Origin: Squalus acanthias
Taxonomy: Eukaryota
Reading direction: 5' to 3'
Assembly: GCA_030390025.1 (NCBI GenBank)
Contig: CM059430.1
Location: 4,526,001-4,590,000, forward strand
Length of the DNA stretch: 64,000 nt
The notes beneath the pieces are model-generated. The model ran no database searches, had not been told where the DNA came from, and was given only the letters and a program-made list of their open reading frames with translations. The translations under genes were made by a program, and so were the position numbers. Below, one piece after another: positions 1 through 64,000 of the stretch. Every line of letters begins with the position of its first letter. Within the stretch, counting starts at the first letter, position 1.

Positions 1-220
1 AGTTTTCCAGAGTGGTTGGAAGTAGGCAGTGGTGTCCTTCAGGGTTCCGTTCTGGGGCTACTATGTTCCTTGTGTATATCAATACCAAAATTGGAGGCAC
101 AGCTAATCCTTTAGAAGACCAAAGGAAGCTGCAAAGGAATATTGGTAAGATGGGGGAATGAGCTAAAAAGTGACGGACTGAATTCAGTGTTAGTGTGAGG
201 CGATACATTTGGGTAAAAGA
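1..220 (+). mobile_element. Decayed CR1-clade LINE ORF2 (RT) fragment
   Basis: ggtgtccttcagggttccgttctgggg encodes a GV(P/L)QGSVLG RT motif. Positions 105-190 closely resemble 51035-51110 (ctttagaagaccaaaggaa...caaaggaatattg.taagatgggggaatg) inside a longer CR1 copy. Confidence 0.7.
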
Positions 221-719
221 AGTAACAGCCCCATTCTCTCCTCAGTCCGAGCAGATCTTTGAGCAAGAATACGCAACTGTTTCAGGCATGTGGCTTCAGC
301 AGAATTGAAGGGTAACACCTGGAATGTCAATCTATATATCGCTTTCAAATGCTGATTGGCCTGTTGTGTATTTGCAAGAACTTTTTGTTTTATGTCATAT
401 TCGCAGTTTTTCTTTTTATCCCATGAAGGCACAGTTTCCACTAGTATTTCCGTGCACAGGTGTTCTAAGTATTTACATTTAATAGGCAAGAGTCACCTAC
501 ACTTAAGCTTGCAATTTTGTTACTCCTAAGTTAGTTAGAGTGAAATATGAACAGATGTTGCACTTATATTCATTATTCTCGACATACATCATAGAGGTAG
601 AGCATTTCCTGAGCTCCGGTGATGGTAATTGGAACCTGTACCGAAATGTACAGATCCTTACCTTTTCCGTTTACTAGTTATTTTCTGTGTCAGGTGATCT
701 TTTGCTACTCTGTCTCATT

Positions 720-1950
720 ATGATGGTATCTCCTCAGAAAAGCCTAAGGAAATCACAAGGTGGAGCTGTGTGGTAAAGGGAGGACAAAGTTAATCCTGAA
801 GCAACAAGCAAAATGTAGTAATGATTCACAAGCAAGGAGCATGCTGTGCCCCCACTATACAACCTGTTAATCTACCCCCAAAAATTAACAGGGCACCCAA
901 AGTGCACGCCTCCTGACCTGAGCTGAACCTGCCTGTATTTCTAGGTATTAGGTCACTTGAATTGGTCTGATGTCCTCCATTGCAGGCCACCCCTAGGCAA
1001 GGGCTTGCACCTGGAGATGGAGGTGTAAATTCAACTAGCTCCAAAGAAGAGGGGTATTGACCCCTAGCTTCGGGGTCTCCTGGCCACTGTCCAAAAACAG
1101 CAGCCAGAAGGCTCCCAGCCCCAAGAGTCTTCCTGCTGCCCCTGGAATGAAGGTCGTACCTCCTTTTTCAGTTCCCACCCTATTTTCTCTGCTTTGTACC
1201 TGGGGAATAAGGGGAGCTGGGGAGAAGCAGACCTGTTTGGGTTTGACAGCTGAGCCAAAAGAAAAACTGCTAAGAAATGGTACATCTGCACAGACTACAG
1301 GGGAGATGATGTATCTTGAAATGTGAAAAACTGGCTAGACAAGATTTTACTGACACTATGCCTTTAGTGTGCAGCAACCTGGCATCATGAAATCCGCTGT
1401 CCCAGTGGCAACAACAACAGCAACACCAGCTGTATAAATATGGACTGAAATGTGGATAGTGTTCTATTGCTCCAAGAACACTGGAAAATCCATCTAGAGA
1501 GTAAAACAGATACTTTAACCAATGTAGTGGTACATTTAGATTTAGAACATTTCTGTTGCTGTTTGATATGTTGAAGAAGCCAGGGGCGTAGAAGGTGAAA
1601 GCACTGGTTAAGTTGATTACCACAGGTTGCACACTACTCTTGACTGTGATACTCTCTTCAGATCCACTCAGAGCTCTGTGCACAAGCCAAGCGCAGATTG
1701 CTTAGCTTGTTGGTATCTCTGCAAGATCTGAGCCTCTGACTGATCCAGGAATATCATCCTGGGGCAATACACCCTGCCTGAAGGTCAATTGTGCTTCCTC
1801 CTCTTATACAACTTCCAGGGGAGTGACTTTGCTACAGCCATGCTGAAGGAGAATGTTCTCTTGGTTGTCTAGATATACACGCTGGTTGAAGATGTTTCAG
1901 ATGACGTCAAAACGATCAACCTTTTTCACACAATGCTATTTGTCCCTGAG
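720..1950 (-). mobile_element. GC-richer block with a decayed-ORF appearance, possibly a DIRS-like retroelement remnant
   Basis: Minus-strand frames broken by scattered stops. GGRL followed by CFRINFVLPLP near 760-880 loosely resembles a DIRS RT N-terminus. No catalytic motif seen. Confidence 0.2.
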
Positions 1951-2283
1951 AATGATACACGGGCAGGGAATTGAGCAGATTTGCCAATGAATTGATTTCT
2001 ATTTGCAAGGGTGAAAAAGATTCATTTTTTCCTGTCAGACTTTAGGGCAAAAATTCCTGAAAATACCTGAGAAGCCGGAAATTATGGAAAAATCTGGAAG
2101 TCAGTGAGTCTTTGCAGAGTCTTGAGCATCCTCTTGCTGCGTTACCACCCCATCACCCCATGCATTGACAATAACAGATATGTTGTACAATTATCGCAAC
2201 CACGGGATTCAAAATTAAAACTACGGTATTGGAATTATTAACGAAAATATTTGCAGAAAGAAATAAAATGATTCTTTCTAATA

Positions 2284-2498
2284 TGGATCCTGGAATGCAC
2301 TGCCTGAAAGGGTGGTGGAAGCAGATTCAATCATAACTTTCAAAAGGGAATCGGATAAATACTTGAAAAGGAAACATTGCTGGGCTATGGGGAAAGAGCA
2401 GGGAAGTGGGATTAATTGGATAGCTCTTTCAAAGAGCCGGTACAGGCACAATGGGCCAAATAGCCTTCTTCTGTGCTGTATCATTCTATGATTCTATG
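2284..2498 (+). mobile_element. CR1 LINE 3' end (5'-truncated)
   Basis: Encodes WNALPERVVEADSIITFKRESDKYLK, followed by a 3' UTR ending in (attctatg)n. Homologous to 13180-13385. Confidence 0.85.
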
Positions 2499-3971
2499 CC
2501 TGTGAAAACTCTCAGCAATGGCTTCACTAGTGAGGCCAAGTGCATAAGTAAGCATAAAGTAAAAGTTGTTTAATCAGCACTTATCGTTAATATGTTGACG
2601 AGGCAATGCAACACAAGACTAAAGATACCAAGCATCGGTTATTAACAGCGCTTAGATTAATTATTACTCTTCTTTGAAAAGCAAACTTTCTTTGTCCAAG
2701 TAAAGACTTTTCGTGACCATTTTAATTCATGGGTTTTGGGTTGATGAAAAAAGGGAGCAAACGATGTAATTACTACGGTTATTATAAACCATAACATATA
2801 TAGAACTGCTTGTGTTTTATATGGTTTGTGTGTGGTCAGCAACAAACATAAAATATCAGAGGACATTATGGTGAGCAGCTACTGCATAACACAATCGTGA
2901 TATCATGAGATACCGTACTCCTTTTAAACACACAAGCCTTGTACATAAGGCAATCAAGTTTGCACAGTAACATACAAAATCATAATTCAATCTTCAAACT
3001 ATTCATTTTATCAATAACATGAAGACAATAGGAATAAAGTGAGGTCACTGCATGGCGACCCGCTGAAATGGCATCAGTTCACACTTGTCTATCATTAGTG
3101 CTTTCGTTCATTTGCTTCATTTAATATTTTAAAGATACCTGGTTTTGTGGCAGCATGTCTGATTATATTGTATTCTCCCTGTATATTGGTGCACTGTTAT
3201 ATGGTGACATTATTACACAAAAGCATATAAAAATGGAAAAACAAAATCCTCCAAGCCAACTTAAAGATCGGAGATAGCGAATCAAATTCAGTCTTTATAT
3301 TTCTCTTATACTTAGATTGTATGACACGGCTGTAATCAAACAAACACAGGAAAGATAAGAAGTATAATTTCAATAGCTCAAATCTGGGGACATTTTTTCC
3401 CTTCTCTGGGATATGAAAAGACATCATTCATCGCCAGGGAATTATTTTGGAGCATCAGGACTTAAAGCAACAGAGGTTAAGCTCAAAGGCAAAGAACTAA
3501 ATGGTGAGATTATGTAGAATTAAAAAGGAAATGTAACTAGACAAATTGTGCCAAGCGATTACCAACAATTATAGTGCAGCTTTTGGAGATTTATTCTTCT
3601 TAAACCAAAGTCCTGCAAAAAGAGACTTGTCTTCAGAAAGTAAGCCCACATGTTTCTTAGCCAGAGTCCCTCAATTTTACTGTAATTGTCTGAGGAGCAG
3701 GTCTTTGATCTTAGCTACTACCAAGAACGGGTTGTTTGGTTGGTAATGCTGCAGCTGCAGTGCGATGCACAAACACAGATGCTTCAACTGACTACATACA
3801 GGCTTTGATCTGCTGTCTTTAAGACTGTTTTTTTAAAAATTTGACTGCATCCAGTTAGGCTACAGTCGCGAAATATCAGAAATAAAAATCTACATTATTC
3901 CCTTCTAACAGTTGTTATTCCTCCTGCAAAGTTCCGCCTATTTTCTGATACTGAGCAAATTTATCCAACCA

Positions 3972-3992
3972 AGAGAGAGAGAGAGAGAGAGA
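3972..3992. repeat. (GA)n microsatellite
   Basis: About 10 AG units seen directly. Confidence 0.9.
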
Positions 3993-6900
3993 AAACTGGT
4001 AGATGGAAATTGCAATGTGGTATTTATCAAGTGATCCTTTTTATCTGCGCTGTTGAAAATGTCAAAAACTGCTTATGACATTTTCGGGGCCCTGAGTTAT
4101 GTTTAGAAAAGTTTTTTTTCCCCCAATACATCATAGAAAGAGAACAAAATTGCTGATGTAGGTCATCAAAAGGGGTTAGTGCAACTTGGAACAAAGCAAA
4201 ATTGGTGCAAATTACTTTAATCATCTGAATGAGCGGGAGAGATTCTTTTTCTCACCCGCATTTAAAAGATGTACTCTGTTTTTAGTATCAAGAAAAAAAT
4301 ATTTTCTACTTTTGGCGAGCCGGCTATACTACTTGTGAAATTCAATTTATAGGACTTTCAGCCAGTCCTTTTACAGCTATCTTCATACTGCAGTCAAACT
4401 GCCTTGGTATCAATAAGATAAAAAAGGTATCCCAATAATAAACGTAGTCATTTTCTCCATCATCATCACCACGCTTGCAAAGTAATGTCAAGGAAAGCAC
4501 TGGAAATCTAGACATGTAGAATACCATGACCATAGTAACACACGGCTTACTGACAATAGAGGAGATGGTCCCCCCACCCCCACGCCAAGTTTTTCTAGAT
4601 ATCGCTTATTACCATTACATGTGTTGTTAAAATGCTGCTGAGGTTGTCTTTTGGGAAGGGGGTTGTATCGGTTTGGTTTCAGGTAGAATTGACTGGCGTT
4701 TTCCCGATGTTCTCAGCCACGGCTGTGCTCCGATGAATATTTCTTCTTTGACAATCTCGGAGAAGACTGTTTTACCCCAGGACATTCATCACATGCACGC
4801 AAATGTGACCAGAAAAAAAAGGAAAGGGATCGTCTCAGCCCTAATGTGGCAGACAAGGGTGAGATGGACGAAGAAGATTTAGCAGATTTAATTATCGAGT
4901 ACCACCCAGGTACACGTAGATGAAAAGCGACAGTGAAAAAAAACACAACTCTTTCAGTGAGTTCAGAAAATACCTAAAATAGTGACTAACCTAGAAGCTA
5001 AATTCACTGAAATAGTTTTGAAGTAGCTTTATTTATATTAGTCTGGTTTCTTCAGATCCCATCATTCTCTCTATATCTTAGTGAATATTCATAGTTCTGG
5101 ATCAGATTATATATGACATTAAATGAACGTGGTAATATTCTACAGTAAATGAATCTCAAAGTGTTTTATTTATATAGTTAAGCAATATGTCCAATCCAAT
5201 CAATTGCTTGTCACATACACCATATATTTCCTGACATTACACCTAAAGATTTTTACACTTACCGCTATCTAATAGGTTCTGAACCACATCCAGCATTGCA
5301 GGATATATAATGAGTTAAAAGAATTAAACATTTTAAATGTAATTCTTATTTCAATAGAGTTTTTAAAGTTTCATGGACACGTTTAACACAATTACAACAA
5401 GCTCATATTTTAATCTAGCAGTATGTTGTGTGATCAGCTTTTTCATAAGTTCACAAAAAGGCACGCTGGTTTGAGCTAGGTGTTACGCAGCATGTCCAAA
5501 TATCACAATTCTGTTTTCTTTGTTTTTTTAATATATTTTTCCAACACCATTGCAGAAATTCTCAGAGGCCAAATCTTCTGTTAGTTGAGTTTTGCATTGC
5601 AGTTGCACAGACCAAACTAAACAGTTAATGCTCTAGTTTAATATTTATAAAGTGAAATAAAATTGGTAATACATCTAAATTCAAAGCTGTCTCTCTATGC
5701 ACCAAATGGAGATGTACCTTCCTTTTCATTTAAACAAAATCAGTTCTTTAGCAGTTTTTACTCCCTAAAGATTATTTCAAGGTTATGAGAAGATTTCTGA
5801 ATTTTATTATATTTTATGCTCTTAAGTACACTATGTAAGGAATTACCAAAAATCTGTTAAAATAAGAAACACATTGTGAATTAATGTTATACATTTATGT
5901 TATTTTAATTATTTTTTGGCATTTGTTTGAATAGCTTTGAGTAAGTCTTATGTTAATAAATTTATTCTGCATTTTGTGAGAAATGAACATGAGAAAAATG
6001 ATCAGAATGAGAGTTGTGAACTTTGTTGCTAATAACGGACAATTAAATCCTTAGGTTACACACATTTTATATAACCTGTCAAATGTTTATGATGGAAGGT
6101 CAGTTGGTATTGACACTTACATTTGTTCAGCCCTTGAACAATTGACTTTTCTTTGCAGATATCAAAATTGTCTCTTTTACCTACAAAGTGTCTGTATTTG
6201 TAGCTTACAAATAAACCAAAAAAACACGTATTCTACACAGAGACTTTGAACACCAAGTCAGACTGTGCATTTGCAATTTGTTTATTTTTTGCTAGCCACT
6301 TTGAGAGCGCTGCCAAAGATCTCAAAGGGTTAAAAAGTAAATTATTTTCCGTTACAATGATGTGATCAAATTCACACAGCAATAAAGATGACCCCATTTT
6401 CTATCTAAAAGTAAGACAGGAGAATTGTATAAACCAAAGAAATGCCATGAATAATTCTTTGTGATTTCTTTTATATTGGCACTCAGTGTCTTGCAGTGAA
6501 CCCAAGAGAAGCTGGATAGAGTGAAACTGAAGTGCAGGATATCACTTGCCTAGTTTTTCATTTTTCACTAAGTGATACTGTTTCCTTCAGCAACAAAGAA
6601 AGTATGCTATATAAATATTTCTATGCACAATTCAGAAGCATCATTAAAAAGGAGAAAGCAACATGGCCAGCGATTACCGTTGCGACTTTAAAGCAATTTT
6701 ATTTATCGTACTTGTTGCTAAATTTTATGAGTAAAACAACCCAAGGCTTTTGTGAAAAGTAGTTGCATAACCAGTTGAGACAGAAAAATACTAGGCACAG
6801 CTTTAGTTACGTCGGGTCTACTGTAACCATCAGTATTGTTTTTTTTCTTAGACAAAGTGCAACATTTAACAATATCGAACAATTTTATTAATTACAGAGA

Positions 6901-9900
6901 TTTTGATCTGAAGGAAAGGAAGATACAGTCAAGACCTATTATTTTTGCACCTTTCTTCTCCATTCTTTTCCTTATTTGTAACTACAGTATAGAAAGCAGA
7001 TCTCTAATATTTTTCAATTACTAATTACTAATGCAATTCAATAAATTAGAGTGTTCCAGTAATTCAAAATGATTTATGCCCCATTTCTACAAATGTATAA
7101 ATGAGATTTGAAATTTCAATGCCATTTCACAAATTAGGTGATTAAAAGAGAGAGAAATATGGTGTAATATTGATCTCAATGCTATTTTATTCTGCAATAA
7201 CCATTACACTGTATTGTAAAATTCACATGCCTGGTGCTGTGAGTGTGATTTATATTATTTTTCTATTTGCTTTAACAATAAGTGTTTTGTACATGTATTG
7301 ATTTAACTCTTACAAATTAGGCTTTTCGAAGACTCATTTCCCCTTTTCAAATAAACCAATATTTACATTTTAGAAACACAAAACATAGTTTTCCAAAATG
7401 TAACTGGATAGAAATGCTATTGGTTCGTCAAACTTTTTCTTTCTAATTTTACACCTGCACTTAGCCTAAGACTCTAAAGTATTGTTTCATATCCTGCCAA
7501 TTCGTTTACATCAAAAGGAAATGAAAGATCTTATTTACAACACAACTATGGTTGCTTTTAATTAAAATGGTTCTTTTAATTGGTGTAAGAATACGTGTAT
7601 GCAATATCTGGTTGGCTATATGCATGTATATCAGATTTAATTCAAGGTGAAGGATGGCCCAGCAATTTCATCCCTTTAAAACTCTATCTGGTCACAGCCA
7701 GAGAAATGTGATTAAAATAGCTCACACTTATAAAAGTAACTTAATCAGTTCACTGTTGCCATTTTTCTTCTGTCACAATCCCTTACTTAGCTAACCTATA
7801 TTACATATCCCTGATTCAATTCTTCATCACTCTGCTTTTTTCCCCCTCTGAGTGCCTTCATAGAATAAATCAGTCATAGTATAATTCAGTCATAGGATGC
7901 AGCACCGGCCTGTCTGCAGTAGTATATAGAGAGAGCAATAGTTCTCATAAAGTGCTAGGTTGCCATAGGTCAGTCTGCACTTGCCAATCATTCCTACAGT
8001 ATCCAAAGTAACCACTTTCCATCGCAACCCTCTCCATGACACAGGCAGTTCCACAAGAATTTGTGAACTAAAGGAGAAATAATGAAAAAATAAAAGAACA
8101 GATTGGAGAAGGTTGAGCTCATCCATACAATGCTTTGCGAGCTAATGTACTGTTGTGAAAAAAAAAACCACTCTCTCAAAAATCAGGCTTCAGCTGCTTT
8201 CTGGAGGCAGAATGCTTAATGACCCATAATTGCCATTTTGCAAAAGGCAAGTCACTATTCTACATTCATGGTATGTACAGTATGCAAATATCTCAATAGG
8301 CTGGTACAATCCTCCATTATAGTTCACAATGATCACCAAATTAGCCTTTGGCAGCCGTTGTAATTGGGAGGTGTTGTCTTGCATCAGGGACCTCACAAAA
8401 TTTGAAGAATAATGCGCCGAGAATGTTCTTACAAAGAAATGTGTTTTACACCAAGGGGGTCAGTAGCACAAAAAACAACAAACGATTCAGAGCTACTTCA
8501 TCACTATAAACAAATCAGCTTTTCTTTGAAAAGCTCTCTAAGGAAACACAGTCACTTTTAAAAGAGGGCCAACCAGGGAAGAATCGAAGCACTTGCCATG
8601 GTTTCCTGACTGCACTGCCACACAGTCTCTCCCTGGGATGATCCTGGCTTCAGGCTCTTACTGTGTGGCCCATTAACAGCCACTATTTTCAGCTTTAGTT
8701 GATGTTGCCAGGGCTAACTGTACTTAAACTTTGTGTCTGATCAAGTTATGTGTATTGGATCTGAAAACAGTTAGTCAATTGTTTCTGGTCCCTAAGTGGT
8801 GATTTGTGGTAATGTTTACGTCAATACTAACAAAAGGCTTGCTGGGGTACCAAGAGTGTCTATAAGATGAAGGACAGGGGCTGCCTGTCATCAGTCCTGC
8901 TTGCAATAAACACAAGATTTAAAGCCCAAGATTGTTAGTACATGTAAATGAATGACTTATGGAGATCTCACAGTTGACAGTGAAAACCCAAATCTTCGAG
9001 CTCCGTTAATAGAAAGCAAGGCAGCTGTAGTTGTGGGGGTGCAATTGGACACGTGATAAATGTTTGACAGGCACAACAGCACATAGCATCATATTTTCAG
9101 ATAGGGTTAAAATGTTACACCAGCTGTCTTTTTAAACTCACTATTAAATAATGCAAGAATTACATTAAAATATTAAATGCTGCAAAAACATTTATATGTT
9201 CATGTGGCGTTTTAAAATCGAATTGGAGACTGATCTGAAAAATACATCTCAAATCTCATTTGATGTTATTGGTTAAAAAACAACAGAAAACAATTCTGCA
9301 AATGGCAAAATTGTATGTTTTTGTATAATTTTGTCCAAAAAAAACATTATTAGGTGTGATAATAAATATAATTTGTTTTACAAAAATATGGGATTACTCC
9401 ATTTATCAAATCTAAGATTGTTACAATTCTTGAGAGGTGTGTACTGCACATTTATTTTAAAAAGCGCAATCACAACTATCAGAATTTATTTATCATATAT
9501 TCTGTGTGCATCAGAGGCCCTCTGACCCCTTCCAAAAAAAAATCTAAACCATTACAGTCCATTTCCTTATCCATCCTTTGTTAATCTGCTGGCTTTGACA
9601 TTGTAATATGTGTAATGAGGGTGTAAGCCTTAAAAGCTTATTTTAATTTTAACGGATAATGCGCAGAAACTGTTCCTCTCACATTAACATACGCAAAGAA
9701 AGCAGGAGCTGATATGTAAAAATGCAGAATGCGTCGTCTGCTCAATGTGTTTATTATACAAACTGACACTCACTATCCCATTGATGGTTGCATTCCCACT
9801 CAGAGGCCAAAGACAACATGGGAAATGTTGTAGCTGTTTAACTGTATAGTGAAAATTGGCAATCAAAAAAAAAAATTGCAAAGATGCAGAAATCTCATGG

Positions 9901-10701
9901 CGTTAGGGTGCCTGCATAACATATACATAATAACAGTAGTGGGAAATGACTGAAATACACCAGTCTGTCACAGCTCCCGGGTGCTCTTAAATGCTGATTT
10001 TTTTTTTTACGCGCTTCGTCTTGCTGATACTCGCCTGCTACATGCATGTACACAGAAGTAGGTATATCACAGAAAGATTTGCTCATATAAGGTTTGCTTT
10101 AATGTATGATGTTTTATCTGCTTTACATTGGCATTTCTTTTTAATCATCTTTTGATGGTTATTTAATACTCTCTAAAAATAAAAAATGAGCTAACCTTGT
10201 GATAAATCCTTTTCCTGGCTAAAGTCTGCATTTTACAGAAGAAAAAAACCCCCCACCAATAATCCTGTTTAATAACTGCAATTTATTTTGTGGGAGATTT
10301 AAAGAAAGCATCTGCCATTAAAATTGTTAGGTGATCAGAAATAATGAATAAATAAAGACGATGCAACTAAACTATTAGGAAAAGATAAAAGAAAATGTTT
10401 GCTAGTAGATTTTTTTCTTGATATTCATTACGGCAGTACTAATAATCCAGAATGGCATGTTAAATGTTTTAAATTTATACAAGGTCGCTACACTATAAAA
10501 TGTGTTTGAGGCATTATTTTTTTTAAAAAGAGAACATTTTCATCTGTTCATAAAAATTTATGACACACTTGGTGAAACAGAGGTAGGTTTTGCTTTTGAC
10601 AAAGCACCAAACTAGAAATAGGAAACGATATCTGGTAAATTGAACATTACTCCTCTTTTTTTTTAGCTCCACCAAGAAAGACTCAAACACACTGAAATCA
10701 T

Positions 10702-10890
10702 GGGCATGAAATTCAGCTCTTATCTTGTTCCATACTGCTTGCTGACATACTACAAGTCAACATAACACCGAGTATGATTAACAGTCAGCAGTTGCATGCA
10801 GAAAACAACCCTCCCTGCCCTCTCTTAGTCTGTGTCTGTCTCTTAGCCCAATTGTCTGTTCTCCTCCCCACCCCCTTCCCAATTTCAGCC
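10702..10890. mobile_element. Old MITE-like remnant
   Basis: Imperfect terminal inverted repeats gggcatgaaatt ... aatttcagccc. Confidence 0.35.
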
Positions 10891-12504
10891 ACCACAGCTT
10901 TTAAGATGAGATAACATAAGGTCTGGGCCAAATGAAGATAAAGCAGTGCACTTGACCCACCTGGCTAGCAACACCATCAGACTCTGCAGCCAATTGTATC
11001 AGCAATGAGAATCCGCAAAGGTTCATTTGACTGAACGACATGCTTATGAACCCACAGAGCTGATGGAAACCTATCAAAATCCTTAAGAGTACTGTATTGT
11101 ACTGTGTGTATGTGTGATTGGGGTGGGGGGGGGGGGGGGGTGTAGGAATTTTACTGCATATATTAAATAAAATGGGTTTATTCCTCTTGGTCATGTGAAG
11201 GTCTGGTGATACAGATAATAACAGTCGGGAAACGCGAGGCTTTCTATTATTTGGACACTGGTGATGCACACAAGCAGTGGGAAGATTAAATTAAGTATTA
11301 TATGTGCTGACCCTATTGCCATGGTTACAGGACAATGGATAATATTAATCAACCCAAGACTTTTCAGAAATCCTACATGCAAAATGTAACAGTGATGGCA
11401 ATATTTTATATTGAAATAATTCATGGTAAAGAAACATATTATATACACAATGGCATAATTAATTTTTGATCTATTCAAAACCGATAATTAAAAAATAAAT
11501 TGTTTTCTTCTATTCGACACAGCTTATGATTCATAGTATTATACAAGATGTCATCTCCCCTTCTGTTTTCGTCCAGAAAAAAAACAATGCTAACATCAGC
11601 CCTGAAATGGAAGGAGAATATTTTACTGTCATTTTTAACAAAAAACACAGCCCTATAAAGGTAACAATAAAAAAAATGTAAATGATAGGATACCAAAATG
11701 CATCACCCTGCTAATATCTGTACACAGATTTACTCAGCTCCGATATGCAATTTTGCGTTTGTGATTATTAGCTAGAGACATTTTTGTTTTGCCAGTAAAT
11801 AGGTCTAATAACTTACATATGTTTGGATCACAGCTGAATTATACGTTGCTGGTCACATCATAAGATTTATACATGAAAACACAACTTTAAACCTTGGCAA
11901 CCAAAGCTTGCCCTTTAAACTGTGGCTAAAGATTTCTTGCAACGTAAACCAAATAAATCAGCATAAATATGGAAAAGGTAAACACAAACTTATCGTTGCT
12001 GCAATAGGATAAAGCTCCCCATTTTCACAGACTATTTGAAATTCCACAACTATGCAAACATATTTTGTAAAAAAAATCATTACCTAGCAAAAAGCTGGTT
12101 CTTTGCGGTCATTTTTATGGTAGTAGATCTAAAATATTTGACAGGAAAAGTATTCAACTACTTGCATAGGAAACACACCATGAAGAAAGAAGCCTCAGTG
12201 TTTCATAATTTTTCATCCGTCAAGGGGGATGTTTAGGGTGCAACCACAAATAGGAGTAATAAAGGTAACAGAAAACTTTTATTTTGTTACTAAGTATTTA
12301 TTGGGATTTATTTTGAAAGAGGTCTTAGGAATGTTTAAACTCACACAGTGCTTTGCCATGAAAACTTAAACAGGTTCATAGTAATGTTCTTTTAACTGTT
12401 TATGCAAATACTATTTTTAATCTTCTTAATAAAAAAACATTTTTTTTATGGAGAATTACAAGACCCATTGTGAAGGCTGAAAAAAAGAAAAGAAAAGATG
12501 AGCT

Positions 12505-12735
12505 AATTTAAAAAGTAATCATGAGGTGATTGGGTTTTGAAATGCCTGAAGATTGTAAGGGAAAGGAAAGAGGGGTGCTACAGTTTGACTGTCCTGGAGA
12601 AAATGAGTTAGAGAATGAGACGGTGTTGAGTTTTGATTTGGACGCAGTTAGGATGTCGAGAGGAGGAGGGAGAGAAGAAAGTAGGACGGTCCCTTTGGAA
12701 ATGAGAAGGAACAAGGATGGAAAGTTCAGAGACAC
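12505..12735 (-). mobile_element. Strongly decayed LINE 3' ORF2 fragment
   Basis: Minus-strand ORF with FSNSFSP...LSFP, resembling CR1-type ORF2 C-termini. Weak. Confidence 0.3.
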
Positions 12736-12787
12736 ACCGACTTATAGTTGCGTTGATAAAACATAGACAGGCACGAAAGGATAGAAA

Positions 12788-12810
12788 GAGAGAGAGAGAG
12801 AGAGAGAGAG
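12788..12810. repeat. (GA)n microsatellite
   Basis: About 11 AG units seen directly. Confidence 0.9.
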
Positions 12811-12917
12811 GAATTGCCGATCAGATGACAAGCTTTTTCCTGCATCCTATCCAAGAGTGCAAGAGAGGGCCTATGATTTTGGCCACAGAAATTTTACTTG
12901 AGGCCTGGAATATATCA

Positions 12918-13385
12918 ACTAGAATGGTTCCAGGGATGAGGGATTACAGTTACGTGGATAGACTGGAGAAGCTGGGGTTGTTCTCCTTAGAGCAGAGAAG
13001 GCTAAGAGGAGATTTGTTCGAGGTGTTTAAAATCATGACGGGTTTAGATAGAATAAATAAAGAGAAACTGTTTCCAATGGCTGAAGGGTCCATAATCAGA
13101 GGGCACAGATTTAAGGTGCTTGACAGGAGAACCAGAGGCGACATGAGGAAAAACAGTTTTATGCAACGAGTGGTTAGGATTTGGAATTCACTGCCTGATA
13201 GGGTGGTGGAAACAGATTCAATAGTAGCCTTCAAAAGGGAATTGGACAAATACTTGAAGGAGAAAAAATTGCAGGGATAGGGGGAAAGAGCGTGGGAGTG
13301 GGACTAACTGGATTGCTCTTCGAAAGAGCCAGCGCAGTCTCGATGGGCCGAATGGCCTCCTTCTCTGCTGTACAATTCTATGATT
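12918..13385 (+). mobile_element. CR1 LINE 3' end with open ORF2 C-terminus
   Basis: ORF 12717-13280 contains TRMVPGMRDYSYVDRLEKLGLFSLEQRRLRGDLFEVFKIM...RGHRFK...QRVVRIWNSLP, typical of CR1 ORF2, followed by a 3' UTR and attctatgatt tail. Confidence 0.95.
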
Positions 13386-15267
13386 AAGAAATTATTTCCA
13401 TGCTGCATTTTATTTTAACAATTACAAAATGTAAGCAAAGTAATGAGTTTCTGTACCAAATTATGTATACAATATAATATCTCATTTAGGGATTGACATC
13501 ACCATAGAGACAATTAATACTAATCATAAAAGTGCACATTTTTTGTTGCCCTTTTAAAATTATTCTATTTATATTTTAATATGATTACCTATATGACTAG
13601 GACTGTGCATTACCTTTTGAACCTCTGTATTACAGTGAAATTATAATTTGCTGCTTTTAAATATAATGATATTAATTGTTTGATTAAAATAGCAACCATT
13701 AAATAAATTCTTGCAATTCAAGCTGATTTGAATGATGCTGTTTATTCCCCAAATGAAATCGTAAAACAGAACGAATCACCAGTATATCTGTAATTAAGCT
13801 CGTGCAACTCGGGGAGAATTGACTTGTTCAATATAGTTTGTATTCAGCTTTTATGCTACAATATTTTTATTCAAGTCTTTTCCACAGTATATTTTTTATC
13901 CACATTTCTGCAATATTATAGTTAACTAATGTCCAAAACTCATGCTGAGATATTCTGGGTATTAAATTAAATAAATCAAAAATGTAATTAATGGTGGGAG
14001 GTGCTCATTCTGTGGGGCACTTATTGGCTATTACTTACCTGACACAGCCTATTATCTTGTAGTAGTGATAGATAAGAAACCAAGCTAACAGGATTTCAAA
14101 CGCCAAATAGTAAATCTATACAACATTTATGGAGATGTTATAGATCCCAGTGTCTCTACAAATTATCATTGAACTGCTAAAAAGAGATGAATATAAATGT
14201 ATTGAATTCAGCACTATGACTACAGTGTTTAATCTTCACAAAGTTTTAACATGTACAAATTTTTAAACACACGAAGCTCAGCTTCTGAAACCATCCATAA
14301 TATCTGCTCAATGTTCGACCTCAGTACTGAGATCGACCACCATTACAAGATAACTTTCAACAACCACGCTCATTTTTATTTGATGCTAATTGTATAAATT
14401 GTTGATTGAAACTGCACCTCGACAGCGATATTATTAAACAGACTGTGCAGTGAGAGATTGCGAAAAATTAGCAATATGATAAAAAACTGATATTGATTAA
14501 ATGTGATTTACCTTCACTCAAGAATCAGTATTTTGGCATCGAAAAAGGTGAAACAAAACATCAATAAAAACTGAAAATACCAGAAAAGCAGGTCTTATTT
14601 GTTTTTATTTGAACATCGGCAGTTTTTTTTTAAACCTGTAAAACAAAGCTTCCAACAACTTCAAATGTACTCAAGCAACAATTGGCATATTATTTCAAAC
14701 TGTAGCAAATCAAATACCATTTTATTCACTGAATAATTTATAGCAATTGGATAACACAGTAGTGAAGGTGTGTTTTTCGCATGGCAATAGTTGTGGATTG
14801 AGTTCTAGCAGCGACCGAGGGTTGTGGCTCACCAGCCAATGCCTGTTATAAGCTTCATCAGCTCCAACTCAAGCTGCTTCAGTGGCTGGTGTATCCCACC
14901 AACCAATACGTGTGATGAACTCTGTCAGTTCTCACCCAGGCTGCTACAGTAGCTGATATCTCCCACCATGGGGAAAAATAAAACATTCACTTGATTCCGC
15001 CCAATGGAAAATATACTTCCTGTCATGGGATTCATGGCAGGCCACCAGTGCGAGAAGGTGCGGAGCGACCGGCAGCTAATTTGGCTGCCAGCCAGCTGCA
15101 GAAAGGATATATGTACAGCTGAATGACGGTGAAGCAGGAGGGAATAAAAGAGGAAAACCAACAACAAAGCGCAGAGAGAAAATGCGGATAAAGAATATAA
15201 TAAAATAAACAAAGTACAACCTAAATAAAGAATAATGCTGTTATCTGTTACGAAATTAAAGTATCAA

Positions 15268-15956
15268 TGGCCTCGATTTTTAATTCACCCAACTTGGGGG
15301 AAACCAGGCAGTTAAAATGGAGTGGGAGACTTAACCGCGCTTTTCTCGCTCCGACATGACCGACTTTAAATTGCAGGCGGCAATGACACTCATCCCAAGC
15401 CAAAGGGGTCCTCTTTGAAATTGCAGATCAGGCTGTAATGACATCATCGGGGCCCGATCTGCAATTTTAACCCGAGGCCTGTGCGGGGGGGGGGGGGGGG
15501 GGCAAGGGGGCAATGGTGGCTTCCCTGCCAGGCCAAAGCAGCTGGGAGCTGGATCGAGGGTCAGGTGAGGTAAGTTTTACATTGGTTTTAAGCTTCCATG
15601 TGGAACAGGAGGAGCAAGTGTGCTGCTCTGGGTGCCACATGGTAACCGTGGGCTTCCCTAGCCACGGGCTTCCTGCCCCTCCCCCTATCTCTCTGAACAC
15701 ACACCCCCCACTCCACCCCACCACTTCCCTGACCGCAGAGGACAATTTCCATGGGTCTTCAGAGGCGGCCTCCTGCCGCCCAAATTCCCACTCCCGCCCG
15801 CCAGCCAGGCAGTGACTCCTGCTGGGTTCGGGCGGGAGTCCAAGCCTGAATATTTAAATGAAGCCCGGCAGTCAAAAGCTCTCCGGGCCTCGGCACGCGA
15901 GTTTGTAACTCACCCTGCACTCCCTCCCCCAACCCCCCGACTTAAAATCCAGGCCC
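15268..15956. mobile_element. Non-autonomous DNA transposon (MITE, probably PIF/Harbinger-type)
   Basis: Imperfect TIRs tggcctcgatttttaa / cttaaaatccaggccc. GC- and CpG-rich interior with sharp boundaries against AT-rich flanks. Confidence 0.7.
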
Positions 15957-16099
15957 ATGTCTATAGGCCTGGGGGAGGGTTGCAAAGCTGATGTGCAAAT
16001 GAAATACTGAGAGTGTTTCTGATGTAATGGTGTATTTTGATACAAATAACATAATAATAGCTGCGTGTCAGGACAAACAAACCAAAACATTTGCTGAAC

Positions 16100-16387
16100 A
16101 CTTTGTGAGCCATACACCTTTAAATCCTGTGTGAAATCGTGATTTAGGGGATGACTCCGACAATAAAATAGCCTCAGAATCTCTGAGCTGGGGATGGAAA
16201 AGCAGAAGTGGCTCCTATTCATTATTTAGTTGGAACTGCACGTGTGTGGATGTTGAATGAAGACAGGGTCGAGGTCAGAGTCAGAGCTTAGCTGTGTTGG
16301 TCCCTATGGTCGGATGCACTGTGCAGGCTCACACACAGTGAATGACCACTTTGGAGAGGGCAGTTGCCACCTGTAGAGCCATACCTT
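16100..16387 (+). mobile_element. Old SINE copy (same family as 24405-24670 and 34330-34622)
   Basis: Shares blocks such as gtgtgtggatgttg, aggctcacac..gaatgaccac and gagccatac with the reverse complement of the other two copies. Confidence 0.5.
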
Positions 16388-16592
16388 AGTATGAGCTATA
16401 GCCTTCAGGAGACAACAGGAAAGGAGGAAACAATTGGAGGGCAACGTGAAGAAATAAAAAGAAAACAGTACCAGGCAGCAGCAATATAGAAAACAGCCAA
16501 GAACGTCGACAAAAGTAAATGAATAAAACCTCAAAGGGAAAAAGGAACTAATTTGATAGCTTAGGTATTGGATGAATTCTCATCAAATACAC

Positions 16593-17231
16593 TGGCTCCA
16601 ATATTGCTCGTCTCCTTGCCTGGACATTGGACAGATGGAGCACTCCATCAGTCCAGGTTTCAAAGTGCCATGGCCCTGTCACATCCCTGGCAGAGGCCTA
16701 TTCCTTCACAGAGCCTTGCTGGGAACACAGGCACTGATGCAGGCTTGAGACATCCGTGACTGCAGGCCTGGCCATGGGTCTTGGGGCTTTCTGGCCGCTG
16801 TTGGAGAACAGCAGACAGAAGGCCTCCAGGTCCAAAGATCAGATAGATCCCTGCAAAAAAAATGTAAGACTTACCCGTTGGGCCTTCTGTGACTTGCTGC
16901 CTGGCTTCCTCAGATCCTTTGATCTGAGGGGTCCCAGATGGAACAGACACTGCCAGCTTCTTTGAGTGCCCCTGTGCGTTGGTACTCTTCGGTCACAGGA
17001 GAAGGACAGTGAGAGGAGAGATTCAGGAATCCCCCCTGTGATGTCTCATTTCCGTGAGCATGCTTGAACTGTGCCCCCAGGGCTGCAACCTTTGTGGAAG
17101 TCCCAGAAATTTCAGGACAATGTCGAGGGGACGGAGACCTGATGTACTCAGTCTCTGCCCCTCCTTTTCCTTTCCATTGTGCCTTGGAAATGAACGTTTC
17201 CCAGGTACAAGGGAGACGAATATTGGGGCTA
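16593..17231. mobile_element. MITE-like element with about 30-bp imperfect TIRs
   Basis: Left end tggctccaatattgctcgtctccttgcctgg matches the reverse complement of the right end, tagccccaatattcgtctcccttgtacctgg. Confidence 0.7.
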
Positions 17232-17915
17232 CCATGTAGTTATTTCATCAAACCACCAAAAGATGGCAGTTAGACAAACCGGAAGTGCTGAAACGCTCCA
17301 AAGTACAAAAACAACAATATTCTACCAGTAACCATTTTTATGTTGCCACAAGTTAAATTCTCTCTGCTGTCTCTAGTAGTTCTCGAAATGGTTAGGACAT
17401 GACTCACCGCAACTTTATTACTAAGACAGATTTTGATGTAAATTCTCTCGTCTGAGTATTAGAACTAAAATACTGGTGAATGGAAACAAATGAACCATGT
17501 CAAACAGCTACATTTATTACAGCAAAAAAGATACTAAGCAATGAAAAGTGCACTTTTATCGATTTCAGTACGATATTAAGAGGCCTGAGTATTCTATGGG
17601 GCATCTGGGTTTAAAATACTGAAGCCTGCAGAATAAGGGACAGGCATGCCAAGCTTTTTTTGATGCAAAAAGTGCTGTAGCTCTGAAGTAGGGGTGTGGA
17701 ATTTGGGGCAGAAGGCAGAATTGCCGGAGATACGCCTGTTCTAAAATGCACGCTAAATTCCCAGAGAGTTGGCAGCTGGCTCATGAAGGCCAAAGATACA
17801 GTCCCATAAATTCTGCCATTTACACCAGAATTGCACCTGACTTAAGTTCAGCCTATAGAAAAGAGGTTACCTGCATGACTTGTCAAACCAGCAAGTGGTT
17901 GAGTTCACAGACTTT

Positions 17916-18657
17916 GGGCTGGATTTTGATACTGGGGCGGGTTGGGGTCGTGTCATCCACTTTTCGTGTTATCCACCCGACTGCAATTGGATGTGGGAGA
18001 TTGATGCGATTTTCACCTAATTGGGCAATTGAGTTCCAGCATGTGGGAACCCATGAACCAATTAGTGTTTTCAGTCTGAAAGTCGCCTCTGATGATGTCA
18101 TCATTGCTGCTGCATTGAAGGTCTGCAAAGACTGCCTGGCCTTTGCTGTGAGAGGACCTGGATGCAAAATGAGCAGCAGCAGCCCTAAGTCTGCTCCCAG
18201 ATATTTTTGCACCACCATTCCCAGATATGTCTCCCATCCACCACCACTCCCAGATATGTCTCCCATCCACCACCACTCCCAGATATGTGTCCCATCCGCC
18301 AGCCAGCCAGCCAACCAAATGTGTGCCTGCCTGCTAGATAGTCAGCTATCCAAATGTGCTCCCGCCAGGTTTCACATTCGTGGTTCAGAACAGGCGTGCT
18401 TCACATAGAAAAAGGGTTAAAATCACAAAGGCCTTTCAAAATGGCATTATAGAGACAATTTAGTGCTTGTTAAGGGTCTTAACAGCCTATCCCGCCTCTT
18501 AGAGGTGGGACAGAGTCGGGACCAGCAGACATGATTTAATGAAAATTGCGTGGAGGCGGGATGGAGGCGGGCTTGTGCCCGCCCACCAGTTTTCGCAATT
18601 TTAACCCCCCCCACACGCCTCCAAACCCACCTCCACGGGTCAATGAAAATCCAGCCC
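17916..18657. mobile_element. MITE nested in the Harbinger remnant
   Basis: Perfect 12-bp TIR gggctggatttt ... aaaatccagccc. Internal blocks resemble those of 15268-15956. Confidence 0.8.
18210..18297. repeat. 29-bp minisatellite, 3 copies
   Basis: caccacca(c/t)tcccagatatgt(c/g)tcccatc repeated at 18210, 18239 and 18268. Confidence 0.9.
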
Positions 18658-18886
18658 ATAGAATATTCACAAAATTTGTCTGAAACATCCGGTTTGACAA
18701 AAGTGATTAGAAATATCTTTTCTCATCTCTGCAACTAAGAAGGTACTGTGCATACGGCAGGGAAATCTTTTTGTTTCCCACCCTTCTATCTTGGAGTCCT
18801 TACTAAGTGGTTCACTATGGGCATTGCGTATATGTCCTGATGATGGAGGCAGAACAGGAGCAGGAGGAAGAGGAAATGACAGGTTA

Positions 18887-19045
18887 AGACTGCACCGAAG
18901 GCGGTACCCTTCTACCAGAGTCTACAGATTACACGACTCCTTCAATGATGTCTCAGAAGAGGACATAGGACTACTAAGGAGACAATGGTTCAGTAACAAG
19001 GCATAGAAGAAACTTGGTCTCCCATTACAAACTGACCTCTGGACA
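18887..19045 (+). pseudogene. Harbinger transposase (HARBI1-like) N-terminal remnant
   Basis: RLHRRRYPSTRVYRLHDSFNDVSEED...RRQWFSNKA resembles the RRRYP..RVYR...SF.D.SEE...RR..F N-terminus of Harbinger transposases. A stop follows and no DDE core is visible. Confidence 0.6.
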
Positions 19046-19984
19046 ACGTCTCAAACACAAAAGACATAGAAGAGATTTAATTCAGAACTTCTTATCACAG
19101 CTGGGTTTACTGTGCATCATGCCTATCCCAAGTGCCTCTCTGTGCTGTTCTTAAACCTATCCTGGTGGGGTGATACCTAAGGCCAGTGATACTAGTGATG
19201 CTTGGGTGCACTGTGGTATTATGGACTTCTTGGGACCAAGGTGGTCCTCATTTCAGGGATTCTGAGTCCAGGAAGACTCTTCAGCAGGCTCTCTTGCCAC
19301 TGCAAGCATGTGGGCCGCCTGGTCCTGTATCCTGGCACCTACATGAGTAGGCATCTGAGGGAGCTGCCTGGAAAGCTCACATCAGCTGTCAGCTGGAGAG
19401 AGGAGGGCATCTTGAAGGTGGATTCTGCCTACACCACATGTGCAGGGAACGGTTCTGATTCTCAGTGCCCACCGACCTGCAAACCTTGAGAGATGTTGGC
19501 CCAAAGCTCTTGGAAGCCACTTTCCATTATTTTTCCAATCTCTGAAGCCTGTGATCAAAGCATTGAACTTTGGATGCATTGACTAGTCTGGAGGCCTCTA
19601 TTTTACATGGACACTTGCAGGTGTTTGTGATACCACCACCTGCTCTAGATAGTGATTCATTGTGCTGAATCCTTCTCTGATATTGATACTGAGGATAGCA
19701 TTGGACTTCACCATGATACCTACGACTTATCTCAGGTCTCAGGTCCTGGGTCAGATGTTCCTCAGTGCCTCCATGTGAGTGTAATGTTCATCACGCATCC
19801 TTTTCTTTTTAAGAGCAGGACCCTAGAAATCTGAGTCCACAGACTTGAGAGTCAGGCCCTATCAGATTCTACTTCTGCCTCTGATGCCTCTGGCACTGTG
19901 AGGGTCATGAATGAAGGAATACCATATATATACTGTATATATAAAGAGACAGCAAGGAAGGGTCAGGGAACAGGTAGCATAACT

Positions 19985-20200
19985 TAGCTACTCTGGTGAG
20001 ATCATTAAACTTCTTGCACAGCAAAGAATGCATGGGTTCTAGGAGGTGGCACTCACTGCCACAGCCATCTCCCTCCATAAAGTGTGTTTCACATTCTTGC
20101 AGGTCTCCGGATTCCACCCCCAACCAGATTGTCTTTCCTGCTTCATATCTCCATTACGAGGACATGCAGGTTTGGCTCCAGGAAGTTTGCCACTCATTTC
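19985..20200 (-). pseudogene. Harbinger Myb/SANT-like DNA-binding protein remnant
   Basis: Two frames join to give LWREMAVAVSATS...CKKFNDLTRVAK, matching the W..(I/V)A..VS......C.KKFNDL trihelix/Myb-SANT signature. Frameshifted. Confidence 0.65.
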
Positions 20201-21477
20201 TTCAAGCTGGCTGCCATCCTTCTCTCTCAGGTTACCTTCTTCCTGCAGTACTGCCACTGCCCCTTTAAGCAGCAGTCGTTTTAAAAAAATCCTGCTCCAC
20301 TGTCTCTGCCTCTCCTCTAGGTATTTTCCAGCTCCCCCCTCATGACTCCCGCCTCCATAGCAGTCTTCCATTTCCATCACAAGCGTATCGGAGGTGTTGC
20401 AGGCTGTACATCCTGCACGCGTTTTCGTATTTAAATGATCTGACTCGGCAATTTACAGCAGGATCACGCTGTAGGTGGGTAGAATTTCCACTCTGCCTTA
20501 CTTCTGATGGCCCCATTGCATCATCGGATTTCCAGGCCTTAATACCTAAATTCCAATTGTTTTCAATGAGAGGAGAGGAGATACTGAAAAATAATCATGG
20601 TTGTCGGGTTTTGAAGCAACTGAAACATTGATTTTCCATAGTCTTCAGAGAAGCAGGCTGTAAAACCATCCCATGCGAGACCCTTTTTCAAACAGCCTGA
20701 ATGACCTGCAATGCTCTCCATTCAAATCAATGGGGCTTCCATTTATGTAACTTTTGTCATGCTGGTGGTGTGATGATATCACTAGTAGGTATGCGGTGCA
20801 TTCAGGAAAGGTTTATTGACTGTCTTTTTCAATGCAACAGGATATTTAGTACCTTTGGACCCAATCCCATGAACTTAGAACAAAAAAAAGCTCCAAATCC
20901 GCCACTATTGGAATCCATGCAAGATGACAACTGAGAACACCAACACGTGTGTCTGTAATAATATGTACGGACGCACAACCAGATTGGTCTTATTTCCTTC
21001 TCCACATCATGTATTTATACACCATTAACGCTACGCCTAAAAGCAACCATTGCAGTACATACTTGATCTATTTTCACATATTTTAAATTCAGTGATTTAG
21101 AAAGTTATCAGTACCACCTTTATTCATATGGTCACATAGTATTGGCGAGTTTCAGTTTGTTTATTTTTTCCCCGTCTTTCAGTGAGTCAACCTTCAACCT
21201 TTGGAACTTTTTTATTCCCATGACCAAACCAGCTTCGGTAACTATCAGAAAGTATGTTCAGAAAATGTTATCCTTCACATTCACCCAGATCCAAATAACA
21301 GAAACATGGGTTTCTAAAGACTTTTTACAGCTCCCATCCCCAGTCGATTCATTTTTTCCACTTCTACTATTCTGATATTGAATATTACCAGGCTAAATAT
21401 TTCACTTTAACAGTTGGCAAAACCGAGCAGACATTAACTGTTCTGTCAAATTTGTTTGTTTATTGACATATTGGTTT

Positions 21478-21590
21478 TACATGGAATTTTACAGCACAGA
21501 AACAGGCCATTCGGCCCAACAGGTCTGTGCCGGTGTTCATTCTCCCCACGAGCCTCCTCCCACCCTACTTCATCTCACCCTATCAACAAT
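21478..21590 (-). mobile_element. CR1 3' UTR fragment
   Basis: tacagcacagaaacaggccattcggcccaac is the reverse complement of the CR1 3' UTR seen at 27880-27905. Confidence 0.8.
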
Positions 21591-22854
21591 TTTGTTGCTG
21601 TAAAATGTTATTAACTTCTGCTGCACTTGATAGCCTAGAAGCAGTGCAACCGATTCTAAGGATGATTTATTCGTTAATCATTTCTGTTTGGTGCAAAAAT
21701 ATTTACAGCGCCCTGGCAGTATTTCCTTCTTATTGCATCCCTCTCGAAATATTCAAATTTTGAAGAAACGTCAACGTCGTAAGTGTGGTTTATAGAATGC
21801 GAAACACATTTAAAACAGCCTCTGTATTTCAACGCTGCCACCAACAGCAGCCCTGACATCAGCAACAGTGCTGTGACGTACGCAAAGTGGCACAACTGTC
21901 ACCAGAGGGTCAGAGAATCCGCCTTCTCACCTGCCATTTAGAGGCAACACGGTCACTGGCAGCGGACGTATACGATGCAAGTGTAAATGCCAACGCAGAC
22001 CATTTGTTTCTGCTTACACGTGGACTGAGCCCTCCGTCTGCTTGTACAGCCAAGCAGTAGAGTTTTAGATTTGCCGGCCTACACTGACCTTTTTGCTTCC
22101 ATCATTTTCGAACTGCTGCGCACGTCGGAAGATTCCATGCGCACAGCTGTGTTGTGTCGCTGCCCGTGTTGCACCGCAGTGCAAATGGGCCAAATTGCAG
22201 AGGACTGTAAGGCCCAGCAGATTGCAGAACACTTCTGCTCGAAGTTTGTTCTTTAAATATAAAGGCAGCCTCAAAAAAGGTCAGCACTTCCCTGGACGAA
22301 GCAGTGGATTACCATATAGGCCCTGTGCTGTAAATTTAAGTCGGTCAGAAATAAACCAAAAAGGTTCAGGGCTTAGAGCATTGCTTTCTGCAGAATGCAG
22401 CAGCTGTAATGGGATCTGCCATAAATTCAAAAGCTGCGGAGCTGCAAGGGGTTTGGAAAAGGTTTATTTAACCTGACTCCAGCCCTCAATCCAGAAGTTT
22501 GAGATCACTCTCAGGGTGGAAAGCTCAACGGTTAATTTTTGGAGGGAAGCTTTGTTCCGCGGGCCTTTAAAAACTGCAGTACCGACATCAACAGCTTCAG
22601 ATTGCTGTGCTTTCGTCGTTCGGCCTTTGCCAAATCCACTCAAGCACCGGCTCAAATAATGTACATTTGAGGAAGGGTTTATACCTGAAACGTCAACTGA
22701 CTTGCGTTTTCTCAACTGATACTGTACGACCTGCTGAGAGTCTCTGGCGTTGTCTGGTTTTGTTGCTAAAGCAAGTAACCTGCTCATTTCCCTGATAAAT
22801 CTCGAAATGAGCACAGCCAATATGTACAGTGATTTCAACAGGTGAAAGTCACAT

Positions 22855-23157
22855 TTGATACGTTGCAGGAAAGGATGCACCAGAGCATGGTACATCGGCG
22901 AGACCATGCAGACACTGAGACAACGTATGAACGGACACCGCGCAACAATCGCCAGGCAGGATGGTTGCCTCCCAGTCAGGGAACACTTCAGCAGTCAAGG
23001 ACATTCAGCCTCGGATCTGCGGGTTAGCGTTCTCCAAGGCGGCCTTCGAGACACACGACAACGCAAAATCATCGAGCAGAAACTGATAGCCAAGTTCCGC
23101 ACCCATGAGGACGGCCTCAACAGGGATCTCGGGTTCATGTCACGCTACAGAACGTGA
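22855..23157 (+). CDS. Penelope-like GIY-YIG endonuclease domain (truncated TE ORF, no RT)
   Basis: LIRCRKGC..AWYIGET..TLRQRMNGHR...PV.EHF...H......VL......RQRKIIEQKLI..F.T...GLN matches the PLE GIY-YIG pattern, including the CCHH residues. The frame is uninterrupted. Confidence 0.9.
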   Translation: MIRCRKGCTRAWYIGETMQTLRQRMNGHRATIARQDGCLPVREHFSSQGHSASDLRVSVLQGGLRDTRQRKIIEQKLIAKFRTHEDGLNRDLGFMSRYRT

Positions 23158-23383
23158 CTCGACGTCGTTGTCTGTTTTTCCAGTTTTTAAAAAAAAAGTT
23201 AAAAGCTTAACTGCAGACGGCAGCATTTGACACGTTGGACCCCCTGTGACCCACCTCATTGTCTTAGCTGGACTCTGATGTGTCTTTGATGTAATGCCTC
23301 CCTAACAGATTGTATCTCTGCAGACACATTGTTCTCTGTCTATATATACTTTGTAATCGATTTGTATTCCCTCACTGTACCTG

Positions 23384-23418
23384 TACCTGAAGAAGAAGCA
23401 GCGCTCCGAAAGCTCGTA
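23384..23418 (+). ncRNA. Minimal type I hammerhead ribozyme motif (copy 1)
   Basis: UAC-CUGAAGA-A-GAAGC-agc-GCUCC-GAAA-GC-UC-GUA. Core boxes are intact, stem II has one mismatch, helix I is UAC/GUA, and the stem III region is palindromic AGCU. Confidence 0.7.
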
Positions 23419-24313
23419 ATTTTAAATAAAACTGTTGGACTATAACCTGGTGTTGTGCGACTTCTCATTTTTGATATGGGGACAGTCCAGTTATTCTAAA
23501 CTTTCAGTTACAGATTTCAACCGCCGTTTGTTGAACATCGGATCCACTCCAACATGTGAAACAATACCACAGTGACCAACCACCGTAACAAATACACTTG
23601 CAACATTAATTTAGTTAACTGTCCATTGTAAGAATATTGAACTCAGAATAGGAAACATTGGAGCAATTTTTACCATGTGAAAATGGTACTGTGTATAATT
23701 AGTGCTGAATAAACATTAGGGTTGCTTAATTCTGCACAATTACTAAGAATATAAAACTGTGTTTCAGTTGGAATCAATGAGGAAATAACGTGTTCAACTT
23801 TTGATTCACCGCCCTGCAGACTTCACGTTGTTGCAGTGAGATGTTGAGTCAGGGACTGGTAGAACTCCAGGGTGAAACATACCAGGTCATATTTCCTCTT
23901 CTGTGCACCGAGTTGCTCAATCTGTGGGCTTCTCTTTTACCATCCCAAATCGACAACTTTGAAACTGTCAAACTGTAGCTAAAATGTCAAGTTAGCAACT
24001 CAAGGGCCATTGATGAAGTTGTAATCTGATAACTCAATATGAAATCATAACAAAAAAAAACCAGTAACTATATATAATGAATTGTGTCAAATGAAAGTGG
24101 GTTCAAGTACAATCACTTGGGAAGAATTTTATGAAACCAAAAATTGGTATTCAGATAATTTCGAACAAATAGCTTCAGATTTGCATTTGCCAAAAAGAAA
24201 TGAGAAAAGAAAGTGTTAAAAATATAAGGCGATAATACAGATGGATGTAGCTTCTGAATATGGTCACTTAGGGTCTGGTATTCTGAACACGTGTAGCAAT
24301 AATAGCTTCCCTG

Positions 24314-24372
24314 CCACCCCACCACCCCCGCCACCCCCACCACTCCCGCCACCCCCGCTGCCCCCCCCACTG
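24314..24372. repeat. C-rich low-complexity repeat with a 9-nt period (ccacccccg-like)
   Basis: gccaccccaccacccccgccacccccaccactcccgccacccccg seen directly. G-quadruplex-prone on the minus strand. Confidence 0.8.
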
Positions 24373-24404
24373 CCCTCCCTGCTCTCGTAAAAGGCACTTT
24401 TTCC

Positions 24405-24670
24405 TGGTTCTATAGGCACCAGCCACCCTCCACCACTCCCAGCCATTCTTCATGTGCGAGCCTCGACACTCAGCATTGGGCAGCTGCTCCACCACTCGGC
24501 CCATCTTAGCTGAGCCTGATTCTACCCACACACACACGTCCAGCAGGAGTCATTCGTTAGTAATCAGGAGGGGAATTTCCCTTCCTAGCCCAGTGATGTT
24601 GACGGCACTCGCGGCACCCTTGCTACTGTGCTGCCTGACTCAACAGAGGGTTGAACCTGGTTCACACTGC
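24405..24670 (-). mobile_element. Old SINE copy
   Basis: ccattcttcat..., ccagcagg, atcaggag.gg and cctagcccag blocks are collinear with 34340-34520. Confidence 0.55.
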
Positions 24671-24737
24671 GCAGTTTTTTAATATTATTCATTCTTGGGA
24701 TGTGGGTGTCGCTGGCAAAGCCAGCACTTACTTGAAG

Positions 24738-25057
24738 TGTTAGCCTTGGCTCAGTGGTAGCACTCTTGCCTCTCAGTCAGAAGGTCGTGGGTTCAAACCC
24801 CACTCCAGACATTTGAGCACAGACATTGTCAGAGGCGCTATCTATCAGATGGGACTTTAAACCATTGCTCTCTCAGATGGATGTAAAAGATCCTATGACA
24901 ATATTTGAGGAGCCCTCCCAGTGTCCTGGCCAACAGTACTCCCTCAAGCAACACCACTGGCTAGTCATCTCATTGATGTCTGTGGGACTTTGCTATGTGT
25001 AAACTGGCTGCCACATTTGCTTAAAAATTATTACTGTGCTTCAAAAGTAGTTCATTT
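24738..25057 (+). mobile_element. Degenerate SacSINE1/DeuSINE-type tRNA-derived SINE
   Basis: A box tggctcagtgg and B box ggttcaaaccc. The body is collinear with 60395-60860 but has internal deletions. Confidence 0.85.
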
Positions 25058-25197
25058 ATAAAAACATAGAGATTGCCTTATGCAACAGTACACTGAGTTA
25101 ACCAATAAATACCTATGAATAGTAAGTAAAGCTACAGTATATATCAAAAGAGAATGAAGCCAGCCAAGAGAAGGAAACAATGGGCAATACTGGCATT

Positions 25198-26262
25198 AAC
25201 AACAACAACAACTTGTATTTATATAGTGCCTTTAATGTAGTAAAACGTCCCAAGGCGCTTTACAGGAGTATTATCAAGACAAAAAATTTGACACCGAGCC
25301 ACATAAGGAGAAATTAGGGCATTTGACCAAAAGCTTGGTCAAAGAGGTAGGTTTTAAAGAGCGTCTTAAGGAAGAAAGAGAGGGAGAGAGGCGAAGAGGT
25401 TTAGGCAGGGAATTCCAGAGCTTAGGGCCTTGGCAACAGAAGGCACGGCCACCAATGGTTGAGCGATTATAATCAGGGATGCTCAAGAGGGCAGAATTAG
25501 AGGAGCGCAGATATCTCGGGGAGTTGTGGGGCTGGAGGAGATTACAGAGATAGGGAGAGGCGAGGCCATGGAAGGATTTGAAAACAAGGATGAGAATTTT
25601 GAAATCGAGGCATTGCTTAATCGGGAGCCAATGTAGGTCAGTGAGCATAGGGGTGATGGGTGAACGGGACTTGGTGCGAGTTAGGACACAGACAGCCGAG
25701 TTTTGGATGACCTCAAGTTTACGTAGGGTAGAATGTGGGAGGCCAGCCAGGAGTGCGTTGGAATAGTCAAGTCTAGAGGTAACAAAGGCATGGATGAGGG
25801 TTTCAGCAGTGGATGAGCTGAGGCAAGGGGCGGAGACAGGTGATGTTACGGAGGTGGAAATAGGCAGTCTTAGTTATGCTGCGGATATGTGGTCGGAAGC
25901 TCATTTCAGGGTCAAATATAACACCAAGGTTGCGAACAGTGTGGTTCAGCCTCAGACATGTTAGGGAGAGGGATGGAGTCAGTGGCTAGGAAACGGAGTT
26001 TGTGGCGGGGACCGAAAACAATGGCTTCGGTCTTCCCAATATTTAATTGGAGAAAATTTCTGCTCATCCAGAACTGGATGTCGGACAAGCAGTCTGACAA
26101 TTTAGAGACCGTGGAGGGGTCGAGAGAAATGGTGGTGAGGTTGAGTTGGGTGTCATCAGCGTACATGTGGAAACTGACGCTGTGTTTTCAGATGATGTTG
26201 CCAAGGGGCAGCATGTAGGTGAGAAATAGGAGGGGGCCAAGGATAGATCCTTGGGGGACACC
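25198..26262 (-). mobile_element. L2-clade LINE, 5'-truncated, about 1.06 kb
   Basis: Minus strand encodes GVPQGSILGPLLF, YADDTQL, WMSRNFLQLNIGKTE, LHWLPI...FKIL and GGRAF....PKLWNSLP. Tail is aggcactatataaatacaag(ttg)n. Frameshifted. Confidence 0.95.
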
Positions 26263-26304
26263 CAATATTACTCTCCATTGAAGTCAGGTGAGAGTAATAT
26301 TGGG
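26261..26304. repeat. Perfect 15-bp inverted repeat (central hairpin of a MITE fragment)
   Basis: cccaatattactctc - cattgaagtcaggt - gagagtaatattggg. Confidence 0.85.
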
Positions 26305-26692
26305 CGGGGTGTCGGTCTACCCGATCCCATGGGTGTCCAGATGGACGGCTAGGTTAAAATTACTCTCCTGTATCTCTAAAGCACCATCCGGGGCTGGGCT
26401 ACTCAGACACTGGGTAGTTCTCCATGAAGAAGGGTCGCTAAATACCTACAAGTGCTTCTGCACTAATTCCACTTTTCGGGAGAGTGATGCCAACCTGATT
26501 TCGGCCCGGCACTTTCTCAGATTTACCTTGTCCTGTGCCTCTGGATTCCTGTAAGCCTGTTGAAGGCTGGTTTGATTCCAGAGGCTTCCATTTTCTGAGT
26601 TGATCTCCTCTTTCTTGATTTACAAGGATGTTACCAGGACTGGGAGGTTTTACCTATCAGAAAAGGATGAACAGGCTGGGTCTCTTTCCTCT

Positions 26693-27111
26693 ATTTTTTA
26701 TTCGTTTATAGGATCAGGGCGTCACTGGCAATGCCAGCATTTATTGCCCATCCCTAGTTGCCCTTGAGAAGGTGGTGGTGAGCCGCCTTCTTGAACCGCT
26801 GTGGTCCGTGTGGTGATGGTACTCCCAGAGTGCTGTTAGGCAGGGAGTTCCAGGATTCTGACCCAGCGACGATGAAGGATCGGCGATATACTTCTAAGTC
26901 AGGATGGTGTGTGACTTGGAGGGGAACTTGGAGGCGGTGGTGTTTCCACGCGCCTGCTGCCCTTGTCCTTCTAGGTGGAAGAGGTCGCAGGTTTGGGAGG
27001 TGCTGCCGAAGAAGCCTTGGCGAGTTGCTGCAGTGCATCTTGTAGATGGTACACACTGCAGCCACGGTACGCCGATGGTGGAGGGAGTGAATGTTTTAAG
27101 GTGGTGGATGG
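26693..27111 (-). mobile_element. Second LINE family 3' end (CR1/L2 group) inserted in the CR1
   Basis: ORF 26754-27065 AAVCTIYKMHC...WNSLPNS...FKKAAHHHLLKG with 3' UTR gggatgggcaataaatgctggc. A short piece of the same tail lies at about 24685-24730. Confidence 0.85.
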
Positions 27112-27223
27112 GGTCTTTAAAATTATGAAAGGTTTTGATAGAGTAGACACAGAGAGAGTGTTTCCACTTGTGGGGAAGAGCAAAACAAGAGGCCATCAAT
27201 AATAGATAGTCACCAAGAAATCA

Positions 27224-27655
27224 TGATGTGGAGATGCCGGCATTGGACTGGGGTGGACAAAAATGAGAAGTCGCACAACACCAGGTTATAGTCCAACAGA
27301 TTTATTTAATTTTACAAGCTTTCGGAGCTTTCGCTCCTTCTTCATGGCCGGTCTTTCCAGTTTTTAAAAAAAAAAAACTAACACAAGAACCAACACAAAT
27401 GGAGAGGATATGCAGCCAGCAGGTGTTTTGACACGTTGGACCCCCTGGGACACATCTCATTGTCTTGGCTGTGCTCTTAGTGTGTCTTTGATGTAGGGAA
27501 AGATTTGAATACATTTTTTCTGTGTTTATATTGTGAATTCTGGGAGATTCTCTCACAGCTACCCTACCTGAAGAAGGAGCGACAGCTCCGAAAGCTTGTA
27601 AAATTAAATAAATCTGTTGGACTATAACCTGGTGTTGTGCGACTTCTCATTTTTG
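27224..27655. mobile_element. Non-coding Penelope-derived insertion with inverted terminal repeats
   Basis: 87-bp inverted repeat 27258-27344 / 27569-27655 with one mismatch. A 34-bp extension lies at 27224-27257. The 12-bp direct repeat accaagaaatca flanks it at 27212-27223 and 27656-27667. Confidence 0.92.
27565..27600 (+). ncRNA. Minimal type I hammerhead ribozyme motif (copy 2)
   Basis: UAC-CUGAAGA-A-GGAGC-gaca-GCUCC-GAAA-GC-UU-GUA. Perfect 5-bp stem II, palindromic AAGCUU and helix I UAC/GUA. Confidence 0.75.
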
Positions 27656-30600
27656 ACCAAGAAATCAAATAGGGAATTCAGAAGAAACTTCTTTACTCAG
27701 AGAGTGGTGAGAATGTGGAACTCGCTACCACAGGGAGTGGTTGAAGCGAATAGTATAGATGCATTTAAGGGGAGGCTAGATAAGCATTTGAGGGAGAAGG
27801 GAATAGAGGGTTATGCTAATAGAATTAGATGAGGAAAGACAGGAGGAGGCTCGAGTGGAGCATAAACGCCGACATGGACTGGTTGGGCCTGTTTCTGTGC
27901 TGTATATTCTATGTAATCCTATGTAATCTTTAATTTAATGTAATGGTTGAAAATAGGTCTAGGTGGTAATGTTTAGCTGCTAAGCTGTTTAAAGTGGCCT
28001 GTTCCTTTAAGGCTACTACGCAATACTCACTGTGGGGAAGTTGTCTAATAGGCATGCCCTGCAGTAAAGCTAATTTTGGAGGGAAGTTTTTCCAGACTGG
28101 CACCTGTTACTAAATCTCTGGCTTCCATCTTTTAGGATGAGGCCAGATTATCAAGATCAGATAAGCTTGTAGGAATAGGCTAGCTAGCTTTCTCTTTTCT
28201 TAATACTTTTGACACATCTGAAGTATGATGGACATTTATTAGACGCAATGTTTTATGTCAAAAGCCATTTATCAATAATGGATCTCCCATGGCATTGCTC
28301 ATGATACATAGTTTAAAAAAAATCAGTAACACAAATAAATAATGTTTTCCTAACTCACTGCAGGTAGAAAAATGAGTAACTTTGTTCCCCTCGCATACCA
28401 CAGTTACACAAGCAAATAAGTATATGCATGTAATGTGCTGTAGTTAAATAAATAAACAACCCCATGTATACAGTTAGTTACATTATTTTTCCTATCAAAA
28501 TTACCTCAGATCGAGCTCAAAAGGTCCTGCTTTACTTCATTTTGATGTTTTATATAAGAAAATGAGTTACCTTCAAAGGGTCTAAAGTGACCTCCTAAAG
28601 TTTTAGTGCTGCTAGTCCCCGGGCCTTTTCAATCATAAAAAGGGGAAAGAGAGGGGGAAGGGGAAGTTCTGGCACATTCTGTGAATGGCCAGTTTTGCTG
28701 TCAGCTGTAAAAAATAAAGTAATTAGACTCAGAAGGGAGACAGCCTCAGGGTGCATTCTGGGAGTGTTGTCCACAGAGTGACATCAGAGTTTCAAACTGC
28801 TACCCAGTGAAGCCTCTTTATTCATCCAACAGAATAATAACTGTCGGAAATCAGTCTCGGCCATCTGAAAAACGAGGTACGCAACTGAAGAAAGGGAGTA
28901 GTGTGGGAGGAGTGTATATCCACAGTGAAAGAATTTGGAAAGAATATTTGAGCAGTTCCGCCTAGAGACAGCAAAGCAAATGTTTCTTGATTAGTTTTTG
29001 GAAAATAAATAATTTGTGGGTTGTGGGTTCATGATCTGATGGTTTGGGAGTGGAGAATGTTCACTGTTTATGTTTTATGAGGATGGGATGCTGTTTACAA
29101 TTTTGGAGCCTAGTTGGGTTGGAATTGAACCAAGAGGATGGGCATTGCGGGAAAGAGTTAGTTAGGAGCTCATGTAGGTGGGAGCATGGCTCGTGTGGTC
29201 GAAATCAGGATAGAAGCTCATTCAAATAGGCAGACCTGGCCATAAGGCACCCAAGTGGGAAGCAGGGAAAGGAAGGTAGGGAAGATGGAGGAAAGGCTGG
29301 AGGGGAGGGGTCAACAGACAGAGCTACCAAGAAAGGAAAAGATGGGGACCAAAGTTGAGAGCAGTGGTAAGTTTACAAATTCATTTAAAATAATATAAAT
29401 GGGTAAGGAAATAATATATATAAAACTCTTTGAGACTTCCTCTTTGTCACACCTATTTCCTGTTGTCATGATTTAGTAATTCTTTTGTGATATTGGTAAT
29501 GCTAAGAGGCATTGCCTAAGATGTAACAGTAATGCCTGTTTCTATTAGTTTTAATAGGTAACTTCAACACCTGCTATTCAGACCTCCCATCACTGGTGGC
29601 ACTGTGGCACGAGTCACCCAGTTTTTCCAATATTTTGGCCCTTTACAACAACCACAGCTGAATGATAAACCATTTCGCTGATTAACTGTGAGCAAGGCTG
29701 TAGGAGAGTCACCAGTAAATAAAACAATGAAAAGGGAAAACAAGATACTTACAATAGCTGTTTGGTACTGTTCCTACTGTTTAAAATGAAGAAATCTGAA
29801 TAGAGGTAATCAGTGGGTAAATGACCGAATCAGGTGGAAGAAATTTGCCTAGAATACAATAATTTGCATGGTATTAGAATAAATCTGCATATCCGCAAGT
29901 GTGACGAAGGTACGGAACAGTGATAAAAATGTGTGCTAGACGTATCATTTTTATTATATTAAGAGAGATATAGATAGATTTATTCAGTGTAATCGACAGT
30001 GATGGATTTAGTGTGAAATGCTAAGTACCTTTTTCCTGGAATTTAGCCTGGTTCAGAAAGAAAGGGAATATTTAAATGACAGTCAAAAGTAAAACATGTT
30101 CTGAACTCTTAAAAAAAAAACTGTTCACACGATAATTTGATGAATAGAGTAATTCACTCCTCTGCTGGAGAAAGGATCAAATATGGCTACATGCCTTGGT
30201 TGGCAATCCAATGTCCTACTGCCGCAGGTGCCACACTGCACAATTACAGGTCACATTATAGCACTTGGATTTCTCACTTAACCAACTAGGTCCTCCATAG
30301 CACCAGGTTTCTCCTCGGCCTATCACATTCTATCAAGCAAGTCTATCATATCAATTAATTTCCACGCTGGTTCTGCTCAATTAAAGTTCAGTCTCAGCAA
30401 CGTAACATCCCCAGAATGATTTTAACTTGTTAACACCAAAAACTAGCTGACATTTAGAAATGTAGAGACAGGTCTTATCATAGAAAGTCACTGGCTACTA
30501 CTTAGACACTTGCAACGTAAAGGAAGTTCTGCACTACAGTGAAACAGAACAAGCGAGGGCTGCAGTTTAATCTGGCGTACCTGCAACAGTGCAATCCCTG

Positions 30601-31997
30601 GTAATGGAAAAGTGACCTTCAACTGCTGCACATATGGATAAAAAATTGTTTGTGCTAGCCTTGGAATTTTGCTCTCCCTTCCAGCAATAGTGGAATGGAC
30701 TCATGGCCAGGCTCAGGAGAATGGATATTGTTTGAGCATTAATTTCTCCGTCATGTGTGCTCGTTCTCCCCACTGCAGCAGAACAAAGCTTTAAAATGTC
30801 TGCCTTGGTGATGTAAGAACTCTATCTCAATCGTTTTTTTTTTGCAATGCATTAATGTGGACGATCACATGCTTGCACTGAGATGGAAGTTATTCCATTT
30901 TGCCCGTGTAAATAACAATCAACTCATTCAAGAGGGAATTCAGATAATTGTGCACAATCTTTAAACATCCTGGCCACCATGAGACACTCTCTCACTTGTG
31001 TTATTCGGTAGGTTCATTCATATAAGAACGGTCTAGAAATTGTTGGTGTGGATCCTCCATAATCACAATATAAAGTTACTGTGATCGTCTGGTGTTTCTC
31101 ATATTCTGAGCATTTAGCATTTACCTAAGCAACATATCTCCTTGGGCTGGGTTCAGCCAAGACATAATACATTGTAGGTCACATCAAAGCATTAGTCTTG
31201 TATCACACATTCTGACTAGAATAGAAATCGTAAAGGAATGTTTCGTTCCCCGTTATTGCAAAGCGCATTATAAAACTGCATTTTATGCTTTATTCAAACA
31301 ATTGATGAATAATTATTTTGGTATCTATACATCAAATACATCGATCCATTATCTTGGGTGATTATGCTAGGAAGGATGTGCTATCTAACGCACACAAACA
31401 CAAAATTTATTACCCAAGTAAAAATACTTGTTAAAATAGAAAAGCAAAGACATCAGATATAAGACTGTTGTTTCATTGAAGCTGGAAGAATATTTTTTAT
31501 GCATTTACTGTGTTTGCCACATGATCTATCGAGCTATCCTCAGTTACGATAGCATCTGTGGTAATACAGTAAATATTTTACACACTATTCTGATTTGACC
31601 CGCCTGTGGTTTGATTTGCTGCAAACTATGTACTTGCACTAAGTATTCTCTTATGTTGGGTTGATGGCGCAAAACAATTGGGAGCTGTTGGGCCGGATTT
31701 TGCAGTAAAAATAACAGTGAGGCTAACAGCGCTCACTGTGATGAACATGTAAATCGGACAGCAACTTCCGGCAACCGCACACATGCAGTTAAATGCGTAA
31801 ATCAGGAAGTTGCTGTCCGAGATGCACTGCTCCTCCAAAAGCTCAGCTATAATGGCATCTCGCTGAGAGACTTGCCATTGAAATACATGGAGCGCCGTGA
31901 AGTTGCTGGGCTTACCTGATATATGCCCACTAAACTCATCAGTAAAAGTTAGGGCTTGTCCATTCCAGTGTAAGTAAATTTTTAATGGTGTTATAAG

Positions 31998-32131
31998 CGA
32001 TGTTCCCTTTAAGCTACAAGGCCGCGCAGTTGGCTTGCGGGCTTTTCAATGCAAAGACCGCGCATGTGCGGTATTATTTGGCGCTCCTTAAAGGGACTGA
32101 ACGGCGCTAAGAAAAATTACAGGGAACATTG
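31998..32131. mobile_element. 134-bp hAT-like MITE nested in a MITE
   Basis: TIR c(g)atgttccct ... agggaacattg. Degenerate 8-bp TSD gttataag / gtgataaa. Central near-palindrome accgcgcatgtgcggt. Confidence 0.75.
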
Positions 32132-32463
32132 GTGATAAATCTTAATTACTGCCAAACAACCTCTCTGGCACTGAAAATGAACTTTAACAAGTGTGGAGTC
32201 TCATTCCTTCTGATTTTAATTATTGTTGGAGATTTTTTTTTAAATTCAATTATTTTTTACTTTTTCTGTCTCTTTTATCTCACTCTCTTAACCCATCTTT
32301 CTTTCCCTCTCTTTATTTTGCTTTCTGTACCTGATTTGACATTGAATTCAATATTCTAACGGAACTTACTGGTTCAGACTCTGTGCTGCTCATTCAGGAT
32401 TCTTCAATCTGATTGGTTAAGGAGATGCACTATTGTGTGCCCTGTTCACACAGGTCCCAGATC

Positions 32464-32479
32464 CCCTGTAGAGGGCGCC
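32464..32479 (+). promoter_or_regulatory. Candidate CTCF motif inside a MITE
   Basis: ccctgtagagggcgcc resembles the CCASYAGRKGGCRS core. Confidence 0.35.
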
Positions 32480-33054
32480 ATGCTTTTTGGTGTTCTCGGT
32501 CTGCCAGTCAAGCCCACTTAGAAAGTCAATGGGCAAGTGCAAGTGTAACAAACAGTTGGTGCTGTTTATTCGCCGCTGACCGCAAAATTCGGCCCATTAA
32601 CTTTTAGGCAGCTGACAAGTGGAGTGCCGGCCATTCGCCTGTTTCTCCGGCGAAGAGGTCATTGTGATAGAGTCTTGGGCTTCCTTTGGATCAGACCAGC
32701 GAGCTGCGTCGCCAAACTAGTGACCGAGGCAGCTTGCTAGTTTTGGGCCACAGGAATGTCAGCTGTCTGGGAGGCTGGCGCCAGCTGCAGGTGAGTGTTG
32801 TGTGGGTGGGTGGGGGGGGGGGGGGGCGCGGGGGGGGAAGCAAGACTGAGGGGCAGGAGCCCAGGCCGGCAGGGGCCGGCAGTATTTTTGTGGGGCCCGG
32901 AGGAGCAATTTTGCAGTTGTTAATTTACCCACCTCTATTTCCCCTTCTCTGTGGCCCACTGTGCATTACCGCCCTCATTCCAGCAGTTGTCTTATCCTAA
33001 CAGTTTAGTTAACTTTTCTGCATGAAGGTTTTCCATACTATTTACTATCATATA

Positions 33055-33291
33055 GCTCTATAAGATCACCTCTCAGATACTTCCACTCAAGCTGAAAAGC
33101 CCAAGTTCCTTCAGTCGCTGATCAACACTCAAGACTAGCACTTGAAGGTCTCCCTTGTGTCTGGACAGAATACTCAAGGTGTGAGTCTGAGCAGAGCATT
33201 GTAGAGTTTGAGCATGACTTTCTCCAACTTCCTTTCTGTTGTCCAAAGTTCCCTCTGTAAAGTGCCCTGGGGAATTTTCTGATGCAAATAG
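33055..33291 (-). mobile_element. Old CR1 fragment interrupted by the solo LTR
   Basis: aagatcacctctcag...tcaagctgaaaagcccaag and cagaatactcaaggtgtgagtctg resemble the reverse complement of the CR1 LRGDL region. Confidence 0.55.
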
Positions 33292-33782
33292 TGTTGTGGG
33301 ATTTCTCTCTGCCCCGCGGCAGACGGAGACGAGCGTGTACTGGTTCCAAGCGATCTTTATTCAAGCACGTGCAGGGAGAGGCCCTCTCAGTCTGAGCTGA
33401 GACGGGAGTCTAATTTTCACATTCGAGCAGTTGGCTTATATATAATCTTACATCTTGTTTCCTTCACATCTTCGGGACTTGGCCAATTAATTGTCCAAGT
33501 CACGTACACTTAGTCACATCTCCACAAAACACATCTTGTTTATCTCATTTGCTCTGTTTCCACATCTGCCATTGTTCTATCCAATTTACGTACGCTTAAC
33601 CACATCTTCGCAAATCACATCTTGGCGGCCCATTGTTCAATGTATGGCCTCCTCGCCTTCTTTTACACCCCCAATCATCGTGTAATATGCTTTTTCCAAC
33701 TGTCTTTGTTCTGCCAGACTTCTCCTTTATTACATCAGCCAGCTAGTCAGTTAAGCTGCTAATCTAACTTTTAACCCCTTCA
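33292..33782 (-). mobile_element. Solo LTR (491 bp) of an LTR retroelement or endogenous retrovirus
   Basis: TG...CA termini with a perfect 5-bp TSD aatag (33287-33291, 33783-33787). On the minus strand it starts TGAAGGGG, has a TATA box at about 33436-33445 and AATAAA at 33356-33361, and ends CCCACAACA. CpGs are retained. Confidence 0.88.
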
Positions 33783-34253
33783 AATAGCATTCCATAAAGT
33801 TGTTGAAAATGTCAAATTTATTGACATAACTTTTACTTTCAATGTAAACAAAGAATACCGTTCATATTGTTATCATCACCACTTTTACCTATTAAGAAGG
33901 TATTGCACTATTTCGGGTTTTGAGAATTATCCTTTTAATCTCACAACTTTATCCCAGCATAAATAAAAAGATACACTTTGTCCTCTACAGGTACACCACA
34001 AAATGTCCATAAGTCACAAGTGCTGTATTTGCAAACAATAATTTATTATAAGTGAGTTATTTATCATAATTAGCCTAATACATGTAGTTTATTTGCTATA
34101 CCTAGTGGGTGGCCTTTTACCATTGGACTAATATAAATATGTAAGGAGCATAATCTCCAACAGTAAGGTAGGCATTTCTTTTCCTAAAAGTTCACCCCTC
34201 CTCTCCTGAACGTGCCAAATCTTGCTTTGGTTCCCAGGTTCAAGAGTATTCAA

Positions 34254-34306
34254 GAGCAGGCTCGAGGGGCCGGTTGGCCTACTCCTGCTCCTGTTTCTTA
34301 TGTTCT
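34254..34306 (+). mobile_element. CR1 extreme 3' tail
   Basis: gagcaggctcgaggggcc...cctactcctgctcct.tttcttatgttctt, shared with 46229-46286. Confidence 0.8.
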
Positions 34307-34329
34307 TCTGTTCACTCTAGTATCTAGTC

Positions 34330-34622
34330 AAAATGTCCATTCTTCATCTGTCATCCTAGATAGCAAATATTGGCCTGTTATTCAACCGAGAGGGGTGTCA
34401 CAGTTGAGTCAAAGACCGTGCCCTCCCAACGCCCACATACTTCCCAGCAGGGGCCAAGAATTGTTGATCAGGAGTGGGAGGCTTGGCTGAATTTCCTCAT
34501 CCCTAACCCAGGGGCACTGGGTAAACTGGTGCTCCAGGTGAGATCACTGGGACCTTGTGGTCTGCCTGGCTTGGTGCCAGACCAGGTCGTGCATTTACCC
34601 ACTAAACCACTAGGGAAGCTCA
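34330..34622 (-). mobile_element. Old tRNA-like-headed SINE
   Basis: Minus strand begins gagcttccctagtggtttagtgggtaaatgcac (A-box-like). The body is homologous to 24405-24670 and 16100-16387. Confidence 0.6.
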
Positions 34623-35968
34623 GGTAACCAAACTGATACAAATTATATATAGTTTTACATTATCCTATTATAATGAGATAACTTCCAACTTTATTGCATG
34701 CAAATATAGACATAAATTTGTTTGTGTATCTGTGATCATGAAGCTTCTTCTGATGTACTAGATAGATAATACTGCTGCATTTATTGTGGTTTCAGATGGA
34801 GTCTGATGAGTACCTTAGGGCTCTCCAGAAACATTCATAATATTAAGGTAGTTCAACTATGAATTTGAATGCTTATGAGCCTGACCATCGGGAACACAGG
34901 CACATCTGGTGATTATATCATCATTTGTACTGTTAATTCTGATCTTATTATAAATTAAATGCACCAAAAATGAAAAGACTTTTATTTCTAGTATTGAAAA
35001 CAAGCAGTGTGACACATTAATCTGTGCCATCATTCTTTTTTGTTAAAAAAATAACAGGTCGGAAAAACTTTGTCACTGCTTCCTGATTTCTATTTTTACA
35101 ATCACATTCAAATTAAAACAGGAATCGATTAATTAGGGAATATGACAAAGTAGAAAAAATATAGAAAGAAGAATAAATAAAAAAAAAAATGCTTAAAATG
35201 ATTTCTGTGCACCCATGCCCCTCAGGCCAGTGGTGCAGTATAAATTGTCATGAATGACCATCAGCACTTACAGAAACAATTTAATTCTACAGCTTCAGCC
35301 ATCACTGGCTGATATATTCCTCCAAGGTCATTAACCAAGGCTAGAAAGGTCATATGATTAATGAGTGACAAGCTTGAAGAGCACTAACGTATATGAGCAT
35401 GGCTTACATTAATTATATAGAGATTGTGGAAAATGAATGTAAGGGAAATCATTTCCCGTCAGTCCAGGATTTCTCCCTAACATATCTTCCCCCCTTGACG
35501 ATTAAGGTTTTTTTACTGAACCCTGTTAAAATATAGAAAGAAATGAAATCCACATTGTTAGTCAGTGTTAGGCTGAAGCCAAAGGAAGGCCTTTCATGTG
35601 TATGTTTGTGTGTAGCATATCTGTGTGTTTTGTGTTGCTGCTGGGAAGGATATCATCCTGCCTTCATTTGCAAGGCAGAGATTGGTGATGGAGATAGCAG
35701 GGCAACAATATTATTAATGACACTGTGTTCGTGACCGTAGGATCTGCATAAATCAAGCCCCCTCAAAATGGTGCGGGGCTGGTGTGTGATGATGAATCCG
35801 CAAGCTCAGTTTAGGTTCACTGAATTTTTATCTTATATATTATAAATGATAGGGAAGTAAAACTGCATGTGAGCACAGGAAGGGGGCAAACTCTTAGCAG
35901 AGAGCTGAGCATCGTTTTGAAGCAAGGGTTAGGGGATTCTGTTGAAAGATGAGTTGCTGTAGTACACA

Positions 35969-36128
35969 NNNNNNNNNNNNNNNNNNNNNNNNNNNNNNNN
36001 NNNNNNNNNNNNNNNNNNNNNNNNNNNNNNNNNNNNNNNNNNNNNNNNNNNNNNNNNNNNNNNNNNNNNNNNNNNNNNNNNNNNNNNNNNNNNNNNNNNN
36101 NNNNNNNNNNNNNNNNNNNNNNNNNNNN
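35969..36128. other. Assembly gap (160 N)
   Basis: Run of N. Confidence 1.
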
Positions 36129-39100
36129 CTGGCTGCAGATGTTTGATCTGATTCTAAACATTTACATCCGTCCCCTAACAAACTGTGTCACTATAACAGC
36201 AAACCAGAAACTTGATACACTTGCAAGAGTGGCATATGCACCCCTTATTCAGCCATTTTAAGGCCCCCAACAACACAGGCTGTACAATAGTTTTTAAAAA
36301 GCATTGTGTGCAGTGTCAGGTGAATAATAGTGGTTATATAATAAAGTAGAACATTTTCTGATTATATGTATATTTATATATGTTCTTCACCTGACCTCTA
36401 TGAAAACACATAAATTTCCCCTAGAAAAATGAGAATTAAAAAAGATATTACTAACCTCAATCATTGGCCAGGATTAATCGGAGTCCTTCCAGTTCCCCCT
36501 TTTGGCAGGAGACTATATTAGGACCAACAATACATACACCCTTTCATAGTCTCATTCCTTGGCTGAGCAAAAATTATTACAGCATTCAATGGATGTGGAG
36601 ACTGGTGGAAAATTGCAGCAGGCTGCTAACACTGTTGAGAAGACAATTTGAGCAGGGATTGTTCCCAATCTGGCTTGGTGATCCACTTGGATGAGTTGTA
36701 ATATGCCAGCCTCTGTCTCTCATGCTCAATTGTTATTTTAGCTTAATATGATGACGTCATGTTCGCTTGATGATGAAGCCTTGCAATTGTGAGGGCACAG
36801 ATTAACTAACTAGAATGTAATCCATATTAGTTATGTGTTATTATTTATTGCACTCGTGTAATGCAGTAGGGGCACTTGGGCTTTTAAGTCGCACGGTGCT
36901 GCACACAGCTGTACTGTGTGTATGTGGGGGCTGGGGGAGGAAGAAGCTTTTTGGTTTCAGCCTCCTTCAGAAGGCAGGGCCAGAAATGCTCCAGCTTGTC
37001 AAAAGCATTTAAATGGGGTAAAAAATGTCAAAAGTTGGAATGACATTACTCCCAGAAGAACAAAAATGTCTTACAGATTCAGTATCTCATTTTTCAAAAT
37101 CAGAATCCAGACACCAACATTATTTTGTGTTCGCCAGTGTGTTTTTTTAAAAATCTATTTACAAACCGCTTAAAGTCCACAATATTTGTTTCTGCTTTCC
37201 TCTCTTTTTTTTCATACTTAATTCCTTCCAGGCTTTATTTCATCTTCCTCAGTTTAAAAATAAGAAAGTAGACATGGAAAGCAGGGAGTGAGGCGATAAA
37301 GCTAAGTGCAGAATTGCTTTATAAAAGCCACTCAATAGCCTGGCAGTTTGGACTTGAACCTTGGCCCCTAACCCACGGGTCTCCTTTTTATAACTACCCC
37401 TGCCTCCTCCCTTTTTTCCCTTTTAGATCACAGATGATGCACTTGCCTAGACTGTTGAGAGATGTAACTGCCCTGTTTACGGAAGGTTTCTGCCTAACAC
37501 AGAGGTAATTAAGCCACTGTTTCAAGGTTGCATGGGCAAAAGACAATTCAGCCTAATGAAGCATCGATCGACTGCAGCCAAGGTAAAATAAGATGACATT
37601 CATTCAAAGGTATCTTAGCAGATGTAGAACACAGCGTGGCGAAGTATTGCTTTTTACTGCCATTACCTTTAACTTGGTAAATTCATTGAATACCAGAAAA
37701 AAAATAGATTTTGGAGAGATTATTTTTCAAATTTAGGCAGACTTAAATTTAAAAAGATTACAACTGACCTAATTTTAATGGCATCTGTTAAATCTGTTAT
37801 CACTTAAGGAATTATTTAGTTTCAAACTGGACTCCCCTTTGGGTAGATTCTGTTTTGTTTACAAGCTTAATGTGCAAAAGAAAGGTGAAACCGGTAACAA
37901 TTAAAAAGGTTTGAATGAAACTGCTTATTGTTCTCGCAGTTTAAAAAAGACATTTGGTGAAGTAAATAATGTTTGCATAAGAGAAAACTATCAATAAACA
38001 CCACGTAATTTTAACAACTTAATCACGCATTTTTATTCAAAGTTATTAGCATTTTTTTTAACCTTGCTTTATTCTTCCTAAATACAAACAGGTTCTACTT
38101 CCCGTTCTTTTCTCCCAAAATGCATGTTTCCGTAGAAATGGTTTCCTCGCTCTTCAGTTACTTGGTCGACATAAGACTTAAAATAAAATCTGTGGTTGAT
38201 ACAAAAAAGAGAGTACATGACCAGAAAAGTGATGTTTAAAATGAGAAAGGTCTCGCGGTCTTCATGCCACATCAGTGTTACAATGTTTCTACCTATGCGG
38301 CTTTTACCCAACTCGTAGCGAGGGGGGCCTCACAGCCTCTGATTTCCATATACAGCCTTACAGTGGGCGCATAGACCTGAAAATATGAGTATAGTGTTTA
38401 AAAAGTTTAATTAAGGTCTAATTAAGACCGAAGTAACACATTGATTAAAAAGATTTTAAAAATGACTTATTGGAAGTTATAATGAAAGGTGAACTGACAT
38501 GGTTTATGAAAATCAAGCCCCAGTATTTAGCATGTTCATATCCTGCCCACCGTTCACAATGTTTTTTTCCCCCTCAGAGACAAATTTGCATCAGAACAGT
38601 TATTAGAACTTAAGGCAGCAGCAGGAACTGACAATTTATGAAGATTCATCAATCAAACATTTTATTAACTAAATGTGAATCCTGATACAAATCTTTAATC
38701 ATGAAGCAACAAAAAACAAATAAGTTTTATTTTATTACAAATGTAGGATATGAACAGAGATTCATTGGATGAGCTTCTCAATATTGAGGCAGTCCTAATT
38801 TTAACTAGAATACACAGGAATCATACATTTTTATTATATCTTCAAAAACTGTTATTAATAGGTTATGCTTTGCCTGGTCCAAGCCAACCTTCAGGCAGAA
38901 TATATTAAGCAGTATCAAAGAATTTGCTTGTTGAGACACTTTTGTGCTGATGATTGAATTCATAGAGTTTTTACTAATTAAAGTGGGCTTGATTGGCAGA
39001 CCGAGAGATCAGTATCAGTGGGAAGATCCTTGAATTAAGCAGCAGTGTGACGAAAGCTGATGGGTGGCTTTGTCAGCGGACATTTGGGAAATGACCACTG

Positions 39101-41234
39101 CAAATTCAATCACAGCTGGGGGTCAGGGCTGCGTTTGCATGTTTTATTTATTTCACAGTCATGGCTATCTCTTTGTGTCTTGCTTCAGACCCTGAAGTTG
39201 CTCTGCAGCTCCCAGACCATATTGTTACACCTCTGACACAATGCAACCTACATTGTTTGAGGGAAACCTCCACTGCCAGAAAGCAAATATATGCAGGCAA
39301 TTAAACACGTTTAGTAATGCGAGTCATTTAATGCCATGCAAGTCCCAATTTAACATTTTGAAGAGACATACTTCAAGATGTAAAGAAAAATAGGTTTAGA
39401 ATGTACAACAATAGAATTAGTGCTTTTACCTACTTTCATACAGTGATAATAGAATTGTAACATATAGGATTAGTAAATGTAATAGCTGGCTGCAGGAATA
39501 ATGAATATATTTGCCAGAGAAAATGCACTAGAACAATTATTAATATAAAAAAAACTTTACAAAAGAAAAACGCTCCAAAATTGCAGGAGCAGTATTTGTT
39601 TCTAAAATTGAGAATTGCCTCCTCATTACCTTAACACTTGGTTTATACTAAATCAGGTCAAAACACAGAAATCATTAAATATTATTCGTATTTCAGCTTC
39701 TAATTGTGAACCATCAACTCCGTCACTTGTGAAACCTGTACCAAACTTGCCATTTCATTAACAACATTCACAGCAAAAAGCACACTGAAATATAATTGCA
39801 TAAAGTGGCCATTTCAATTGCTTTCCACTATTCAATACGATGGGAATAACGAATTGAAATTAAATCTCAAGAATAATTAAAGCACACAAGTAATGTGGTG
39901 TTTGCCAACTAACTGACAATCTCCTTTTTCAACTGAGCAGTTCGTCTTCATCATTTAAGAATAGACAGACAGAAAGATGCAATTGTTTCCCTTGTTGTCG
40001 GGACATTGATCCACCTCCCGTCTGTTGGTCTCAGAGGTGAGGGCAGGTCCCCTCGGAACATTTTGCTACTTGAGTATGTCAGCGAGGCTGCATTTAATCA
40101 TGAGCTAAATTACTACTTATTGAGAAACAGGTATTGGCTTCTGTATTCAGCATCGGCGGCTCCCCAGTACTTAAACAAGACCAGTTGCTAATGTCAAGCC
40201 ACTAGGGAAAACCTCAGACCTGTCCACTGACCATTAGCCCTGATAAAATGGACGATAAACTTGATAGGGTGGGCTGCAGGACACTGGACATTCAGTGTTG
40301 ACAGTGTATGAATGGTTAAGTGCTAACCACAGTGCATCGCCCCTGGGTTCACGTTACAATCAGATAAATGCTCATCCCCTGAAAGCATTATTTAACACTT
40401 AAAAATATAGCAAGGTTTAAGAACCTGAGCAATTCTGCACAATATGTCAAAAGGCTTTCAAGAGAAATGAAACCGTTTACATTTACAAATTGTCCACTGT
40501 GGCTGGTTGGGATCTATAAGACATTTAACAAAAACCTTTTAATGGAGCTGACTTTTACTCATACAAAATAATTCGCAACCTTCCGACATCATCAAGTCTG
40601 TATTTCCCCAAAGAAATGATTTCTGCGCACTTGGAAAGCATGTATTTTATTTCAGATATCCAAGAAAGTTATCAAACATTTTGACTTGCACTAAACAAAC
40701 TAAGAGACAGATTGGTGCTCTCAAAATGAGGCTAAAAGTGAAAAATAGTTTTCTTCACATTGGGTATAATTTCGAAACAATATTAAAAGGAATTCTCTTT
40801 TCATAATTGTAGTTAGTTATTTTCTTTGTTACTTTCTAATGAAATTGCTATTACTTGAATTTATCTGTACAGCTTCCTTTAGAGTGAAGATTAACTAATC
40901 CTGCAGTTACGTAAAAAACAAGGCAATATTTTAAATAAAGTTTAATTAATTGCTTTAAAACCCTCGGATGCCACTTAATCTGATATTATCCACTATGACC
41001 TTTTTCTTTCCAATTTAGCATGGAGGCCTTGTTATTCCATTTTTTCCACACCTTTCGGGTTCCATATGAATAAAATACAAATAACGTCACTCCAGCACTC
41101 TTTCACATTAAACTCGGTACAATAATTACCTTCATTGTCCCTTTTAATGCATCTCTTATATTCTAAGTTGTAATTTTGATCCTCAATCTCCCAAATAAAT
41201 AATGTTGATATCATTTCATAAAGTTTTGCAGTGT

Positions 41235-41291
41235 TGTAACAGAAATTATCTAGCACCAATGTAACAGAAATAATCTAACACCAATGTAACA
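41235..41291. repeat. 25-bp tandem duplication, about 2.3 copies
   Basis: tgtaacagaaat.atcta.caccaa at 41235 and 41260, with a partial copy at 41285. Confidence 0.85.
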
Positions 41292-43059
41292 AACACTTTA
41301 ATCCCGTTGGCTGATAAACTTTCGGTTATGGTGCAGCGCATTTTTAAAATGTCTTCACTGGGGATACAACAAAACCAGACGTACATGTGTGGCCCGTGTT
41401 TACTGTGCGCTGTGGTACTCAGCAACATCTATGTGTGTTCCTTTTTTCTTTTTGTTACCTAGCATGATAGCACAGAATAAAATAAACTGAACATATAAAT
41501 GAATGTTTTCTGTCATTCAGGAATAATGTGTGATATACAGTGGCAAACAATTAGCAAATACGTTTAAAAAACTTTCAGATAGAAATTTTGTTGGATTGAA
41601 AGACAAAATAAATCCTACAGAAAGTGATTTTGAAACAATGCACATGTTGCATTTTGCAAATTCTTGTGTGTTGGAGGTGTATTAAAAATGAACAGCATTT
41701 TACCCGCAAATGTATTTACCTCCAATCATTTCAGTTAGTTGATGATAAAACAATCACACCAACTTTTAAACTACAGTCTTTTTGGAATAAACGGACCTGA
41801 TGGATATTTCACACCTTCGGATAAAGGAGCAAAATACGATGTCCCAATGATTACATTGTTATATATGCAGTTTAGAGAATGATTTAAAATATTTTCAAAT
41901 GCTAAAGAGAAAAAGATTGGGCTGTAATAAGTAGCTGGCTGTTCGAGTTAACTTATTATTTACTTTTGCAGAGTATTTTCTGTATATTTGGTAAAATATC
42001 TTCATTGTTGTTCTTTTAACTCCAACACAACAGTAACATTCTGTATGGTTACCACTATTTTAGATTGTAACAAATTTAAAATGACAGTATTTTGATATTA
42101 GCAAAATTGTAAGTGTTTTAAATTTTCCATAAGCATTTTCATATTAACACCATGGTATATTTCACCTCCGTTCAGGGTTTTATAGATAATGGGTTAAAGA
42201 ATTCATTTTCCTAGCAACACCTGCTACACTATCAGCTTTCAGTGGCAGAGGCCATTTTCATTTATGTTTTTGCTTATTCACTAAATATGTATTTTTGGAC
42301 TCAAACTAAAAGAAAATGAGTCATGTATTTAAACATTTTATTACAGCGATGATCTTTCTATTATACAATCCTAAGTGCAAAGAGCAAGTCGAAGGATTTT
42401 TTTTTCGTCGTATATATGCAGTAACTCTTTGAACGGTGAATTCCCTCAGCACACACAGTACCACGCGACGTAGGACTTGTTCCAAATTAATAATAGAACA
42501 CTCAAAGCCTGTTCAAAATCTAAATTCCATGTAGCCATGCCACAGTAAAAGAATTATGAAAAGAATGCAAATTTTTCTTTTTAAATTATACATTCTAGTA
42601 TAGTCCAAATGCACTAATTACAGTAACCTTAAGTTGAATGTTGGCACAATATAGGAATCATACTCTAGACATTAGGGGGTTAAGTAAATAATTTTTTTTT
42701 GCTGTTCTGGTCGATGTGTTTAGTTCCCTTCCTGCCAAGACTCATTTTGCTATGCTATCTTGTAAGAGACACATATGGTGCAGTGAAATTGCTATCTATG
42801 AAAACATGTCCTGGCCTGTTGAGACATCATCAAATAAGATTAAAGCAAAGTAAAAATAAAAAGATAGACTGAGTGATTTTTTTTTTTTGCTTCTTCTTGA
42901 GCACATCGATAAAAGTCAGAGAGCACTTGGTGAGGCTTTAGGGTTTTGGTTCTTGCTCTTATAAAAGCCAACTAACACAACGAATCTAGAACAAAAGCAA
43001 CAGAAATAGCCCAAAGCTAGGATTAAGGAAATGTGATAATTTAAAATCGTTTACATATT

Positions 43060-43420
43060 AACCTTCGCCTTGTGACAGTGGTCAAGCTCAAGCTCACAAC
43101 ATAAATTATCTCCAATTACTTCAAAGTCAGCCATTGCCTGTCATCTAAATTTCACCATCTGTTCGCTTTGAAAACAGGCAATCCTGCCTGTCAATTTGAC
43201 TTTCCATTCTCCCTTGCTGGACCGGCACCAGAAGGGGAGAAGGGTTATGGTTCTCGGGAGAAAACTTTTTTTTTCTCTGGTTAAGAGGGGAGGGAGGGGT
43301 TCAAGAGGAAAGAATTTAAATTGGGGAGGGAGAAACAATTTGCATAGCATCTGACCCCTTCTGTCAAATGTTATTCATAAGGCTGCTTAGTAAATTGAGC
43401 TGTCAGTGAAGTCTGAGGCT
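43060..43420. promoter_or_regulatory. Candidate developmental enhancer (TALE/MEIS site cluster)
   Basis: Five TGACAG/CTGTCA hexamers (43073, 43138, 43188, 43361, 43400), an octamer ATTTGCAT (43338) and CATAAA/GTAAAT HOX-like sites in non-repetitive sequence. Confidence 0.5.
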
Positions 43421-44017
43421 ACTTTCTCCTTTAAATTATACTTTGCAAAGTGTCGAAAGCAGAGACTAAACTTAGGTAACCGAGGACTTCTTGCAGTGTC
43501 GGACCAGCCAAGGTAATAAGCAAGACCTTTTAAATTATTTCACACAAAATGTTCCCCGATTCCCGTCAGGAAGACGACATTTTGTATTTCAACTGATGTT
43601 ATTTACAACATTAACTTTCTCTCGTTTTGGAGTCCAACAATGTATGTGTGGGGGGAGAAAAGGGGGAATTGGCACTAAGTGGGCACTTACTCCTGTTTTG
43701 ATCAAACTACCCCCTTCTGTTAGTCCATCCTGAGCATTACTGCAGCCAGACAGCTGAAAGCTGTAGGAGAGCTGAGGTTCAAGCAAACCATCCCTGTTCT
43801 CCATTACCAGGGTTGACAATATATCTGAAATGAAGACATCATTATGCCAAGCCAAAAATTCAATCCTACTTATTGATCAAACATAAAACCTACAAAATGT
43901 GCTTTCTTTATTTCCGACTGACATAAATAGTTAATTGATTGATTTTAAATATTTGACAAATATTTACCTGCTTTGAAAATTACATTGTAGAATCCAAACT
44001 AGATATTTAAAGAAATT

Positions 44018-44673
44018 ATGGCCTGAGATTCCTTGGATCGTTCTACCCGTCCCCTACTATAATTTCAATGGGAGATTGGTAGAACCCTCGAGGAAATAGG
44101 AGGGACCCAGTCATGTCAGGTCTCCGTCGTTTCTTCAAGTTTCTACGTTGCCTTGTAAGGGGCAGATCTTCCATCCACCCCATACAAGGCAAATGATGGG
44201 CCGGGGCAGGGACTTCCTCAGCCGGGAGTTCCCACTCCTGGCCCTGAATCAGTGGCAGCTACTACACCAAGAAAGCTGAGGCATACCGGCCTCCCAAATG
44301 TACATGTGGGCTCCACTGGAGGGAGCCTGACCTGGTAAGCAGCCTTGACCCCCAAAGAATTAAAAAAAAAACAATATTGCTTCCTGGATTGGCCCCTTTT
44401 CTCGGGGACTGATAGGAATGGTGGCAGGGTCAGGGGGAGAGGCCCTGGGCAACCACCCAGCTATGAGAGGTTGGCTGCCCCAGTTTCATAGTGCATGAGA
44501 CAGGTGGGCACCAAAGAAGTACCCGAAGTGGCACTTGTGCCCAACAGCACCATGCAAATGAATTGCCCGCCCACAGATCCCACAAACTCTGATGGGGGCT
44601 AGTGTTGGAGGGCACCAGCAGATTCGATCTTGGTGCAACAACTGGGATAACAGCGCATGAGATTTTAGGGCCT
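44018..44673. mobile_element. Old MITE-like element
   Basis: GC-rich island bounded by tggcctgagattc ... gagattttagggcct (imperfect TIR). Confidence 0.5.
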
Positions 44674-45120
44674 ATGTTTAATCAGAATCATGAAAAATTA
44701 TAACAATTTATGTTGTAAAGGTTTGAGTTCTGAAATGCAATTTAAGTAGACAAAAGCCAAGTACTCTGTCTTAAAGTGCATGTGAACTGACATTTGGGTG
44801 TAAATATGTTTAATAATAATATTCTGCCACATATATTCTCTTCAATATACTCAATACAGTGTTAAATTTGGAGCTTATTATGTTATTAACAAAATGATGT
44901 ACCCATTGCAGAATGTTTTCAATGTTCAATCAAGCATCTTTAATTAGAGTTTAAAAGGAGGAACAAGATTAAACTTTTCATTCTATTCTCACCTAATTAT
45001 TGCATTCCTGTTATAGCTGCTGCAATTTCGTTCAAATGCTTAAGCAATTAGGTTTAACTGGAGTTCAGGAATGAGAGGCACAAAACAAATTAAAACGATC
45101 AGAGCTGCTGATATGACCAT

Positions 45121-45138
45121 TACCACTAGATGTCGCTA
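45121..45138 (+). promoter_or_regulatory. Candidate CTCF binding site
   Basis: taccactagatgtcgcta closely matches the CTCF core CCACTAGATGGCGC (one mismatch). Confidence 0.55.
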
Positions 45139-46155
45139 ATGGCGAATTTACACAGCAATTTTAGCATCGTAGCGAAGCAGCTAAAGTGGCAGTAAAACAG
45201 CGGCGTCAGATTCCCTCAAGACCGCAACGGAAAACCCTGGCAGTCGGGGGTTTCACAGCAGGAGTAGGAATCTCTTGCTGCAGTGCGACTCCGGTTTCGT
45301 GCAGGTCGCGATGCCAGAAAGGACACTGCTCAGCAGCAAAGTATCATGACACAATGATGTCACCCGATTTGTGAGCCAGCCTATTAATCAGGACACAGTG
45401 GAAGTGCCAGTATTAACTGACTCTCCATTAACTATTCAAACTCAAGTCTGAATTGCTTTCCCCTTCCCTTTGTGCAGTTAAATCGCTTTGAAAATAATTT
45501 CAGTATTGCACACATTTATAATTACAAATGAGAGATCTGAGTCATTATTTCCCCCAGGCAAATAAAACTGAAATATGTCAGAAATTGACAATTTTTAAAT
45601 TCTGGGTGTTTCAGTGGAGTAAATTTCCAATGGGCTTGACAGCTTTGCTTATCTAATCATTAGTCCCCTGTTGAAGTTGACCATTCCAGCCCCTCATTAT
45701 CTTCGTTGCAATGATTCTCTTCGCTTCCCTTCTAAAATCTGTAGTAAGAGAATCACAGGGGATTTGTATGAAGTCGAGAACTTTGCCATCTCATACCTCT
45801 TTCAGTGTGCAAGCATATTTCAGACGTAGCAGCATTCACATTCATATTTGTGTTCTTCCTCGTTCTAAAAGCAGAACAATTTAGTCGAGGGACTGCTTGG
45901 AGACAGGGGGAGTTGGAGGGAAAATAAGTAAATAAATAACACGTTTTCTCTACTTTTTGCAAACAATGTGCAGTGGCTAAAGTAAGTAAGGTGTAAATAG
46001 CCTTTGAGAGGACAGGAATAGTTGGGGCAAGCAGCAGCCATTTTCCTGGTATAATGGAATTTTGGAATGTGGCCTGTGTGCATATTTAGTAATTAAGACT
46101 AAGAAATGAGTTGGATCTTGGACCAAGGTCTGAGGTGGACCACTAGCTGATAAGG

Positions 46156-46286
46156 GAGTGAAGGGTTATGGGAGCGGGCAGGGAAGTGGCTTTGAGCCCA
46201 AGATCAGCCATGATCTTATTGAATGGCGGAGCAGGCTCGAGGGGCCAAGTGGCCTATTCCTGCTCCTATTTCTTATGTTCTTATGT
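46156..46286 (+). mobile_element. CR1 3' UTR fragment
   Basis: agatcagccatgatcttattgaatggcggagcaggctcgaggggcc followed by (ttcttatg)2. Confidence 0.85.
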
Positions 46287-46805
46287 AACCAACACGGAGT
46301 CTCGGCAGAATTGCAGAATTCAAAACCTTTAGCCTGTGCCACGAGACTTAACAGAATTGGATGCAAAGCAAATAGCCCTTTGCCATGCTTAGTGGGAGAG
46401 ATCAGATTTGGTGCACATCTTCTTTGGATAATTGCTCTTCTGAATGTGGGTGTTAGTTCACTGATTTGTTCCAAATCGTTCATTTACTCTCTTTGTTAAT
46501 CAATGTAATTCCTAGTGGACACTTGTAATCAGCTAGTGGTATGACAAGGAAACAGAAATTCCCCAGTTAGCAATAGCTACCTATAAACAACACAGTGTAC
46601 TGAAGAATAAGAGAGTCACATCACGAGCCACTCTAGTTAATGGTTCCCACTTATAGACCAAAGCTATGGATCCAGGAAGGTTTGCATCAAGGTTCCTGGT
46701 TATGGTACATACTTTTGCTACAAATGATTGAGGTGCACTTTAAGTTTCCCAGTTCTAGTGTTTCCACAATAGATTTTCTGTAGTTGTAAAATAGTATATA
46801 ATTAT

Positions 46806-47396
46806 TGGGGGTGATAATGGGGCGCAAATGGCTTTGTGACCAGGCACGACGTTGACATTGACTCCCGCCATATTCGGCGGCACTACAGCATTGCGCCCTG
46901 ATCACCTTCGCCCAGAGATCATGACGTTATCGCCATGCGCATCGCCCCGGTAGCACCCTGGACCCAAATTTGACTTCCGCCCCCTGCAGCAGCGCCGGTC
47001 AAAAACACCGACAGCTGCAGGAGGCGTGCATCGGGCGGCCGGCCGCTTTGGGGGCGATGATTAAAGGCGAGGTGTCCGAGGTAAGTAAAAAAAAAATTTA
47101 CCTTTCCTGATCTAGTTTTTTTCATGGGCTCCTGTCCGCAATCGATCAGCCCGGCACTCTTTTGCGGCAGCGTTGCACGGCCCAGTGTGCAGCGCTGATG
47201 AAGTCTCCGCCGCGCTCTCTGACATTAGCGCCCTAAGAAGGAAGTGGAGCGCTTGATATGACGCTCCACTTCCCTCTTGGGGTGCTAAAACTCAATTTTG
47301 TTGTCGCCGGCGCTAATGCTAATTAACGCCAGGCGCTAAAGTTAATGCCCAGGCGATGTTAGCGCCCCAAAATGGTCAATACCAAATTTTTCCCCC
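46806..47396. mobile_element. CpG-rich MITE-like element
   Basis: Sharp CpG-rich island bounded by tggggg ... ccccca, with repeated gcgct/agcgc subterminal motifs. Confidence 0.65.
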
Positions 47397-48829
47397 ATTG
47401 TGTTTCTTTGTACAATTGAAATGCTTATTGCTTGAGGGGTCAGTGGCGTTCATTCTGTAAACTCTTAGATTTAGAGTGGATTGGCATGTTTATGCATTAA
47501 ACTTATCAAAATATTTTTGATTGTTTAGGCTGGTAGGTATTACTCAAGTAATGAATATTTGCTAATGTGCTCATTTATATTATTTTTGTTTTATTTGCAT
47601 GAATTATACAGTCATATAACAATGAAATGATTGGTTACAAACACAGATATACGTATCACAGTAGGATTGGCACATTGCAGTTCTTTCATGGGTGGGAAAT
47701 ATCCATGAAAGGCATTTGTGACTGATGTTGATTTTTTTACAATTTCAAGAACTCTTATAATACACAGTAGTACAGATGTTTTATCGGTATACTTTAATAG
47801 ACATTCTAAAATACATAATTTGATGTAGACGTTTAAGTTATAGCTAACCATGATGGATAATTTATATTTATTGGAATAAGTTATTACAATCAAGAGCAGC
47901 AAAAACATTATCAAGCTAATAAATATTGCAAGTTTTTGCAATTAATATGCTTACACAGTAAGCTTCTAATATTAGAATTTTTTCATGAAACTATCTTAAC
48001 AATTATATACTGATACAGAGTTCATAAGGAGGCTGCATAACTGGGGCTGCTACGGTCCTCAATATAAAAAAATAGCGCTTTTCACCAGCCTCGAATTAAA
48101 TGGTAGCTGAGTAGTCAAATATAAGTGGATTTTGCTAGAAAGGTTCCTGAACTGTTGTCTCAGCCTGGGTGTATTCAGTCTTTATTTCATAAGCCCGTTC
48201 AGCAGCCTTGCTTTACTTCTGATCAGTTTTGCTGATAGAAAAAAAACTTTAACCCTTCATTTTAAGGATTATGTTCAGAAAGCAGATTCAAAACCCATCA
48301 TAGGATTTACAGAAAAAATATTAAATTAACCAATTGTAACCTGTAATGTTGTAGATATTTCAATAAAATTGCTGATTAGTTAAAAAAAAAGCTACTTTCC
48401 GTGCCTCCCCAAGGCTTTTTGACAGTAGTACTGATATAATGTTTGAAGTAAACTAGGTACTGAAATATTGGCTGTCGCCCCTGTACCAGTCCTGTTGGTT
48501 TGCTATAAATCATGCACAAGTCTACAAATCTGTCAAAAGTGTCTCTCAATCCAATATGGTTTATACAAGTCACTAAATATGCTTTTCTGATAAATTACAT
48601 AAAGATATGCAATCAGCGTCTGCATACTGAAAGGAGAAAAGCTAGCTCTTGCCCAGCTCTGTTGGATTGCAAAGAATTTGAGCTTCCTGTATGACGACGT
48701 TTTTGTTTATATACTTAAAGAAAGCTTCTTTCTTAAGCTTAGTCAAAAGTCCGCTTGTTACAGATCTGAATATTTATTTGAAAATATCTACAAGTATATT
48801 TATTTTTTTGCATGGACCCTTGTGGTCTT

Positions 48830-49045
48830 CGCTACAAACCCCACCTATGTCACTGTGTGGTCAGCTATCAGTGGTAGTGAGGTGGAATCGCAGCTGCTTT
48901 TCCTACTATCTCATCAAATTGTCACCTTGCCATTTGGAGAAAACCCAAGTGGAAATATTAGCCAAGGCTGGGACTCGAACCCAGATCTCCCAGTCCTTGG
49001 AGCACCACACTGACACATTGATCTACTGGGCCACCCAGAGAGGCT
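48830..49045 (-). mobile_element. tRNA-derived SINE head and partial body
   Basis: Minus strand has A-box-like tggcccagtag and B box ggttcgagtcc at tRNA-like spacing, but no cloverleaf acceptor stem. Confidence 0.65.
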
Positions 49046-50819
49046 TTTGTTTAATTAAATAAGAATTAGCATTTCCAAGCAGCAATTGCCAGTCACAGAT
49101 TTATGACAGAAATTAAACATTAGATTGTGATTGCAATTACACTAGATACACATATTATTGTAATTTAAAAAAAATCTATTTAGATGACACACTGTGGCAA
49201 CATAATATGTTTCTTAAACAGCAGGTTAATATTTAAGTGTAACAATAAAGAGTGAATGGCGAACATGGATCATTGGGCTCATGTGACTAAATTACAACAG
49301 AGATGAGGTTAGCTTTCTCATCATTTATTTTCATACATGTGCAATAATATGGCTTATCATGAATTTATTAACTGGTAGACTGCTTTTGATCAGATGCAAT
49401 AGTGAATGGGTATTTGAAATGGAGTTTTAAAATTTGGGGTAATATAGGACTAAAAAAGCAGTTGTAAAGTGGGCCAAAAAGTATTATCATGCACAGTTAC
49501 GTATTTTGATTCTGACCTGCAAAACCTATCAACATAAAGCAAATATAGAAGATCATATAATAATAATATATAATAATATACCAATTTATTAACACAACAT
49601 TTACTAGTAGCTGCAAAACAATTAAAGATTGCCAAAAATGTAGATCAGTTAACACCAAAGTCCATTTGTTGTGAGGGCTGTCACTCTGCTACACCGTGAT
49701 GATGTCAAGAAGAAACAGAACAGAAAATAGGAGGCAAAATGAAGCCAGCACTGTAGTCTACTCAGTCTTGTCTGTAGACTCTGGATCAGAAGTCAGAAGG
49801 GTTCCTGGATCAAAGAGGGTCATTCCTGGAAGAGAAAAGGAGGAGGAGGAAGTCAGAAGGCTGGGTCACAATAGGACCAAAAGGGAAAAGAGAAGGGGAG
49901 TAGGATGGGAAACAGTGTTTTGCCATCTAATGGACAACCATTTACCAGTTCATGAATTCATGGTAAATTAGATTTCCGTATCAATTGTAATGGCAAAGAT
50001 GTTTAAAATACGGTTCTAAACTCCTTAAAGTTCCACCCTAATTGATTTGACTACCAACAAGATAAAGTGAAGTATCACAGTAATTGAAAGTCTACTCTTG
50101 TATCAAGTTCTAGAGCCTGACCACTGTTGTCTTGCCATGATTGTGTGGAGTCCCACTTCCCCCAACACCTATCCAGACAAACACTACTGGTGACAAAATT
50201 ACCTCTAATCTACTGAATATGAGCTGCCTGTGTATACACCCCAAATCATGGATTTCATCCCATGATCAATGTGCTTGGCCTAACTCAACACCACAAACTT
50301 GTAGAGCATACACACAAAGCATCTAAGGACTCTTATCTGGGGAGATATGTTCCAAATATGTCTCTGAGCCTCCGGGAGAAAACATATGTTTCTGAATATT
50401 CTGAACTAAAAAGAAACGTAATAAGGTATGAAAGACTAAGGTTTTCTTTTGACCTTACTGTGAGTGAAATGTAATAGTTTAAAGGATTAGGACAAAAAAA
50501 TGCTCCAAGACGTTAAGGAGACAGAAGTCCCAGGCAAAGGCCTTGTGAGACCGAAGTTTAGCAGCTTGGTCTTGAAGAGCTAAGGGAGTTTCTCGCTTGC
50601 TAAGTAGCAAGAAAATTAATCTATATGCTAATTCTGTTACACTTAGATCTGGGTGGTTAAAGGGAGATGTTCCTAAACTCAAAGGAGGAGTACTGAGTAC
50701 TTGACAGTGGAAGTCTGTAGACCCAGAGGGAGCCTGCTAACGTATTTACAAATCATTTATTTTGGTACTGGAAGATCCACTTCATAGCTTGTCTAAAACT
50801 TGTTTTTGGATGCATTCCT

Positions 50820-51910
50820 AGATGTGTGCCGGAGGACTGAAGAGCGGCCAATGTAGTACCCATCTCAAAAGGCACGATCGTGCTTGACAAACCCCATAGA
50901 ATTCTTTGAGGTGGTAACAGACATGGTGGATGGGGGAAATGCAATGGACGTAGTGTACATGGACTTTAGGAAAGCCTTCGACAGGGTACCACTGGGAGAT
51001 TACTAGAGAGTATATCAAAGCAAGAGATATAGTTAATTCTTTAGAAGACCAAAGGAAATTTCAAAGGAATATTGATAAGATGGGGGAATGGGATAAAAAA
51101 TGACAGATGAAACTCATGGCCAGTAAGTGTGTGGTGCTGCATTCCGGTAGAAAAATAGCAGCAGTAATTATACTCTGCATAAAAGTAGGGTTGATGCTGT
51201 GGAGGAGCAGATAGACTTCGGGGTACAGGTTCACAGAACATTAAAGGCAGCCCCTCAGGTTGATAAAGCTGCAAAAAAAAAGCTAATAAAATCTAGGTTT
51301 CATCTCAAGAGGAATAGAATATAAAAGCCAAGAGGCAAAGATAAGCCTATGTAAAACCTTAATAAAACCTCAGTTAGAGAACTGTCTGCAGTTTTGGGCT
51401 CCACATTATAGGAAGGATATTGAGGCTTTAGAGAGTGTGCAACATAGATTCATTAGGATACTGCTTAGTATGAGGAAATACAAATACACAGAAAGACTTG
51501 ATAAATTGGGTCTTTTTTCATTAGAACAATGTAGATTATGGGGCAATACAATAGAAGTGTTTAAAATTATGAAATAGAAGCAGCCTGTTTCCAATAGTTG
51601 AGAGGGGGTCAAGAACGAGGGGCCATAGATACAAGATTAATTGTAAGAGATTTAGATCAGAGGGCAGCAGAGACTTTTTTTTACGCTGTGGAATTCACTT
51701 CCAGGGTTAGTGGTTGAGGTAGAAGCTATGTCAACTTTCAAGATTAGATTAGATAAGATAGGCGGATGAAGGAAAAGGTGCTGAAGGGATATGGGAATGA
51801 GTGGGTAAATGTGATTAGGTCTATTTGCTCGCATGGAGGGTAAACACTGACATGGACTTATTGGGCCGAATGACCTGTTTCCATATTGTAAGTGCTCTGC
51901 ATTTCTATGA
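50820..51910 (+). mobile_element. Decayed CR1 LINE (RT to 3' UTR, internally deleted)
   Basis: ANVVP, SCLTN, DVVYMDFRKAFDRVP, QFWAPHYRKDIEALESVQHRF, ERLDKLGLFSLEQ and RGHRYK motifs with stops and frameshifts. Ends in a CR1-type 3' UTR. Confidence 0.9.
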
Positions 51911-53504
51911 ATACTTAATATATTTCTCAACCTTTGGGTGGTAAACATTAGTGTCCATCTAGTCCACCACTGATAAAGAGAGTGTGGACATTGCAGATGG
52001 TAAATTAATCCAAACAGTAAGGCTGATTGTGATTGAGGATTTAGATGTGTCTTACACGTTGATGCTCAAATCCAGGCTGGACAAAAATTGGATGCATGTC
52101 TTCCTGATCCAGAACAGAAATGTGAGGAATATGAAGTTATAATGGTGTAAAGAACCAATAGAATAGGGTGCTAGAAGTGGTGGCTCACCTCGGAGGTAGC
52201 AGGTTTGAAAATACATGACCAATAATAATTGTCTACAGTACAGCACATGCACCCATAGGAAACAATGTGGGGTAGAAAGAGTTGATGTGAGCAATGCAGG
52301 GAGATGCAAGCCTGGGGTGGAGAACAAACATCAAGGCAAAATGAGAGTGAACACTCCTGCAAGCCAATTGATAAAAGGAATAGGAGGAGGAACTGAGGAG
52401 CATGTGTAATGGAGCAATGCTCCCTTCTTTCAAAGTGACTTTAATGTGAAATGTTGCACATCCTGCCTTGCTTCTGAAAACTTGTCAATTGTGAGTATGA
52501 CTGAAAGAGAAGCAGGTGAGGCCTCAGTCTCCAAGGCAATTGACCAGTTCAACATTCTTTGATGCTTTGGCCAGGTCCCCTGACAAATATGAAACAATAT
52601 CAAGCAAATTGTTGGAAAAGGAAGAAAATATTGTTCTCTAATAATTACATTCTACAAGGTGACTGGGACAGGACATATTGCCACACATCATTCATTAAAA
52701 AAACCTGGAGCTGTGCGTGTAAGTGCTTTTTAACTGGGTGGACGCTCCCATGTATTCTCATTGGTCAATGGCATTTCGAGATTCCAATGTATACATACAA
52801 AACTATTTGAAATATTCCAAGTGTCACTGAAAGGATAATATAACAATCTTATCTGAATTGACAACAGTCTCACTCAAAGTTCTAATTGATCAAACAGTTC
52901 TCATTTCCTATTTCACTACAAATATGGGGAATTATTTTCAAATTGTCTATTTCAAATTACATTTTGCCTCCACTGCTGCCGATATAATTGGGATTATCTG
53001 GCCTGGAATTTATGCTGCTGGAGTGGTGATTGTTGTATAACTGTACAATTTCTTCAACATCTCCCCAAAGAATCCGGTTTTAATTTTTAGGTGAGGTTTT
53101 CTCACACATAGACATATTTTTGTTATTGCAGGTTGATCTTTTTAACATTTAATTTTCTAATTTTTTTTTACCAGTAGAGGTCGGGAGGCAGACATTTGCA
53201 GCGCAGGTACGAACTATCCTACTACTGTACATTGCACATTAGAGCACCAATGCTCTGCACGACAAGGCTATCTCTGTCTTTGGTCTTTTAAAGTAGAAAG
53301 TGCAGCCCTGCTTGCTGGTTTTGTAATTAAGTCGGAAATTGAATGTTTATTTAAATGACAGTTCTTCATCTGCAATCAATAAATGAATAGGCAGAATTCT
53401 GGAGTTCCTTAGAATGTGAATATAGTGGTTACAGGCAATGAGTAACCATTCTTTTTATTACTAAGAATTTAGATCACTTGACTACAATCTGACAATATTT
53501 AGAA

Positions 53505-53920
53505 CCTAAAATGTTAGGAATAGGAAAGTACCAGCAAGACCTATTACTTTTTATTAATCTCAACCCCAGTTCCTGGTCTTATCAGCATATCTCTCAATCC
53601 CTTCTCCACAGAAATACACACAGTTGCCTCTTGAATCAATTTATGTTACTTCCTTCAATGGCCTTCACTGATATCAAGCCCATTATTTTCTTACTCTTAA
53701 CTTTCTGATTTTAAACTTATGTCCCCTGGTATTTGAACCCTTTGCCATACTGAAAAAAGTTGCCCGAATCAACCTTCATAATCTTAAAAAAAATTCAATG
53801 AGGCCATCTCAAAGTCTCCTCTTTTGTGAAGGGAACAATCCAGCTTCCTTAACTTTCCTTGTCATTTAGGTTCCTAGTACCTGGAATCATCTTGGTCGCT
53901 TGCCTCTGTACACTTTCAGG
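53505..53920 (-). mobile_element. Strongly decayed CR1 3' fragment
   Basis: tttaaacttatgtcccctgg and cctggaatcatcttggtcgc...cctctgtacactttc are reverse complements of RG(H/D).FK and KVQR..TKMIPG motifs. Confidence 0.6.
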
Positions 53921-55267
53921 GGTTTGTGTGAGTGATTCTCAAGCGTTGTAGTCATTTTCAACAGAATTATTTAACAATATTCACTTAACCACTAACACTA
54001 TTTGAAAAAAACAGTGAACAATTGGAGGATAGTACACTGGTAGAGGTCAAGTGTAGATTTGCTTTCACATGAATGAATTAATTTGTGACACACTTAGTGA
54101 ACAAAAGGTTAAGTACAGGGTGCTACTGCAGCATGCAACCTGCACACCTGTGGTGATAAGATAATTTAATGGCAATTAAGGCAGTACATAAGGGCCTACA
54201 CTTAACCCTTTATTCATTAACTGTGCTACAAAATTGGTCTATTAATTTAATGATTGCAATTGGGTAGTCAAAACAGACTGTTTTCCAATTAGTATTTATA
54301 GATGTGCCATTTTTCCCCGATTTTAGCAGCCTTTGCTTTAAATCTCACGTTTACTGTGATAGAACTGGTTCTCTCTATCTGTAGACATGCTAGCAGAATG
54401 CATAGATAATGGGCTAAAGTCAGCTTTCTTTGCGATGCTTCATGTCAATCAATAAAATAGTCTTCAATATATATATTCCTTACATTTACAGGACAGATCT
54501 GCTCCTGGTGCAACGGCAGAACTGGCAGCAAGTTCTTACTTTAAACCTTGTGGTTTAATGGGAGTTAAAGTTTGCAACTACCACCTCAGGATGTGGTTTC
54601 CAAACACATCTTCCTGCAAACTAAATCCCGGAGACTGACTCCGCTGTACTCTGCAAAAACTTCCCCACATCTTCTTTCTGAACATAAAACAAGCATACTA
54701 ATCTCGTCTAAATAGATTGTACAGCTTTGCAAATATTCCATCGCCAACAGCAGGTGAGGAATTGTTAATGTCTTTCAGGGTTTGATTTAGGTGTTTAACA
54801 CGGAGGGAAAATATTAAATATTCCTGTGAGTGGACTCAACTTTGCTTTCCATAATCTTTCCTTGATTCCTCCAAACTCAATCCTCATTCACAGTCCTCAC
54901 TCAATTAGTTATTGTACTGAAACTTTGCATCCTCTTGATAGCTAGGACTGCTTGTTCTGGCCTCCCACATTGTACTCTCATTGTCCCTGAACCCTCAAAC
55001 TGCTTACTCTGATCTCGAAACTCCTCTTCTCAGCCCCTTAAATGCAAGTTTCACTTTCCATGGTCTTCTAGCTTGCATCTGTTGAGCCAGCCATACTGCA
55101 ATGCCAATTTACCATTACAACTTCTAATTATAACATCTCGTTGTATTCATTACATAACAGCTACTTTAATGATCTTCTTGAAGCTCCCCTTGCTTGCACA
55201 TGCAATTCTGTGCCTTGCACAGCAAGAACATCCTTAGCAAACAATTCAAAAATCAAAAATCAAATGA

Positions 55268-55615
55268 AATATAGAATAGTTACAGCACAGTAGGCAGCCA
55301 TTCAACCCGTCGAGTCCGTGCCGGCTCTCTGCAAGAGCACTTCAGCCAGTCCCACTCCCCCACCCTTTCCCCGTAGCCCAGCAAATTTTTTTCCTTCAGG
55401 TACTTATCCAATTCCCTTTAGAAAATCACGATTGAGTCTGCCTCCACCACCCTTTCAGGCAGTGCATTCCAGATCATAACCACTCGCTGCGTAAAAAAGT
55501 TTTTCCTCATGTCGCCTTTGGATCTTCACCTTAAATCTGTGTCCTCTGGTTCTCGACCTTTCCGCCAATGGGAACAGTTTCTCTCGATCTACTCTCTGTC
55601 TACATCCCTCATGAT
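55268..55615 (-). mobile_element. CR1 3' end
   Basis: Reverse-complement homologue of 13030-13385 (VDREKLFPLAERSRTRGHRFKV...). Confidence 0.92.
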
Positions 55616-56061
55616 ATTGGGAGAAATATGAAGTAGTACGATCAGTTCTGAGAAACAATACATTTTGAACTGCATAACTGACAAAAATTCACCCTTCAGC
55701 TGCAGGTTATCCATTCTGATGTCTCTTCGTGGTTTTTGTATGGCTTCTCCAGTTCTAATGAAGTCTGTGATAGCCAAGTCTGGTTTGAATCCCTGAACAT
55801 CCACTTTCAAACTTCAAAGCTAAGGTAATAGTCTCTATATTATGAGTTGGTGGTATCCTATTCAAAAGGTGGTGAAGTTCTGAAAAGGGGGGTGAAAATA
55901 ACAACATGTACATACTAATTATATACAAGAGCATATTATCTTAATTTTTACTTATACTGTCAAATCACCCTTCATTTAAAAAAAATGCATTTTTGTTTAA
56001 TTTTTTCCTCAGTAATTTAAGGGCGTCAGTGCTGGGTAATAATAAACTTGACTTTACATGT

Positions 56062-57125
56062 TGGCCCAGAGATTTGGCCGCGCAGTGTCGATTTGTCAGG
56101 TGCTAAACGACCTCCTAAGCCTCCAATATGGCGGGCAGGAAGCATACACTCATTAGGAGCTGGAAATGCGCCACCCGCTATATTGGTAAAGGCCAAAAAA
56201 AAAAATCAGCATGCAGTGCCCACCCCTGAAACATATGTAAATAAGTGGTCTAATGCAAGATTGGTTTGCCCTGAGGCAGGCTGACACCAACAAGGTAAGT
56301 TTAAAAAAAAATACTTACCTGAATACTTTCCCTTGGCCTATCTTGTAGGGTATGCCCAATATTCACAGTTAATTTTCTGATGGTCAGGCTATATCTATAC
56401 TGCAGCTACCATGCTGAGACTGGTAGCTACAGGCCATGTTTACAGTGTACTATCATTCTGAGACTGGTAGCTGCAGGTTACATTCACCAATCTGAGACTG
56501 GTAGCTACAAACTGTATTTAAACTATAGCTACCATCTGGGACTGGTAGCTAGAGGCTGTGTTTATACCGTACTACCATTCGGAGACTGGTAGCTACAGGC
56601 TGTGTTTATACCGTACTACCATTCTGAGACTGGTGGCTATAGAATCAATTCCAGTCCAGCACTACCTTATTTTTACTGTCTAATTCCAAATTGAATTTTC
56701 GGGACTAGGAGCAAGCTCCCAGATGCGGAATTTTAAATGCACTGAGTGGGCAGGCAGGAATTTCTGCACTCTCACAACATTTGAAACAACTCTTGCGTAA
56801 GTTTGTAAACACTTTCTTTTCGAACAGGTTTGACACAGCACTGGAGTTGTACACTACGTGGTGTCAAACCCAAATGGTGTGAAACAGCCTCCCCAAGAGG
56901 TGTCACACTGCTGTGCTCTGGAGCTGGCTCTGGATTTATATTGTCATTTTTGCATCACTGTGAAGCAGAAATGGCTTCTCAGCGATGCAGTTATGGGGGT
57001 AATGTTGTGAGGACATGCTGCCAGTGCATGTCGGAAAACTGATTTCAGCACACCCATGGTTTTACGATATGTGTTGATGCCGGGTACAGGTGACCACCAT
57101 CAGTAGGTACTCAAAATCTTACCCC
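56062..57125. mobile_element. Old MITE-like composite region (boundaries uncertain)
   Basis: Starts ggcccagagattt, has an internal inverted repeat ccaatatggcggg / cccgctatattgg, and ends aaaatcttacccc. Confidence 0.4.
56387..56641. repeat. 44-bp minisatellite, 6 copies, with an internal hairpin
   Basis: The core ctgagactggtagct (or a one-mismatch variant) recurs at 56414, 56458, 56492, 56536, 56580 and 56624. Confidence 0.9.
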
Positions 57126-60100
57126 GTATGACTGCATCTTTGAAGTGAGTATTCTCTAAAAAAAAAATGTTTGCATTAATTGAGCCAAAGGGCAAAGTCA
57201 TTTTGATTGTGAACTGGTTTGTTCCATGAGCGATATTCAGTTTTGTAAAACCTCCCACTGGAATGAACAGAAATATGAAAGTGTTAGAGAGAACATGGCA
57301 GATTACTGGAGTGTAGTGTGCCTAAACAATTTTGTAATTTAAATTGTCTTTTCTGTGATTAGTTATGACTGGATTCTCTAAAGAAGGATCTAGTTTGTAT
57401 TCTGCATCTTTTTTAATGGAGGAATCAATTTTGTTTTCAAATCAGATCTTTGTAAACATAAATGTTAATGTCTTCTTAAACTCAGTTTAATTTTCGAAAG
57501 TAAACCCAGTTACAGCATGTTGCAGATCATTCCATTGAACTCAGCCTCATCTGCAATCAACATATTTATTGAATTTCAATACCTCACTGCTTAATGGAAG
57601 TATTGAAAAGTTAAACAATCCAAAATAATTTTTATAGATCACTTACTTAGGAATTTAGTGTTAAACAAAACTGTGTATAATTTGTCAAGCTTCCAATATT
57701 TTTTAAATAATTACCAATTATTATGTGCCACATGAAAATATCATCAAACTAATGTCTCCTAGCTCAACAGCATATAATCCCTTGTTTAAAAAAATGTTCT
57801 GAATATATTTCTTTACTTTCCTAAAATCCAGTATAATTATTTTTAAATATTGCTGTTTTCAATTATGTTTGCATAACAAATTTAGCATGTTATTTTACAC
57901 AGAAAGTACAAGTTCAAACATTTTCTCTTCAGACATATTCATATTTATACTGACCAAAAACAATGACCGAGGTTAAGATTAATTGGTGCCCCCTCTACCC
58001 TTCCTCCTGCACGAATGTACGATCCTAAATCACACTAACCTCAATGTCTATTGTAATGTCTTATTACATTTGGGAAATCAATAGCAGTTCCAATTTATTC
58101 AGCATGTTAGAAATGAAATGTATCTTTTAATAAACAATTTCTAAAACAATACAAATTGAATAAATATTCTTTGCGAAAATTTGAAAACAAAACATCAATC
58201 AGAGAACAAACACAATTTTGCAACTCTCAGAATGTAGTAATACGCTAAGACAACTGATTCTTTTCTTCTTTCTCTTCCATACCTAGCAGCATATGAGGCA
58301 ACCCATTTCTTCCACTGTTTACAACCAGCAGATTATGCTCTGGGTTGTGTCCGTAACAAAGACCCTTTTTTATGTGGACAGGTCGTTAGGCTGATTCTGA
58401 AACACCTGCTCTTCCCTTCGGATTTTCTCCCAAGTCACGACTGTTTCAGGGAACTTCCAACGTTATCATTTATGTTGCAGTAAAAAAAAATTCTACGCTT
58501 TCAAATATGTTGCTATTTTGAGAAGAACTGATGCGTGTGAATTTTAAGACGAGATACATGCAGATTTACTTTACATTTATTTGTTATAAAAACCGCTTGC
58601 TGTTAAACCAAGGCACTGTTCCTCCGTCCCCACCCTTTGGAAGATAAAGCATACTGTCAGGAGAATGGGCGAGCTCTCAGACTCAAACAAAACAAATGCT
58701 TAAGATTCAAGATTAGCCAAAAAAGTTGTCAAACTGGAAGTAATTAGAACTCCCACTTTATGTTCAATTATTTTACAATTGATCAAACACTCACAAAAGC
58801 GCATGTATTATTCATTGAGTTTTTAAAGCAATGAAAAACGAGAATAAAAAAGTAGCAGATCACTCACTTTAATCCATTGTTCTCATATTTATTAATTGCG
58901 TATTAGTTACATCTGGTCCCTGGCTGATTGTTTTCTGTTAATTTGAATCTCAATAAATCAGAGATTGCTACACTCCAACTCATCATGTTAACCGTTTGTG
59001 GCCTAAGTTTCCCACACAGCAAAATAGGTTTCTCATTATGTCACCTTTAGTCATGTTCCGTAAAAGCTTTTAAAGTATCATTTTGTGGTCGTGGATATTA
59101 AGAAAAAAAAACCTCACCCCAATGCTTCTAATAGTATTAGCAAAAACCGTGTGCTGATGGTGCGGGGGGTGCAAAAAAAAAAGGGGACTCCATCCTCGCT
59201 GTCATGACGAGCTGTATGTAAAATAGTTGGCCTATCAGATGCAAATTCATTTTTTCTATCCTAGTCCATTAAATTGCCACAACATTAGCTCACCAACATT
59301 GCAGGAGGTGGGAGTGAGTGGGGGATATGACCACTGGGACAGCAACCTCCTGACAACTGGATGAAGTCGGCAGTTGTGTAAACCCAGGGAAGCAGTCCCA
59401 TGCATTTTGCTCTCTGGGTCTCTGTATTAGAAGCAGAGCCTAATGCACCGTCAGACATCAGATCCCAATTCCACGTGGGAAAGCAAAAGAGATGCAGTGT
59501 TAAAAGCGCCCTTTGTATCTTTGCTGTAAACCTTGCAACACTAGGCTGCTCTATAAAACAGCATTTAAGTTATTCAACAGAAGTGTGGGGCTGATTCTGT
59601 GGCTGCTGTGTGCTCCACCTTATTCAGAAGGTATTGGACACAGACAGTTGTGTAGGTGTACCGCAGGACTGTCTTTTACTTATTTATGAGCACAGTGGGG
59701 CTCCCTTTTACTTATTTTTCAAATGACAGAATCCCATTTCCCAGAGATACAGGGTTGTATTTAAAAGTTATTGAAATACATACTCACGCCATTTCGTTTT
59801 TGACTTGTATCTTGCAAAAAGTTATATATTGGTACTTAAAAAAATTTATTTCAAATTCCACAAATTAAATTTTTCTAAACCTATAAAAAGTTCAAAGACT
59901 CTGTACTTCTGTAAAAATGATTGTTCTCTCTCTCTCACGCACTCTAAAATAAAGATAACACCATAAAGGTTTAATTCTTGGCACTTTTAAAATGATGTTA
60001 ATGGAGATTTACAGAAGTTCATTTCCTTAACTGTTCTACAAGGATTCTGCACAATTAAAGCAATTATATTTTTAATATTTTTTTAAAACATTACATTCCT

Positions 60101-60394
60101 CCTGTGGGTACTGTCTCTATTCCTCATATATATATTTATAATTAGTTGATCCCCTAAGCCAGCCAGTTTCTGCTTCCCATCACTTGATGTCCAGGTCAGC
60201 TGGAATGAGAGATGCATATGTGGATCTATCACAACGACCATTTGCTGCTCAGGAAACAGGCTCAGAGTGACAGTGGGTGGGAATGCACAGCTGCAGTCTA
60301 TTTTACCTGTCCACATCTAAAATGGTGGCCCTGGTAAGGAAAAGTGAATTTCTATTCTGTTTGAAATGATTCTTTAACATTGTTATTTATGCAG

Positions 60395-60860
60395 TGTCAG
60401 CTGTGGCTCAGTGGGTAGCGCGCTCGCCTCTGAGTCAGAAGGTTGTGGGTTCAAGTCCCGCTCCAGGGACTTGTGCACATAAAGCAAGGCTGACGCTCCA
60501 GTGCAGTGCTGAGGGAGTGCTGCACTGTCGGAGGTGCCGTCTTTTGGATGAGATGTTAAACCGAGGCCCCGTCTGCTCTCTCAGGTGGACGTAAAAGATC
60601 CCATGGCACTATTTCGAAGAAGAGCAGGGGAGTTATCCCCGGTGTCCTGGCCAATGTTTATCCCTCAACCAACATAACAAAAACAGATTATCTGGTCATT
60701 ATCACATTGCTGTTTGTGAGAGCTTGCTGTGCGCAAATTGGCTGCCGCGTTTCCCACATTACAACAGTGACTACACTCCAAAAGTACTTCATTGGCTGTA
60801 AAGCGCTTTGAGATGTCTGGTGGCCGTGAAAGGCGCTATATGAATGTAGTCTTTCTTTCT
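60395..60860 (+). mobile_element. Near full-length SacSINE1/DeuSINE-type SINE
   Basis: A box tggctcagtggg (60404) and B box ggttcaagtcc (60448). Deu-domain-like core gatgagatgttaaaccgaggcccc...gtaaaagatcccatggcactatt...ggtgtcctggccaa. L2-like tail aaggcgctatatgaatg followed by (cttt)n. Confidence 0.9.
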
Positions 60861-60949
60861 GTAGAATTGCAGTATTAGTCATTTTAACACCAACAATGTT
60901 ACATTAAGGAGCACGCATCTGTTGATTTCTATGATAAAAATAAAAATAT

Positions 60950-61096
60950 GGGGGATAATTTTCAACTTCACACCCTTAACACGGCAGAGACGATCACCCA
61001 CCCGTTGTAAAACCTGCCCGAAATCAATGGAACAAAAATCGGGCAGGTTCTATAAATCTTCCAGGTTGCCAGGCAAAGAAGTTGAGAATTAACCCC
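60950..61096. mobile_element. Short palindromic MITE (copy A)
   Basis: TIR ggggataattttcaactt / aagttgagaattaacccc and inner inverted repeat aacctgcccga / tcgggcaggtt. Confidence 0.8.
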
Positions 61097-61235
61097 ATGG
61101 GATCTTATTGTCATCATACCTTAAAGATGCGCACATTAATCAGCTTGCAGAACATTTTTGAATGAACCCCTTTACTGGAATTGTGGATAGAAGTTTTATC
61201 TTCTCATCATTGGTGAGTGACTTGTGCTCCTCTCT

Positions 61236-61770
61236 GGCGATAATTTTCAATGCTCAACCTCACCACCATGGCGGCCACCTGGCAGAGCAGATCATCCACC
61301 CATTGCACAACGAGGGTTGCCAACCCTCGAGGATTGCCCTGGAGTCTCCAGGAATTAAAGACACATATCTCCAGGATGCTGCTGTGAGCAACCCAGGAGA
61401 ACAATCAGAGGCATTAAAAAAAAATGTAGTTTTAAAAATAATTTCTTTGAACACTTTGGTTATTGGTTATGAAAATATCTGAGATGGGAAAAATGATCTA
61501 AACAGGCAATGACGAATCTATTCACTTTCCCATTGATGTGGAAGGCGGCGCACCATAAGGATGGACGTGTTGGGTAATCAATGGCAGAGGAGTGAGGGGC
61601 AGGGTGGTTGGAGGCAGGAGGTCATGTGGTAACATCTCCAGGAATTTGTCCAACCAGCGTTGGCAAGTTTGGCAACCCTATGTAAACCTGCCTGATTTTA
61701 GTTCCATTGAAATCAAAGAAATCCACTCCTCCAGGTTACTGCCAGGGCAGCAAAGTTGAACATTACCTCC
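61236..61770. mobile_element. Palindromic MITE (copy B) interrupted by a hAT-like element
   Basis: ggcgataattttcaa...ggcagagcagatcatccacccattg | tgtaaacctgcctga...aaagttgaacattacctcc is collinear with copy A once 61312-61680 is removed. Confidence 0.7.
61312..61680. mobile_element. hAT-like non-autonomous element
   Basis: TIR agggttgccaa ... ttggcaaccct, repeated ctccagga subterminal motifs, and degenerate 8-bp flanks tgcacaac / tgtaaacc. Confidence 0.75.
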
Positions 61771-63476
61771 TCTGTCTTCTGTTTTTTCCAGGACACCCTC
61801 TACCACACACCATACTTCAGTGAGGAATCCAGACTGGTGACTTGCTCCCACGACTCCATCCATGCTGTTCTGTCAACTGCTTCAAAATACACAAGAGTGT
61901 CCTGGTAACTAGGCCTCTAATTTTCCCTCCCTTTTATGGGCCACTTCAGAGAGGGAACCCTGTGGTGCCGATGTTGGAGCTCAGACATGCTGCAGATTCT
62001 TCAACCAAGTTCTGAAATCGAAGTTTAGTTAGTTTTACACAGTTTCTTGTTTGTGACATAAAGCAAGTTCAGTGATGAGTAGTAAATAATTTTGCACTCG
62101 GGTTCCAGAGGCAAATCTCCATCAGATTGCCAACAATCAGGTTCAAAACACACACACAGCGCACTGTTTTAGTAGGAAGAACAAACTTGCCTTTATATAG
62201 CGATTTGCATCTTAAGGATTTTTTAAAAAATGTTTTAATTCAATTTTAATACTGTTGGGTTAACATCACACCAGTCTTCATAACCCTCCAATTTAAGGTT
62301 TAGTGACTGATGCAACAGTGCTCTTACTACATATGTCCCTTTACAACACTTTCAACCTCAGGCATTATGAAATGTTCTTCAATCACTTCTGTAATCCTCA
62401 GGTCAGCAGAGTAGAACCCACAACTACAGTTGTTACTTATGTATGAAACGTAAAATGGAGTGATCAGGTAGCTACAAAATGTAATCAGATGAGTTTCGCG
62501 TTTACAAAGAAAAAGTGTTAAAAATAATGTTTTAGCTGCACAGCCCTTTATGTCGGACCTGTGGAAAGAGTTAAAAGAGGCCTCGCTTTCCTTTCTTTTC
62601 ACGGCTTCCACCAGAATAAAGCCTCATGGCTGAAATATCATGTACAACCATTTTCTTTTTCAGCACTTCCCCCTAGAAGCATCTTTTATTGCTCAAGAGT
62701 TGAAGTGAAAGGCTTATATTCAGTCACTTAGCTTTGTGGAAAAAAATGTCAATGTTTTTTTTGTTGGAAGTACAGAACACTCCTCTTGTGTACAAATAGC
62801 ACAGATTCCCAACAAAGGAAGGGGCACATTGCTCCTTTACTGTCGATAATTCTACCTTTGGTACTGTTCAGTGAATTGAGAGCTGAGATTTTGAACTTGG
62901 TGATGCTGGAACTTCCTCAGCTACCGCTTCTCAGCACCATCATTTCAATGACATTTGTTGCAGCATCTCAGCCTGTGGAAACTGTGGCTGGAACACCTGC
63001 TGCGACACTAGGGAAATCTCACTATTTCACTAAACTATATCTGAAGGAATAGAAAAATAGATTTGGAGTTTAAAATCTCACAACTAGTATTATATATTAA
63101 TAAAGGAGCTGATTCTCTCTCACACACACAAATGAGTTAGAAATACAGTTACTTATAATTTGAATATACGTAAAATCCATCAATAAGCTTTTTTTTTGAA
63201 AAAAACCCATCAGAACCCCCTTAAGTCACATTTACAAAGAATTATAATTGTTTCTCATGCTTTGATTTTGTTCTGTCCATCTTGGTTGATTTTTTTTACT
63301 TAGAGAGCAAGTTCTAATTACAACATGGGAGGGGGTGTTTTTTGGCTTCAAAGGACAATTGAGCCCAATAAACAATGTGATGGAGATGCTTAACACACAG
63401 TTGATGCTGAAACAATGCTAAGTTTATGACCAGTTCTAGTAATATCATTTCAGCTCCCTCACACAGTCAGACTCAA

Positions 63477-63533
63477 TAGCCCAGATTTTCTGAACCGTGT
63501 TGTTATAATCTGACGATGGGAAAATCTAGGCTA
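63477..63533. mobile_element. 57-bp TIR-only mini-element
   Basis: tagcccagattttc ... gaaaatctaggcta (13/14 inverted match), with termini similar to the larger MITEs. Confidence 0.45.
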
Positions 63534-64000
63534 GTAACCCCTTCAAACCAATAACCCTGATGGTGTCATCGGCACTTCACTATTTAAACAAAACATACAA
63601 AAAACAAAAATTGACAGAGCAAGATAAAAGAACATTGCAATTTCTCATTAGTATCACTTTTCTAATAGGAGACTTCATGCCTCTATTTCGAGTCTAATTA
63701 TTGTACATCTCTTGTGTCCAATACTTTACATGGAATTCCCTGTTATATGTAATAAAGTTAAGTAAGATGAGGGTAATTAGCACATAATGTCTGTCTATAA
63801 ACATCTTAAGTTTCAACTAAAGTAAAAATCAGTTCAGGATCGTAGCTAAATGTGGCCACATTTTTTAAACAAAAATTATACAACAAGAATTGTGGGCTAT
63901 CCCTGATCAGACTTTCAATTCCTTTAACAGAACCCAGTTCATTTTATAACCGGGTTTAATTTCTATATCAAGATCCTTTTAGGGTAAAAGGAATGGATTG

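Follow-up and report, generated by a model that had tools for sequence, protein, structure and literature searches.

The two hammerhead motifs in a 64,000-nt stretch of the Squalus acanthias genome (the whole stretch analysed, hereafter the window) are minimal type I hammerheads in the terminal repeats (pLTRs) of two independent, truncated Neptune-like Penelope insertions, and they are likely inactive relics. We put the probability of this reading at about 0.9. The two motifs, here called hammerheads A and B, are:

23384-23418, plus strand: hammerhead A, minimal type I (TAC CTGAAGA A GAAGC AGC GCTCC GAAA GC TC GTA), predicted to be cut after 23415
27565-27600, plus strand: hammerhead B, minimal type I (TAC CTGAAGA A GGAGC GACA GCTCC GAAA GC TT GTA), predicted to be cut after 27597

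A descriptor scan of both strands of the window returned exactly two strict matches, hammerheads A and B, compared with a chance level of 0.03 strict matches per simulated window and none in the tight form (30 order-3 Markov copies of the window). The scan thus confirmed the positions given in the original prediction, which also put its two predicted cuts (after 23415 and after 27597) in the right place and whose type I core with an extra A after A9 is seen in both copies. CUGANGA and GAAA-NN-UH in type I order are found in the window copies as well as in the family copies described below, and A and B share the G10.1-C11.1 pair and the extra base that separates position 9 from 10.1. No Rfam hammerhead model matched between 20000 and 32000 at E-values up to 5. 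Hammerhead B is a perfect copy, free of stem II mismatches. Hammerhead A carries an A·C mismatch at stem II pair 2 (A23396), a position that is G in 99 of the first 100 genome-wide pattern matches listed.

Hammerhead A sits near the end of an insertion that retains part of the element's coding sequence:

22856-23473, plus strand: insertion A, a 5'-truncated Neptune-like Penelope element with the GIY-YIG endonuclease end, the whole 3' pLTR, the hammerhead and a short tail
22856-23157, plus strand: C-terminal GIY-YIG endonuclease remnant, an open frame that stops at TGA (Pfam GIY-YIG, E=0.007, under the curated cut-off)
23419-23473, plus strand: short tail of insertion A, with the end point of the short-tail class

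Insertion A is 97.6% identical to copy L023 and 86% identical over 634 nt to L081, a natural full-length copy. All 150 scored genome matches of the endonuclease remnant, one of which is the window itself, lie at 93-100% identity, and two of them, L081 among them, carry 919-codon open frames. The remnant, together with full-length L081, bears out the Penelope pLTR origin that had been claimed for the motifs. It also argues against A and B stemming from a non-autonomous retrozyme family (tandem circular RNA) rather than from truncated autonomous Penelope-like elements (PLEs). Such an origin would fit the many short pieces that hold only a hammerhead, and retrozymes have been described both from one chondrichthyan and as derivatives of PLEs (10.64898/2026.07.22.740005). 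However, the pieces grade continuously to full-length ORFs, and helix I measures 3-4 bp against the canonical 6. Nor was a tandem array found at the locus: head-to-tail repeats of 150-450 bp with a canonical type I hammerhead are absent there, and the sampled copies are dispersed or fold-back. We therefore consider a retrozyme origin very improbable.

Hammerhead B belongs to a fold-back insertion (27224-27655):

27212-27223, plus strand: left target-site duplication of insertion B, ACCAAGAAATCA
27224-27344, minus strand: inverted arm of insertion B, with the long tail to the element's ATG and a hammerhead remnant at 27313-27344
27342-27655, plus strand: direct arm of insertion B, covering most of the 3' pLTR plus the hammerhead and its short tail
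27656-27667, plus strand: right target-site duplication of insertion B

The two arms are joined head to head, overlap by 3 nt and are flanked by the 12-nt duplication. Contigs from 4/4 runs contained the empty site, as a joint from 27211 to 27656 that skips 444 nt and at which 12 letters fit both sides. The direct arm is 98.7% identical to L001 and 83.9% to L081. The minus-strand copy at 27313-27344, the inverted copy of the original prediction, is not a complete core: its first base is U4, and both C3 and helix I's 5' strand are missing. The prediction had read the variation of the stem II loops (agc, gaca and, in the inverted copy, gaaa) over a conserved core as a sign of selection. Core conservation across the family supports the second half of that argument, but the loops do not support the first: agc and gaca differ between subfamilies, and gaaa is best read as a private mutation rather than a product of selection. 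It is one base off the GACA found in the loop of the partner arm. A 4-nt GAAA stem II loop is absent among the 85 family copies parsed below.

In the predicted fold, hammerhead B pairs with its own inverted arm in a 91-bp hairpin (duplex energy -156 kcal/mol), leaving stem II a probability of 0.0. The inverted arm lies 224 nt upstream and is made first in a plus-strand RNA. Folding thus predicts that hammerhead B is sequestered. This bears on the earlier proposal that AGCU pairing joins A to B within a single plus-strand pre-mRNA, which they then cut. The two motifs do lie on the same strand, 4.2 kb apart, with a common UAC/GUA helix I and AGCU, and a heterodimer of the isolated 35-mers can be drawn at -8.2 kcal/mol. 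Against this, ribozyme B would be tied up over those 91 nt by an arm transcribed before it, and hammerhead A, with its stem II mismatch, reaches a stem II probability of at most 0.06 in sequence context (ViennaRNA) and a monomer fold of +0.1 kcal/mol. Insertions A and B come from different subfamilies, since they are only 76% alike over 251 nt and each is 97-99% alike to copies elsewhere in the genome. Moreover, minimal hammerhead dimers are reported to cleave weakly even when designed to do so (PMC4209133). We found no exon or splice joint over the region, and no convincing host gene emerged from the listed ORFs, from a scan for candidate exons or from Pfam searches with 20 selected candidates (no match below E=0.02). 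Nine sequencing runs presumed to be RNA contained a fraction of 0.07-0.14 of the words. Among the 15 of 544 joints listed from contigs over 14000-33900, which mostly cover repeats, none had GT..AG ends; a long intron may span the region. We reject the A-B dimer model at the window locus and regard cleavage by such a pair as extremely unlikely. Rather, A and B sit in two separate, unrelated broken insertions and are not expected to pair with each other.

The intact parent is represented by L081. A stub pLTR that contains a hammerhead comes first. The long tail ends at the ATG, the ORF encodes 892 aa, and the 3' pLTR beyond it holds a second hammerhead, identical to the first and 3,029 nt from it. 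Hammerheads in both pLTRs are likewise found in L082 and L152. The ORF encodes a reverse transcriptase (RVT_1, E=1e-8 in Pfam; DKG and YIDD motifs) followed by a C-terminal GIY-YIG domain (C..C-YIG..H..H); Pfam support for GIY-YIG is weak. The named proteins most similar to it come from sharks (79-91% over part of the length) and next from turtles (42-44%). The 13 joints listed on L081 all lack GT..AG ends, but as two pLTR bins were uncovered in 2 of 4 runs, this does not count as evidence on an intron in the pLTR. A CHGNLCKTC linker lies at position 753 of the protein, and 28 of its top 40 homologs have a similar motif. Linkers of the form CX2-5CxxC between the reverse transcriptase and the endonuclease (EN) are described as common to Neptune and Nematis, unlike Penelope and Poseidon (PMC8557442). 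We therefore term the parent a Neptune-like EN+ PLE, a placement that follows the linker motif, which Nematis shares. The single RT-GIY-YIG ORF, the CX4CxxC linker, DKG and the pLTRs all resemble those of published Neptune-clade EN+ PLEs (PMC8557442, PMC3846280).

The family to which this parent belongs is large. The 26-nt tail occurs in 97,107 exact genome copies, at least 73,150 of them with GAAA in register. Conservation was assessed on the first 100 tail sites listed, picked regardless of the ribozyme, of which 85 parse as hammerheads; 14 of the remaining 15 look cut by a junction and one is short of a base. None of these 85 copies deviates at C3, G5, A6, A13, A14, A15.1 or U16.1, while G8, A9 and G12 are each kept in 84. 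Position N7 varies (37 C, 34 G, 11 A, 3 T), and H17 is U in 74 and C in 11 but never G. The extra A between 9 and 10.1, the G-C pair at G10.1-C11.1 and, in this tail-selected sample, the palindromic GC at 15.2-16.2 are each seen in 84/85, while one subfamily (6/85) carries a U4C core change. Loop II has 3-9 nt. At helix I pair 3, CG occurs in 53 copies, UA in 23, UG in 3 and other combinations in 6; stem II pair 3 is AU in 72 and GU in 13, and pair 5 is CG in 78, UA in 4, UG in 2 and other in 1. Compensatory changes thus fall at pair 3 of helix I and at pair 5 of stem II, the other stem changes being mostly wobble, and the counts reflect a few subfamily-level events rather than 85 independent ones. 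With that small number of independent events, the sample answers in the affirmative the original call for stem II covariation over a kept core among genome-wide copies. These patterns suggest that the parent family is under selection for RNA structure, which would act on the parent RNA; the U4C core change of one subfamily speaks against it.

A second family of hammerheads bears on the same point and is also represented in the window:

22664-22764, plus strand: decayed member of a second family of Penelope hammerheads, with its tail; core at 22664-22697, T replacing C3, ACGU palindrome

This third, decayed hammerhead (22664-22697), overlooked in the earlier note, has 39 other genome matches at 77-85%. 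The pattern of its family has 15,379 exact genome matches, with a GUU/AAC helix I and an ACGU stem III palindrome instead of AGCU. The CG palindrome is present in 26/28 matches, 20 loci having been pre-selected for CG. Remains of a PLE ORF lie upstream on the same strand at 6/20 pattern-selected loci and at 0/19 loci from a DNA search. Replacement of AGCU by ACGU supports a requirement for self-complementarity in stem III. The prediction that the palindromic A-G-C-U stem III requires a second copy is thereby upheld, with GC in 84/85 copies of the first family and CG in the second.

The dimer model fits the intact element, because there two identical motifs share one transcript; the likely dimer is thus the pair of hammerheads 3,029 nt apart in the parent. 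Conservation and layout make it reasonably probable that the 5' and 3' hammerheads of the parent pair via A-G-C-U and exchange helix I strands, trimming the RNA to unit length. Cleavage would likely be aided by the element's own protein. Against this, ViennaRNA finds a dimer of lower energy than the double-hammerhead fold (-25.1 versus -16.9 kcal/mol for the BB pair).

Upon examination of 100 pieces of the family, we found that their tail ends are bimodal: 60 are short, 39 are long and end at the ATG, and one runs into the ORF. In head-to-head pairs, one long tail is joined to one short tail in 29/31 cases (p=2e-7 against 0.5), the two exceptions being one unrelated pair and one complex insertion. 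Target duplications of at least 7 nt, mostly 12-13 nt, flank 27/31 of these pairs. An inverted 5'-truncated copy and a tail of 30-40 bp that is frequently confined to one end are also features of Neptune-clade EN+ PLEs as published (PMC8557442, PMC3846280). Unlike in those accounts, the one-end tail is near-absolute in the shark pairs and the duplications are mostly 12-13 nt; the shark long tail ends at the ATG, with the whole hammerhead upstream of the ORF. Both nicked target strands would prime reverse transcription at two fixed RNA sites.

The cut site itself left few traces. Of the 100 pieces, 97 run past it and none begin at it, so the template of reverse transcription would be RNA either left uncut at the ribozyme or joined again there; 5' ends gather 25-47 nt upstream of the cut in 28/100. 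A set enriched for pieces truncated near the cut comprises 986 matches, equivalent to about 4.4% of pieces after capture correction. Among 91 distinct rows, drawn from 99 of the first 100 listed of these matches, 16 start at +1 where 4.4 are expected, amounting to about 0.8% of all pieces. The excess is 13/70 after removal of automatically detected microhomology, which at the cut results from helix I complementarity, and 3/22 (p=0.09) among clean host junctions. Starts at -3 and +3 are also raised, those at -1 and -2 show no spill-over, and two of the +1 rows look like near-duplicates. As a footprint of cleavage, the +1 excess is thus a weak and confounded hint. Cleavage scars were considered as well and set aside: one copy, L206, has an AAA insert at the cut, but a genome count gave 7 insertions there and 3 and 7 at the control sites, which is no excess. 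Direct genomic sign of cleavage is therefore little, with about 0.8% cut starts and scars not in excess.

These counts lend some weight to a different reading, in which the hammerhead shape is kept for the PLE protein or as a promoter (binding, pause or start signal) and cleavage is minor in the life cycle. The read-through at the cut, the upstream cluster of 5' ends and the scar count all fit it. So do two reports on other PLEs: catalytic mutants of the Anolis element PAc do not lower insertion in vitro (PMC11167929), and Naiad PLEs thrive while lacking canonical hammerheads (PMC8557442). By contrast, the conservation follows catalytic rules, with a free N7, an H17 that is never G and a palindrome that is GC or CG across two families, and the small +1 excess also speaks for cleavage. 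We hold this protein or promoter role to be possible but clearly the less probable account, and favor pairing and cleavage in the parent. More speculative still, and in our judgment doubtful, is a scheme in which a protein dimer cuts the target with a stagger of 12-13 nt and primes its two strands at two different fixed RNA sites, always a long and a short one, on a unit-length template that was cut by the hammerhead dimer and then re-circularised, with the +1 excess as the trace of unjoined RNA.

Minimal hammerheads (min-HHRs) are established features of metazoan PLE pLTRs, including Xena, Poseidon and Neptune of fishes, and their cleavage is reported to need a dimer (Cervera and De la Pena 2014, PMC4209133). 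The shark motifs resemble those described there in their type I core, the extra base at 9/10.1, G10.1-C11.1 and the palindromic 15.2-16.2 without helix III, as well as in having one copy per pLTR with about 3 kb between them, numerous lone copies and copies on opposite strands, and covarying subfamilies. They differ from them in a 5-bp stem II and a helix I of 3-4 bp. The shark numbers (at least 73,150, plus 15,379 of the second family) far exceed the counts of about 4,000 in the coelacanth and 9,000 in Xenopus in the same source, figures obtained by different search methods. All sequence-level features of min-HHRs are present, which points to a known kind of PLE hammerhead in a new host. No paper in the literature searched treats shark PLE hammerheads, though the supplement of PMC4209133 may include shark rows.

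Another close parallel is the Anolis Poseidon element PAc (Frangieh et al. 2024, PMC11167929). As reported, its hammerhead cleaves only with the element's protein, and uncut RNA is the main template. The shark family shares with it two fixed 3' ends, which correspond to two internal starts of reverse transcription, and copies mostly derived from RNA intact at the ribozyme. PAc, however, belongs to the Poseidon clade and its ORF begins inside the hammerhead, whereas the shark hammerhead lies upstream of the ORF; and its start site in vitro is the same for both strands, whereas the shark pairs use one site per end.

The window locus itself, with two broken repeats, matters little. For the question of what PLE hammerheads do in living cells, by contrast, the family offers intact parents and several subfamilies with natural compensatory changes, and its roughly 10^5 insertions give countable template ends. 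The one-long-one-short rule, together with the fixed duplication length, places a sharp constraint on PLE integration, beyond the published 'often at one end'. If the reading of a protein dimer and a circular template were true, the family would be a genome-scale record of the PLE insertion mechanism.

Some insertions of the hammerhead-bearing Penelope (PLE) family fall at the same places. In the first 3.1 Mb of genome contig C1 (loci L101-L166), 14 of 60 flanks of short-tail copies, one of two classes of element 3' end, had their insertion site in common with another insertion, against 2.45 (maximum 7) in controls; these shared sites are insertion hot spots. The host site of insertion B, the fold-back PLE piece, is itself a repeat, whose empty site is visible in its other copies in the sequencing-run contigs. 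The flanks at the hot-spot loci resemble other repeats.

Within the window, further features lie between B and the truncated PLE insertion A or beyond them:

22664-22764, plus strand: degraded hammerhead from a second family of PLEs, with helix I GUU/AAC and an ACGU palindrome
24740-24960, plus strand: tRNA-headed SINE-like piece between A and B, judged by eye
25274-26187, minus strand: LINE reverse transcriptase remnant between A and B (Pfam RVT_1, E=0.005)
26700-27110: LINE-like pieces between A and B, at very high contig depth
33292-33650: repeat end that starts with TG and has an AATAAA on its minus strand; contigs from three runs match it at 97-98%
45798-46001, minus strand: exon-like frame with a weak Pfam APOBEC2/NAD1 score (E=0.02, below cut-off)

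By eye, the repeat end at 33292-33650 looks like a solo LTR, and the APOBEC2/NAD1 score probably reflects chance. The pattern of the second PLE family has 15,379 exact matches genome-wide. In most of the 20 loci listed, helix I overlaps at its 5' end with a pyrimidine tract that finishes in CAG, an arrangement reminiscent of the end of the Drosophila virilis intron (PMC4209133).

Among the matches listed in the tail-selected sample (the first 100 sites of the 26-nt tail of the family of A and B, 85 of which parse as hammerheads), 28 of 100 5' ends form a cluster lying 25-47 nt upstream of the predicted cut, at or slightly before the hammerhead's 5' edge. In three copies (L081, L082 and L152) the hammerhead continues into the ORF, and these copies begin roughly 45-51 nt before the cut. 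The cluster possibly marks a transcription start or a reverse transcriptase stop.

The listed hammerheads of this sample also fall into subfamilies. One of them (L131, L133 and L148 on C1) combines a U4C core change with a compensatory change to U-A in stem II; U4C is found in six of the 85. In another subfamily (16 of the 85) loop II contains the palindrome AUCGAU, which may provide a second dimer contact.
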